Positions 1 to 64,000 of a DNA stretch of 64,000 nucleotides are shown in pieces. The translations under genes and the position numbers were made by a program. A model generated the notes under the pieces. It was not told the origin of the DNA and searched no databases. It saw only the letters and a program-made list of their open reading frames with translations. Origin of the DNA: Dimorphilus gyrociliatus. Taxonomy: Eukaryota > Animalia > Annelida. Location of the stretch: NCBI GenBank assembly GCA_904063045.1, contig CAJFCJ010000012.1, positions 744,001 to 808,000 on the forward strand, written 5' to 3'. Within the stretch, counting starts at the first letter, position 1. Every line of letters begins with the position of its first letter.

Positions 1-3000
1 TGATATTCTAAATGTATAATTTACAAAATACACGCCAATAAAATTCCTTTACATTTTATATTTGGTAAATCTGTTAGGTTTTGTACTACTCTTGATATTT
101 ATCCTGTTCTCGTTAAGAGACAAGTGATTTATTCAACACAAAAGTTTCTACATAGTACTGTTAACTTAGTAAGAAGTCTAATTAGCCAACTGAAATAATC
201 CGATTAAAGTCTCTCTCACCCTCCCTCTATCCACCCTCGTTCTCACTCTCTCACCCTTTTATTCTTTTTCCTTTTCCTTCTCGTCCTTTTTCTAGGCACC
301 CTTATGTTCCTTTTAATAAAAAGTCTAAATACTCCCCTCTTTAGCAATAAATGAAAAAACTTAAACAAGTGATTAAAATACCATCCAATTTGTTTAATAG
401 TACAAATATAGTATTTAGTAATTAAAAATAAATGCAATTGGAATATATAAATAAGGTTTTATTAATGAAATCTCTATTATGTCTATCTTTAATCTGATAA
501 AAACACTTGAGAGTTTTCGTAAACGGTAGAAAGAACTAAGGTGAGCAAGCTTTATTACGAAGAATCTAGCAGTAGAACTTTTATATGAAACAAACCATTA
601 AAAGATAACACGATTGTTCACTGGACCGTTATTGATGGACTGTAAACTGGCTTAAAGGCAAAAATCTCTACTGATTAAAATCTTATGAAGAAAAAAAAGT
701 CAAACTAATGTTTAAAGAGAGACAAGGACAGGAAAAGAAGGGAGAAAGTGCAGAGTGAGAGAGAGAGAGAGAGAAGGGTAGAAATACTATGAGGAGACGA
801 ATAAGTAAAAGTAAAATGAGAGAAAGGAGACATAATTATGGAGCTTTTAATTAAATGTAAATTTATTACTAATTAATTCCTTTCAATAATTTTAATGAAG
901 TAACTGCTCAAAGAAAACATATTTCAGTGAATGTCTCTAGGAATCATCTACTAAAAATTTTTCGCCTTTGTTTGATAGATTGTTGTATGACAAAAGGCAT
1001 ATGAAGAAAAGAACAACCAAGATTTCTGTTTTCTCGTCTGTTTATCATTTCTCTCCTTGTCCCTCTCCTGTTTGCTTCTTCACTCTCTCTCTCTCTCTCT
1101 ATTCCATTCTTTTATCTCTTGTCCCCTATTTCATTTTGCTCTCAGTCTGTACCCCTGTCCCCTTTTCTATTTTCATCCATTCATTCTATCTTTCTATCAT
1201 TCTGTCAAACGCTATATAAAACTAGAAAAGACCGTTAAATGTACAATTTTTTTCCTTTTCTTTATTTTTTTATGTCTAATTTGGGAGTTTTGGAGTTGTA
1301 AAAGCAGAAGAGAATATTCTTTAAAGCTTTTATATACTAATATATTTGTACTGTATATATGCTATATATATACATACTATTCTAAAAAACTGATATATAG
1401 TTTACTAATACATTTTTATATTTACATATAGGTATACTGTATATATATATATTTGAAATGATGATAACTATTTTATATCTCTCATCAAGACAGTAAAAAG
1501 TAAAAACATTGATTATTTTCTTTCGATACAGGACTAAATGTTACATAGAGTAGAGAGATAGACAAATTGAATTTCCTTTTTCTAGATACCACATATGTAG
1601 AAAAGCTTTTTATACAAAATAAAAGGATGAAATGAAATGAAATGGTTGGGAAAAAAGTATATAAGATTCCTTTTCTGTATTTTTTTCAAGTTTCTCTCTT
1701 CAAGGTAAAATAATTTAGAGGAATACATTCTCTATCCATAATATTATACTATTATACGTAATTTATACATAAAAGTTATAGGAATATATTGAATAATCTT
1801 TCGTAAAATCCTGAATTCTCATAAGCACTTAAAGAGAGAGAGAGAGAGAGAGAGGGGGTGAAGAAGCGGAAAAAGCTTAAATGGAAAAAACAGATAGAAA
1901 CGGTAGTAAGAAAAGAATAGAAGAAATAATAAACAAACTATGTAAAATTACAAATACGAAAGGAAGTAATTCTATTGTAGAAATTTATATAAAAATATCA
2001 GTAACATATGCCAAACACACACACGCACAACAAATCTTTGTTATGTATAAAAACAAGAGAGAAAGTAATTTTTAAAGTTACTCACCTGCTTTTCAAAACG
2101 TTAATATTTTTTCAAACATCAAGGCGTATATTCTCTAAATAAACTTGGGCCAATGGCGATTATCACCTCCCTAAACCAACTGCAAAATATATTTTTTCCT
2201 CTTCTTTTTCTTACAAAGTAAAAAGTCACGTGATCTAAAAATACTTTTATATTATTTTTAGATAAACATTCTTTTTTCCACTTTATGTAAGTTTAATGTT
2301 TAAATTTCTTTCTAGCAATTTTCTTTTCGTTAAGAGAAATTTAGAGAAAAAAATTTTTGTGGAAAAAAAGAAAGAAGCTATACGATCTATAACAAGCGAC
2401 GACAATATTTGACGTTTTGGACGCCTATCTTACATGTTGCATCGCTTCAGAGCAGCCTCGTTTGGGATTTAGCGAATGAGTTACCTACCATTTTATTTTA
2501 GAATATTTTTTATGAAAAACATCTATTTTGAATTTTACTTCTCAGGATAACAAAATTTAGCTAGTTATATCCATTATTATAGTAGGCCTAATTATATTAA
2601 ATAACAGCCCCAATTTTCATAGGTTATTAGGCGTGTATGTTGGATAATTTTCACTTAATATTAAATACAGAAAAAAGGTAATAATAGAAAAAGATAGATG
2701 GAAAATGAATGAATATTTTTTGAAAAAGTTTACTTTATTATTATTATTTTTCTTTATAATTTAATAGTTTATTTTAGCAAACTTTTAATCCAAATTGATT
2801 AATTTAACAGTCCTTAAGCCAAGTCGATTCCGGTTTGTTTTACAATTGACAAGCATAAGGGTGTTTTCCCATAATCAATAGTATATTATATAGTTAGTAA
2901 TGTTTTACAGTTGATCTTCTTGTTGATTTAAATACAAAAGTAGAAGGGAATTTGTAATAATTCAATTAATTGAATTATTTAATAATTAAGTATATTGTCT

Positions 3001-4634
3001 CTAATAGAAAGAGACAATAAAATAAACAGATTAGAAAACCAGGCAAAGTTAGCAAAGATTTCAAGACTGATTTGTCTTGTTTTCCCTGGGTAAAGTTCAA
3101 CGTATCTGACAAACTTGATCTTAGAGGAGGGGGAGGGAGAGAAGGTGAAATGTAAAGATAAAAAAGGAGTAGTACAAAAAGAAGTAGCGTGAGTGAAACT
3201 AGAAAAAAATACGACAGATGTACGAACCGGTATTGTTATTTTTGTTTACTTTTTCACGCTACTAAAGCAAACAGAGTACAAACTATAACAAGGCACGAAG
3301 CTTTTCGATGCTATTTTACCCCTGCTACTTCCCTGTCTGAGGTTATAGAGTAATTTCGGAAACTGGCTGTCTTTATTGATTGACAAACCTCGTTTGTCAG
3401 GTCTACTGACTTTAACCTTTCTAGGATTTCGAGCCCAAGGTCATCGAACAATGTGATAAGGGTTAATAAAATAGAATAGCTACTTATTTAAGGAAAAGAA
3501 ATCTACGTAGGTTCAGTTAGTTATGCATATTAAAATAATATAAAATTAGGAATAACGATTGTTAGCGATAAAGTTCACTTTATAAAAACTCTATCTAAAA
3601 GACTTTTTCTTTATTAGAGTATTTTATCATAGCCTTGGTTAATTATTATTAATGAATAAAGTAGAAAATTTTGTTATTCCTTCAATTAAAGACTCTTTTT
3701 TCCACGGAAATACATTAGAACCTTCAATCAATAACTCTCTAATCGTTTAATGAAGTTCTTTCCCTTTCGATTTGAGTAGGATAAACTGTTATTGTTTTCC
3801 GTTAACAGTACGAAATAATCAATTGATATTAAAAGCTGCATAAATTAATTACTGACCAAATGAGATAATAAATTATAAACTACATTTTCAATAGGCAGCT
3901 AACGTTTTTTTCTAATTCAAAGCCAGATCCCAACTACTAGAGATTATCGTTATTCTTCATATAAAAGCAACATTAATAGATTTTGATATAAAGGTAAGGG
4001 GAAGGGTAATATTTTTATTTTTTACAGTTCAATAATTATCTTCCTAAGCTTTTGATTAACATCCTCTTATATTTTCTATACAGTTAATTATAAAGCCAAT
4101 TCTTTATAATCATTTAGAAATAACGTTCTAATTAATATTTGCTTAATATTAGTTTTAGTATAAGCCAAAAAAAAAATGGAAATTTTACATGCATAACATA
4201 AAAAACCCCTATGTAAGGAATCTTTTAAACTAAAGAGAAAAACAACAAAGAAGAGTCGTTCAATATGTTACATTTCGATTTATTTAAGCCTAGCCGTTGA
4301 ATATGGCGACGAAAGACTGCATATATACATATTATATAAGTCAATAAATCCTATTTTATTGTTTTTTATCCCAAATTCAATTTTAATCATTTTTATGAAA
4401 AGTTCAAGTAGTAAAGAGAAATTTCTCTATAGATTTCATAAGAAAACAAACATTTGTCTATTTTTACTATTGTAATAATTAAATACATAGAAACAAAAAC
4501 AAACTTATTGAATAATAGAAATCTATCTCCCTCATCTAGAGGTCTGAAATTCTAACTAACAATAGATTTTCTTCTTTTAAAAAGGCAAGTACTATTACTA
4601 TTAAAACTTGGATTCTACTGCCAGTGAAACGACA

Positions 4635-6477
4635 ATGAAGTTTTTAACCGTGCTCGTTCTTTTTTTCTACCTTTGTTATATTTCAGAAGGTTTGATTTAT
4701 TAATATCTAAGCGGTAAAGTGTATAAATGTATATATATATATATATACAGTATTTTTTTATTCTATATGTACATTATCCAGTACATAGAGGTTAAGAGTT
4801 TTCGTCCTCTTTATATAGCCATCATTGATCATATGGGAATGAAAGTATTCAAAGGGAAAATACTCGATTGGACTGGTAAATACAATAAAAAAAAATTTTC
4901 TAACGTGGAAAATTACTACGATAACGACGCTATCTTATATGCTCCCGGAAGCGATGTTGTCCAAGGAAGGAAGAATATTAAAAGAATTTTACAACAAAAT
5001 AGAGAAGACTTTGCAGTTGGAAATCTTTCCAGATTACTTAGTAATATAAAATTTTCGGATTCAAAAAGATCAGCAATAGTAACTGGTCGATTTATACAAC
5101 TCGGCGGTAAAGATTATAAAACAGCAAAGAAAGTTCACGGATTGTAAGGGATTATCTTATTTTTTTCCCTCTTCTTTCATATCATTTTAATACGAAGTTT
5201 TAGAACTTCCAAATTAAATAAGAAGTTTAAAGAAAGAGATAAATTGATGAGTAAAACAAAGCTTATTAAGTAAATGTTTATCACTATTTCTATTCATCAG
5301 AGTCACTGGGGTAATCACTTAGGCGGTTAAAATAGTCTCAAAGGACTATAAGAAATTCCATCTAAGCAAAATATAACACAGATGAGTTTTTTTTTTCTTG
5401 TCTCTTTCTTTTCCCCTTCTCAATTCATTTAGCAATTTTTAATTCAATTGCATAATTACTGTTTTCTCGTTCAGAAGTGATTTTTTTAATTTTTTGAACT
5501 TAACTCATAAAAAAATATTTACCCAAGTAAATTTTACTAAAAGAGAGGGAGAGAGAGAGGAAGGAAGATAGAGATAGAGATAGAGATAGAGGGATAAGAT
5601 AAAAAGAAGGAAAAAGAGTTATCCTAAAAATGGTTGAGGAAAAAAACAGCTTAGAAAGATTATATCCTGTATTTGAAAGAAAAGAGAACTAAAGAGTTTT
5701 TTGGGAATCGTTTTAAAGGGTTTTTCTTTCAGTCATAAGTAATTCGAATTGCATCCTAAACATAGTAAGAACAAGACATAAGACTTTTAAATAACGTATT
5801 TCCAAAGTTTCAGTTACATCCAATCCAAGCCCCAAGACCTAATTCACGATTCTTAAAGTATCTATTTTACTCTTTCTTTACCACTTATATTTTGTGTCTA
5901 GTGGAGAATAAAGTATGTAGTTACTTCAATTTATAAAACCGGAGTAACATCCTGTTTGCGTCAACTCCAGATACTGTTTTTTATTTTCTTGAAAACTAAT
6001 AAAATATTACAAAATTCGAGAACTTCTATGAAGAAGTATATACGTAACTCTTTTTAACATTAATTAAACCTTAAAGAAGCCATTTACTCATTAATTTATG
6101 TAAATTTTATTCAAGTAACTTCTTATTGTCATAATATAATTATATGCATTTATATCCTACGCTATCTACTATACAGTTAATATAATATAATAATTAAATT
6201 TATCTAAAATATTCAGATCTTAGCCAAAAGGCATATTTTTATTTATGGTAAAAAGTTTCTTTTTGACCTATTTTCCTTAGATTATTATTCTCTTTATAAT
6301 ATATTTTAATAATATTTCCTCTAGGCAAAATAATTTTTTAATACTTGACATGCGAATATACTATATTTTTCTTCATTTTGCAGTTATACGGAAATCTGGA
6401 TGAAAAATTTAGAAGGAAATTGGAAAATTCACTTTCAAATGTTTAACGTTGAATTAAATCAACTTAGTCCGCATTAA
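4635..6477 (+). CDS. Secreted NTF2/SnoaL-like (DUF4440-type) protein, 3 exons (4635-4689, 4789-5143, 6384-6477)
   Basis: Signal-peptide exon MKFLTVLVLFFYLCYISE, then phase-consistent GT-AG joins (phase 1, then phase 2). The spliced protein has YYDNDAILYAPGSDVVQGRKNI and ends HGFYTEIWMKNLEGNWKIHFQMFN, matching the DUF4440/ketosteroid-isomerase-like pattern. Confidence 0.75.
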
Positions 6478-7182
6478 CAACTTTAGAATTATACCTGTAT
6501 TCTTTTTTGCATGTTGTAAGAAAAAATTACTTGAAAATTGCTTTGTTTTGTACCTGGTAGTTAAATTAGGGCTATACTAACTTATACTCAGTATACATAT
6601 GTATGTATATTTACCCCTGTAATACGTATATACGATACATTTTGCACCTGTTATATGATAAAAAACTAATAGGAAGCGCCATCTCCTTTACAAGTTTGTA
6701 ATTCAGACATAGTTATTTAATTTAATATACTGTATATTCATTACTGAACCAATTGTATTTGTGTTGAGAAAAGAATATATCAAATACTACTATACAAGGT
6801 CAAAGCACATTATTAAAAATATTCAATCTCTATTATACATATTTATATATATTAGTAATATATGTATATAAATATTTTCATGTTTGCTCTTGAATTTATT
6901 GTCATTTCCAACACGAGCAAAACCAGAAACTATTGATGAAAATGAATCTTTCGGTTACATTTGATTAAAAAACCTAATAAAATAATTGAAAAAAGAGTTT
7001 CCATTTAAAATTTAAATAATAATAGATAATATTACTCCCATAACTTCCCCAGATGATTACTACAGGTATGAAAAGCATGTTAATATAATAATGTATATAA
7101 AAAAAAACAATTCATAGAGTGAATCACGAGCTTAATGAGTATATAAATGACTGGCTGAAGAGAAAGAATTTAGAATATCATT

Positions 7183-7488
7183 ATGTCTTCATCCGATAGC
7201 AATTTAAAACGTACTACTTCAGCTCCAGTTGAAATTGATGAGAAGCGATCAATGAAGGAACCTATTAAATATTCCCAATTTTCCTACGATTCAAGAGATA
7301 GAAACGTTAAATTTAATAATGTTCCTGAAAGAAGATTCAAGCCAAAACTTCAAAGAATGCCCACGCCCTATGTTAAAGACGATATTCAAGAGGAAAATAC
7401 AAAGAGACTTGTAAGACAGCAAAACGTTAAAACTTCAATAAGAAAGTTATCTGAGATTTGGGACGAGAATAAGGAAGGTAACAATTAA
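7183..7488 (+). CDS. Orphan 101-aa hydrophilic protein with kinase-site and RVxF-like motifs
   Basis: Single uninterrupted ATG-to-stop ORF with natural charged composition in otherwise AT-rich DNA. Motifs RNVKF, RMPTP, RKLS. No family recognised. Confidence 0.55.
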   Translation: MSSSDSNLKRTTSAPVEIDEKRSMKEPIKYSQFSYDSRDRNVKFNNVPERRFKPKLQRMPTPYVKDDIQEENTKRLVRQQNVKTSIRKLSEIWDENKEGNN

Positions 7489-8580
7489 CAGAAAGAAGGA
7501 GAGAGCGAGAAAGAGTGAGAATGAAGCAAATGGAAAAGAACAGAGCATATTTTTATAAAAGAAAGAATAAGAAATTTTTTTACTAACTACGTAATATTTT
7601 TTGTTTTGCATTAAGCTATTAAAGAAGATAAAAATATCTTGTTATACAAATTATCTAGCGCAAAATAAAAATATTATAGATATATACCGTTTTCCAATAC
7701 AAATTATTATCAAACGTATATACATTTACGCTATATAGATGTATGTATGTACATTTGTATTTAAAGGTGAAAACCTCTTAAAGATATTGTTTCCATTAAA
7801 AATAAAAGATTACGCAATAAATTTCAAGATACTTTTTCTTCTTTTCTTTTTTATTAAGCAATTAATCATTTTTAAGTGTTATTTTACTTGCACTAATTAT
7901 TCTTGTGGTATATTTTTTATTCTACAAGGTCTTTTGTTAGTATTTTCCATTCGTAGAAAAGGGATATTCAATGACATTCTCATAAAAAAATAAATTCTGT
8001 TTATAGAATTGTATCTATCGTGTTTTTTGTCTCTCTTTCTCTTGTTGTTGTTTTTTTTTTATTTATATTAAATTGTTTTGCTTTAAAAAAGAACAAGCTC
8101 CGTTTAAATGTTTTATACTGTATATATATATATATATATATATAGAAGAGTAAAATGCTTGTATTGTATATACCTACAGTTTCTAAAAGCACAGTAAGAT
8201 AAACATTAATTGTCATCGGTTGTACTTCATTATGATTAACGAAGCATGGAACTTTGCATGCTTTTCCTTTTCTCTTAGAATATATATATGTATATAAATA
8301 TAGATAGACAGATAGATATTTCTTTTCATATATATTGTATATATATATATTTATATAAACACAAAGCACAAACTTTGCAGTAGATATGCTTTTTATATAT
8401 GTAAACAGTATATTAATACAATATATTTCTTTAAGCAAACTGTTTTAAATGTATAATAGGCAGACAAGAATTCAAAGAAAGCTCTTTGATTATCATCATC
8501 ATCATTTTCATTTCTTTCATGCACATTGGACATTTGCTAATGTAAAACACTATCTTTTTTTTGACATATAACTTAAAACA

Positions 8581-8594
8581 GCGCCCTCTAGTGC
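8581..8594 (-). promoter_or_regulatory. CTCF-like motif
   Basis: The minus strand reads GCACTAGAGGGCGC, a close match to the CTCF core consensus. It is an isolated GC-rich element between two convergent genes. Confidence 0.4.
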
Positions 8595-9060
8595 ATTTGA
8601 CTGGAATCAAATTAATAATCTTCGTCAGCGTTTGAGTCTTCTTAAATCTCTTAGAATGATTATCAAGTTTCAGAGATCATTAACGAAAGTTAGAAACTTA
8701 AAGATTATATTCACTGATATTGTATCTATGTATGCATTTATAAGTTAGCAATATGCAGTTTATGTATATAACATACATTTATATAGTTTATATATAGATA
8801 CAAGTTTGTATAACATTAGCGTATACATATAGATATATAGACAAACCTATATGAGTTAACTGGACAAATATATACGCGTACATTAACCATCTTTGAACTG
8901 GAATGAAATCTAACAAGAGGCACTAGAAAAGTTGAATGTTTAAAGAAATATGTTCTGTTAATACATAAGAATATACATATAGAAGTTTTCAATACATAAA
9001 ACGGAAAAAGAATGCCAATTCTAAGCAAAATAACTCATATGCCCACAGAGAACTTTATTT

Positions 9061-10500
9061 TTAATTTGAACTTAGAATGATTTTATATCCATATTTAATT
9101 TTTTCGTCTAAAGGAACACATGATTCATTTGATTGATATTTAGGTAGACCTTGCGAATTTTGAACAGAGATCGACCATTTTTCACTGAATATTTTACCAA
9201 CCCTTTTTAAAACAGAACAATTATCTCCTCTATATACTTCAACTTTTTGCGTTCTACTTAATTTTGATAAGACTGTTTTTACAGTTTCATCATTAGAAAT
9301 GTCTAATTCTTTAACCTCCTTTTTATCACCGTCAATTACTGCAATTGTCACTTTGTTTCTCTGAAACTAAATCACGTAATTACTCAATTTCATTATATAA
9401 AAGAATATAATAAAAACTTTTATAAAGAATATAGAATAGAAGGGAAAAGAAACTAACCGGAGTCCACGGCGCTTTCGAAATGTTCAAATCTTTTATCGGT
9501 AACTATATAATGGTAAAGAAAAGCAATTAATAAGACTAATATCTCGTATTATTTGCCCTACTAATTCTAGATTATTGAAAGAATTATTTATAGAGTAAAT
9601 ATATCGATGTTATATACAATCGAAAAAAGCTATTACATTATTAAATTATACATTTATATGATAAATACTTATTATACAAAAAAGAAGAAGAAGAACAAGA
9701 AGAAGAAAAAAAGTAGGAAATGTAAAAATAAGAACTTTTCAATATAATTAAAGAGAATTAAATGTGTTAAGCCTTTTTAAAATTTGATTTTGTTTTCCAA
9801 TTTCATTTTCTTAGATTTAATAAGCAAAATAAAGTTTGGTTTATATTTTAAATTCTCCTCGACCACATTTATTGGATAATTAACTTCTATATTTAGCATT
9901 TCTGGAGAAAGAATTTTCATTAAAATGTAATCTTATCCGAAGAAATATGATTCAATTTCTTTATTCAGATAGTCTTTACTATAGTCATTACGAAATTTTC
10001 AACTCTTTAACTAACTATTATCATTGCTTCCTGAAGATATTCTTTTTTTGTTTTTATTTTTGTTTTTTCCTCTTCTTTTCAAAGTTATTGATCTTTTTTT
10101 TATTTGTCTTAAAAGTCGTTTACAGTTTGGAATTCATTTTTTACCTTTTTACGTGAATTGTCCTTAAGACGATTTAAGTAAAAGTGAATATTATTGATTA
10201 AATATATCCTACTTTCTAGGAGTCATTAAATCAAAATGGAAAATATAGTAACAAACTAACCTTCGGACTAATATTTTTCTTGACTGTTCTTAAAATTTCC
10301 TCTTCGTCAAAGCTTTTATCTAGCTGGCGGACAATTGAACCCAAGTTTTCCATAGTTGGTTGACAAGCATTTGGTGAACTTCTATGAGCTTTCATTTTGC
10401 TTATTGCACTTTGAATGTACTTTAGTCTAATGATAAATGATCTCGAATCGTCGGTCAAACAGAATGAAAGAAATAGAGAGCAAACTAGAATTCTAAACAT
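9061..10500 (-). CDS. Secreted 194-aa protein, 3 exons (10500-10261, 9502-9458, 9360-9061), with a C-terminal beta-grasp/DUF4430-like domain
   Basis: Signal peptide MFRILVCSLFLSFCLT. Two gttagt donors and tag/cag acceptors, all phase 0, join the two ORF-track fragments through a 45-nt exon (LPIKDLNISKAPWTP) with no stop. Confidence 0.7.
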
Positions 10501-12359
10501 ATTTCAAAGTTGATAATTAAATTGTGGAGTGAACGATTCTACTGCTTCTCTACAAGTGATTTTAGCGTCTCTAAGAGCCACCCACGCCTCATGAATAATG
10601 ATATGCGAAAGACAGGCGTCACAGAAAAGGGAGCATATTTAAATGTCTAATGTTTATGAGAGGTTAATTAACAACTGAAAATTTCAAAACCCTCGATACA
10701 AAAAGATTTATCTACTAAAGAAATGTTTATGAAGGAAAAAGTCTGCTTACTCATGTGGTTCATCCAGTGCTCTATCTACCAGGCAATATCATACACCACA
10801 CCCTTTAAAAAAGCAAGTACTTTAATTCGGGTTCCCATTTATTAAGTTACTACAAAGAAAGAACTTGATTAAACGCGTGAATGAGAGGAATAAATTAACC
10901 TTTTTGAATAACTTAGTTGTACAACAAAATCATCCAAAATTTAGACAAAACTAACTTTTTATTACACATAATAACAATAATTGCAAAGTCAATTTCTTCT
11001 TAATAATTAATTTCCTCTTTTTCTTTTTAATGTTCAGTACAATAGATTTATCTCTACCTTTTCACTTTGTTTACATCTTTTGTTCATTTGCCTTGCGTAC
11101 AGAGCACTTTTACTACAAATTGTATTCTAAAGCGATAGTTATAATAATAATAATAATTGTCATAATCATTTTATATATAGTTTAAAGTGGGATAGATAAG
11201 GAATTTTTATATTACCCAATTAGAAACTTTTCAAAGTAATTTATTAAGTAAAGGATAAAAATGGAAAGGACAAAAAAAGAAGAAAAGCAAACTACAAAGC
11301 CTGTTCGTTTGAGGAAATATGAATAGCGTCAGTCAGTTGAGCGAAATTTCATCGGTACAAATTTCTTTATCTAAGCAACCTATTACCTTGTATAGAAAGG
11401 GATTAAAAGAACTTATCTTTTACAAAGTGGCAACTCTAGTCCATCTGAAATTAAGTTAACAATTAAAAATGTAATTCTGTTCTTTCTATAAAAAGACGAC
11501 AAAGAATATGAGCTTCTGACTTTCTTTGTATCGTTGGGTAGAGAATTTTAATGATAAAGATGATAATAATTATAATAATAATCTTATTTTTTAGATTTAT
11601 ATATATTTCGTCTAATTAATAATTCATTATTTCCTACTGACTTGATATTGGAGAAATTATCCTTCCGAAATGATAACTATCTATTGAAATATAGATAACA
11701 ATGATCATTTGGATAAAGAATTAACCTACATAAATATCAAAGAAACCAATAACGGTTAGAAAATAAGAAACAGCTTAAATTTTTTAGAGAAGCGGCTAGT
11801 TCTTTTGTTAATTAGCTATCTTGTTCTCGGTCCTTGCGTCTTTTCTATAACTCCTTATTTCTCTCTTTCTTTCCTTCTTTTCTTCCTTTTTTCCATTCTA
11901 TGAGTCCATCTATCTTATTTTTCCCAAAGTAGATCTTTCCTGTCTTCATCATTTCTTCTTAAATCTTAGCAGTCACAAAAAAAGATTACATATACAAACA
12001 CCTAAATTTTGCAAATGGTATACTGCTGAAAAAGGAAACTTCTTTATTGGCTTCTTTTGTTGCATCAAAGCCTTAATTCTGCCTCTTTCTTGCATGCTAA
12101 GAATATTCATTTTTTTTATTTCTATACAAGTGAAATAAAAAAATTAGGCCTATTTCTTATTTTCTTGAATTGTAATTATATGTCTTGTTTTGTTTCGAAA
12201 GGGTTCTTAAATTATTTTTATATTTTCTGTCAATAAAAAAAGTATGTATCGTTTTTATGTTTTCCAAGAATTATATATAGATGCAGGACATATTTTAAGA
12301 GGATAAATATTCTCCATAAGAGATATAAGGAGTTATAGTGCAGAAATGATATGAAGAAC

Positions 12360-12390
<31 letters not shown>

Positions 12391-12460
12391 CATAGAGAGA
12401 GAGAAGGAAACATAAAGACAGGGATATAGAGAGTGAGAGTAAGCGAGCGAGCAAGCAAGC

Positions 12461-12493
<33 letters not shown>

Positions 12494-12495
12494 GA
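12360..12495. repeat. Compound (GA)n microsatellite
   Basis: Directly visible GA/AG runs interrupted by GCGA/GCAA units; explains the spurious LS-rich ORFs here. Confidence 0.9.
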
Positions 12496-13187
12496 GGGTA
12501 GGGAGTACAGTAAGGTTTTAGTATTTTATTGCAAATCCTGCTGAAAAAGCATAAAACTGTCTCACGCACTCTTCGTATTGCCTTGATCGTTCTCAAAAAT
12601 TTTGAAATTTTATTCCAATTAACGAAGTTTGATGAGAAAATTACAACAGTTTTTAAAATGTCATGAGGAAGTTGATCTTGATGGAATTACGTAATGTTTA
12701 CATTTTCTGAATGTGTAATAAATAATTTCATATTTGACGTCAGTTTCTTTAATTAGTTATATTTTCTCTTAAAAAATCTTTACATTATTTTTTATTTGAG
12801 CTGTTTATTTATATATTAATAATAGAAAATTTCTGATAAATGATCTGATCTACAGATGGCGATGAAGACAAACGCAATTAAATAATATGCTTTTCTATTT
12901 ACAGATGGCGTGATAGTTTCTATTAATTATTTATTCTGATGATGATGATGCTCCCATTAGTACAGTAGTATAAAGTGTACTATATTTATATACCTATAAT
13001 TCAACCGCAACGCACGTTAGAACCTTGATACTGACCTTCTTTTGATTTGCTAACAAAAGTGAAGAGTACACATTTCTTTGAATATTTTGTTTTCATCCAA
13101 TTCTAACAAATTAAATCGGCTCTGATAATATAATGCAAATGTTTATTGGCTTTTTTTAAAGCTATCTTCTACTAATCATTAAAGTGG

Positions 13188-13213
13188 TATATATATATAT
13201 ATATATATATATA
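13188..13213. repeat. (TA)n microsatellite
   Basis: Perfect TA run. Confidence 0.95.
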
Positions 13214-14082
13214 CTATTTATCGGTGGGGGATGGTTCAATGATATAATATAGCAATAAATCTATTAAAATATTAAATATTTAAATGCCATATATAGAAAA
13301 TTTTATATAAAATCAATTGAAGGTCTTCTGATAGCTTAGAGAAACCTTACACATAAGTGAAAGGTTTATATAGAATACTTTAAAATAAATGATGCGGATA
13401 TTAAGATATTGAGTCGGTGAGGAGAGATGAGCAAGAAAAAGATACTAATAGATTTTATATTCTTTCTTAGCTTCAGCGAAAAGAAAAAACCCTCTTTCAG
13501 GTAACTCATTAAAATTAGTAATTTGGATATTCTAATTCTTAATATTTCTATAATATAAAGAGCTTAGCATCTTCATTTACGTCAGCCGCGATATAAACAA
13601 TTCAATTAGACACATATTCAATCATCTTTTATGTGGCACTTGGAGAACATTTGAAAGGATTTTCAGAAAGAGAAAATAACATTAGAAACGACCAAGAGTG
13701 CAAATACACTTATTTAGTAAGGAATACAGCTTTCTCTTTCTGAAATAAGGAGCATAATCTTTAATGCTAGCCTTCTTTAACTTGATTAATTAGAATAGCG
13801 AATCTAAATTTCAACCGGATACACAGAAAAGCTAATCTAAAAATATGCAAATCAAAAGTATCTTGAAATTTTTTGCGACAAACTGATACCAGTTTAATTG
13901 CAAGAACATGTATCGACGTTTACCTGTACTGCAAAAATCGCATACGAATAGCGTTATTAGTTCTTTATGGCACGAACACTATTCACATAATCAATATTCA
14001 ATGATCAGTGCACTTCTCCGTTGCAGTAGATTTTTGTAGCGTGCATACGCGTACAGAAACATAGCGCACGAGAAAAAGAGAA

Positions 14083-15457
14083 ATGGGACAAAATCATTCG
14101 GATATTAACACTCTGATAAGAAGACTTTTAACTCCCGAAAAATTAAAAAAACTGCTGATTCAAGCGATACGAACATCGGATGTTTCAGCAGTCGAAGTAC
14201 TACTGCAGTCAGGTGTTTGTCCTAATTTCCTTAGTGATGAAGGCAAAACACCTCTGCATTACGCAGTTTTTTCGGATGAGGATGGTGAAAAGATTATAGA
14301 ACTATTAATTGATAACGGAGCACAATGTGATATCCCTGATACTAGTCGTTATAAAAGAACCGCACTGTTTGAGGCTATACACTTTAGGTATGTATTTAAT
14401 ATACTCTACATTTACTCTTCTTCCGCTAGTTTCCTTTTATGCAAAAAAAATGTGTCATTGACAAGCATAAAGCAACGAAGCCTGTTATATTGCAGAAAAT
14501 CTAAAGCAGTAGACGCTCTTCTCCGAAAAGGCATATCTACAAAGACTGTATCTCCGTGCCCTTTGGGAATGTCTCCTCTTTTATACGCCTCAAAGTACAG
14601 TACATCCGAAATGGTTTTATGCTTTCTAAAAGCTGGCGCTAATATCCGAAGCTGCTGGATTTGGAAAATAAATAAAGTCATTCCATTAGACATTGTCACC
14701 CACCGAATAGAACAGACTGCGTTGAAAAAAAAGGGAAGGGGCTCACTAATTGTTTTACCTAGGTCAAGATCACCTTCACCTTCCCCTTTGAGAGTGAAAA
14801 ATCGCAGGGCCGCGTCTTCCTCACCGGCAAAACTAAAGAGAAGGCGATTACAGGAAATACGGAACCAATTACAGGAAGAAGCTGAGATTAAGTTTGTGTA
14901 TAATTATTAATTGTAGAGAAATTATATTTATACAGTATATATATTTGTATATTTGATATATTTCTCTGTTTTCTCGAATATTCAGGGAATTCGAATCGGT
15001 TTTTGATCAAGAGCTTTATCTTAATTCAGAGGAGGCGAGTAAAATCTTAAGGTTACTTCTACAGGCCGATGGAAGGCCAGAAATTACTCTCAGGTTATTA
15101 CCAGATGGTGCTACTAGTCGACTTCAAGTTTTAAAACGTCAATTAAATCGTCTATGGTCACAACGTAACCTTGCCACTGATTTTATTATGTCACTAATCT
15201 ATCATGGTTATAGGCCAAACGAAGAGCACTTAATATTTCTTCGTCAGTATGATCAGAATCTGTATTCATCGGTTCGTCAATTTTTGAAAAATCCTTTAAC
15301 CTTGGCCGAACTGGCATCTGTCACAATTCGTAAAAACTGTACCAAAAATGTTATGTATTCTGTAAGCAAATTACTTAAGTATAATGAAAAATTAGCTGCA
15401 GTCGTTGATTTATTATATATGAAAGAGGTTCCATGCACTAATTTAATTAGTTTCTAA
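14083..15457 (+). CDS. Ankyrin repeat and SOCS box (ASB-type) protein, 3 exons
   Basis: Ankyrin repeats (GKTPLHYAV, KRTALFEAI, GMSPLLYAS) and a C-terminal SOCS box (NPLTLAELASVTIRKN). Introns at about 14388-14495 and 14893-14985 keep the frame. Confidence 0.85.
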
Positions 15458-15778
15458 GATATGATTTACGTTTTTTGTCTTGATTTTCAAATAAAATAAA
15501 AATACTTCTCTAATTTCTTCCGTAATAGATATTGACACCAAAAGGAGAAGTCAAAGACAAGTATATATATATATATATATCTGTCTATATTTTAGCCTAC
15601 ATTTCAACTTATGTCATTCTTTCACTTTCTCAATATATCCCTTATCAATCTAAGAACTCACCCCCAGCTTCTTTTTCTTGAATTCATAATATTAAATAAA
15701 TAAAATAATAAAATCATTGTTTATATATGACATTCAATATATTTAAAAGTGAAATTATTATACAATAGGCATGTCAAA

Positions 15779-16411
15779 ATGATATTTGAAATACTATTTC
15801 TTTCAATAATAACAATAGAAGTAACAACCGAAATTTGCTATTTTCAGTGTAAACTACCTCAGAAATCTTGTATTTTTGTCTCTAACAGTTCACTATCTTA
15901 TCGGTCGTACAATCTGATAAACAATTGCAGCCTACCTAATTATAGTGCATGCTGTAGGAACGTAAAAAAATATGGACGACTTTGTTGTAGACCACGTGAG
16001 AATGATGAAAAAGGCTTAGACGAAGAATTTGGTTGGTCAAAAAGCATCATTTTTGTCTCTGTCTTAATTATTCTCTCTTTCTGCGTGGTTACACTATGCT
16101 TTAGTTTTTATAGAGAATATGAGGGAAGCATAAGTGCAGCCGGAAATCTCCGTAGGCCATTTAATATTTTTGGACAAGTTAATAGAACGGCATTACCAAC
16201 ACCGGAGGTATCAACATTTCCAACACCTCCCCCGTACACAGAAGATCCACCTCCGGCTTATGAGGAAATTGATAATAACAGAATTACGAATGAAGGAGGG
16301 GGCGGAAATACATTAGAAGTCTCCTCAACTATCAACTCGAATCATATCAATCAAAATATAAATACAAATGCATTAAGTAAAATTAATAGAGTTCGGCCAG
16401 TCTCTTTTTAA
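15779..16411 (+). CDS. Single-pass membrane protein of the Shisa-like/WBP1/VOPP1 type with PY motifs
   Basis: Signal peptide, Cys-rich ectodomain with C..C..CC..CC, one TM segment (IIFVSVLIILSFCVVTLCFSF), cytoplasmic PPPY and PPAY. Confidence 0.7.
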   Translation: MIFEILFLSIITIEVTTEICYFQCKLPQKSCIFVSNSSLSYRSYNLINNCSLPNYSACCRNVKKYGRLCCRPRENDEKGLDEEFGWSKSIIFVSVLIILSFCVVTLCFSFYREYEGSISAAGNLRRPFNIFGQVNRTALPTPEVSTFPTPPPYTEDPPPAYEEIDNNRITNEGGGGNTLEVSSTINSNHINQNINTNALSKINRVRPVSF

Positions 16412-16878
16412 TAAATATGAAAGAAGAAAAACAGTGAAAAATGACCACTGAAAGTGATATTTATATATATTTATAATTAGCATTTTTCTTTATTAATAAA
16501 TCTATTTTCTGGTATTTTAATCAAAACAATAGCTCGTTAAGAATATTATAATTAATTTCTTAAATGTAGGTGGCGTGCGTATCTTATTTGATGTTTTTTT
16601 TTTTACATAATAGACTTAAGAAACCTTGAAAACAAAACAAAAGAATTGTAAAAAAGTGAACGAATGATTAGACAAAAAAGACACTTAAAGAAGTTTCAAG
16701 GTCTTTTTATAGTGCTCACTTTAGGTACTGTTGTCAATTCTGGCTCGAACTTTAGTTTGTCTCTTAAATTAGAACTCTAAACTTATTTTACCAGGCTCCT
16801 ACAGTCTAGAATTTACGACAGGTGGCACTCTCCAATAGATTCAAAATTCAATCGATATTGGTACTCCGAAGAAGTGAG

Positions 16879-18990
16879 ATGGAATTTAAAGAATATGCAA
16901 CATGCTTTGTTTTAAGCATTCTTATTGCACTTTTCTTTTCCTTTGCTTTTAAGAAAAGAAATAGAATACCTGGTCCGATGGGCATTCCGCTTCTTGGCCC
17001 TTTGCATAAAATAAGATCAAAAGCTATACACAAAACTTTTGAAAGTTGGAGCACGTATTATGGACCGTTGATAAGTATTAGGTTGTTGGGTAAGAAAATT
17101 ATAATTGTCAGCGGAGCTGATGAAATTAGAACAGTTCTTTCTGGGAAGTCCTTAGATTTTTCGGCAAGACCAGAAATGTTTAGGTTCTCTTTCTTGACCG
17201 ATGGTCATACCGGTATTGCTATGGGACATGTTACTGAAGATTGGCTAAAGAAAAAGAAGAGTGTTGCAAGAGCTTTGAAAATAGATAAGTATGAAGCTGT
17301 TACTAAAACAATTGTCAAAAGACTTTGCGAACTTGGTGAAGATAGGAGTCATTATTGGGATTTAAACAAAGATATTTGCATTGGTCTAATTAATATTATG
17401 ACGTCACTGGTTTTAGGGAAAACTTTTGATTTTCATTCAAAAGACTTATTAGCATATAAATCTGCAATGGAGAGGTCGGCTGAAGCTTCGTTCAGATTAG
17501 AGGGTGTTGTTTTAGATGCTTTTCCGCAATTGATGCATTTTAATTTTCCAAGGCAAATTTGCAAAACGATGAAAGAATGTAGAAATACAGTATCATCATT
17601 TTTAATCAAAGAAATAAATGATGTCATATCAACCTATAAAGAAGGTACATGTCGAGGTCTCGTTGATAGCTTATATGAAGAGTATTTGAAAGGTTAGCTG
17701 GTTTTTATTCTATATAACTTAAGCTAAAAATACAAATAATTTAACAAAGTTCAACTCACAAGATCAATTTTTACTATAAGAAAACTTTATAAATTAGGAT
17801 ATATAACAAAGCAATTATACTTTTAAAAAGTATCTTGTTCTTAAGTTTTATCTCAATGAAGAAGTGAGAATATAAATCTTTAGTTATAGTAATATTGAAA
17901 TTAACTTTTCCTATATATTTCCATAAGATAGTAGATTACATTTAGACATTGAAAAGTAGCGTAGACTATTGAAAAATAAACAAATTTTGATCTGGGTCAG
18001 CACTCGCTAGAGGCCCAGCTGCGATTTTGATTGAAGTACTTACGTTTGTTGTGTTTATTGTTTATTAGAGAATGTAGATTTACCTCATTTTGGTAGTGTT
18101 ACACAAAATTAGTCTTATTTTTTTATAAATTAGAGTTCTAAGGCTTACATAAATATTTATAAACTGTATATATGTGTAAGTAAGCATATAAATATTCATA
18201 TATTTACTTATTTTTACATTCTTCAGATGGTAAAGAGCCTTTGGAAACCTTTGTAAGAACTAGATTATATCCTATATGCTTAGATGTAATATCAGGCGGA
18301 TATATGACAACTGCAAGAGCTTTGCAAGCACTTATTTTACTACTACTACACAATCCTAAAGTTCAGAAGAGTTTACAAGAAGAAGTTGATTCAATGGGAA
18401 GCGACGAGATAGAATTTTCAGACAGAAGATGTATGCCATATACGAATGCTACGTGCCTGGAAATCTTAAGATATATATCTCATATACCTCTTAATTTACC
18501 TCACGTTGCCGTGAGAGAAACGGAACTAGGTGGTGCTACAGTTGAACCTGGAACTCAAGTTTGGACTAACTTTTGGGCAATACATCACAATGAAGATATT
18601 TGGGGAGACCCCTGGACGTTTAGGCCTGAAAGATTTATAGAAGATGGCGTATTGGTTAAGCCTGACCATAAAACAAGAAGGAAGTATGTTTTCATTTATA
18701 TTTTTCTTGTTTGCAAAATAAATCCAATGCCAAACAATACAATACATAAATATTTTCTTTTGTCTTTTTGTAGCTTATTCGTGTTTGGAGCCGGCCGACG
18801 AGTGTGTGTCGGAGAGCAATTGGCCTTAAACAGGCTATTTCTAATAACGGCGTCGTTTTCAAGAAAGTTTACCTTTTACCCAGCCTCCAATTGCAAATTA
18901 CCTTCATCCGATCCAAGAGATTTTGAATTTGGTGCTATATTGAAACCTCCAGATTATTTTGTAAGAGCTGTACCAAGGTCAAAAGAGTAG
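16879..18990 (+). CDS. Cytochrome P450, clan 2-like, 3 exons (16879-17692, 18227-18683, 18774-18990)
   Basis: N-terminal membrane anchor, PGPMGIPLLG hinge, ExxR (EILR), FRPERF, heme motif FGAGRRVCVG; phase-consistent introns. Confidence 0.95.
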
Positions 18991-19680
18991 AAACAAAAAA
19001 GGAAATGAAAAAATTCTCAAACGAACAAATTTATCTCTAAAAAAAAAAAAAGAAAAAAAAACTGCATAACTGTATAAATTAGAAAGTTTGAGGAAAAAAA
19101 ACTCCATCCAGGGGCGGCGCTTAATTTCTTAGTATCACTTTATTTTTCTTCTTATTTTCAATTCACTCTCAAATCGTTTTTTACTTTATTTTATTTATTT
19201 GGGAGAACAACATTTACAGTTTGTTTTTATGTAAAAAAAAAAAAGAAACTTCATTTTTACTATTTTCATATTTCGATTTTCTTTTTTTCAAAACTTTTGT
19301 TTATATATTTTTAATGTTGTAGATTTGATAATTTTTTGTTCTTACTTGGCTTTTCTCTTTTTGTATAATAACCTTACTATTCTTACTAGATTTTCTACCT
19401 CGCTTTTTATATGAGTACCTTAATGTTCTTTTTACTGTAAAGTAGCTCTGTTCAAACTTTTTTATACAGGTGTTCAAAAATTTTCCTTTTTTTCGCAAAC
19501 TGGCAGCTTTAAAAGAAAAAATAAGATAGAAACTGAGTTAAAAAGTCGAAAAAAAGGTAAAAGAGTTAATTCTTTTTATCTTCCTCTTTTAAATTGTTTT
19601 ATACCTTTCTAAGAGTTATAATCTTCTTTATTGTATATAAATATCCTTCACTCTCTCTATATAATAATATTATATATACA

Positions 19681-19681
<1 letters not shown>

Positions 19682-19714
<33 letters not shown>
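19682..19714. repeat. (TA)n microsatellite
   Basis: Perfect TA run directly following TACAG. Confidence 0.95.
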
Positions 19715-19717
<3 letters not shown>

Positions 19718-20530
19718 ATATGTTTATATATCTATTGTACAAAGGTAAAAGCAAATTAATAAAAAAGAAAATTTTTATTCATATGTGGAATGTTCTTATT
19801 TTCTAATTAAAGATACTTAAAGTGTAAAGTACGTGAATCATTATAAATTAGTAATACAGTTTATGTATAATCCGGTTAATCTAAATATAGAATAAATGAA
19901 CTATTTTAGAGAAATAAAGAAGAAAATTTATATTAGATATACATCATGATAGAGCAAACATACTATAAAAGGAATTCTTTTTAGTTTAAAATTCTACGAT
20001 TATCTATCTTTCACTTTTAGACCTTTTATAGTTATTTGTTATTGAATTGAGAGCTAACATATTCCATAGATTTGTTTTATAAATAAATTCTTGTTTTTGT
20101 CCCAGCTATTGTCCGTGAGATTTTCCCAACTATCTACCTTACTAATAAGGTATAACTGAATAGATTTTTCCTATTTTTCAATATATAGAATACATTGTTA
20201 AAAAGATGATGAAGAAGAAGAAGAAGAAAAAAACGATGACCTAATGAAACGAGTGATTAAATTACATGCAGTTAATGTTAACATAGTTGAAGTATACGCA
20301 ATACAAATATTCTTTTACTACTTTTGTACTAAAGTCGATTTCTAAAGTGAAAACAGAGCTCTGATAGAGGACATATCGTTGTATATAAGTAACTTTATAC
20401 AGCTTTTGAACATTTTGTACAATAGAATAACGTGAATATAGTAATGTTTGTAGTAAAAAATACAATCAAGATTCAGACGGTGCAAACAACTTGAAGATTA
20501 AAATTTAGAGGATATTTGTTTCTTAAAAAG

Positions 20531-21472
20531 TTATCCCCTTTCATCATCTTTATTGTTTAATAAGTTATCTTCCGCTTCTTCTTTTTCTATTGGAGTGTCT
20601 TCTCTTAGCATCATTTTCTTAAATTCTATGAACAAAAATAAAGAGAACTAGTATCAATTTCGTTTATCTCTTCCTTAAACAGTCTTGGTATTATAAAATT
20701 AATATTTGAATTCTTTTTATTAAATAAAAAAGCTAGTTTATCTAACCATAATAGTCAATTTTTCCATCTCCATTACTATCTGCTTCGTCTAATACTTCTT
20801 GCAATTCTTCATCATCTAAATTATGTCCCAATTTCAATAATACCCTCCTTAAATCAGTTATATCTAGATAACCATCATTGTTATGGTCGAAAGCTCTAAA
20901 TGCTTCGGCAATTTGAGCTTCTTCCTCGTCAATTTCGAATAACTCGTTCCCTTCATCTTCAACACAATCGTCCGATTCTTCTCCAACAATTTCGTCATTA
21001 CTTTGAATATTTACCAAAACTATTAGATTAAGAAAGAATAAAGTTATAGTCTCAAACCTAAGCCTTTTTAATGTCAAGAGCGTGAGTCACAAACAAGTTA
21101 AATCCTTTTACTCCCTAATAATAAAATTGTTTACCAATTGCAACTTTTTTTTAACATGAATACTGTAAAAAAATAGTATATACAATATATATCTAAACAG
21201 CCTATATACACTGTATATATATGTGGTATTTATCAAATATATACATTATTATAAGTTTATATAAAATATTCACTAACATTCTTAGAAAAAGAAAAAAGAA
21301 GAGAGATAATAATACGTACTTGGTCTAGCAGTATTCTTCCGTCCTTCTTGAATTTCTCCAATACCCTTTATTTATGAAAATTAATTTATATAGGATAAAA
21401 GACAAGTGAATAAAACTTCATAAAATAGACGTTAAAACGAAAAAATAAACTTACCACTGATCTTTTCGCCAT
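20531..21472 (-). CDS. Two-EF-hand calmodulin-related protein with acidic N-terminus, 4 exons
   Basis: Spliced model MAKRSV|GIGEIQEGRKNTARP|ILVNIQ...DHNNDGYLDITD...DSNGDGKIDYY|EFKKMML...ERG*, with canonical GT-AG and consistent phases. Confidence 0.8.
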
Positions 21473-22851
21473 TATAATGTTGGCAACGAAAAATCGATAA
21501 TTTTATTAAAGAGATCGATAGGGTAATATTAATACTTTTTTTTTTTTCTAGACCAAACATTAAGTACTTTTACATTACAGAGAAAATGAATTTTTTGCCC
21601 ACGTTATAATCAAAGTCCCTTTTTTTATATATAATTTTGATAAACAGGTTTAGCAGTTTTAGAAAGGCTAGTTCAATGGCCGTTGAAGTGTAGTGTATTT
21701 TTTCTTCTTGTGTCACAGAGCAAATTTCAAGGCAATCATATGTAATAAAAAACTAAAAGAAAACTTTTATTTGTGTTCTTTTTTTTTTAAAAAAAATCTA
21801 TTCTCTTCTACATTTAGTAAAAATTCGAAAAATTACGCAGTCTGGCGATATTCTAAGAAAATTCCAATGCAACCTGGAGAACTCAAGGGGAAAAGATAGC
21901 CGACTACCTTGAAAACGTTACCTTTATATCGGACAGGAATTTACGTTGTAACTTTTCAATTAGTTTCCAATTTAATATAACACCTTAGTTTCTTAAATAT
22001 TAAAAATGCATCACTAGCTCAATTACCTTCCTTTATATTATATAATTTATTTTTTTTTAAATTATATGGTTAATTATTTAACTTTCGAATTTTGTCTTTT
22101 TGCAGTTTGCAATCACGTATATCTCCTACAACTTTTTCCAAGGTCAATCCTCTCGTGTTTTTTCCTATTTACTTGGAATTTCAAGATCCTATAGAAAATA
22201 TACGAATCTCTTAATCACTTAATTTTCCTTATAACGGCCATAATAGTCCTATAAACTATTGCATAACAATAATTGCTTGTTACGTAAATAAACTATGCTA
22301 AAGGCTAAAGTTTAAAAAAAAACAAACAAAAGCTATTTAAGTAAACTAATTAATTAATGAATTTATTAATATTTATGCTTCTTTGACATTTTAATAATTT
22401 ATTATGCATATAGAAACGATTGTTTATATATTGTATTTATTCTGTCTTTATAGATAATTACGGTATTTATATTGCCTTTAATTATTAGCTATAATAAAAA
22501 TTTGTCAACTTGCCAGTAGAAGGAATTCTCTCATTTTAAAATAATTTCTAATTGTACGATGGCGCCATCTATTGTATATTTACATGAACTTACTACTGCG
22601 ATAAAGAAACAGTATACTGTAATTTATAATAGAGAAGAGGATTTAGCAAATTTAAAATATAAATGTATCCTTGAAGAAAGAAGATGACGACGATAATGAA
22701 GAAGAAAGATCTTTTAATTATCTTCCCTCTCTTCCTCTTTATCTTTTCCCAGTTTTAGATAGTTAGATAGCCGATTATAGCCAATTATAAAACAGTTTTA
22801 TGATAGTATAAATACAGTAAATTATTTAGATTCAATATTTCTTGAATATTC

Positions 22852-23724
22852 TTAGATGTCATTGATAATTTTCACCATATCTGAATAATAATTTGAATAA
22901 AATCTTCGTCAAAGAATAATAAAGAAATAGTGGTTTAAATAATCATATTGGACTATTTTAATTTATGTTGCTGTACATACCTTCGTATCTTAGTTTTCCC
23001 TCTCCATCTGGTGTTAAAGTGTTTAATAACTCATCTAATTGTTCGTCTGTTAACTTTTCTCCTGAACCTGTTAAAACAGATCTAATTTCCTTAACATCAA
23101 TAGTACCATCATTCCCCTTATCGAAAACTTGAAAAGCTCCTCTAAGTTCTTCGTCGGATCCTAACTTCCCCCAAGGTCTTCTTGACATTAAATCAACGAA
23201 TTCAGGAAATTCAATTATTCCGTTACCATCAGCGTCGATCTCTGTTTTTTTTGTTTTTTACATATAGATTTGTTTATAAATAAGCTAGAAAGACTATGTA
23301 AATCTCTAAAATTATACATTTTCTGAGAGGTGTATAATGATTTAATAATTGAATTTTTACCTGCAATGATGGCGTTCAATTCCGCTTCAGTTGGATGCTG
23401 CCCTAATGCTCTCATTACAGTTCCTAATTCTTTTATCGTTATTGTTTCATCACCATCTTGATCAAACACCATAAACATATCTTTTATTAACTCTATCTGC
23501 TCTTCTGTCAATTCTTCAGGCTGTACGGGAGAATAATGATCGAAACTATGTAAAAAATAATGAGACATTTTTTCTGTTTTCTATTATTCAAACAAGAAGA
23601 AAATCAAATAATCAGTGCAAAATTTCAAATTGATAACAATCCCAAGTAGTTTTTTGATTAGATAACGTCAAAGAAGTCATCGTATAAAGAGATAAACGAT
23701 ACTTACAGCAGCCGTAGTAGACAT
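22852..23724 (-). CDS. Calmodulin-like four-EF-hand protein, 4 exons
   Basis: [72 protein letters not shown], final exon [10 protein letters not shown]. Clearly calmodulin-related but divergent, so not true CaM. Confidence 0.9.
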
Positions 23725-24139
23725 TTCTCTCTTTCTATGAAAAACTGGAGATTTCAATGTAAAACTTTGTCGCTAAGGCCGATTTATATTTGTAATAGTA
23801 TCTGTGTCAATACATATTGTCAATAAAGCTGGGTAGTTTTGCGTTCTGTTCAAAGGATTAGAGAAGATTTAGATTCCATTGGCCTATATTTTTGCTTAGG
23901 CCTATCGATGAATTGTATTAGATTATAGAAATTGAAAATATAGAAGAGAATCTTTCAAACAAATTGAATTTAGACATGGAAATGAATGAGAAAATTTTTC
24001 CTTGTGTTTCTCTTCTTTTTTCATTAGAGAATCCTATGAATTATTGGCAACAAATTCATTTTCAATTAATTTACATCTGTTGTGGTTTTAAGTTTAGAGG
24101 AGAATAAAATCTTGAATAAACAGCATCTAATGATCATGA

Positions 24140-24694
24140 ATGAAAACGGCAATCGCAAAATATCCGTAAGAATTCCTTCCTGGATAAAAGATGATAATGG
24201 CAGTGACATAATTTTGGACCCCGGTATATAAATAATACTAAAATTTTATTGATTTTTTTCCGACGGCTATAAATATAGAAACAAACTTAATACAACAGAA
24301 CTTCTGCAATACTGGAGAGAATTTCTATACAGAAAACCTGGAAATTCGGTTTTGTTGCCCAAATTTAATAACGTACTGGAGAGATGCGAAGTAAGTGGGT
24401 CGAAAATGTTATTTTTATCTATAATCATTTGAGATAGAGTAAACATGTTTTTAGAGACAAACTGTACCAAAGAGATTATGGGTTCCGGTACTACCTCCAG
24501 CTAATATGACGCCATTTCCTTGGGCGAATGCTACTCGCTATCCATTCAAAAATACGGAAACGTCTTCTATTTCTCTTCCATCTCCACCACCTAAGAAACG
24601 TCATTGTAGTATACCATGCCTATGCGCATTAATATTATTCATTGTGTTATTTCTCGGAGTTTGCGCTGCAAGTATCACTTTAAGTTTACTGTAG
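24140..24694 (+). CDS. Orphan tail-anchored protein, about 125 aa, 3 exons (24140-24165, 24279-24390, 24455-24694)
   Basis: Donors gtaaga and gtaagt, tag acceptors, phases 2 then 0. The frame is open to a C-terminal hydrophobic segment (LCALILFIVLFLGVCAASITLSLL). Confidence 0.5.
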
Positions 24695-25132
24695 GAGTCT
24701 ATTGGCGTTTATAAAAAAAATAAATCTCCTATTTCCTTTACTTGATATGAATACTCTATAGGAATAATAAAAAAAGTCAGCAAAAAAATCAGATCTGCAG
24801 TTGACATAATAAAGTTTTATTATAAATAATCCTTTTTTACCTAATTAAGTTGCGTAATTAGTTTTGTTGTCGTAGATTTAGAGAGATTTCTGATGGTATT
24901 TTTATCTATCATTTCTATTATTCAGTAAGCTGGGATTTAGGAGTGGACTAAACAACCTAAGTCATCTATATTAACGGTAAAGCAAAAAGGATGACTTTCC
25001 CATCCTACGTCATTATTTAGGGTAGGAAATTGCCAATACTATATGGCCAAAAGCCAGGTTAGTTCCCAAATAGGGTTCAACTTAAAATGGATAGATGGCG
25101 TTGGTACTGAAATGAAAATAGTGCTTACTCTT

Positions 25133-25163
<31 letters not shown>

Positions 25164-26058
25164 TTCTCTTTCTCCATATCTTTCTTTTCCGTCCTTTCTT
25201 GCAAATTTGGAAATGCAAATCCCTGCGGTTCAATTAGTATGCGCCGTCAAATGCAATTTTGTCAAAATTCGATCAAGCATTTTCATTCTTAATCTTTGCA
25301 TCCGGAGATAAAAGATAAATGGTCATATTCAACCATCTATTTATACTTATAAATAATTAAACTTATTCAATAGTACCCTTCAGTGTAAGGTCTTGTTTCC
25401 CCCTCCCGATTCCTCTGTTTTTTCTTGGTAAGCAATAAAATTTTTAGGCCAAATTATGTACCAAGTATAGATGGTAAAGAGTACGTTTTTCAATTAAGCT
25501 ATATTTATGGACTCATACGTCGCTAAATCGACAGCTGCTGTTATAAAAGTTGATAGCTAGGACCAGACAAAAAAAACACCATCCCTGACTTCTGTAACCA
25601 TAGTAACTTATGGACGCAGGAGGTTTCAACCATTGATCATTTCTTTCTCGTAAGAAAATAAATTATAGGATTTAGTAAAAGTATAAAATGCAAACTGTTA
25701 AATTGTTTTAGTATATGTAAGATGAATAAATAAAAGGAAATGCTTATGATAGAAGAAGAAAAGCAAAGAAATCTCGATTCGCTCGACCTCAATTGATAAG
25801 GAGAGAAACAATCAGTCATTACGTCACTTGATTTATAGTGGGTTAAAAATAATATTCTTTGAAAGAATAGCAATGCAAAATTAGAGAAGATGAATTTTTT
25901 TAAGGATACAATTTTGGGATTCAAAGAAATAAATATTCTCTGAATCCAATCAACAATACAAACAAACCAACGCCCTATCCCGTTGAAAAATAATGGAGAC
26001 CACCTAGATGTCGCTTTAAAAACCTGAAACGCTTCACATTAGGCTGTAAAATGGATCG

Positions 26059-29000
26059 ATGAGGATGACTGGAAAAAATCCAGAAAAAACAGCGTCCAAA
26101 CGACGCGATGTTACGCCGGATAGTCGAATGTTAAATTTTTGGAGACAACATTATGCTAGCCAAAAGCGTCAGGTTGCACCAAACGGTTGCGGAACGCCTA
26201 CTTTCACACCAGTAAGCAATTTTTTTCTCTATGATTTTACCCCTCAATTTTCCAACTGTAAAACATGTAACACACGTGATGCGTATTTTATTCATCCTTT
26301 CCAGAAGATGTATAAACTTTTGATATATGATTTGCTTTTAATAATCTGTTTCGCAGCCATCTTCGATTCTCTTTAAACTCTAGAAGTAGTAAATTAACTG
26401 AATAATTGAATTTGTTAGCTTCGAATATAGGTTGAAATCCGAAGTGTATTAGTATTGTCTTCATCAGATTTATTCATAAAAAGCACTCTGGCAAAAAGAG
26501 AGTATATATATACAAGTGATGATATTTGCGATTAACCATTTTATAAATATATAAATCTATATGAGTGTATATTGCATATGTATATACGCCTACACTACCA
26601 TTAATAAAAAGAGCATCAACTGCAATAACTTTTTTTTTTGCTGTTTTCTCTCACACCTCTCTCTCTCTCTAATTAAATAAATATGAGATATTTCCGAAAA
26701 AAGTTTAATTTTTATATTTTCCTGTCTATTTAAACATAGAGTATTTTTGTATGACAGGTAATAAAATAGCCTCTAGTTGTTTACTATACAACAGTAGTGT
26801 ACAGTGCAAATTTTTCCAGTTGCAATACCCGTTGCTTCTCTATCGAAACGCAGGAAACATTTACACTATAAAGTACTATAGGCCTCTGAATTTTTGTATG
26901 TATCGCTAGAATAAACTCAATGAAAAGCTAATTGTGAGATGAATTCAATGTCGAATTTTTTTTATCGCATAATAGTTTTGTTGTATAGTACTTTTTATCG
27001 AATACGGTCACTTGACACGGAAGAAAGGCATATACAATGACTGTAAAGGAAAATGGAGAAAAGGAAAAATAGATAGCAAGACAGAGATAGAGCTAGATAG
27101 ACAGAGAGAGGGAGAAAAACACAGAAAAATCATTATTTCTGTGCTACCGAAGAGGAAACTTTCATTCCAATTATACCCAAATAGAAAATCAACTAACTGT
27201 TTAAATTTAAACAAAAAAAGTAGATAATTTTGTGTTTATATCGTAAAATGAGCAAATTACAGCCACTAAAGATTTTTCACTCTGATTAAGTCTATATATG
27301 AAACGGAAAGAAACTGGAAATAATTTGACCTTTCCCTTTCCCCAAAGAGAAGATTTCTTGATGAAAGAAGAAGATTTTTATATTAAAACATTTAAAAAAA
27401 AGGATGCGATTGCGCTAAATAAAAATAGAAGGAAATTTAATAGAAAGAGAAAGATGAAGAAAGAAGAGTTAAAGAATTTTTTTTAAACTAATGAAAAGCA
27501 TACTACCACTGGTATTTGAATTATACTTCGATTTTAATATCAATATTTACTTGACATATAGCTTAAGATTATAAAAACCCATAGCATCTTTATAGATAAA
27601 TTCGTACAGATTTTCCTTTTGGCGCACAAAAAAAAAACTTAAGCTAATAAACAAATGGATTATGGCTCCATGGTATAATATTCTATTTGGTACAATGCAT
27701 ATTATCATATACAAAAACGCCCATAGCCAAAGAAATCTATATTAGGCTTAACAAGATAGTATCAAACCCCCAAAATTATCATAGCATCAAACTGACTTAA
27801 TCTTAAAGTTGTTACTTTGCAGCCGAGGTGCAGGCAAAATCCACTCAATGGGCAGGTTCCACCTTTTGAAACTGATTCAACATACGGTACTCTAGATCAT
27901 GGATCTAGCTCTACAAACAAAGCTGGAATTTATGTTGCTCCTTGTGCTAACGGAAAATTCAATAGTTTAAGGGCTAACTATAGATCAAGAAGAAGCTATG
28001 AAAAGAGAAGAAAGAAGAAAGTGTTTGTTGTTATTGGGATGGCCACACTTGGGTTTCTGTTGATATTATGCTCAGTTTTGGCTTACATTCTGTACTTTAC
28101 ACGTAAGTAAACCTTGTCCATAGAAAAATATATGCTTAATTTTCTTGCTTTCTCTTTCAATCATTTCCAGTAACGGATGGAGATCGAATAGAAATTGAAA
28201 ATTCCCCTGAGGAGAAGGGATTAAGAGCTGTCCTCATTCTGAAAATAACCAATTTTAATTATACAGTATCCATGAATTCCAACGATTCCTCATCTTTTCA
28301 AACCATAGCAATACCACTTTGTGCAAAGGTAAGCTATAATTCTATTTGGCTATAAGTAAATCGCACTTGTAAATTCTTATTGTAGCTAAAAGGAATAGTC
28401 ACATCGGAAACTTCATTGTCTGAGTTATTCCACTCTTGTAACATTGGGAAATTGAGGTGAATTTCATAAGAACAATCAATAAAATATTAATAAAGACACA
28501 TTACTCATATCTTTTTTTCCTTAACAGTCCTGGAAGTGTAATAGCAAATGCTCAAATTTTATTCACAAATTTCGTATCCGGCAAACATATAAAGGGGATA
28601 ATAATCAAAGAATTATCACAAAATTCATCTTATTTAGGAAATTTCCATATACATGCATCAAGCATAAGTATCGTTATGAAAGATTCTATAAAGGAATCGG
28701 TAAAAACTACGTCGAAGCCTAAAAACAGTAGCTTTGCGAGAGAGCTAACATCGACCCATCAGCCAACCGAAACGACCTCTAACATTTTGAATTTGACTGA
28801 TAGTAGAACCAGTTTAATTAGCCGAAATACCCCGGAACAGACAACACACGGCCCATCAACAGGTACGGAAATTAAATTAACAGCATCAGCAACTACAACC
28901 GCAACGGAAAAAGTTAAAAAACATACAACAACCTCTGCAACAACCCCAAAAGAAAATAGTACTTTTAGACAAACAACTAAATTCTTCACGTGGCAAACTA

Positions 29001-30176
29001 CCACTAGTATTGACAAAACAACTAACAGCACTAAAACAACGATCAGTTCTATTGAGCCTGAAGAATCAACTACAATAAGCGAAAATAGTAGTATTACTGG
29101 TGTTGACGTTAAAACTACATTGAGAACTACCTCAGAAAATAAAGAAACTAGTCGAGAAGAGACGGCAATGACAGACTATTCTAACAAGGATATGCATACG
29201 AAAACCACTAGAGTGAGAACCACTGACAAGACATCTAATCATTCAACTTTTCGGGACTCAAGCTCCTTCACGTCAAAAAAATCGATGACTACAAAGAAGA
29301 ACGTTGAAAATACTACAAGACGTGTGTTTTTTACGAAGAGAGACAATTCCACTTCCTCTACCTCTTATATAACCTCAACGACTTCCGGATGGTTTAGCAT
29401 CAATGAAACAACTTTATCTATTGATTATTCGTCATATTCTACTTCTATAAAGAGTGAGTTTAACTGAGTAATTTTTTAGACCTTTATAAATATTTAATAA
29501 ATTTAATTTAACAGAAAACCCTTGTCATTCCAATCCGTGCACAAATAATGGATCGTGCGAAAATTTGGGCAATAACTCTTTTAAATGCCACTGCGCATCT
29601 TGTTTATGCTTTAAACACGATTTCGGACCCAACTGCGAAAATTCTACAATCAATGAGGCATTTAATTGCTCGACCAAAAGAGATGGTTATTACTCTAGTC
29701 CAAACTCTTGTTCACAGTTTTTTCAATGTAATAAAGGAGTAAGATTAAATATAGATTGTCCCAGGGGACTTGTTTTCAATCCGGAGATTTCTAAATGTGA
29801 TTATATTCAAAATGTTGCTTGTGCATTAGATTCTTTAAAAGAGCTTCAAATTCAAAACAAAACGTATTCGTGCAAGAATAATCCTTGTAAAAGTGGATCT
29901 ACATGTCGAGAAATTGGTCAAATTGGATTTGAGTGCCAATGTTCAGAAAACAAATGTGGCTGTCCAAATTCTGGCAAGCTATGTGATTTTGGATATTCAT
30001 TAGACGATTCTTGTTTAAGTAAAGAGAATTCTTCTGACTCTGTTGATTGTCTACAGCAAATACAATGTATTACAGGGAGATTGCCTCCAAGAGGAGGATG
30101 TTCAATAGATCTTTTTTACGATCATGTTCAAAGAATGTGCGTTCATAATTCATCTGTATCATGTGCTCAAACTTAA
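26059..30176 (+). CDS. Type II membrane SEA-mucin-EGF-chitin-binding (CBM14/peritrophin-A) protein, 6 exons
   Basis: Cytoplasmic N-terminus, RRKKK followed by a TM segment (about 28021-28100), SEA domain (LKITNFNYT...SPGSVIANA), Thr/Ser-rich mucin tract, EGF (NPCHSNPCTNNGSC), CBM14 (CSTKRDGYYSSPNSCSQFFQC...CPRGLVFNPEISKCDY), a second EGF and a degenerate second CBM14. The first exon (26059-about 26212) joins in phase 0 but is less certain. Confidence 0.8.
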
Positions 30177-30857
30177 TGAACAGTGCAATAAAAGCATTAT
30201 TTCATATTTTTATGTTTACTATTTTTACTGCAGATTTGATGTGACAATTTGTTTATTTTTTGTTTATTTATTTTCTTTCTTTTCTTTTGCATGCAATTAA
30301 ATACAGAATTTTAATGAAACGCATTGAAATTCAATTAAGATGCTGCTTCTAATAGAAAATCTTGTAAACTAATCCTATCTAGATTATATTAATCTTATAA
30401 ATTATTCAGAAAAATTCGCATGAGTTTAATATAATTACTTGCGGATTATGGAGGAAAAGAATTTACAATATTTCCGATTTTTTACGCCATCTTGCGGCTA
30501 TGCTTGAATATATATATTCTGTATTGTATATACTGTATATACTTTATATATAGATATATATATATTGTATATCTACAACGAGGGATATTTTATCTGATGA
30601 AGCATAGAATCAGAAGTTTTTTACAATGTTGTAAAATATAAAATATGTTGTGCTAAGTGGCTTTTCTCTTGTTTCCATAAATTACAATACCATTATGAAT
30701 ATTTTAAAGTCAACGCCTTAAAGCAAAATGTTTTAATCCTGTTCAAATATTGTAAAGATTTAGCAGTTTTACTGCTTGAAAGTTATTCGAAACCCTTCAA
30801 GCAAACATGAACTGAGACATTCTTCTGTTAGTTTTTAGTGCAGTTGAATCTCTAGAG

Positions 30858-31229
30858 ATGGATGTTAGACCTTCTTTCTACGACTATAGATTGGAAAAAT
30901 CATCAACTAGTACTTCTTTAACAAGATTCACATCATCTTCTCAATCAACCGAACCGAAAAAATCTAGCACAGTTCCAGACTTTTCCAAGGTTTACGGCTC
31001 AATTTTACAATCGAAGAGTTCAAATTCAACACTTTCACCTAAAGGAGTACATAAAGATGTTGAAGAGATTTACAAAGAAATGAAATTGAACCCATTTCAA
31101 GCAGTCGTAAAGAAATTGCAGAAAAAATTAAACTGTGTTCAAATACTTACAATTTTAATGCTTCTAGTAATAATTGGAGGATTTGGTTTCGCAATTTATA
31201 GATTGGTGGATAGTCAAATTAAAGAGTAG
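30858..31229 (+). CDS. Orphan 123-aa protein with C-terminal transmembrane segment
   Basis: ATG-to-stop ORF, Ser-rich N-terminus, basic patch, then ILTILMLLVIIGGFGFAIY. Confidence 0.55.
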   Translation: MDVRPSFYDYRLEKSSTSTSLTRFTSSSQSTEPKKSSTVPDFSKVYGSILQSKSSNSTLSPKGVHKDVEEIYKEMKLNPFQAVVKKLQKKLNCVQILTILMLLVIIGGFGFAIYRLVDSQIKE

Positions 31230-31834
31230 AAAACAATCATAAAAGAAATGATTGTTTCCTGAATAAAACAAAAAAACATGAAGAAAGTGAATAATCTATA
31301 CATTTATCAAAGTTAAGTTTTATCTATGAATTCTTTTCATTTATTGAAAATATATTTATGTAAAGGGGAAGTGGAGGGTGATGAGAAAGTGTGATAATCA
31401 ATGATTTATAACAGATACTTTATCGTTAATTCTAATCATTTAAGAAAAAATAAATCACCTTTAATGTTATAACGTAGCTCAACAAGAACTATAAAGTCTA
31501 TGAAGATTAATGAAGAAGAAATTATCTGTTTTTCAGGATGTAATATTGGGAAAATAGTTGCTCTAAGCTGTAATTTATTGGTGATCAGTTATTTTATAAA
31601 GTTAATGAATATTACTTGAATAAATGACCATATATTTTGTCTATGATAGCCTTAAATTGTTCGAAGTTTAATGAAATATATACTGTATATATATATATAG
31701 TATATTCGTAAATATTTTATCATATTGTTCGCTGTCGTAAGCATTGTATAATACTGGTTTTTTCTTTAAAAAAAAGATATTGTTAACAACAGTTTGTTAT
31801 AAACTATTACGTCATTCGCCTGAGCGGTTTTTTT

Positions 31835-34800
31835 TTAAATATGGACTGAGATCGGCATTTTTTGATCATTTTGAGCACTTTGCAATTGCATTTTCAAGTA
31901 ACGCATTGTATGAGTATTAGCTTGATTGATTATTAAAGTCTTTCCAAAAGTTGGATGATATATTGTCGGGGATGTTGTTGTTTCTGTCGATGGCGCCAAC
32001 TTCAAATATTCTCTTTTATAAAAATCTCTTTCATTTTCTAAACGATTAGTAAGTTCAATTAATCTATCGACTTCCTCCTGGGATAATGAAAAGAAACGTA
32101 AACAGAGTGTTATTTACATAAATTGTATATTAAACTTTTTATCGCTGAGTAGTTTATATATTTCTCTCAAAGGTACATGTTTAAAGGAAATTATACGTAC
32201 TCTTGAGTACTGTTCCTCAATTTGGGGATCTCTTATTTTTTCACTTCCGCTCATAAATTCGAAAATTTGCTTTCTCTCTACCTTCTTGTCTAGTTTTATT
32301 CTAAGCAGTTTTGATCCTCCAACTGCCATTATCGTTGTTAACAAGAATGTATAAACAAGCATACAATCCCAAATCAGTTCCAGACGCAGATCTCGTCCGT
32401 TTTGTAAATGTAGGCTGATCAATAACGAATAGGCTTCATTAATAATATAATTGAAGAGGATAAAAGCATTCTCGGAAGATTCATTGAAGGACGATGGAAT
32501 TTGTCGGCAATTCCAACAATATTTCAAACCTAATGAACTATAGATTACCCAAAACCCGATTAGTGGAATTCCTGACCATCGAAAAGGATCGCATATTGTC
32601 GATATTGCAACAGCCGTATCAATGATAAGGTATAAAATTACGCAAGTTGTTAACAGAGCGAGTCTACACCAGATGGCCCCATTATCGAGCCGCAGTATTC
32701 TATCCTTTTTCGTATTAATAATAGTAGCTATCCTATCAAACAAAAGATATAATGAGAGAGAAAATTAGAAACAAACAAGGCTAAATGACTAAAGGCATAT
32801 GCTTTCTAGTAAACAAATTTTATAATTACTCGTCTCTTAATAAAATTTTCAATTAATTAAGAAGAATTTATTAAGCATTCAGTTCTTTGTTATATCTAAT
32901 TGATAACGCTTATAAACAAAGATGAGCAAAGAAAAAAGGGAAGGCAGCTTCCTGAGAGGATCTCAGCAAATCTGTATAGGATTTTTTTTTCGAGTATTTT
33001 GAAGATTTTTTATTCTCTTTAATATTTAATGCTAAGTATTTTGAAAAGAGAGAAAGAAAAAGAGATAGACAGAGAGAAGGAGAGAAAGAGAAAAGGAGAG
33101 AGAGCGAAAGAGAGAGAGAGAGAGAGAGGGATAATAAAAGGGAAAAGCGCAGTATGACAAAATAAGAGTGAAAATGAATTGATATTATTGACAATAGAAT
33201 AATTGAATGTCAAAGTTTTAGTCTATAGAAGACAATCCTAAGTTGAATGAGAATTCAATAGTCATTAAGTTATATATATACTTGAAGAAAAAATATAAAT
33301 TTACTAACCTCCACATTTTGAACACGATCACACCGTTTATAAGACATCCTGCAAAATTTTTTATCCAATATCTACTTATACATAAGTAGACGTCCTCTTT
33401 GCCATACGAAAATACATCGAGTAGAACCTATAGAATGAATCAGATTTCATCAACGTCAAATGGGTTTTATTTATGCATTGCAAGCAAAACTAGTTAGGAA
33501 AACCTGAAATTGCAGGAGATAACAACCGCAAACGACCGAAAAAATTAGGGTAGGACACGAGCATCTGATGATCTGTATGGGAATAAAACGAATTGATTGG
33601 TTTATCAAGCCTGAATATAAAATAAAAATTGAATTTTCTTCCCGATGCACAGTCTTTAAATCTTATTCTATGTCTGTTTTTGTTTCTGTAGGTCGTTAGA
33701 GATTTGTCTACCGTGTGCTCATTTGGTTGCACCCGATAATTGACATTCCATGCACACTTAGAAAGCGTCACTTAAGTACGATAAATTTAGAGCTAATTTT
33801 TCGGTGGACCTAAGTACCTAAATCCATCCTAAAAGGCAAAATTAAAGCAAACGCAGACGCTTATGGATAAATCAAGTAAAGGTGAGAATAACGGAATAAA
33901 TGTTAGTTTGATAACTAGAAAATGAAAGTCGTAGGATAGCAAAAAGTAATCTCGAAGGTTTTGTTAAAAAGGCATTACAGTTTTAACGAATGAAGATGGA
34001 TAAAAAAGGTATAACAGCTAGGCATAAGAAAAATCTCGGAGGGCATCTTTTCTTCGTACTGCTAGTAGATCTATTCAATTAAACTAGCTCTTTAGAAGGA
34101 AAATGTTAACAGAGGTCTTTAATCTCTCATCACTCTCTTTCAAGGTGACAATTTTATCCCTTTATCGAGTATCTTTTAGTCAAGTACAAGTGAAAGCTAT
34201 GATAACCCATGAATTTTAAACGAGCCTTGTTTAAAAATTGTTTGAAAAAATCTACAATTGATAGATGTGATTAATTTTTTTCTTTTTAAATAGCACTGTT
34301 TTCTTATTGTTACTTTTAATTGATTTAACAATAAAAGAACAAAAAACAAAAAGTATTTTCTATTTTCCTCCATATTTAATCTATAACTATCTTTGTAAAA
34401 TGAATTCTAATATAATCTATTACGCAATTTATCGATAAGAAATATAGACACCCTTGTTTTAGGGGTCGCAAACGTGTCATTATATTGCAGTCGACGACCT
34501 CAGCGGACTAAATTAAATTTAGCCAAATGGGCAAATGACTTACAATGGGGATATAGAATTCCCCAAGCGCTAAGCAATGGTAAATATCATCTGAAACTTA
34601 TTTGTAGTTAATTCTCTACATCGCGTTGAATACGATAAATCAAACCAAAATGCAAATAAGAAAATCAGGAGAGGGGTGGGGGGGGAGAGAGAGAAGGGGC
34701 AGAATCGAACTATGCTCACTTTACCGCTGGTAAAAGTAAGTGGCATGATTAGAATAACCAATTTAACTCTTTTATAGTCGAACAAATTGAGGAATGAAGG

Positions 34801-35769
34801 TACCGTTTTTCATTCTCTCCTTAAAAATGCGATGAAAACACCATTTGTTTTTCTATAAATAGAATAATTTTTTTTACTTTACACGATTAACGGGGCCGTG
34901 TACTCTACCGCAAAATATTAGCATATAAATCGAAAATCCTAAAAACAACTAGAAAACATTATATGTCATGAAACTTTACATAGAAGGATCCATTATTTTT
35001 TACTTTTAAATATAATATAACTAATTATATAATTAATGTTTAATAGCTAAATAGAATATTTTAATAAACTTTTATATTCAGTTATCGAATAACTTATTTT
35101 ATTTTTCCAATAAATATTTTCCATGAACAAAAATCTCTTTTTCTCCATTCAATTCAATCGGAAAGTTGTTCAATAATAATTTAACAATTTGAATAATAAA
35201 ACTATTTTATTAACTCAATTTGTTCTTTTTAGATAAGGGAAAATTTTAGCATCTTTTTATTTTAAAAATATCTCCAATCTATCTCTCTATCTATCTATTT
35301 TTTTCTTTCTTTTTTTCTTTCTCTCTTTCTCTCTATCTCTTTTTCCCTCCCATTTGCTCTTTGTGTCCCCTTCTTTCCTTTCCCTTCACTCTTCCTCTTT
35401 TCTACGCCATCATCTATAGAATTTTGTTTATATTTTGGAGATAATACAAAATATATACAGTATTCTATCCGCACGGACGTATACAGTATATATTAGTATA
35501 TACTAAGGCCATATCTGATATATTCTCTTTTTACTTTGTTTAGTGAGATATACATATATACATTTATATATATATTTAGTCACACTATACAGAGTATATA
35601 GTTAATTTTCTCTATTAATTAAAAAAGTACTTACATTGTGATTTCTGTAGGAATATAAACAAACGGACAAAACTAATATCAAGATTGAAAATATACACCA
35701 CAAGCTTAAAATTCCGATCTGTACAGCAGCGAGCATGGCGATCGAATGGAAAACTTTGAATCTACTCAT
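31835..35769 (-). CDS. Class C GPCR, GPR158/GPR179-like 7TM, 5 exons, no ectodomain evident
   Basis: TM1 exon 35769-35635 ends YRNHN and joins IIRCSCPTLIFSVVCGCYLL. TM3 reads CISRYWIKNFAGCLINGVIVFKMWR; the class C signature reads CRQIPSSFNES; a coiled-coil-like tail (EEVDRLIELTNRLE) follows TM7. One donor (gttttc) is weak. Confidence 0.8.
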
Positions 35770-38243
35770 TCCTTTTTAATGCGCCGACGTCTATATTGCA
35801 GTCCTTTTATTTCCCTTTTGTAGAATGGTTTTTAATTTTCTATTATATAATAAAAATTCAATTCACTTAACATATACAAGAAGAAAATTTACATCCTACA
35901 CGTGCTCTATAGAGTTTATATATTGCATATAAGTTTTTTACTATAGTACTCATGTTCGTAACACTGGAATATAAATCATTGAGACAAATGTTATGATTGT
36001 GTATAGTATAACGATTGTATACATAAAGTGTTTTCAATTATTATACTTCATGTACCGTAAACAGAATGTTTTAATGATTATCAATATTCTGCAGAAAACT
36101 ACATAATTAATGACTGGAAATATCATTAATCCTCTCTTTGTAAGCGCAAATATCATTTAAGTGATTATTAATTCGTTATACTTAAATAAATAACAAGAAA
36201 TATTTATTATCAATTAGAATATATAAGGAAAATGATAGAAAAAGTGCCATTCTTGACCAAGATTTAGCGAGATAGATTTCTTTAATTGGTTTAAAAAAAG
36301 AGATAAAATAAAAAAATAACGAGATAGTTATATGTCTTTCTCTTTCCTTTTCTTCCTCGCCCTTATTTTCTCTATTCTTGCATTTCTATGTTTTTAAAAA
36401 TATTTTTATTATTCTCTTAATTGAATAGTTAATTGGTTAAGTAAAAATAGGATTTCTTCTACAACTGAAACTTTCTAAATATAACTTGTATAAATTAATT
36501 TTCTTTCCCCAGCTGTAAGACTTTATTGGCAATTATTGCAGTCACATAAGCAGTACAAGAATAAAAAATTTAAGTAGTCGTAAATTAACATGTGGTCCTA
36601 GAAAACCCGTTGTGCATCCTTAAATTAGACAATTTTATATTCATATACCATATTGGTAACAGTTTTCCTTACTTGTGTAACCTTTTTACCTGCGATACAA
36701 TACTTTTATCCTGAGCTTTTCACCGCGAAAAATGAATGATAAATATTATTAAAATAAATAAGCGAAAACTTGTTTACTTATTACCTTTTTACTCTATGAT
36801 ATAGATTGTAAATAAATGAAAACAAGCCAGTCAATTTCTATTCAATAGACTTAACCTGGTGAAAAGAAAAGATTTAGTCGTACAATTGTGGCTTCTCTTT
36901 ACCACATATCAATAGATTGGTAACCTTTCATTAAGGACTTTTGAGTGCTTTCACCTTTAGCATTAATTTCATCAGGTATGCATATGCTACTTTTCTATTT
37001 AACTAGAGGAAAGTTAATATTCATATTTTGATTTAACAAATTTTCAAATTCAAAACAATATTCTTTCACCAAGAAAGAGAAATTTTATGAATTACAATAT
37101 TTTTCTTTTTAATTCTTTATTACGAACTTTGACTATCCAAGGTTTTTTTTTAATATTTACACTAAGAATCCTTCAACCGCAAGGTTCTCTAATTTTCTTT
37201 AACCTTCAGATAACCTCTTAATTGATGACAGTATTTTTAATAAAAAAAAGTGTGTATTATCGGTAAAAATAGTGTTGTTGACCAATGAATTCTCCGTAAT
37301 TTGAACGACAAAACTTTTTGATAAGATTTCTTCTGTTGAACGAGTCGCCATCCCTTTTTACTTGTATATTTTGTCATAAAGAGTATTTATACATATACTG
37401 TATATATATATATATATTTATTAGTATATACAGTAAAGATATATTTCTCTTTTGTTCTCTATTAGGCATCTTCTATTACTTCCTTTTTTTTTAAAATCTA
37501 GGTTAATCCTTTCAGACATTTGTGCTACGAAACAATCTATAATCGTTAATGAAAAAGTATCATCTTAAATTATAACCATTATAATTAAGAACAAGTTTCC
37601 AAGTCTCTAATTAATCTTCAATCACTTGTTACTCGATTCGAAAATATCACCATTATTTGTAATAAAGAATAAAAGAAGAAAAGGATATATTGAATGAATA
37701 GAAAGAAAAAGAAAAATCTCATTTCACTATTTAGAAGAAAAAGAATAGACTAAGGGAGGGAAAATAGGAACAGTATAGATAGAAAGAGAAAAAGAAAATT
37801 ACAGATGCATCTTGTTTTAGCACAAAGGATGAAAACAACTTTTCATTTTCCATATCAATTAATTAATTAGAACTATTATTATTGAATTGATCAACAAGCT
37901 TTTGGCATATTCGTCTACTAGTTCGATATATCACGTGATTAGTTTTTTTAAGTATATCGATATAGGAAATCAATATAATCGTAGAGAAAACATATAACCC
38001 GCACGTGTCGGTGTTTTTTTTTAAATGTTATTTTGTTAGCGTTATTATTTATAGAAATAATTCCATTTCCGGCTCTCGAAAAACTTTTTCATATAAAATA
38101 TTTGAGATGATAAACATCATACATTCGTTAAGTTAGAAATTCAATACTATCGTATAATAAGAGCCTAGCACAGGCCTAAAAATTTCGTTCCATATGGCAG
38201 TTTCATATAATTGTAACTCAATTTGATAAGAGATCAAATAGTT

Positions 38244-38320
38244 ATGAACGGTGAGAATTTTTTTGTTTGATATCACTATTTAAATGAAGGATTTACCTTA
38301 TAATTTTCAATGTTAAAATA

Positions 38321-38357
<37 letters not shown>

Positions 38358-38760
38358 CTGTATATATGCAGTATATATAGTATGTATCCTAAAGTAAACC
38401 TTATATATATATGCATATATATGGTATATACATATACTGTATATTGTTTACATGTGTAAATGGACTCAATACATCTATATACTAACACATATGTATATAT
38501 TAAAAAAGTTTAAGCTATAATCAACTCTTTATTCTACAGATATGCCTATATGGTTAATTGTTTTATTCGTCATTTTATTTTTCACCATATTGTCTTTGCT
38601 GATTGTTATATTTATTATCTTACCAAAATACGATCAAGCATTTAAAATCCTCTTTCAAATCATACCAAGACAAATAGAGAAATTTCTACGAAATATAGGC
38701 CTTAGAAAAAAGAAAGTAGAAAAGATTAGAAAGAAGAGCATCTTTAGTTTTGGCGATTGA
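38244..38760 (+). CDS. Small single-pass membrane protein (about 75 aa), 2 exons
   Basis: ATG AAC G|gtgaga...ctacag|AT ATG CCT keeps phase 1. Long hydrophobic N-terminal segment and a basic tail. Confidence 0.45.
38323..38356. repeat. (TA)n microsatellite in intron
   Basis: Perfect TA run. Confidence 0.95.
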
Positions 38761-39190
38761 CTTTTTTCTCCAAACTTCTATTTTTAATTTCAATTGGAGT
38801 CACGTTCAACGGTAGGTGGTGCAGCAGTCAATTTGTCTTTTATTTTTTTCTCTTTTTTTAATCATATCATAAAATAGAATTTTGTTTTTTTGTTTTATAT
38901 AAAGAATGCGAAGACGTAGAGAGAGAGAGAGAGCGAGAGAAAAGAGATAATAATAAAATATAAGTTAGGTATACATTTACATCTATAAAAAAGAACTAAA
39001 ATAAAAAGAAAATATAAAGCCCACATTTGGACATTTTAACAATAAATAAAGACAATTGAAAATAATAGAGAGGACAAAAAGCAATAAGAGGATATGTGTG
39101 ACTCATCGATTTTTCCATTCTTTTTTTTTAGTAATCACTTTTAAAGCTCTTTAATTAATGAATAAAAATTTTTTACAAACCGACAATAAT

Positions 39191-40185
39191 TTATTTACGA
39201 TTACAGAAACAGATTAATCTCTTTAGATCTTGCTTTAGTAGAGAATTTGGTAAGATATATATTAGTGGATTGAATATAGCATTGAGAAGCATTAAAGCAG
39301 AGGATATCGTTCCTATTGGATTTTTATCGTTTTTACCGTAGCCTTTAAATCTGGCTAAAGTAGAGGAAGGTACCCAAAGTATCATAAATATGGCTGAAAT
39401 GAATACAAGTTGAATAAGTAATCTATTTTCTCTCTTTAACTTATTCTTTTTTCCATTTTCACTAACACTCGAAGATTGCTGACTAACTTCTGGTGATGAT
39501 ACTTTCTTCCTCGACGATCTTACTATACAAAATAGTAACATGTAGGCTATAGTTACAAATACGACGGGTAGAATAGTATAAAATATAATAACGAAAATAG
39601 TATATGAGAGATTCTTTGGATAGTCAAACATACAGATATTTTTACCAGGAAAGTATTTTAAATTGCACCATCCAATAGCCCAACCAATAATTGAAGGAAC
39701 GCAGCTAAGTAGCCAAATTGTGAAAATCATTCCTGTTTAAGGAATTTAGTTTCCAACAAGTAAATTTAGTTAATACTATGCTAATTACGTTAATAATAAG
39801 TAATCATACCGTAACAAAATTTCCTTGAGAATAAACTTTTTACTTTACCAGGTTTATAGACTGAAAAAAGTCGGTGGAAAGCAACCAAGCATAAATTTAA
39901 AGCTGATGAATGTAATACACTTGTTACAATCACGGCTAAAACTTTACATATAATTAGGGTAACTTCATACTCGTATGCTTTCATAAAATGCGTTATTGCT
40001 GTTATGATGAAAGCTGTTGTTAGAGCCAGCAGATCAGCCACGTTAACACTTATTACAAAGGCTTTTTGGTCGAAAGTATATTTTCTTTGACGAACGAAAA
40101 TGATGATAAGTAAAATATTAGATATTATTCCATAAATCATTAAAATTAATAGACAAGCAACAACTGGAAAGGAGAGTAAAGCCAT
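39191..40185 (-). CDS. Class A (rhodopsin-like) orphan GPCR, 2 exons
   Basis: Seven hydrophobic segments; TM1 GIISN, TM2 VADLL, TM3 C...FHRL (DRY position), TM4 IW, TM6 LWVP, TM7 NPLIY. Intron at about 39735-39810. Confidence 0.9.
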
Positions 40186-41397
40186 ATTGCGATGACACTT
40201 GTAAGCTTCTGTTTGACAATTTTTTCTACTAATAGGATCTTTCTTTTAGAACAGTATTGTGTACAAATGTACTAAGCGATGGCTAAATATTCATAAACAG
40301 TTGATTTCGATGTGGCCAACATCCGGTAGTCACACGAGACTTTTTTTGTGCAGTTTAATGACTGTACATAGCCAAAATAGGATAATTGTTAAACAGGAAA
40401 AAATAAATGATTAAGATATCCGAAAGCCTTATAAAGTAAGGATTAACGTCTGGCTTCTAACTAAGAACTTTATAGTTATAAAATACCTTTATATATAGAC
40501 GAAATAAGTTTGATATTCAAGTAGATTCTTTATATAAACTTTGTAAGCTAAACTATTATTTTCCATAATTAGACAATATAAGCTGCAGAATTTCATCTTT
40601 AATTAAAGAATAAAAGCTTAATCTATGTTTCTAATCAACATAAGCCACAGGAGATTCTTTAAAAATCTCTCATATTTTTTCACTTTCTCCGAATACAATA
40701 TATTCTTTTTATTAACAAGGAAAGAAGTTTAAGTATATTTGGTGAAAAATAGTTTGTTTCTATAGTCGAGTTTCACCGAGTGCAGCTAAAGAGAAAACGG
40801 TGCTTCTTAGAAAAGATCTTCTGTTAAATAGAGCCAATATAATGGTTTGTACTTTCTTTGCTTCAATAAACCTTTTCTCGATTATTTCGTCTTTTCTTGA
40901 GAAAATTTATTGCTTAATCTTTCTTTTGCTGATCTATTTTCCTCTCTTCTCCCTTCTCCTCCTCTCTGTCTATTTTCCTTTCTATCATAGTAGCCATCTT
41001 TTAATTTACTCTCTCTCTCTCTCTCCCTTTCTATCTAACTATCTGCTTGCTATTTTTTACTTCTCTTTGCAAACTGACCTAGTCTAAAAAAGAAGTCGAT
41101 AAATCACCAAATCAGCACTTTTTTTGTCTGACGATCTCCCACAACCATCATTTAGGTCGCCCTTCGAATTTAGTGTTACATAATTAGAATAAAAAAGCTT
41201 TTGTAATACTTTGGTTGTCATTATAATCACTTTTTTTTTACGTCTATATGAAATAGTGCTTACAATACTAATCTAGTGTAGATAAGTAATCAGCTAACAA
41301 CATCAAGTAATCCTACCACGGTGTTAAAATTATTGTTAATAAATGATCAGTTTCGATAACTAATATTGTAATATCGATAGAAAAATCTTTTTGTATC

Positions 41398-41406
41398 AAA
41401 AAAAAA
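41398..41406 (-). terminator. RNA polymerase III terminator of the tRNA gene
   Basis: T9 run on the minus strand starting 3 nt downstream of the tRNA 3' end. Confidence 0.7.
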
Positions 41407-41408
41407 TG

Positions 41409-41511
41409 TGGCAGCGGTGGGATTCGAACCCACGCCTCCGAAGAGACTGGTGTTTTACTCTAGTTCAACTAGACCTTAAACCAGCGCCTTAGACCGCTCG
41501 GCCACGCTACC
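41409..41511 (-). tRNA. trnL(AAG): tRNA-Leu(AAG) with a 21-nt intron at position 37/38 (41473-41453)
   Basis: The minus strand reads GGTAGCGTGGCCGAGCGGTCTAAGGCGCTGGTTTAAGG[TCTAGTTGAACTAGAGTAAAA]CACCAGTCTCTTCGGAGGCGTGGGTTCGAATCCCACCGCTGCCA. Removing the bracketed segment gives a canonical 82-nt Leu tRNA with intact A/B boxes, a long variable arm and a CTGGT/ACCAG anticodon stem. Confidence 0.95.
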
Positions 41512-44500
41512 GTATGAGACAACGGTGAATAAAAATTACAGTTAAATTTGAATAAAACAGTAAAAAAATTTGATTTGCATAACTATTATAAAATGATATT
41601 GAATTTATTAATCTTTTATGGATTTCTCATGGGAATTAGGAGTTTTAGGCCAAAATTTGCATTAATTTAATACTATTTAGCAAGAAGACACAGTTATCTT
41701 AAATAGATAGAAGTTTGAAGGGTATGAAGGGTAAAAATGTATAAAACTGCTAAAATAACATTTATAGATGAAGACGACACAACCTTGGAGAAACTGTTCA
41801 CCCTAAAAATGTATTTATCATCTTAAAAGTGAATGTACTATTCCTTGCTTTGATTCTATCAAGAAATCTTGGAAAAAATCAATACAAGTAATAGAAATGT
41901 CTAATCGAATATAGGAATAAAATTTTAGAGCAAACAAATTTTGTCTTTGGTATTCAAATGATTAATTCATGTAATTCAACTATCACAACAGCTCTTAGAT
42001 TTCCTTACTGTCTTCTGCATTAAAAAACTTCTTAAATTAAATATACAATACTTAAGAATAATTCTTCTCTCTCTCTCTCTCTCTCTTTCCACCTAGTAAT
42101 AATTTAACTCAATGGCTTTCTGTTACTCTCTCCCTCATCTTCCTTTCGTTTTTAGATTTTTGTTTACAGTAATATATCAGCATATGGTACATTTTCAATA
42201 TAAATTGATGTAGGTTAAAAAGATATAAAGTTTTCTCTGCCCTCTTTCTTTCTCTCTTTTCTTTCCATTTCCTTCTTTCTATTTTATCTCTTTTCTCTTC
42301 TTACTCGGTTAATTTCTTACAGACTTTGTTTATTTTTCTTTTTTTCACCTCTTTTCTTTTTACAATTTCACGCTGCTTTGGTGAATATTTTAGGAGAAAA
42401 ATGATTAAATATTATAATCAAAAAACCATTAATTTTTAGAAAACTACAATATTGAAAGGGTTAAAGTTTGAAAAATTCTAATTTCCTCGGTCTGAATCCT
42501 TCGAGAATAAACAATATAGAGAGGCTTTTATTCTGTTTAAGTCAAACTTTTATTGTTATGACATGCATGTCTTTCTTTTTTGTAGAATATAAAATTTTTT
42601 TTCTTATGGGAATTTCGAACAAATTCATGACTTTTGGAGGATGATCTTAAGCAGGAAATGTGAAAATAGATTGGGTTATTGGAAAGTTTTGCACGGAAAT
42701 TTCGATGCGTAGGGAAAAACAAAAGTACCATAATCTTGACCTATATTATTGAGAAATAATGATCCGTTCCGTAAAATATATTATTATAGTAGAAATAATT
42801 TATATTCGCGTTGTAAAGTTGCTTTTAAGATCTTGGTACAAGAATTTAGTTTTATCGAGTATAATTTCAGAGGCAGTTGAGTTTCTAAAAAGGGAAATGA
42901 AGCTTAAAAGATGGAAGAGATAGGATTGGATAGATAAAACAATTGGCATTATATACCTAAATTATCTACAACTTCCCTTATGTTTAAACGAAAGAAATAT
43001 ATTATAAACCTTACTATTTTCCTATTTAAATAAAAAACTTATAGAGATATTACTATAAGATAAAAGGAGAAAGAAAAATAGAATGAAGAAGATATTACAA
43101 AAGAAGTTTGATTTTCCTAAATATCTAAAGAATGGGTTAAAATTTCTAAATAAAAATAAAAAGAGACAGAAGAGATAGTGAAGGAATAGTATATGTGATA
43201 GAAAACACAAGTATTCGATTTCCAAGTAATAATGCTTTTCCGTAAAAGACTTTATTGCGTGGAAAAGTAGGCATTTTGTTGGTAAACCAATATGTATGGT
43301 CTTTCAAAGGGCACTTAGTCATCTATATTATTTCTAGACTTTTAGAAACCACACATAGTATACCTTCAATTATAAAACGGAAATCTCCCTGAACTTTTAG
43401 GTATTTCTTCTAAAAGCTTTTGAAGTATATACAATAAAAGGTACTAAGATAACAAAGAATGAAAAATATCTATCTTTTTTAATATAAAATAATATAAGGA
43501 ATCCTATTAGTTGTTGCTTTGGAGTTATAACAATAATTATGAAAGTAAAAGAAGGTAATAAATAATTAAAGCTATTGTTCCGTCTCTTTTCTCCCAATTA
43601 TCATCAATAATATCTATTTAGCTACAAAAATAAACTCCTTTCGATAAGTCATTTACACAATTCATTATCTTTGAAAGGGAATTGAATACTATCACTGACT
43701 CTTCTATTTTCAGAACAAAATCTCATCAATACACTTGTTCTTCTATTAACTCTTTTTTTTACAAGAGCGTCTAAATTGTAATGCCAAAGATTTGTGGAGA
43801 TGTTTGCTCTATTTCTTTCTTTTTTTACGTTTTACTTCCCTATAAATTTCTTGCATAATTTAAGAGAGGAATTTCAGTACACAAAAAAATTAACTATTTA
43901 AATAATATATGATAACACAGTAATAAAATTCATCAATAGAATTGAAAGAGAAAACGAGGAAAACTTATAACATTGACCTAGTTTCTTTAAAATATTCAAT
44001 TATAAGGAGTACTTTAGTTGCTCGGTAAAAAATATTTTAAGTGCAGATAATGACAAAAAAGAGTAGAAACAATGATTAAAGTAACGACAAAAACTTGAAT
44101 TGACCTACATATAAAATATACAGTACATTTATTTATTTATGTACGGGACCACCTATTTTAGACGGCTATTATTTATTAAAGAAGTTATAGGCTTTTTTCT
44201 TAACAGATGATGAAACTTGACCATTGATCTCTTAAATATCAGCTTTAAATCATTTTCTTAAAGTTTTCTCTCTCTCTCTCTGTCTCTTTGAAGTGAGTTT
44301 GTGATGTATTTTCCAGTCTATTGCAATTGAAATCTCTTTCTAACATATTAGTACATAACTATTATTGTTAGCGCTTGAACAAATGGACCTATCGTGACCT
44401 ATCTAACTAGGTGATTTTACAAACAATAAACAAATATTCTTCGCTCGAAATTAGAAAGAAATGTAAATATGAAGACGTCTTAAGTAATGTAGAAGATGAG

Positions 44501-44718
44501 ATTTACAATATAAATATACTGAATTCTAAATAATAGATTAAAATTCTTAGTTTTAGCACAAAATAGAAAAGGCCTATAATAAATGGCCAAATTCAAACTT
44601 AATACAATTTATAGAAATACTGTATTCAGCAAAACGCATGGTGAGATTTTTCAAGTATAACAACAATCGTGCAAAAAGACACAAAAAATAATAAATAAAT
44701 AAATAAATTAATTAATAT

Positions 44719-47700
44719 TTATATTAATAAAATGGCAACAGACTGATGAGATAAATTCCAGAAGGAGTTGTTTTGCTTGTTTTTGTCTATTGGTTGAGAG
44801 TGCGTGAGAATCAATTATGGTTCCTTTTCATTTGGTATGTAATTTGAATTTGATGAAGAAACTTTACCTCTATGAATTAATCTTTTCATTATCGAACCAA
44901 GTAAAAAGTCAAAGATCTCCATAACGCTTATCACTGATCCTCCAAGTAGCAAACCCATAAAGCCACCAACCTCACCTATTATGATTTAAATAAGAGATAA
45001 TTATTCTAAAGTTTTTTCTCAGAACAATTAAAGTAACTTACTAAAGAAATTTCCATAGTTATAGGCCTTTATTTGTTCAACCCTTTCATATTTTAATTGG
45101 GCAAAGAAAACGTCCATTATTAAGAAATTTTTCCTAAGAAATAGAAGTGAAACAATTAGTAATTAAAACAGTTATTTGAGTATTTTACAAAACTTACTGC
45201 ACAAAATTTTCATTTAGCAACATGAGATTCCTGTATGTAGAAAATTCTATTTTTGCTTTTTTTAATGGTACTTCTACATCAATTTTTAGATTTAAGAGTT
45301 GCTCATTAAATTCGACTAAGGCATCATTTAGAGGATTAAGATAAATATCTGCTGTTTCTTCAATGATACTTTTTGCCATATCTTCAGAAAACATCTTTAT
45401 ATTATCAGGTAAAGATAAAGTAGAGTGAAGTTGATAAGGTTCCTTAGCTTCTTCAACGTTTCCAACCAGTCTTAACCAAAAAGTCATATTTTGAAGAGTA
45501 TTCTTCAGAGAAGTTTGTGCTTTTCCTTCAAAATGATCCCACAAGCCAGCTATTTTAGACACGAGGCCTGTGTATCCATTCTTGATTGTTGCGGAAGCTA
45601 AACCAACGTCACTAAAAGTTGATTCACTGAGTCTTGTTTGAATTTTGCTTCTGAAAGATAACAAATCGGCAAGATAAAAGTCTATATCTGTATCAGTAAG
45701 AGTCTCGGATATATTCAATTTTGAAATATTTCCTGATCTATATCCTTCATACAGCATCTTAGTGGTGGTCGCTAGTTTTCCTAACGTTTCCCATTCGTTA
45801 TAAAAATCAAAATTTTCAATAGCAGAAGAAGTGTTCTGTGATCTTTTAGTAGCTTCATCCAATATTTTGACTTTCCAGCTAAAAAGTTCAGTCCATTTGT
45901 TTAGGTATGTATTTAAACAAGTTTTAACTGCATCAAATCCATCTATAAAAATTTGAAAATTCTCAATCTTTTGAGGATCAAAGTATACTGAATGATCTTT
46001 AAGTGAATCTACATCATGGAATACCTATTAAGAGTATTATTATATAATTAAATACAATCAGTGTCTATTGTAGAAATGTAAATATATTTGGATTTACTTA
46101 CCTCTCCTCCTTTTTCATAGTATGAATCTTTAACTTGAGTGCATTTTTTTCTCTCTGCGTCTGTAAGTTCTATCTTTTTTGGTAGATATTCCTTTATCGG
46201 TTGTTTTATAAAAGGAGACGCCCGATTTTCAACGTAATTTCTGTACAAATGTACAGCATCCCTATGTTTATATAGCAACTCATTGGCAGAACTCATTTCT
46301 TCTGGTGAAATTTCGTGTCGTCTATGAGTATCTATAACAATCTGATATATTCTGGATATCACTCCAGCAGTCTCATCGTAAGTTTTCTGAAAGTTTAATT
46401 TTGCAGAATCATAGGCTTGTTTATAATATTTAACAAAATCACTAAAATCATCGAAGACTCTATTAATATCAGCAATAAACTGATCAACCATATATTTTTT
46501 TGCAGAAAGGACCTTTATAAAAATGGATTTTTTGGGATTTTTCGTATTATCTTCAACAAATTTTCGCAATTTACCTAAACCTGTATTTAGATTGTGCAGT
46601 AAATTAAGATTTTTTAGGTATGTCTTTGAATCCACTTTTTGATTTATCTCTCTAGCAGTCTTGTATTTATTATATAGGTCAGTTGTATCCGAATTCAAGA
46701 CTTTCTCTACACTTAAACTTGACAATGATGCATAAGAAAGAGATGGTTCGTAAGCCGATCTTTCACATGGTTCGGAGCAAATACAAGATAAATTCTTTCC
46801 AGCACCAAGTAATTGATCTTCTACGCCTATAATACAATCGAAATAGTTACTGACGTTGCACATTTGCGGTTCATTTTGGGCTGTTGCGGGCATAAACGAA
46901 TCTCTACAGCCGCAAAGTTTTTCCACAGCATCCGTTTCACATTCTCTTTCGCAAGATGAATATGTATATTCTGGATAATATTTCAACGGTTTTGCGCCAC
47001 AATTACCCCATGGGCTTTTTAATCCAGCAGCTTCGCTGAACTTAACTGAAACTAACGAGTGTACTCCTGCTGCTGCTGCAAATCCTAAATCTCTTATAAA
47101 CGGAACATCTCTGTATTTACTAAGAAACACTTTAACTCCGGCGTCACTTTTTGGGCCATTCATGTACTCATACTCTTCTATATTTAAAATTAATGATAAA
47201 CCAGAGCTGGAGCCAGTTTTTGTTGTTGTTAAAACGTCATCTTTTAATGGTGGACTATTAAATGTAAAACAAACACCATAGTCTGTGTGATTTGTAGTAA
47301 AATTTAAATGAGAACAAGCTGTTCCTTCCCATGAACATCTATATATTATGTCGTTTACTTGATGTGCTGATTCTGATCGAAATGTGTCTAACTCCGTTAT
47401 ATTCACTGATTTAAGGAAATAAATTGATTCAAACTATGAAACTATTTCAACTTGGATTAATACAAATTTACTTACACTTATTAACATTGGCCATAATTTC
47501 TTTTCCAAAGAGTTCAGAAGCTTTAACACTTTGATTTAGGAAATGCCCTAGAGTTAAAACAATTCCAGTTTTAACCTGGTGTAGAGCATCTGTTTCTCCG
47601 GAAGATGCTAGGAAAATTATTCCACTTGTGGGTATTTGACTGACTGTTTCTGTAGACGTACTACTAGAACTTGATGTCTTTTTCAAATTTTTGCACTTAT

Positions 47701-50700
47701 CTTCAGGTGGACGTGGAGTTGGATCTTGCTTATCTCCGCTCTCTCCAAATCCACTTTCTTCAGGAACAATAGGTTTTTCATCATCTCCACTTCCACTTCC
47801 ACTTCCAGGAGCAGCTGTTGTTTGAGCTGGTCCACCCCCACTTCCAGGAGCAGCTGTTGTTTGAGCTGGTCCACCCCCACCTCCAGGAGCAATTGTTGTT
47901 TGAGCTGGTCCACCCCCACCTCCAGGAGCAGCTGTTGTTTGAGCTGGTCCACCTCCACCTCCAGGAGCAGCTGTTGTTTGAGCTGGTCCACCCCCACCTC
48001 CAGGAGCAGCTATTGTTTGAGCTGGTCCACCTCCACCTCCAGGAGCAGCTGTTGTTTGAGCTGGTCCACCTCCACCTCCAGGAGCAGCTGTTGTTTGAGC
48101 TGGTCCACCTCCACCTCCAGGAGCAGCTGTTGTTTGAGCTGGTCCACCCCCACCTCCAGGAGCAGCTGTTGTTTGAGCTGGTCCACCTCCACCTCCAGGA
48201 GGTCCTGGGGCTTCTCTCTTACGTCTCTTTGGGGGTGGACCAGGTGGAGTTGGGTGGTCCATGTTTTCTTCTTCGTCTGGATGAGGTGGTTGAGTTGGTG
48301 GTGGACCAATGTTTACACCCTCACCATTATTAACAGTTTTGTAACACTCCGTACAATTATTCTCATCAGATTGGTCAGGGCAGTTATATTCACCATTGCA
48401 CACACTTTCGGTACCTATACAAAGTTTGTCTGTCTCACATATATAATAATTTGTACTTGAACAATAGTTTGTTATATTTGGACAAGTTCCATTTTCAAAA
48501 CTTATTGATTGAAGCATGAATGAAAACTTGTCGTGAGTATATGAGACGGATATTGATAACTTTCCTGTTTCATTCATTTTTTCTGTCAATTGTCCCATAA
48601 TTACCTGCCTGTTTGAAAAGAATGTACTAAATAAGCTATGGGATCAAATAAACAAAAACAGCTTACGTGGTTTCAGAAAACTTTAAAGCTAAATTAGAAG
48701 AGATGTCGATGAGAGAAATAGTTTTATCAGACTTCCAGAAATAAAGATCAGCTTTTAATTTAAACAGCTTAGCATTTAAGGGTAAATATTTTATGATAAA
48801 ACAGCCAATATCCTGAACTAAAACTGAAGGAGAAACTAATGTGAATTTATGTTCATTAGAAGATACTTTTCCGGGTGTTGTTTTCATTGCTGAAATGAAA
48901 TATAAGATGAAATAAATAATACTTATTTCTTCTATACTTAAAATCACTTACGGTATGAATCATACTTTTGCCAACCTGATACTGAATAAAGCCAATAATC
49001 AGGTGCTTTTGATTTATCAATATAGCCGCAGGCCTTAGAATCAGAAAATTGGCACGAGAAAGACGAAAAATCTTTAAGTTCTGGACGATTTTCACATGTT
49101 GTATTTAAGAGACTTATTGACTTTATTCCAATTACACCATAAGGATAATAAAATGAATTCATTTTCAATGGTCTATAACTAATTGTCAGATGTGATGATC
49201 CTTTTAACATATCATAGTATAAAGGTTGAAACTTTTTCGAAAGTAGGGGCCATTCTCGTTGATTTTCTGGGATATTCAATGAAAAAATCTCTCTCTTACT
49301 ATTCTCAAATTGTTGATTGATGCTAAAATATCCATAGACTTCTTCAATAAAGGCAATGTCAATGACAACGCAAACATCATTCGGGAGAACTACATTCGGA
49401 GATGTTATAGATGATAATAGTTGGGCATTTAAATTTGCTTGGAAGTTCAATACAGAGACCCCACCATTATCTAAGAGATAAAATAATGATAGATTTTTAA
49501 AAGGAAAATGATATAAAAATAACATATATCATTACCAGTATATATAGATGAAACATTCCAAAATGCATTCGACTCTGACTCCCTCTGGTAGCCGCATAAA
49601 AATGAAGGATCCTTTGAAAATGTGCACTCAAAAGAAATATCTGAAATATTGTTCTTCTATAAAACCATTTTTAATTGATCAAAGTATACATACTCGCTTG
49701 GCATGAAACTATTTCATCAGAATTGTCAAAGCAATCATTCACACCATTACACAAAGCACTTCTACTGATTTCTTTTCCGTTATCACAAGTATAATTCTGT
49801 GCGTTATAGGAAGCTGCAATGCAAAAATGCAGTTTTCAAATTATTATCATTTTCTTTTAAAATTTTTAACAAACCATTAGCCGGTTTTATATAGTAGTTG
49901 CTTGCTTCTAAGCATTCATCACTCTTAATGCTGACGTCATCAATAGCAATGTCAGATTTCATTTGGAAATTCATTTCTGCTTGAAATATAATTTTGTATG
50001 GCTTTGAAGTTGCTTTAATTCTAATTTGTTTTTTAAGCCATTCGTCGTCTTGTGTACCTTGATACCTCCATAATGTTTTCTTTTCAAATTCACTAAAATA
50101 TTGAATAATGGACAGACTTCCCATTGAGTCAATTTCTGAAAATGTGAATGTGTAGATTGGATATTCTTTTTCTGCTGACTGATCTTTTCTTGTATATTGA
50201 AATAAATAAAAAGTTAAACAGGAAGTTGTATTCCCTTTAGCATAGAAAGGAGTCTCCAAATTTGCTTTTTGGCCTGTTTGTGCCATCGAATTAAATGAAT
50301 CAAAGAGCATGTAATATCCTGCTGTAGAAGATGTCGTATGATCCACCCTTAATTCGTTTGTGCCTATTTTTGTTGTTTTAGTGGCTCCTTTATATCTCTG
50401 CCACATTAATTGTCCCTGTGTCTTTTTAACTGATTTGAAACCGCAGGAACCATCTTTTTCAAAGTCACAATCAATAGAAACATCTGTTTAAGGAAATCTG
50501 ATTAAATATTTTCCAGTTTTGAGTCTCATTTATCATACCGCAATTGTTGATTTCGTCAGAGTTGTCACCGCAATTGTCTACTCCATTACATTTAAGAGTT
50601 GTACTAATACAAACTTTATTATTACAGGTAAACTGGCCTTTATTACATGCTATACGAGTTAAAATGGATATATTTAATATTACGAAAAAGCTACTAACTA

Positions 50701-52458
50701 TATATGTATTTAATACATTATATTACTTACGGCAATAATCTACAATGCAGTTTTCCCATGTTCCATTTAATGATACGTAACACCAAGGTCCAGTTGCCTT
50801 ACTATCAGGATTTCTGCACATGTTTCCGGCACTCTCCAAATCTTTATCAGGGAAAACCAACAAAGAATCTTGTGATTTTTGATATAAATAATAATAAGCT
50901 TTCTTCCACGTCAGGCATGTCTTGCCTGTTTCAGAAATTGTTGTATTGCCTTGATAGTCGGTACCTATAGTACTTGCTTTACAATTCTTCAGAATTCGGT
51001 GGCAAGGTGCTATAGTAACGTCATCAATAGCTATATCTCCCAAGGCTCCTGAACCTATTATTGCTTCAAAGACTATTGAAAAGAGACCGCTTTCTAATCT
51101 AAGGAAACCCCTATTCCAAAGATCAGTAGTTGCTGGTGTAGTTCTACTCCACAATATAGTTTCGTTAGAATCTGGCTTTTTCCTTAGAACTGAAAAAACT
51201 CCAGAGTCTTTTCCAAACATATTATAGTAAAATTCAAGACAAATTTCATCCTCGGCTTGGATAAAGGGAGATGTTAATCTGGCGAACTCTCCCTTATTCC
51301 TATTCGTAGCCTCGATGTAGATATAATTTCCATGTCCGCTGGTGTGATCATTTGGAGGTCCTGTTGAGAGAGTTCCAGTTGGGCCGCTGTTCCTTATCCA
51401 TGGCATTAGAGAATCACTTTGAGAAAAGGAGCATAGATCGTTTTCAAAATCGCATGTAATTGGACGATATTCTGAAAATAAGATATAACATTTTCAAGTA
51501 ATTATTTTCAATGGAAAAACTTTCAAAACTAACGTCCATTGCAACGCTTCCTGACAAACATATTCATAACATTCGTGTCAATTAATTTCGCTTCGGAACT
51601 ACTCTCAGGTGTAATCGATGTAGGATGGCAAGTTTTCGCTACCTTATTATAAGCGACAGCGTTACAAGTATTATCTAGAAAGTTTAAACAGATTTGTTCA
51701 CAAACTGCCTCTGTAACACCTGAGAAATTCTGATAGAAAAATTCTAAACCAGACATGAATTTATTCTGATATTTTACAAGACTATCCGAACACTGGTCAA
51801 GGCTTCTTACAGTAGAAGAACTTTTATCCGTTGCAGAGAATTTTTTATTAACTTTATCATACAATCCCATTTCATATGTTGCAGTTGTCCTATAATAGTT
51901 TTTAATTAATTAATTTCTATTATTATTACAATTATTATAAATTTATATATTTAAATTTAAGTAAATAGTCTCTTCACTTTTTACCTAAAGAAGTTTTGAT
52001 TGCATATTGTTACAGATGGAAACTGTAAATTATTCGAATAGACTATATCCATATTCACAGATTTCGGGTGTGTATTTAAGTGACTACTTCTTGTAACCAC
52101 AATCCAAGTAAATCCTCCAAATGCACTCAACACAATTACAAGCCATATTAACTTCTTAAAGATGGTTCCTTTCCCCGTAATGTTCTTAACTCCATGGAAA
52201 GTTGTATCTTGTGTAAAGTCTACTATCTTTTCTTTAAATGAAGGTTTAGGTTTATCATACGGTGGAGGAAGGGGTGTTGTTTCGGGCTCTAATAAATGAC
52301 GAAGTTATGAAAAATAAAGAACAAGTTATCTTTTGAAAACACTTACTGGCTATTTCTGGTTTTTCTTTCTCTAGTTTTTCCATTGACTTGACATTGATAA
52401 CTCTAGATCGAGCTGAAGTACGTCCACTTGAAGGACGGGGAGATGAGAACATCTCCAT
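44719..52458 (-). CDS. Giant DEG/ENaC (ASIC/ENaC superfamily) channel subunit with inserted PAN, 4xMAM, kringle and 3xLDLa modules, 16 exons
   Basis: Pre-TM1 FTQDTTFHG, TM1, FPSVTICNQNFFR, palm/thumb core (CSWEG, DYGVCFTFN, GLSLILNIE, SPWGNC, YTYSSCERECETDAVEKLCGC, CSEPCERSAYEPSLS), beta11-12 (NFLIMDVFFAQLKYERVEQIKAY) and TM2 EVGGFMGLLLGGSVISVMEIFD. All exons join in phase by canonical GT-AG. The last exon is the least certain. Confidence 0.92.
47805..48194 (-). repeat. Coding minisatellite, 10 x 39 bp, encoding (GGGGGPAQTTAAP)10
   Basis: ccaggagc recurs every 39 nt from 47805 to 48156 with few substitutions (TIAAP, TTIAP, GSGGG variants). Confidence 0.98.
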
Positions 52459-53809
52459 CCCGTTTCAAGTAATAAACTAAATTAGTGACATTGACAAACA
52501 TGAATATAAAGTATGGTTAAGTGCTCATCACTTAGTGTCACAATATTCATATTAAATTTTCAAAGTTAGTTCAGATGTTTCGAAGGTAAATATTCTAAAT
52601 TGAACAATAGCAGAAATTGATAGATAAATATATTAATAGATCCTCTTTATCGACTCTTACTTTGCAATTAGCAACAGCAACTATTTCAGTAATAAACACA
52701 TTATGACTATCCAAAACACCTCATTTTATGATGTTTACCATTCAAATAGATAGTGAACTAAATTTTAACTATAGGTTAATAGAATATCTATTATTTATTA
52801 TAAAAAAGTCGTCTAATATATAATGTTTAAAATACTTAATATTTTAGTTTATGGATAGACTTTAATGAATTTGAAAGTTACATTTTCCACGGCTGATATA
52901 AAGTTCACTTTTGCATTATTCGAGTATTAATACTATGTAAGTTTATAAATATTTCATATCACTACGAAAGACTGTTTATACATTGGCTTTATGAAGTGTT
53001 TGGGGTCGTTAACTCTTCAAATTTCACTAATAAAAACATATCAGGATTATTATTAATTAATTCGCTAAAGAATTCATTCTGTTTACTATAAGTATTTATT
53101 TAAATAAATTCAAAAACAGAAGTAGCTACTAACGTAGCAACTGCGTGTAACATTATGTAAATAACAAATATTTAAGAAAACATCCCACTATTGTACACAG
53201 ATAATTAACATATTGAATAGTACTAAAAATACATAGGTATTTTGAAAAGTTTTTGTTACGTGCGAACACACATTAATGGCAAATTCATTCAGGAAAAGAG
53301 CTTTGAAATATAAGTTTAGAAAAATGATATTATTGTAAGAGTTTATTGATCCGTTATTATCGTCTAATAGGTTTTATAAATATATAATTTTATTGTCACA
53401 ATGAAAAATATGGTTGTTTATCACTAGTTTTTATCTGTGTTAGAAAGAAAAATCTAAATGATGAAGCTAATTAACATTTAGGTTTATTTTTTTTATAGGT
53501 AAAAAAAAAGTAAATCAATTCATTTAAATATTATCTAAGTATCCTCAGTAATAGATATTACACTTTCTGCTTCAAATTAATACTGATTATAGATAATGAT
53601 TCCTATCGAATGTTGATAAAATATATGAGCGTAGATAGTTTAATCAGTCTTACAAGATGAAATACCATATACACTTCATTGATTTTGTTTAATGTTTGCA
53701 AGAGAATTTGTATAGAAATTAATATTAGCATCTGAAGAAGAGATTAAACATTTATATTTTATGAAAAGGAAGCTTCTTATTTCAAAATTGAAATTTCAAG
53801 AGTGAGAAA

Positions 53810-55241
53810 ATGGAAATATCAACTTACTACTCTACACTCACCACTGGACAACCAGAGGAAGGATGGAGAAAGAGGCTTAGAACAGCCTATCAAATTCTTA
53901 TTCCTATTACTCTTGCTTTTATTATGTTGGCTATGGGATGCGATATTCAACCGAAAGTTGTTATTAAAACATTAAAAAGGCCTTTAGCCCCAATTATTGG
54001 AGCATCATGCCAGTTTATTTTGCTACCGCTAGTAGCTTTTGGAATGGGTAAAGCATTTAATTACGAAACTGAAATTGGTGTTGGGATGCTGATTGTTGCT
54101 TGTTGCCCAGGTGGTGCAGTTTCAAATATTTTCTGCTATTGGACAAGAGGTATATAATTTAAATGTTGTGCATCCTTCTCCTAATTTCTGGTCAAGGATT
54201 ATCAAATGTTATCAATTCGGTTTATCTATATGTACTGTATTGAATATTTTGTAACAAGAGAAAATTTTATATATTCCTTACGTTGTATAGCTTTGTAATC
54301 TAACTCGACGAATAATTTGTTCCACTTAAGCATTGATAAGCTAATCATTTTTTAGAAAAGGTTAATTAAATTGGAGCATTTACTGAGAAAATGTATTTTT
54401 TTTTATCTTGCAGGTAACCTTACTCTGTCTGTAACTATGACCAGCATTTCAACAGTATTAGCTTTCGGATTTATGCCTCTTAATTTATTCATATATACTA
54501 GAGGTTTCAATAGCCGAAATGTAAAAGTTCCCTATTTGGAAATATTTCTTGGTTTAGTCCTAACTCTAGTACCATTAACGATAGGAGGATTCATAAAGCG
54601 ATTCTTTCCAAAAGCTGCAGGGGTTTTTATTAGAATAGGATCTTTTGCGGGTATTGCGATGATTATTATGGCGGGAATTATGCAAAGGTTTATATATTCA
54701 AACAATGCAAAAAGAAAAGATTCTTGGAAAATTATACTTGGAGCTGCAATATTACCGCTATTAGGATTTTTTTTGGGTATGTATATAGATTTAGAAAGGC
54801 TCTTTTCTCTTTGATCTCTTCACTCTTATCGTTTACAAATAATATGTTTGTTTTATTAATTAAGGATTTGGAATTTCCAGTTTAGCATTTAAATGGCTAA
54901 AAATGCCTGAAAGGAGAACAATAGCTTTTGAAACAAGTTGTCAAAATGTTGGATTGGCTTTGACTTTAGTTTCTTTTGCATTTAAAGGCACCAGAGATCA
55001 AATTGGTGCTTACACTCAATTCCCACTATTTTTCTCCCTATTTATGATGGTTGAAGCAATTGGTCTTTGTATTTTTATTAAAGGTTATCAAATTTATAAA
55101 GATAAAAAGAGAGTAGTACACGAAAGTCCGCAAAAAGACAATTTAGATCAGAATGATCATGGAAAAATACCAGAGCTCACAGAATCTGAAAATGGTGTAA
55201 TAATTAATAAAGCATTTATGGATAGTTTTCATAAACTGTAA
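53810..55241 (+). CDS. SLC10-family sodium/bile-acid-type cotransporter, 3 exons
   Basis: IMLAMGC, QFILLPL, CCPGGAVSN, GNLTLSVTMT, RRTIAFETSCQN are SLC10/BASS hallmarks. Confidence 0.92.
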
Positions 55242-55348
55242 TTTCAATGCTAAATTTGAACAGTGAAACAAATTAATTTAAACCTTTTGAAATTATTGCT
55301 AATTAACATACTAACGGGAATTTTTCTAATTTAAATATCGATTATATG

Positions 55349-55351
<3 letters not shown>

Positions 55352-55381
<30 letters not shown>
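55352..55381. repeat. (TA)n microsatellite
   Basis: Perfect TA run. Confidence 0.95.
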
Positions 55382-55385
<4 letters not shown>

Positions 55386-56363
55386 TAATAAAATATATAA
55401 ACTTATAAGTATATGAGAAGGACAAGTATAAACATAAAAAAGAAATAGTTATTGCTTTATAGAAATATAAATAACTTTAGAGTTAATACAGAGTCAATCT
55501 TCCTTTCGAAATTCTCTTCATTCGTATTCAAATAAAATTTCTTTAAAAATAAAACAAAGATGCTATGCCCTATATGTAATACTCTAATATATAAAACTAA
55601 ACGTTTCAACGTCTTTATCGTCTGATTTAAGGCCTTGAAACTTCAGTCTGCTATTGATTAAATACCAAAAATATTTCGATATAGGATAGTTTAAACAATA
55701 TATTGTTTTAGATAGACTGAATGAACAAATTTATTACATTTTATCGGCGGCGGATATTAGAGTTTTTTATTTTTATAGTTCACAATATAAGCATATTTCA
55801 TAGAAAACTATATTCTTCGTTTACATATAAAAGATAAGAAGTATAGATCTAACGCATGAATGTTCTAATTGTTCCTTATTCACAAATTTCTTAAACAGTC
55901 ATTTACCTTTCTATTTATCTATAGTTTAAAGATTTAAACATGCAGAATACGCTCTTACTAAATAATTGTGGACCTGTCTATCATTCTTTCCACCATTTGA
56001 TTCTCTTGTAAATTTTTTCATTAAAAGGAATTTTATAGAATAGAAATTAATCTATATAATTGAGAATAATCTAAAGTGTTTATTAAACAATGTAATATGT
56101 TCTTGAACATATTGGCTTGAACAATAAAAGAAATTAAAGTTTAATGTTTATTCAGCAAATTATTCAATCAATATTAAACAAAAGATAAATTAGCCAAAAT
56201 TATCTTACTCATTGCTAAAGTAAAATTTATAGCTTAAATTGTTAGTTTTTTTATCAGCTGCCAATTTTTCATTTTTTGTTGTAGTACGCCTACGTATACG
56301 TCTAATCTGATGATAAGAAAATGTCTCCTGTTGTATATTTGCTATCTTATCAGCAGTTATGGG

Positions 56364-56371
56364 TATATAAA
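56364..56371 (+). promoter_or_regulatory. TATA box of the DM9 gene
   Basis: TATATAAA about 60 nt upstream of the ATG at 56425. Confidence 0.5.
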
Positions 56372-56424
56372 GCTTCTCCTAAAAGTCTCTAAGTCACAAA
56401 GTTTCTCTAGACTCAAAGAAAATC

Positions 56425-57633
56425 ATGTACGGCCTTGCTGGTTACGGAAGAACACGTAAGTATTGATACTAGTAAATATCACTAGACAACCTTATTGTAA
56501 GAAAACAATTATTTCAATTCAAAAGAAAAACCCATTAAGTTACAAATTATTAAACAAGTTATTATTGACGTCAATAGCGGTAAGAGATAATAACTAGAAT
56601 ATTCTTTATTAATGAATTAAAACGGATAGTTTAGTATTCTTTGAGTTAGTTGCTTATTTTTTGTTCCATTGTAAATTACCATTTAGAGCGTCAATAATGA
56701 ATAAGTCTATTATCCATATTCCAATATACATATCCAATTATACCAGTTAGAAGTATATATTCTCTATATTGGTTTATATTCAATAATATGTCATAGGTAA
56801 ATATGTTTATCAAATACCATAACCTATAGTATTTGTTTTAAAAAGCTAAAGATTTATTACAGTATTATCAACAGTTAGCACTATCTAATTCAAGCACGTT
56901 AGGACACGTCAGCAAACCTCTTATCGATATTCCAAACATTCATATTTTCTTTATCTATCCTTTGAATTGTATCTGGAATTTGCTCTTCTTTAGTCTTTAT
57001 CTTTTTATTATCTATTTACTACATAAATAAATTGTTTATGGCATTAGTATTCTCCTAACTAGAAAATGAAATCGAATCATCATCTTGTTAATATTTACTT
57101 TTTTTCTAGTTATGAAGCACCCAAACTGGGTTTTGTGCTACGGTGGAGATATCCCAGATAGAGCATTCCCAGCTGGCATCAGTGAAGATGGTGAAGCTGT
57201 TCTTGTTGGTAGATTCATCATTGAAGATGCTCTTACCCCCGGTATTTAACAAAACTTAATATCAGCTTCAAATAGTATATCTAATTCTTTAAAAAAATAT
57301 CCTACAGGAAAAGTTAAGGCATCCCAAGGCAAATGTTACGTTCCATTCGGTGGTGACGAAAAAGATTCTGAAGAATACGAAATCCTAGTTGAAACTGATG
57401 ACGCCAGCTTTGATTGGCTCCCAAACTCCGGTGGCAACGTACCAGTAGGGGCTGTTATTGGCGGTTACAAAGCCGATGGAAACAAAATCTACATCGGAAG
57501 AACCTACCACGAAGGAAAAATCATCGTCGGAAAAGTTAACGTTGAACAAGGATGTCTTTACATCGCCGATTCTGGTGCTGAACATAGATACGACGACTAC
57601 GAGATCTTGGTCTGCAAAACCATAGATTTATAA
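56425..57633 (+). CDS. DM9-repeat (DUF3421) protein with two DM9 repeats, 3 exons (56425-56455, 57110-57241, 57308-57633); missed by the ORF track
   Basis: MYGLAGYGRT|LMKHPNWVLCYGGDIPDRAFPAGISEDGEAVLVGR...TP|GKV...CYVPFGGDE...YEILV...FDWLPNSGGNVPVGAVIGG...IYIGRTYHEGKIIVGKV...YEILV, joined by phase-1 introns. Confidence 0.9.
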
Positions 57634-58925
57634 GTTCAATATTAGAGAGAACGTAAATCCAGTCAGTTCGCTTCTTTAAAAAATTTAGATGAATAAATAG
57701 AAGAAAAAAATGACTCCTTTTTCTACTTTCAAAGGAAAAGAGAGTTTAACTATTTGGGTAATATAGTTTTTCCTTAGAAAAAACTCTGATTTTTATTAGA
57801 TAAATAAAAGTATAGAAATATAAAAATGCTAAATGAAAAACAGTAGTTTGCTCTTTCATTTTTTTTAAAAAGAAAAAAGAAAACTTTTAAGCCAAATGAT
57901 ATTAAAACAAGTAATACACTATAGTATCTTATTTATGATTATTCATCAGCATATACATAACTATAATGTATGATTCTAAAGGTTGGCGTCGTTATCTTAA
58001 GAGGTTTCTACCTAACAAAAATATTTTTGATAAAAAGAATATATAAGCTAAAGATAGATATGGAAGCAAGTTTATTATATTAATGAAATATACGTACACA
58101 TACACTGATTGTACTATATATATTATTCTAACATGTAGAATATTCTAGAAATTTTTCATATTTCTGATCTGTTAATCTTAATATACTGTTTAGCATCTAT
58201 TTAAATTAACATAAATTAAGAGGATGCTATTTAAATATCAGTCTTGTATACTGTATGTAAATAATATAGATTTCATTATTTGTTTCTTTTTTTAGCATTA
58301 TATCTTTGTCTCTCTCTCGCTCCTTCTTTCTTTCTCTTTTTCTTTCTCTCTATCCATCTTTATTTCTCTTACTTTATAAATTTAATATTACTACTTTAAG
58401 AGAAATAATAATGTATAATCGGTATGAAAGAATATTGAATCGTTTCATTTGTATAATATGGGTCTTAATATGCCGTCCCAGACAACACTTAGGCCCGAAG
58501 CTGAGAAAGGTCATAGTATTATATTGAAAAATACCACCTGTTTTACATTTGGTCCCTTTGCTCTCTCAATCAATCGCAAACTCAAGGTAAATATTTAAGT
58601 GTATAAGTCTCTGGTTTTAAATTTAATCTTTCATGTAGAATAATATACCGTTAAAACAGCTCATTATATATCATTAAAATGTAGATGAGATTCAATGTGT
58701 TAATTGCATTTGACGTAATATATTGTCTATTGTCTTTAACGATAAAGAGGATAAGAGTTTTCTCTTTTTTGTCTCCATTGTCTTAAATTTACGAGCTAAG
58801 GAATCAATTATGTCTGAAGGGTTTTCACTACTCATTATACCGACTGAATTGTATTTGGTTTCTAAAATGCTTATGTTTCCTAAATTCAGTGTAAAAACTT
58901 TGGAAAGAACTAGATATAGAAGAAT

Positions 58926-60272
58926 ATGGATGTAACTCAGCTACAAGCACAGTTCAGTGATACATTAACAAAAACCAGTTTATCAATAGGTAATAGTATT
59001 AATCTTTTCTCCCTTTTCAAACTATATCAAACCATATAGTAAAGTATTACTCTTATTATTATAGGCTTAATTCTGGGTGTGAAAATGAAAATTTTTGATA
59101 CAATCCTTGCGCTGGATTCACCTTCGACCTCGTCTGAAATAGCTAACAAATGCTCTTTGAAAGAGAGGTTTGGTTTAAATAGAATATAAGGAAAGTTTTA
59201 TAAAAGCTTCTATTGCTTCTTATAAGATATGTCAGAGAATGGTTAGGATTGATGTCAACTTCCGGTATTATTTCGGTCGATGGTACATCCGAATCTGATA
59301 AATTTTATGCCAGTGACGCGCTAGAAACGGCACTGAAGGAAAGCGGAAGAACATTAGGAATTTTGGAGAATTTGTTAGCGCTTCTTCCCCATTTGCCTGA
59401 ACTTGAAAAGTGCTTTCAATTAGATGGACCGAGAGGTTAAACAATGACACCACTTTTACTTAAAGATTATTACTATTATTAAAAATCATAACAATAATAA
59501 AATATTATTGGCAGGTATTCCTCACGAAAGATTTACAGAAATATATAGACTATTTGACCTGAATTCGTCACGGAAATTTACCTCGACCTTCCTCCAAGAA
59601 TTTATTGGTCACGTTCCAGACGTCATAAGTCGTTTGAGTAGGGCTAACTTTCAAGTTGCGCGATTTCAATTTATGTGTAACCAATATATTCCTTACCTGT
59701 AAATTTTAGGTCAAGGTGGTGATGTTCTTGAAATTGGCTGCAACAGTGGCTTCTCAACTGTCGCTCTCGCAAAAATGTTCAAAAAATCAAAATTCTACGG
59801 CCAAGACATTTGCAAGGAAGGCATATTGAGTGCTAAACTTCTTTCACGTGACATGGAGAATGTTAACTTTTCTATTCAGGACGCCTGCAAAAGAACTGGG
59901 TTTGATGAGGAGTCCTTTGATTGGATTTTAGCAATGGATGTTATACATGATTTACCATATCCCGATGCGGCTATAAAAGAGTTATATAGGATACTAAAAA
60001 AAGATGGTATTTTGTCGATAGTTGACATAAATGCTCATAGTAGACCTTCACAAAATTTAAATAATCCAAGAGCTACCTTTTTGTATGCTATATCTTTATG
60101 TCACTGTACACCAATGTCATTTGGTCTACCTGACAGTATGGGACTAGGTGCAACGTGGGGTAAAGAAAGAGCTAAAGATTTGTTTGAGGAATGCGGATTC
60201 CGTCTGGAATCGGTGCAAGATATGGAGAGTGATAAACTTCAAAGTCACTACGTATTTAAGAAACTATTATAG
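58926..60272 (+). CDS. Class I SAM-dependent methyltransferase with N-terminal winged helix (Rv2258c-like), 5 exons
   Basis: SSEIANKCSLKERYVREWL, SAM motif VLEIGCNSG, FDWILAMDVIHDLPYP, YAISLCHCTPMS, GLGATWG. A possible extra upstream exon (58469-58585) joins in phase 0 but is unproven. Confidence 0.9.
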
Positions 60273-60628
60273 ATTAATTCTTAACAATTTATGAAATTAT
60301 CTCTGTAAATTAATTCCTGTAACAATTACTAAAACTATGTTAACATTTTTCTACCTAATACACTCTTGAGTACAAACCAGTTTCGCTATAGTAGTTCAAC
60401 GACCGGGTCATTTCGGTGACATTTAAACCAAATAAGAAAGGAAGACGCGGTTTGAACGCAAACTCTTCACTTTCACTTTATAAAATTAAGCGGTAACAGT
60501 AACAAAGAGTTACATTCATTAAATGGAAATTTTAATTGTGAATTTTTAAAAGATAGAAAACGTGCAAACTGGTAATGACAACTATATTCTATATTTTGTT
60601 ATTTATAATATATTTTACGACAATCTTT

Positions 60629-60638
60629 CCGCCATCTT
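60629..60638 (+). promoter_or_regulatory. YY1/Pho-like motif upstream of SLC4
   Basis: CCGCCATCTT matches the YY1 consensus and lies upstream of a probable 5'UTR exon donor (gtgagt near 60990). Confidence 0.3.
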
Positions 60639-61671
60639 CTTTCATCTTTCGTCATTATTTTATTTATTTATTTAATTTTTAAAAAAATGGCAAAACATCC
60701 GCTATTTAAATAAACTTTTAACTGAAAGCATAAATTAGTTGTCGGGCAAAAACAAATTTATCTAACATTTATAAAAATTAGAAAATTAATCCTTCTATAT
60801 CTACGAATAAGTTTTAAATATATAGGCTTACAACTGTCCAAAATGTTGAGTTTTTTTTAGCATATACGTGATCCTAAAGTTTCATTACAAGAGCTGCTAT
60901 AGGCATATTTTTTTCAATACTCTTTTGTTAAAAAAAAACAGTTTCACTTGGCAATCTTTCTTAAAACGCATCAGATGGTTGATCAGGATGGTGAGTACTT
61001 TTTAAAACTTATAAACTATATAGATTCTCAATTTTGATAGATAAGTTGAGTTTATATACGTGTTCTTTATATAAATATATTTATATATATGATATAGAAA
61101 TATATATTTGAATATATATAAATAACTGTATTTATACAGTTAGACTTAGAAGAGCAAAAACATAGTAAAAAGTTTTTTACTTTCTTAATTTACTTTCAAA
61201 AACTCTGTTATTTATTTATTCAAAAAATATTAATAAATATTTTTATTAATCATAATTTATAGTTAAATTATTAATTTTCTTTCCTTAATTTGGATATTTA
61301 ATACTTTTTAACATTGCGTTATACTTACTTTCTATTCTTTCTTAAATGATGTAATTATACCAAGAACAACAGTCTAATAGATAAACTGTTTATTTATAGT
61401 TATTTTACACAAGTACATATAGTATGTATGTGTATTTATAATTTTCTTACTAGTAGCCTTTGAAACTTACTAACCTCCAATACACTGGGTACATAAAAAA
61501 ATACGTAATATGTATTGTATCACTGTAGTATGAAAGTAGACGTTTTCTTTAAAAAGACCATGATGTTTGTAAAAGCAAAAAGAAATAAGGAACATTAATT
61601 ATGTTGTTAAAAGGCAGTGCAATGTTTTTTAGTATATTTAGAAAGTTTCTATTTTTGTTTCTCTATATAGG

Positions 61672-64000
61672 ATGGGAAAGAGGAAAACGAAGACAACCAG
61701 GAATTTGGTACTGTTCCTTTAAGAGATTATGGGAATCTTGCACATGTCCCATATGGAGATGAAGAACAAGACGCTCAAAGTAAGTAATTGAAGATAGGAC
61801 ATGGAAACTTTTTAGTATAGAAAAAGAAGATGTTTATTTCAAGGAAAATTGTCTAATTTCTATTAAATGAAGTTAAATTTCTGTTAAATGCGTAATAAAT
61901 ATTCGATACAAAGGGTGAATGCTTTATAACTTTTTGAAATTGATAAATTAGATTGGGCATAGTTTGCTATCTATCATATGAAATCTGCGGCACGGATCGC
62001 CACTGTCATTTAAATAAGACATTTTCATTGTATATTGGTAGATTTAACCCTAATATTTATTGTATAAAATTTAGTATATACTGTATATATCTATATAAAC
62101 ATACAATCAAGCTTTTATTAATATTTATAAAACGTATTAATATTGTTAAATTGTTCTTGAAATGTGTTTTTCACATATATATATGTGCAAAGATAGATAA
62201 CTTGTTAGGTGAATGAACTTTCATTAACCTTTTATAGGGTTTATCTCATAAAAGCATTTTTCCACAGTCAGCAAATTTTAAATTTTGTTTCTGTCCCTTT
62301 TAGCTTCAATGAACTAGATATATAGGCTCAGGTTTGAGAGAGTTTCCCTCATCTAAATATAAAGAAGAATTAGGTGAATGGAATTTTTCTCACCCCGATT
62401 CTTTCGTAGGACGTCTGAACTGTGAGTCACCTTTACATATGGGTCACTCATTTCCACGTATCAAGTTCAAATCACTTTCCCAAGGTTCTGTTGTACAAAA
62501 TTTAAAAATTTGACCAAATTTCCTTTTAATATGTTTATTGGTTTATTAACCAACTTTCTAGTTATATCTTTATTACTTAATAGTTTAAAAATTTGATGAT
62601 ATTAACTACTTTGAAATATTATTCTCTACGAAGGTTGAATAAGCGGATAAATCCTAAATTAGAATACCAGGGCATATTGTGGGTTGTACTGTTACTCAGC
62701 AATTTCTTTAATTTTAACTTTCTATATCCAGAGTAACTTTTTGGGTATTCGTTGACTTTGTTTAAAAGTGAATGCTTACGTGATTTTTGTATCGACAGAA
62801 AAAGAGAATCTGTTTCATTAAAACAGAATTTTCTCCTAGGTCATCATAGGGAACATTATGTCGTCCCATCCATGTTTACTGCCTTACATGGACAACCGAA
62901 GAGTACTCATGATTCTTTTAGAAGAGGCCGTCATAGGAGGCGTCGAGCAATGTCTATAGAATCTAAAAGAGGGGTAGATCAAATTTTTCATTTTCTTCAT
63001 TATTTCATTTAATAAATATTATTGTTTTGAAATGTAGAATCACTCAAAAGATGGAAAGAAGAAAAAATCCAATACTGAAGTGGTAGAAGAAAATAAAGAA
63101 GAAACAACCCCAAAATTTCCATTTCCTTTACCAAGAAGCGAAAGTACTACTACTCAAAATAGCTCTGATGGTCGAACGATGACTATGATGCAAAGTTATT
63201 ATTCTTTAATCAGTTATTTAAGTTTAGAGATAATTCAATTTACACTACTTTAAAGGGAATTCTTCGTCTCATCGTATGCAAGAATTACTGGAAGGAAAAC
63301 ACGACGACGATGACGATGACAAAGAACACATTGATCATACACCGCATACTCTTTTCTGTGAAATGGATGTCCTGAGAATAGAGAGTTCTGGAGAAAAACA
63401 ATTTCATGAAACAGCTAGATGGTTAAAATTTGAAGAAGATGTCGAAGAAGAAGGAGAGAGATGGTCAAAACCTCACGTCGCTGCCCTTCCGCTCCATTCT
63501 CTTTTTCAACTTAGAGATATGTTTGCTAGTAGATGCGCTTTCTGTTTTGATATCCTTGCCAGAACGAGAGGGACAATTCTAGGTAAGAAAGAACAAGAAA
63601 ATTAATAAAACATCTTCTAATACATTAGTATAAATTAATTTTTCTTTTACATAAAGAAAATATCATGGATGAATTATGTAACATGAGCCTTCTCCAAGAA
63701 AGTAAAAAGGAAGATGTTTATAGAATTATGATGGCTAATGTTGTTCATTTACACGAAGTTGGCAAGCATAATCACAGCGGCTTACCAATAATAAGAAGCA
63801 TGAAGGAAATCGCTGACAGAAAAATGTCTAGAAAAAGCAATAGTATGGAGGGTAAAGAATTTAAACCAAAATTTTCATCGACGATTATTAATATTCATTT
63901 ACTTTATTTAGATGATGAAGGGTCGCTATCGAGGAGATCAAGTACAGCAAGTTTAAATGGTATGCCAAATGTAGTTCATAAGGTAGTTTTATTATTGAAT
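61672..64000 (+). CDS. SLC4 bicarbonate transporter/anion exchanger, 5' part (runs off the window)
   Basis: [11 protein letters not shown]...[37 protein letters not shown] is the SLC4 (band 3) cytoplasmic-domain signature; several upstream and downstream exons join in phase. Confidence 0.9.

What the first reader, a model, noticed from the sequence alone, without database searches (positions are those of the whole stretch)
44719..52458. Giant receptor-channel chimera: a DEG/ENaC with a PAN-MAM-kringle-LDLa cassette inserted in its finger domain
Seen: one continuous, phase-consistent reading frame runs from the DEG/ENaC N-terminus (HG motif, TM1, FPSVTICNQNFFR) through PAN/apple (about 51770-51540), MAM (51470-51000), kringle (50985-50730, CRNPD...GPWCY), LDLa (50650-50545), MAM (50465-49905), LDLa (49790-49700), two divergent MAMs (49640-48480), LDLa (48470-48355) and a Pro/Gly/Thr linker, then back into the palm/thumb core and TM2. 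About 1,200 aa are inserted where typical subunits of 500-700 aa have a short finger. Established: the finger is the variable ligand-sensing region of this family (peptide site in FaNaC, protease-released inhibitory tracts in ENaC), and PAN/kringle/MAM/LDLa are protein-binding modules of plasminogen/HGF-type and adhesion or uptake receptors. Inference: an ion channel gated by a large extracellular ligand, a protease cascade or a matrix tether. I know of no characterised channel with this architecture, but I cannot search databases.
Basis: partly seen in the sequence, partly recalled or inferred. Interest (0 to 1): 0.95.

Follow-up and report, generated by a model that had tools for sequence, protein, structure and literature searches.

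The report
Giant sodium channel with receptor antenna
This is a real, expressed gene for a 2,238-residue DEG/ENaC-type sodium-channel subunit that carries a string of about nine protein-binding modules inside its sensor ("finger") region; the same design exists as unnamed proteins in an annelid and an orthonectid, I found no study of it, and what opens the channel is unknown.

Summary
On the minus strand, 15 exons (52458-44815) joined by 14 GT-AG introns of 53-95 nt give one 6,717-nt reading frame. Spliced transcript contigs of the same organism skip introns 1-11 exactly. One contig runs from the 5'UTR through TM1 and the whole cassette into exon 10; a second runs from exon 10 into the channel core. 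Only a 39-nt tandem repeat inside exon 10 is unbridged.

A related species has every exon in the same order, without stops, and dN is far below a saturated dS. Capitella teleta (two paralogues) and Intoshia linei have collinear proteins annotated as hypothetical. All belong to a DEL-10-like clade that also has a ~450-aa helical domain at the knuckle.

So the gene is neither a nested gene nor an assembly artefact, but it is not unique either. Seven literature searches found no description. The gating ideas (macromolecule, tether, protease) remain inference. A polybasic furin-type site is conserved only in the close relative. The fourth "MAM" is unproven. Unchecked first-stage notes report similar giant channels on other pieces of this genome.

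The parts
44815..52458 (-). Whole coding region: 15 exons, 6,717 nt, 2,238 aa, ATG at 52458, stop at 44815-44817
   Evidence: Model built. Introns 1-11 confirmed by spliced transcript contigs. Introns 12-14 rest on GTAAGT donors, frame and the relative's orthologous exons.
52347..52458 (-). Exon 1: start codon and cytoplasmic N-terminus; in-frame stop two codons upstream
   Evidence: Transcript joint 52288/52347. By arithmetic on contig length, the transcript contig extends about 65 nt 5' of the ATG.
51985..52288 (-). Exon 2: DEG/ENaC N-terminal part with HG motif (H69 G70), TM1 (~aa 83-102) and post-TM1 motif FPSVTICNQNFFR (aa 127-139)
   Evidence: Pfam ASC 64.7 bits, profile 1-78. Aligns to ASIC5 residues 28-117 and chicken ASIC1 19-100.
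51534..51889 (-). Exon 3: PAN/apple domain (model aa ~175-248)
   Evidence: Pfam PAN_1 28.0 bits, E 2e-6. 76% identical in the relative, dN 0.15.
50731..51471 (-). Exon 4: MAM1 (aa 263-411) plus kringle (aa ~426-504, six Cys)
   Evidence: Pfam MAM 119.1 bits and Kringle 54.8 bits. Orthologous ORF P0003 is 76% identical.
50539..50649 (-). Exon 5: LDLa1 (six Cys, DxSDE calcium cage); phase 1-1 exon
   Evidence: Pfam Ldl_recept_a 40.4 bits. Joints.
49875..50483 (-). Exon 6: MAM2 (aa 546-727); phase 1-1 exon
   Evidence: Pfam MAM 91.9 bits. hhalign control gives 99.6% probability.
49694..49813 (-). Exon 7: LDLa2, a 4-Cys variant with the calcium cage kept; phase 1-1 exon
   Evidence: Pfam Ldl_recept_a 33.5 bits, profile 6-37. 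Sequence.
48952..49640 (-). Exons 8-9 (49640-49536 and 49470-48952): MAM3-like beta-sandwich (aa ~786-948), divergent, followed by the start of the MAM4-like region
   Evidence: No Pfam hit. ESM Atlas nearest clusters are MAM, score 0.94 with 179 shared features. hhalign end-to-end to a MAM profile, E 0.004. 51% identical in the relative.
48667..48889 (-). Exon 10: middle of the MAM4-like region (aa ~955-1110, which spans exons 9-11); fold not established
   Evidence: Only the N-terminal CxF..CGY motif matches MAM. The Atlas is uninformative. Conserved without stops in the relative, 56% identity.
47476..48608 (-). Exon 11: end of the MAM4-like region, LDLa3 (aa 1116-1152), Pro-rich stretch, polybasic site, Gly/Pro/Thr repeats, Ser/Thr-rich stretch, last finger helices
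   Evidence: Continuous 391-aa ORF. Pfam Ldl_recept_a 27.8-31.2 bits. Spliced at both ends in transcripts.
48215..48229 (-). Polybasic furin-type motif K-R-R-K-R (aa 1194-1198), the only R-x-[KR]-R in the protein
   Evidence: Regex scan. The relative has KKRRKKR at the same place (L004 tail). Absent at this place in the Capitella and Intoshia proteins.
47792..48201 (-). 39-nt x 10.5 tandem repeat encoding 13-aa Gly/Pro/Ala/Thr units (mucin-like linker); both transcript contigs end inside it
   Evidence: TRF score 743, 96% matches. Contig ends at 47828 and 48172.
46102..47405 (-). Exon 12: channel core (end of finger, beta-ball, palm, Cys-rich thumb; aa 1445-~1680), then the first ~200 aa of the helical knuckle domain
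   Evidence: Pfam ASC 168.6 bits. Aligns to human ASIC2 160-390 and chicken ASIC1 158-389. Core 90% identical in the relative, dN 0.065.
45198..46024 (-). Exon 13: remainder of the ~450-aa helical knuckle domain
   Evidence: No Pfam hit. Thumb-to-TM2 distance is 530 aa against 68-84 in canonical relatives. The homologous region of a Pecten relative folds as long helices at pLDDT >90.
45042..45133 (-). Exon 14: last palm strands before TM2
   Evidence: 87% identical in the relative. Frame and GTAAGT donors.
44815..44975 (-). Exon 15: pre-TM2 GG, TM2 with G-G-S filter (aa 2197-2199) and conserved E/D, short cytoplasmic tail, stop
   Evidence: Sequence. 85% identical in the relative. Family-wide near-invariant G..GL..G.S..E columns.

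Best explanation
One gene encodes a 2,238-aa subunit of a DEG/ENaC (amiloride-sensitive-type) cation channel. It belongs to the DEL-10-like clade, whose members carry a ~450-aa helical domain at the knuckle.

In addition, about 1,300 aa are inserted in the finger, between the conserved post-TM1 palm strand and the last finger helices. In order these are: PAN, MAM, kringle, LDLa, MAM, a 4-Cys LDLa, one probable and one possible MAM-like module, LDLa, a polybasic furin-type site, a ~140-aa Gly/Pro/Thr repeat linker and a Ser/Thr-rich stretch. The modules lie on phase-1 exons, as expected for exon shuffling.

Shown here: single spliced mRNA, extracellular topology, conservation under purifying selection, intact channel hallmarks, and homologous architecture in Capitella and Intoshia.

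Inferred: the subunit forms a trimeric Na+-permeable pore. The finger is where ENaC, ASIC and FaNaC receive their extracellular cues, and here it carries a built-in antenna that binds extracellular macromolecules (matrix, mucus or another cell surface). Occupancy of, or pull on, this antenna then sets channel activity. Furin-type cleavage would leave the antenna attached only to the strand that runs into TM1.

My odds: about 0.93 that the architecture is one gene product, and about 0.35 that the antenna directly controls gating.
For: Gene model: 15 exons, 14 short GT-AG introns, no stop.

Transcripts of the same organism (0 mismatches): a 3,701-nt contig skips introns 1-10 exactly, and a 2,684-nt contig skips intron 11.

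Relative B's RNA contigs are spliced at the same places: they skip 53 nt at 49640/49694, and at 47382/47580 they replace 197 nt with 127 nt, i.e. the 70-nt intron is absent.

The relative's genomic contigs L004 and L001 hold every exon in order without stops. dN is 0.07-0.45 while dS is above 1.4 or saturated.

Domains: Pfam.

Finger location: PDB alignments.

Channel hallmarks are present: HG, FPxVTxCN, thumb cysteines, a G-G-S filter and the TM2 Glu.

Homologous architecture: the model is collinear with Capitella P0061/P0157 and Intoshia P0009. The four cassette proteins group together in a quick tree, SH-aLRT 92.

Introns 3-9 are all phase 1 (computed).

The polybasic site is conserved in the close relative. 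An Owenia relative has a LamG-like module plus a Thr/Pro linker before its core.
Against: No functional data of any kind exist for this gene.

The two transcript contigs do not overlap; they are joined only through the genomic ORF across the repeat. Their depths differ (139 versus 374), so shorter 3' transcripts or isoforms cannot be excluded.

Skipping model exons 3-10 (PAN to MAM4-like) would keep the frame, since introns 2 and 10 are both phase 2. Contigs drop rare variants, so such an isoform would not have been seen.

The furin-type site is absent at this position in Capitella and Intoshia. There is only one such site, unlike the paired sites of ENaC.

The long flexible linker argues against rigid coupling through the C-terminal side of the antenna.

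The C. elegans channels with extra modules (EGAS-1 to -4) and DEL-10 gave no currents in oocytes (PMC10424705), so heterologous tests may be hard.

Introns 12-14 were not covered by the laid reads.
Confidence: 0.75

Rival explanations
1. The antenna only positions or clusters the channel, for example by anchoring it in an apical matrix or mediating MAM-MAM oligomerisation. Gating is by something conventional for the ASIC/BASIC/DEL-10 side of the family, such as protons, divalent cations, small ligands, or a constitutive leak.
For: The core is most similar to ASIC2, ASIC1 and ASIC5/BASIC. DEL-10 sits with ASIC/BASIC/TadNaC in clade A (PMC9822975). A ~240-aa flexible, probably glycosylated linker separates the modules from the finger helices. 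From general knowledge, MAM domains are known oligomerisation and adhesion modules.
Against: The N-terminal end of the cassette is only ~35 residues from the palm strand that runs into TM1. The insertion point is the family's variable sensor domain. The same insertion point is reused in Capitella, Intoshia and Owenia.
Confidence: 0.3
2. This is an ENaC-like protease-controlled channel. Furin-type cleavage at KRRKR, and possibly further cuts by extracellular proteases recruited by the PAN, kringle and LDLa modules, relieves auto-inhibition by the cassette.
For: There is a single R-R-K-R motif in the finger, conserved as KKRRKKR in the close relative although the linker around it has diverged. 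ENaC alpha and gamma are activated by cleavage in the finger (PMC9540061, PMC9163703). PAN plus kringle is the plasminogen/HGF module pair.
Against: There is only one site, whereas ENaC needs two flanking an inhibitory tract. There is no such motif at this place in Capitella or Intoshia. By my reading of the sequence, the kringle has Lys where the second acidic residue of the lysine-binding site would be, so plasminogen-like binding is doubtful.
Confidence: 0.2
3. This is a non-conducting receptor or adhesion protein that merely uses the DEG/ENaC trimer as a scaffold.
For: Related module-bearing or giant C. elegans members (EGAS-1 to -4, DEL-10) gave no current in oocytes (PMC10424705).
Against: The pore-lining and gating motifs are intact (HG, G-G-S, TM2 Glu/Asp, small residue at the degenerin position). 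They are the most conserved parts between the two species: core 90%, TM1 exon 86%, TM2 exon 85%.
Confidence: 0.1
4. This is an artefact: two genes (a nested MAM/LDLa gene inside a channel gene), routinely skipped exons, or a chimeric assembly.
For: The two transcript contigs are not physically joined across the repeat, and their depths differ.
Against: A single transcript contig runs from the 5'UTR and TM1 exon through all cassette exons. Exon 11 is an uninterrupted ORF spliced on both sides. The order is the same in an independent species' genomic contigs. Capitella and Intoshia proteins are collinear over both halves.
Confidence: 0.03

Closest known systems
Hypothetical proteins CAPTEDRAFT_202568 (ELU13130.1, 1,980 aa) and CAPTEDRAFT_202570 (1,933 aa) of Capitella teleta, and A3Q56_01374 (OAF70867.1, 2,120 aa) of Intoshia linei
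   Same: All have the ASC N-terminus, then MAM, kringle, LDLa, MAM and further modules, then the ASC core with the giant knuckle and TM2. They are collinear with the model over aa 44-729 and 1444-2211 at ~26% identity. They group with the model in the tree.
   Different: Capitella has a CUB domain where this gene has the MAM3-like module. Neither Capitella nor Intoshia has a polybasic site before the core, and their linkers are shorter or different. None is named or studied.
DEL-10-like DEG/ENaC clade: C. elegans DEL-10 (Q10025) and ~850-1,060-aa proteins of molluscs, nemerteans and annelids, some auto-named 'degenerin-like protein del-10'
   Same: They share a ~450-aa helical domain between thumb and TM2, with a thumb-to-TM2 distance of 523-561 aa. 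The AF2 model of the Pecten member has pLDDT 89.6, and its best Swiss-Prot structural match over the whole length is DEL-10.
   Different: These members have a normal finger: 87-94 aa between the two landmarks, against 1,361 here. The stimulus of DEL-10 is unknown (PMC9822975).
ENaC alpha/gamma subunits
   Same: Same superfamily and fold. There is a furin-type site within the finger, and beta-ENaC has a G-G-S filter (from memory).
   Different: ENaC has two cleavage sites that release a short inhibitory tract and carries no modular domains. The core here is closer to ASIC/BASIC than to ENaC: E 1e-34 to 1e-24 against 1e-19.
MEC-4/MEC-10 touch channel with extracellular partners MEC-1, MEC-5 and MEC-9
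   Same: The concept of a DEG/ENaC coupled to extracellular-matrix proteins made of adhesion modules (general knowledge).
   Different: There the matrix proteins are separate gene products, whereas here the modules are part of the subunit. No evidence for mechanosensitivity was obtained.
[quoted passage not shown]
   Same: A precedent for DEG/ENaC subunits that carry extra extracellular modules (PMC10424705).
   Different: The modules are different (EGF), the proteins are much smaller, and the placement was not compared here. No currents were recorded in oocytes.
MAM/LDLa array proteins (MALRD1-type; enteropeptidase) and PAN-kringle proteins (plasminogen, HGF)
   Same: The cassette's nearest non-channel sequence relatives are 'MAM and LDL-receptor class A domain-containing protein 1' of Lytechinus and Aplysia. 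The Atlas structure neighbours of the top MAM hit include enteropeptidase.
   Different: Those are secreted or single-pass proteins without a pore. Here there is one kringle, which probably lacks a full lysine-binding site.

Membership tests
DEG/ENaC (Pfam ASC, PF00858) | Profile match above the curated cut-off | tested here: met
   64.7 bits (profile 1-78) and 168.6 bits (profile 136-414), against a cut-off of 23.6.
DEG/ENaC (Pfam ASC, PF00858) | Two transmembrane helices, HG motif before TM1, post-TM1 FPxVTxCN strand | tested here: met
   H69-G70, hydrophobic stretch at aa 83-102, FPSVTICN at aa 127, TM2 at aa ~2187-2213. Alignment to ASIC5 and ASIC1.
DEG/ENaC (Pfam ASC, PF00858) | Cys-rich thumb, palm and beta-ball alignable to solved structures | tested here: met
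   phmmer to ASIC2 E 8e-34 and ASIC1 E 6e-29, with conserved cysteines aligned.
DEG/ENaC (Pfam ASC, PF00858) | G/S-x-S selectivity filter and acidic residues in TM2 | tested here: met
   G-G-S at aa 2197-2199, followed by the ME-IFD stretch. Near-invariant columns in the family alignment.
DEG/ENaC (Pfam ASC, PF00858) | Trimeric, amiloride-sensitive cation current | not testable with these tools
   Needs electrophysiology.
DEL-10-like giant-knuckle clade | ~450-aa helical domain between thumb and the last palm strands | tested here: met
   Thumb-to-TM2 distance is 530 aa, against 523-561 in clade members and 68-84 in canonical members. Homologous over aa 1444-2227 with Intoshia and Capitella. 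Helical at pLDDT >90 in the Pecten model.
MAM domain (PF00629) | Profile match and conserved Cys pattern | tested here: met
   MAM1 119.1 bits and MAM2 91.9 bits.
MAM domain (PF00629) | Third and fourth copies (aa 786-948 and 955-1110) | tested here: inconclusive
   Third copy: Atlas score 0.94 to MAM clusters and hhalign full-length E 0.004, but no Pfam hit. Fourth copy: N-terminal motif only.
Kringle (PF00051) | Profile match, six cysteines, NPD..GPWC core | tested here: met
   54.8 bits against a cut-off of 34.3. Six Cys and CRNPD...GPWCY are present.
Kringle (PF00051) | Lysine-binding site with two acidic residues (plasminogen type) | tested here: not met
   The sequence reads NPD-S-K, with Lys at the second acidic position. 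The positions are assigned from memory of plasminogen kringles, not from an alignment made here.
PAN/apple (PF00024) | Profile match | tested here: met
   28.0 bits against a cut-off of 21.4, E 2e-6.
LDL-receptor class A (PF00057) | Profile match, six Cys, acidic calcium cage | tested here: met
   40.4, 33.5 and 27.8 bits. All three keep the D-x-S-D-E cage. The second copy has four Cys.
ENaC-type proteolytic activation | Two furin or other protease sites in the finger flanking an inhibitory tract | tested here: not met
   There is only one R-x-[KR]-R motif in the whole protein (aa 1195-1198). It is conserved in the close relative but not in Capitella or Intoshia.
Tethered mechanosensory DEG/ENaC (MEC-4 type) | Force-dependent gating through extracellular links | not testable with these tools
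   Only the presence of adhesion-type modules is shown.

The most novel reading that the evidence does not exclude
A self-contained receptor-channel. In this reading, a DEG/ENaC pore is opened or closed directly by the binding of, or traction from, a large extracellular protein or matrix component. The component is captured by the subunit's own PAN-MAM-kringle-LDLa antenna. This would be a gating modality not known for the superfamily, conserved from annelids to orthonectids and expanded into several paralogues in this genome.
Probability: 0.3. Interest if true: 0.85.

Novelty: new variant of a known kind. Interest (0 to 1): 0.66.

Why it matters
DEG/ENaC channels are gated by protons, peptides, proteases or force, and the finger is where these cues act. 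How external links reach the gate in the mechanosensory members is still debated.

Here the candidate external link is written into the subunit itself, it is expressed, and it is conserved in at least three lineages. That gives a direct experimental handle: compare full-length, cassette-deleted, furin-site and degenerin-site constructs, and use the isolated cassette as bait for ligands.

The result also shows that the 'DEL-10-like' clade, which has a large confidently folded helical domain on top of the channel, is widespread in Spiralia. I found no study of that clade either.

Tried and rejected
1. Nested gene or exon skipping: rejected by the spliced contigs.
2. Assembly chimera: rejected by the relative's contigs and the distant collinear homologues.
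3. Other copies in the window: none found by tblastn of the model against the window.
4. A search for full-length relatives with the word-based tool was blocked by its length filter. The exhaustive HMMER search found them. A follow-up with the Capitella protein found only its paralogue and MALRD1-type proteins, so the true taxonomic spread is not settled.
5. Pfam at E up to 10 on the MAM3-like, MAM4-like and knuckle pieces: nothing useful.
6. Atlas on the MAM4 piece and a knuckle piece: uninformative.
7. Foldseek of the Pecten model against the PDB: only the ASIC, ASIC5 (BASIC) and FaNaC channel part matched, with no fold name for the knuckle domain.
8. dN/dS ratios could not be computed for most exons because dS is saturated. 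Only 'dN far below dS' is claimed.
9. The careful tree did not finish, so only the quick tree is reported.
10. Species identity: not established. It is not Dimorphilus gyrociliatus, whose proteins are in the library at only 33-35% identity, and not Intoshia linei (35%).
11. Literature: seven searches found no paper linking DEG/ENaC with MAM, kringle, PAN or LDLa modules.

Full report
**Observation**

The window is AT-rich (about 29% G+C). Between 52458 and 44815 the minus strand holds a run of long stop-free segments in alternating frames. I enumerated frame-compatible GT..AG pairs.

The result is one model of 15 exons and 14 introns. The introns are 58, 95, 62, 81, 55, 61, 53, 65, 62, 58, 70, 77, 64 and 66 nt, most with GTAAGT-like donors. 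The coding sequence is 6,717 nt and encodes 2,238 aa without an internal stop. The ATG at 52458 follows an in-frame stop two codons upstream.

Pfam finds, all above the curated cut-offs:
- ASC on the N-terminal exon (profile positions 1-78) and on the core exon (136-414)
- PAN_1
- MAM and kringle on one exon
- Ldl_recept_a
- a second MAM
- a second Ldl_recept_a
- a third Ldl_recept_a at the start of the large exon, which also holds a 39-nt x 10.5 tandem repeat (47792-48201)

**Is it one transcript?**

No run labelled as RNA from this organism is served. However, run X1 (type not recorded) holds 78% of the sampled words. When laid on 46450-52400 it proved to be a spliced transcriptome of the same organism, with no mismatches.

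- A 3,701-nt contig runs from inside exon 11 (48172) to beyond 52347. It skips 58, 62, 65, 53, 61, 55, 81, 62, 95 and 58 nt at exactly my introns 10 to 1, with CT..AC ends on the plus strand (GT..AG on the gene strand).
- Summing exon lengths reproduces the contig length. This places its 5' end about 65 nt upstream of the ATG.
- A 2,684-nt contig runs from 47828 across intron 11 (70 nt) into the core and about 1.4 kb further.
- Both contigs end inside the tandem repeat, as short-read assemblies do. The gap (47828-48172) lies inside a single uninterrupted genomic ORF.

So the TM1 exon is spliced to the whole cassette, and the cassette's last exon is spliced to the channel core.

Two caveats apply. 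The contigs do not overlap, and their depths differ (139 against 374). This could be 3' bias or additional shorter transcripts. Also, introns 2 and 10 share phase 2, so skipping model exons 3-10 (PAN to MAM4-like) would stay in frame. No such joint was listed, but contigs drop rare forms.

RNA contigs of a related organism (X3/X4, 80-90% alike) are spliced at the same places. They skip 53 nt at 49640/49694. At 47382/47580 they replace 197 nt with 127 nt, which means the 70-nt intron is absent.

**Conservation**

ORFs 76% identical to the core and to the MAM-kringle exon occur on Logan contigs of another species. One contig (L004) carries, in order and on one strand, ASC N-terminus, PAN, MAM+kringle, MAM and further ORFs. 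A second (L001) carries the linker end, core, knuckle and TM2.

Every exon has an orthologue without stops. Amino-acid identity is:

| Part | Identity (%) |
|---|---|
| TM1 exon | 86 |
| PAN | 76 |
| MAM1 | 77 |
| kringle | 69 |
| LDLa1 | 78 |
| MAM2 | 69 |
| LDLa2 | 58 |
| MAM3-like | 51 |
| MAM4-like | 56 |
| LDLa3 | 63 |
| core | 90 |
| knuckle | 60 |
| TM2 exon | 85 |

dN is 0.07-0.45, while dS is above 1.4 or saturated. The cassette is therefore under purifying selection, less strict than on the pore.

An SBF-family gene lies upstream of the channel gene's 5' end on the opposite strand in both species.

**Wider relatives**

An exhaustive HMMER search with the core returned two very long proteins among the best hits: Intoshia linei OAF70867.1 (2,120 aa) and Capitella teleta ELU13130.1 (1,980 aa). 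Both are annotated as hypothetical.

- Pfam finds MAM, kringle and LDLa (plus CUB in Capitella) between the two ASC parts.
- BLASTP shows collinearity with my model over aa 44-729 and 1444-2211.
- Capitella has a 67%-identical paralogue on the same contig.

Most other close hits are 850-1,060 aa proteins of molluscs (Pecten, Ostrea, Patella, Octopus, Bulinus), nemerteans (Lineus, Tubulanus) and annelids (Owenia, Dimorphilus). Some are auto-named 'degenerin-like protein del-10'.

Landmark motifs show that these proteins have a normal finger, with 87-94 aa between the two landmarks against 1,361 here. They also have 523-561 aa between thumb and TM2, against 68-84 in canonical members and 530 here.

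In a quick ML tree the four cassette-bearing proteins form one group inside this clade, with SH-aLRT 92. This is not bootstrap support, and the careful search did not finish.

An Owenia neighbour has a truncated gene model. It begins with a LamG-like module and a Thr/Pro-rich linker just before its core. This suggests that module insertion at this point is recurrent.

**Where the insertions sit**

The N-terminal exon aligns to ASIC5 up to residue 117 and to chicken ASIC1 up to about 100. The core exon resumes at chicken ASIC1 about 158 and ASIC2 160. Homology stops at about 389-390, where the knuckle helices begin.

The cassette therefore replaces most of the finger's N-terminal part. The roughly 45 residues before the core exon are the likely remaining finger helices. 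The second insertion is at the knuckle.

An AlphaFold2 model of the Pecten member, built from a 53-sequence alignment, is confident (mean pLDDT 89.6). It shows the knuckle domain as a set of long helices, one of them 84 residues. Its channel part matches solved ASIC structures. Its best whole-length Swiss-Prot match is C. elegans DEL-10. No named fold was found for the helical domain.

**Details that bear on mechanism**

- *Topology.* The whole cassette is extracellular, as fits disulfide-rich modules.
- *LDLa modules.* All three keep the acidic calcium cage. The second has only four cysteines, and I read the missing two as the first and third.
- *Kringle.* It has its six cysteines, but by my reading of the motif (assigned from memory) it has Lys at the second acidic position of the lysine-binding site.
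- *Polybasic site.* The only R-x-[KR]-R motif is KRRKR at aa 1194-1198, just before the repeat linker. The close relative has KKRRKKR there although the linker repeats differ. Capitella and Intoshia have none at that place.
- *Intron phase.* Introns 3-9 are all phase 1, the classical signature of exon shuffling.
- *Pore.* H-G, FPSVTICN, the thumb cysteines, G-G-S and the TM2 acidic residues are present, and they lie in the most conserved exons.

**How it most likely works**

Shown: one mRNA, one protein, a channel-competent core, an extracellular modular antenna in the sensor domain, and conservation.

Inferred: the subunit forms a trimeric Na+-permeable channel whose activity depends on what the antenna binds or is attached to. 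A furin-type cut would leave the antenna hanging from the strand that continues into TM1.

I give the antenna-gating idea about 0.35. The rivals are an antenna that is only an anchor (0.3), ENaC-like protease control (0.2) and a non-conducting scaffold (0.1). These overlap in part.

**Comparison with what is known, and novelty**

The protein is a member of DEG/ENaC by every sequence criterion tested, and of the DEL-10-like clade. DEL-10's stimulus is unknown (PMC9822975). DEL-10 and the module-bearing EGAS channels gave no current in oocytes (PMC10424705).

ENaC offers the analogy of cleavage in the finger (PMC9540061, PMC9163703). MEC-4 offers the analogy of extracellular links.

Seven full-text searches found no paper describing a DEG/ENaC with MAM, kringle, PAN or LDLa modules. 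The Dimorphilus genome paper only notes that ENaCs are expanded in annelids (PMC7854359).

The architecture is thus a new variant of a known kind. It is present but unnamed in public databases since the Capitella and Intoshia genome annotations.

Unchecked first-stage notes report at least four further giant paralogues and several giant-knuckle channels on other pieces of this genome. Two partly matching X1 contigs, at 46930-46968 and 51209-51245, are compatible with expressed paralogues.

**Verdict**

The functional reading is open. Interest is moderately high rather than exceptional, because homologues already exist in databases, a precedent for module-bearing subunits exists, and no function is shown.

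Noticed in passing
window 45198-46720 (minus strand): Second giant insertion in the same protein: a ~450-aa helical domain at the knuckle. More than 30 spiralian proteins share it, and by structure so does C. elegans DEL-10. The AF2 model of a Pecten member is very confident (pLDDT 89.6) and contains helices up to 84 residues. No named fold was found.
   Followed up: partly
window 47792-48201: A 39-nt x 10.5 tandem repeat (96% matches) encodes Gly/Pro/Ala/Thr 13-mers. Both transcript contigs break inside it. In the related species the repeat units are different, although the polybasic motif just upstream is kept.
   Followed up: partly
window 46450-47828 versus 48172-52400: The 3' transcript contig has 2.7 times the k-mer depth of the 5' contig (374 against 139). 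This could be 3' bias or additional shorter transcripts. Skipping model exons 3-10 (PAN to MAM4-like) would stay in frame.
   Followed up: no
window 46930-46968 and 51209-51245: Two further X1 contigs match only ~38 nt and then diverge on both sides. They are possibly transcripts of paralogous giant channels, as noted by the scan on other pieces of this genome.
   Followed up: no
P0006/P0154 (Owenia fusiformis): A relative next to the cassette group starts, in a truncated gene model without TM1, with a LamG/ConA-like module and a Thr/Pro-rich mucin-like linker just before the ASC core. This suggests a different module at the same insertion point.
   Followed up: partly
window 54371-54814 (+) and L004 1657-2121: An SBF (sodium/bile-acid symporter family) gene lies upstream of the channel gene's 5' end on the opposite strand, both here and in the related species, so local synteny is conserved.
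   Followed up: partly
window 14083-14910, 16822-18990, 29565-30176, 39191-39730, 59775-60272: Other gene fragments in the window by Pfam: ankyrin repeats, a cytochrome P450 in two ORFs, a chitin-binding peritrophin-A domain, a rhodopsin-type GPCR and a methyltransferase.
   Followed up: no
window 41409-41511: A first-stage note reports an intron-bearing tRNA-Leu(AAG) here. ARAGORN as run by the tool found no tRNA anywhere in the window. The tool's settings may not allow introns, so this is not a refutation.
   Followed up: partly
run X2 (invertebrate metagenome RNA, 2024), window 48324-48474: A 151-nt contig identical to exon 11 (LDLa3) is present in an 'invertebrate metagenome' RNA library, so the organism or its RNA occurs in a mixed sample. 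The species was not identified.
   Followed up: no
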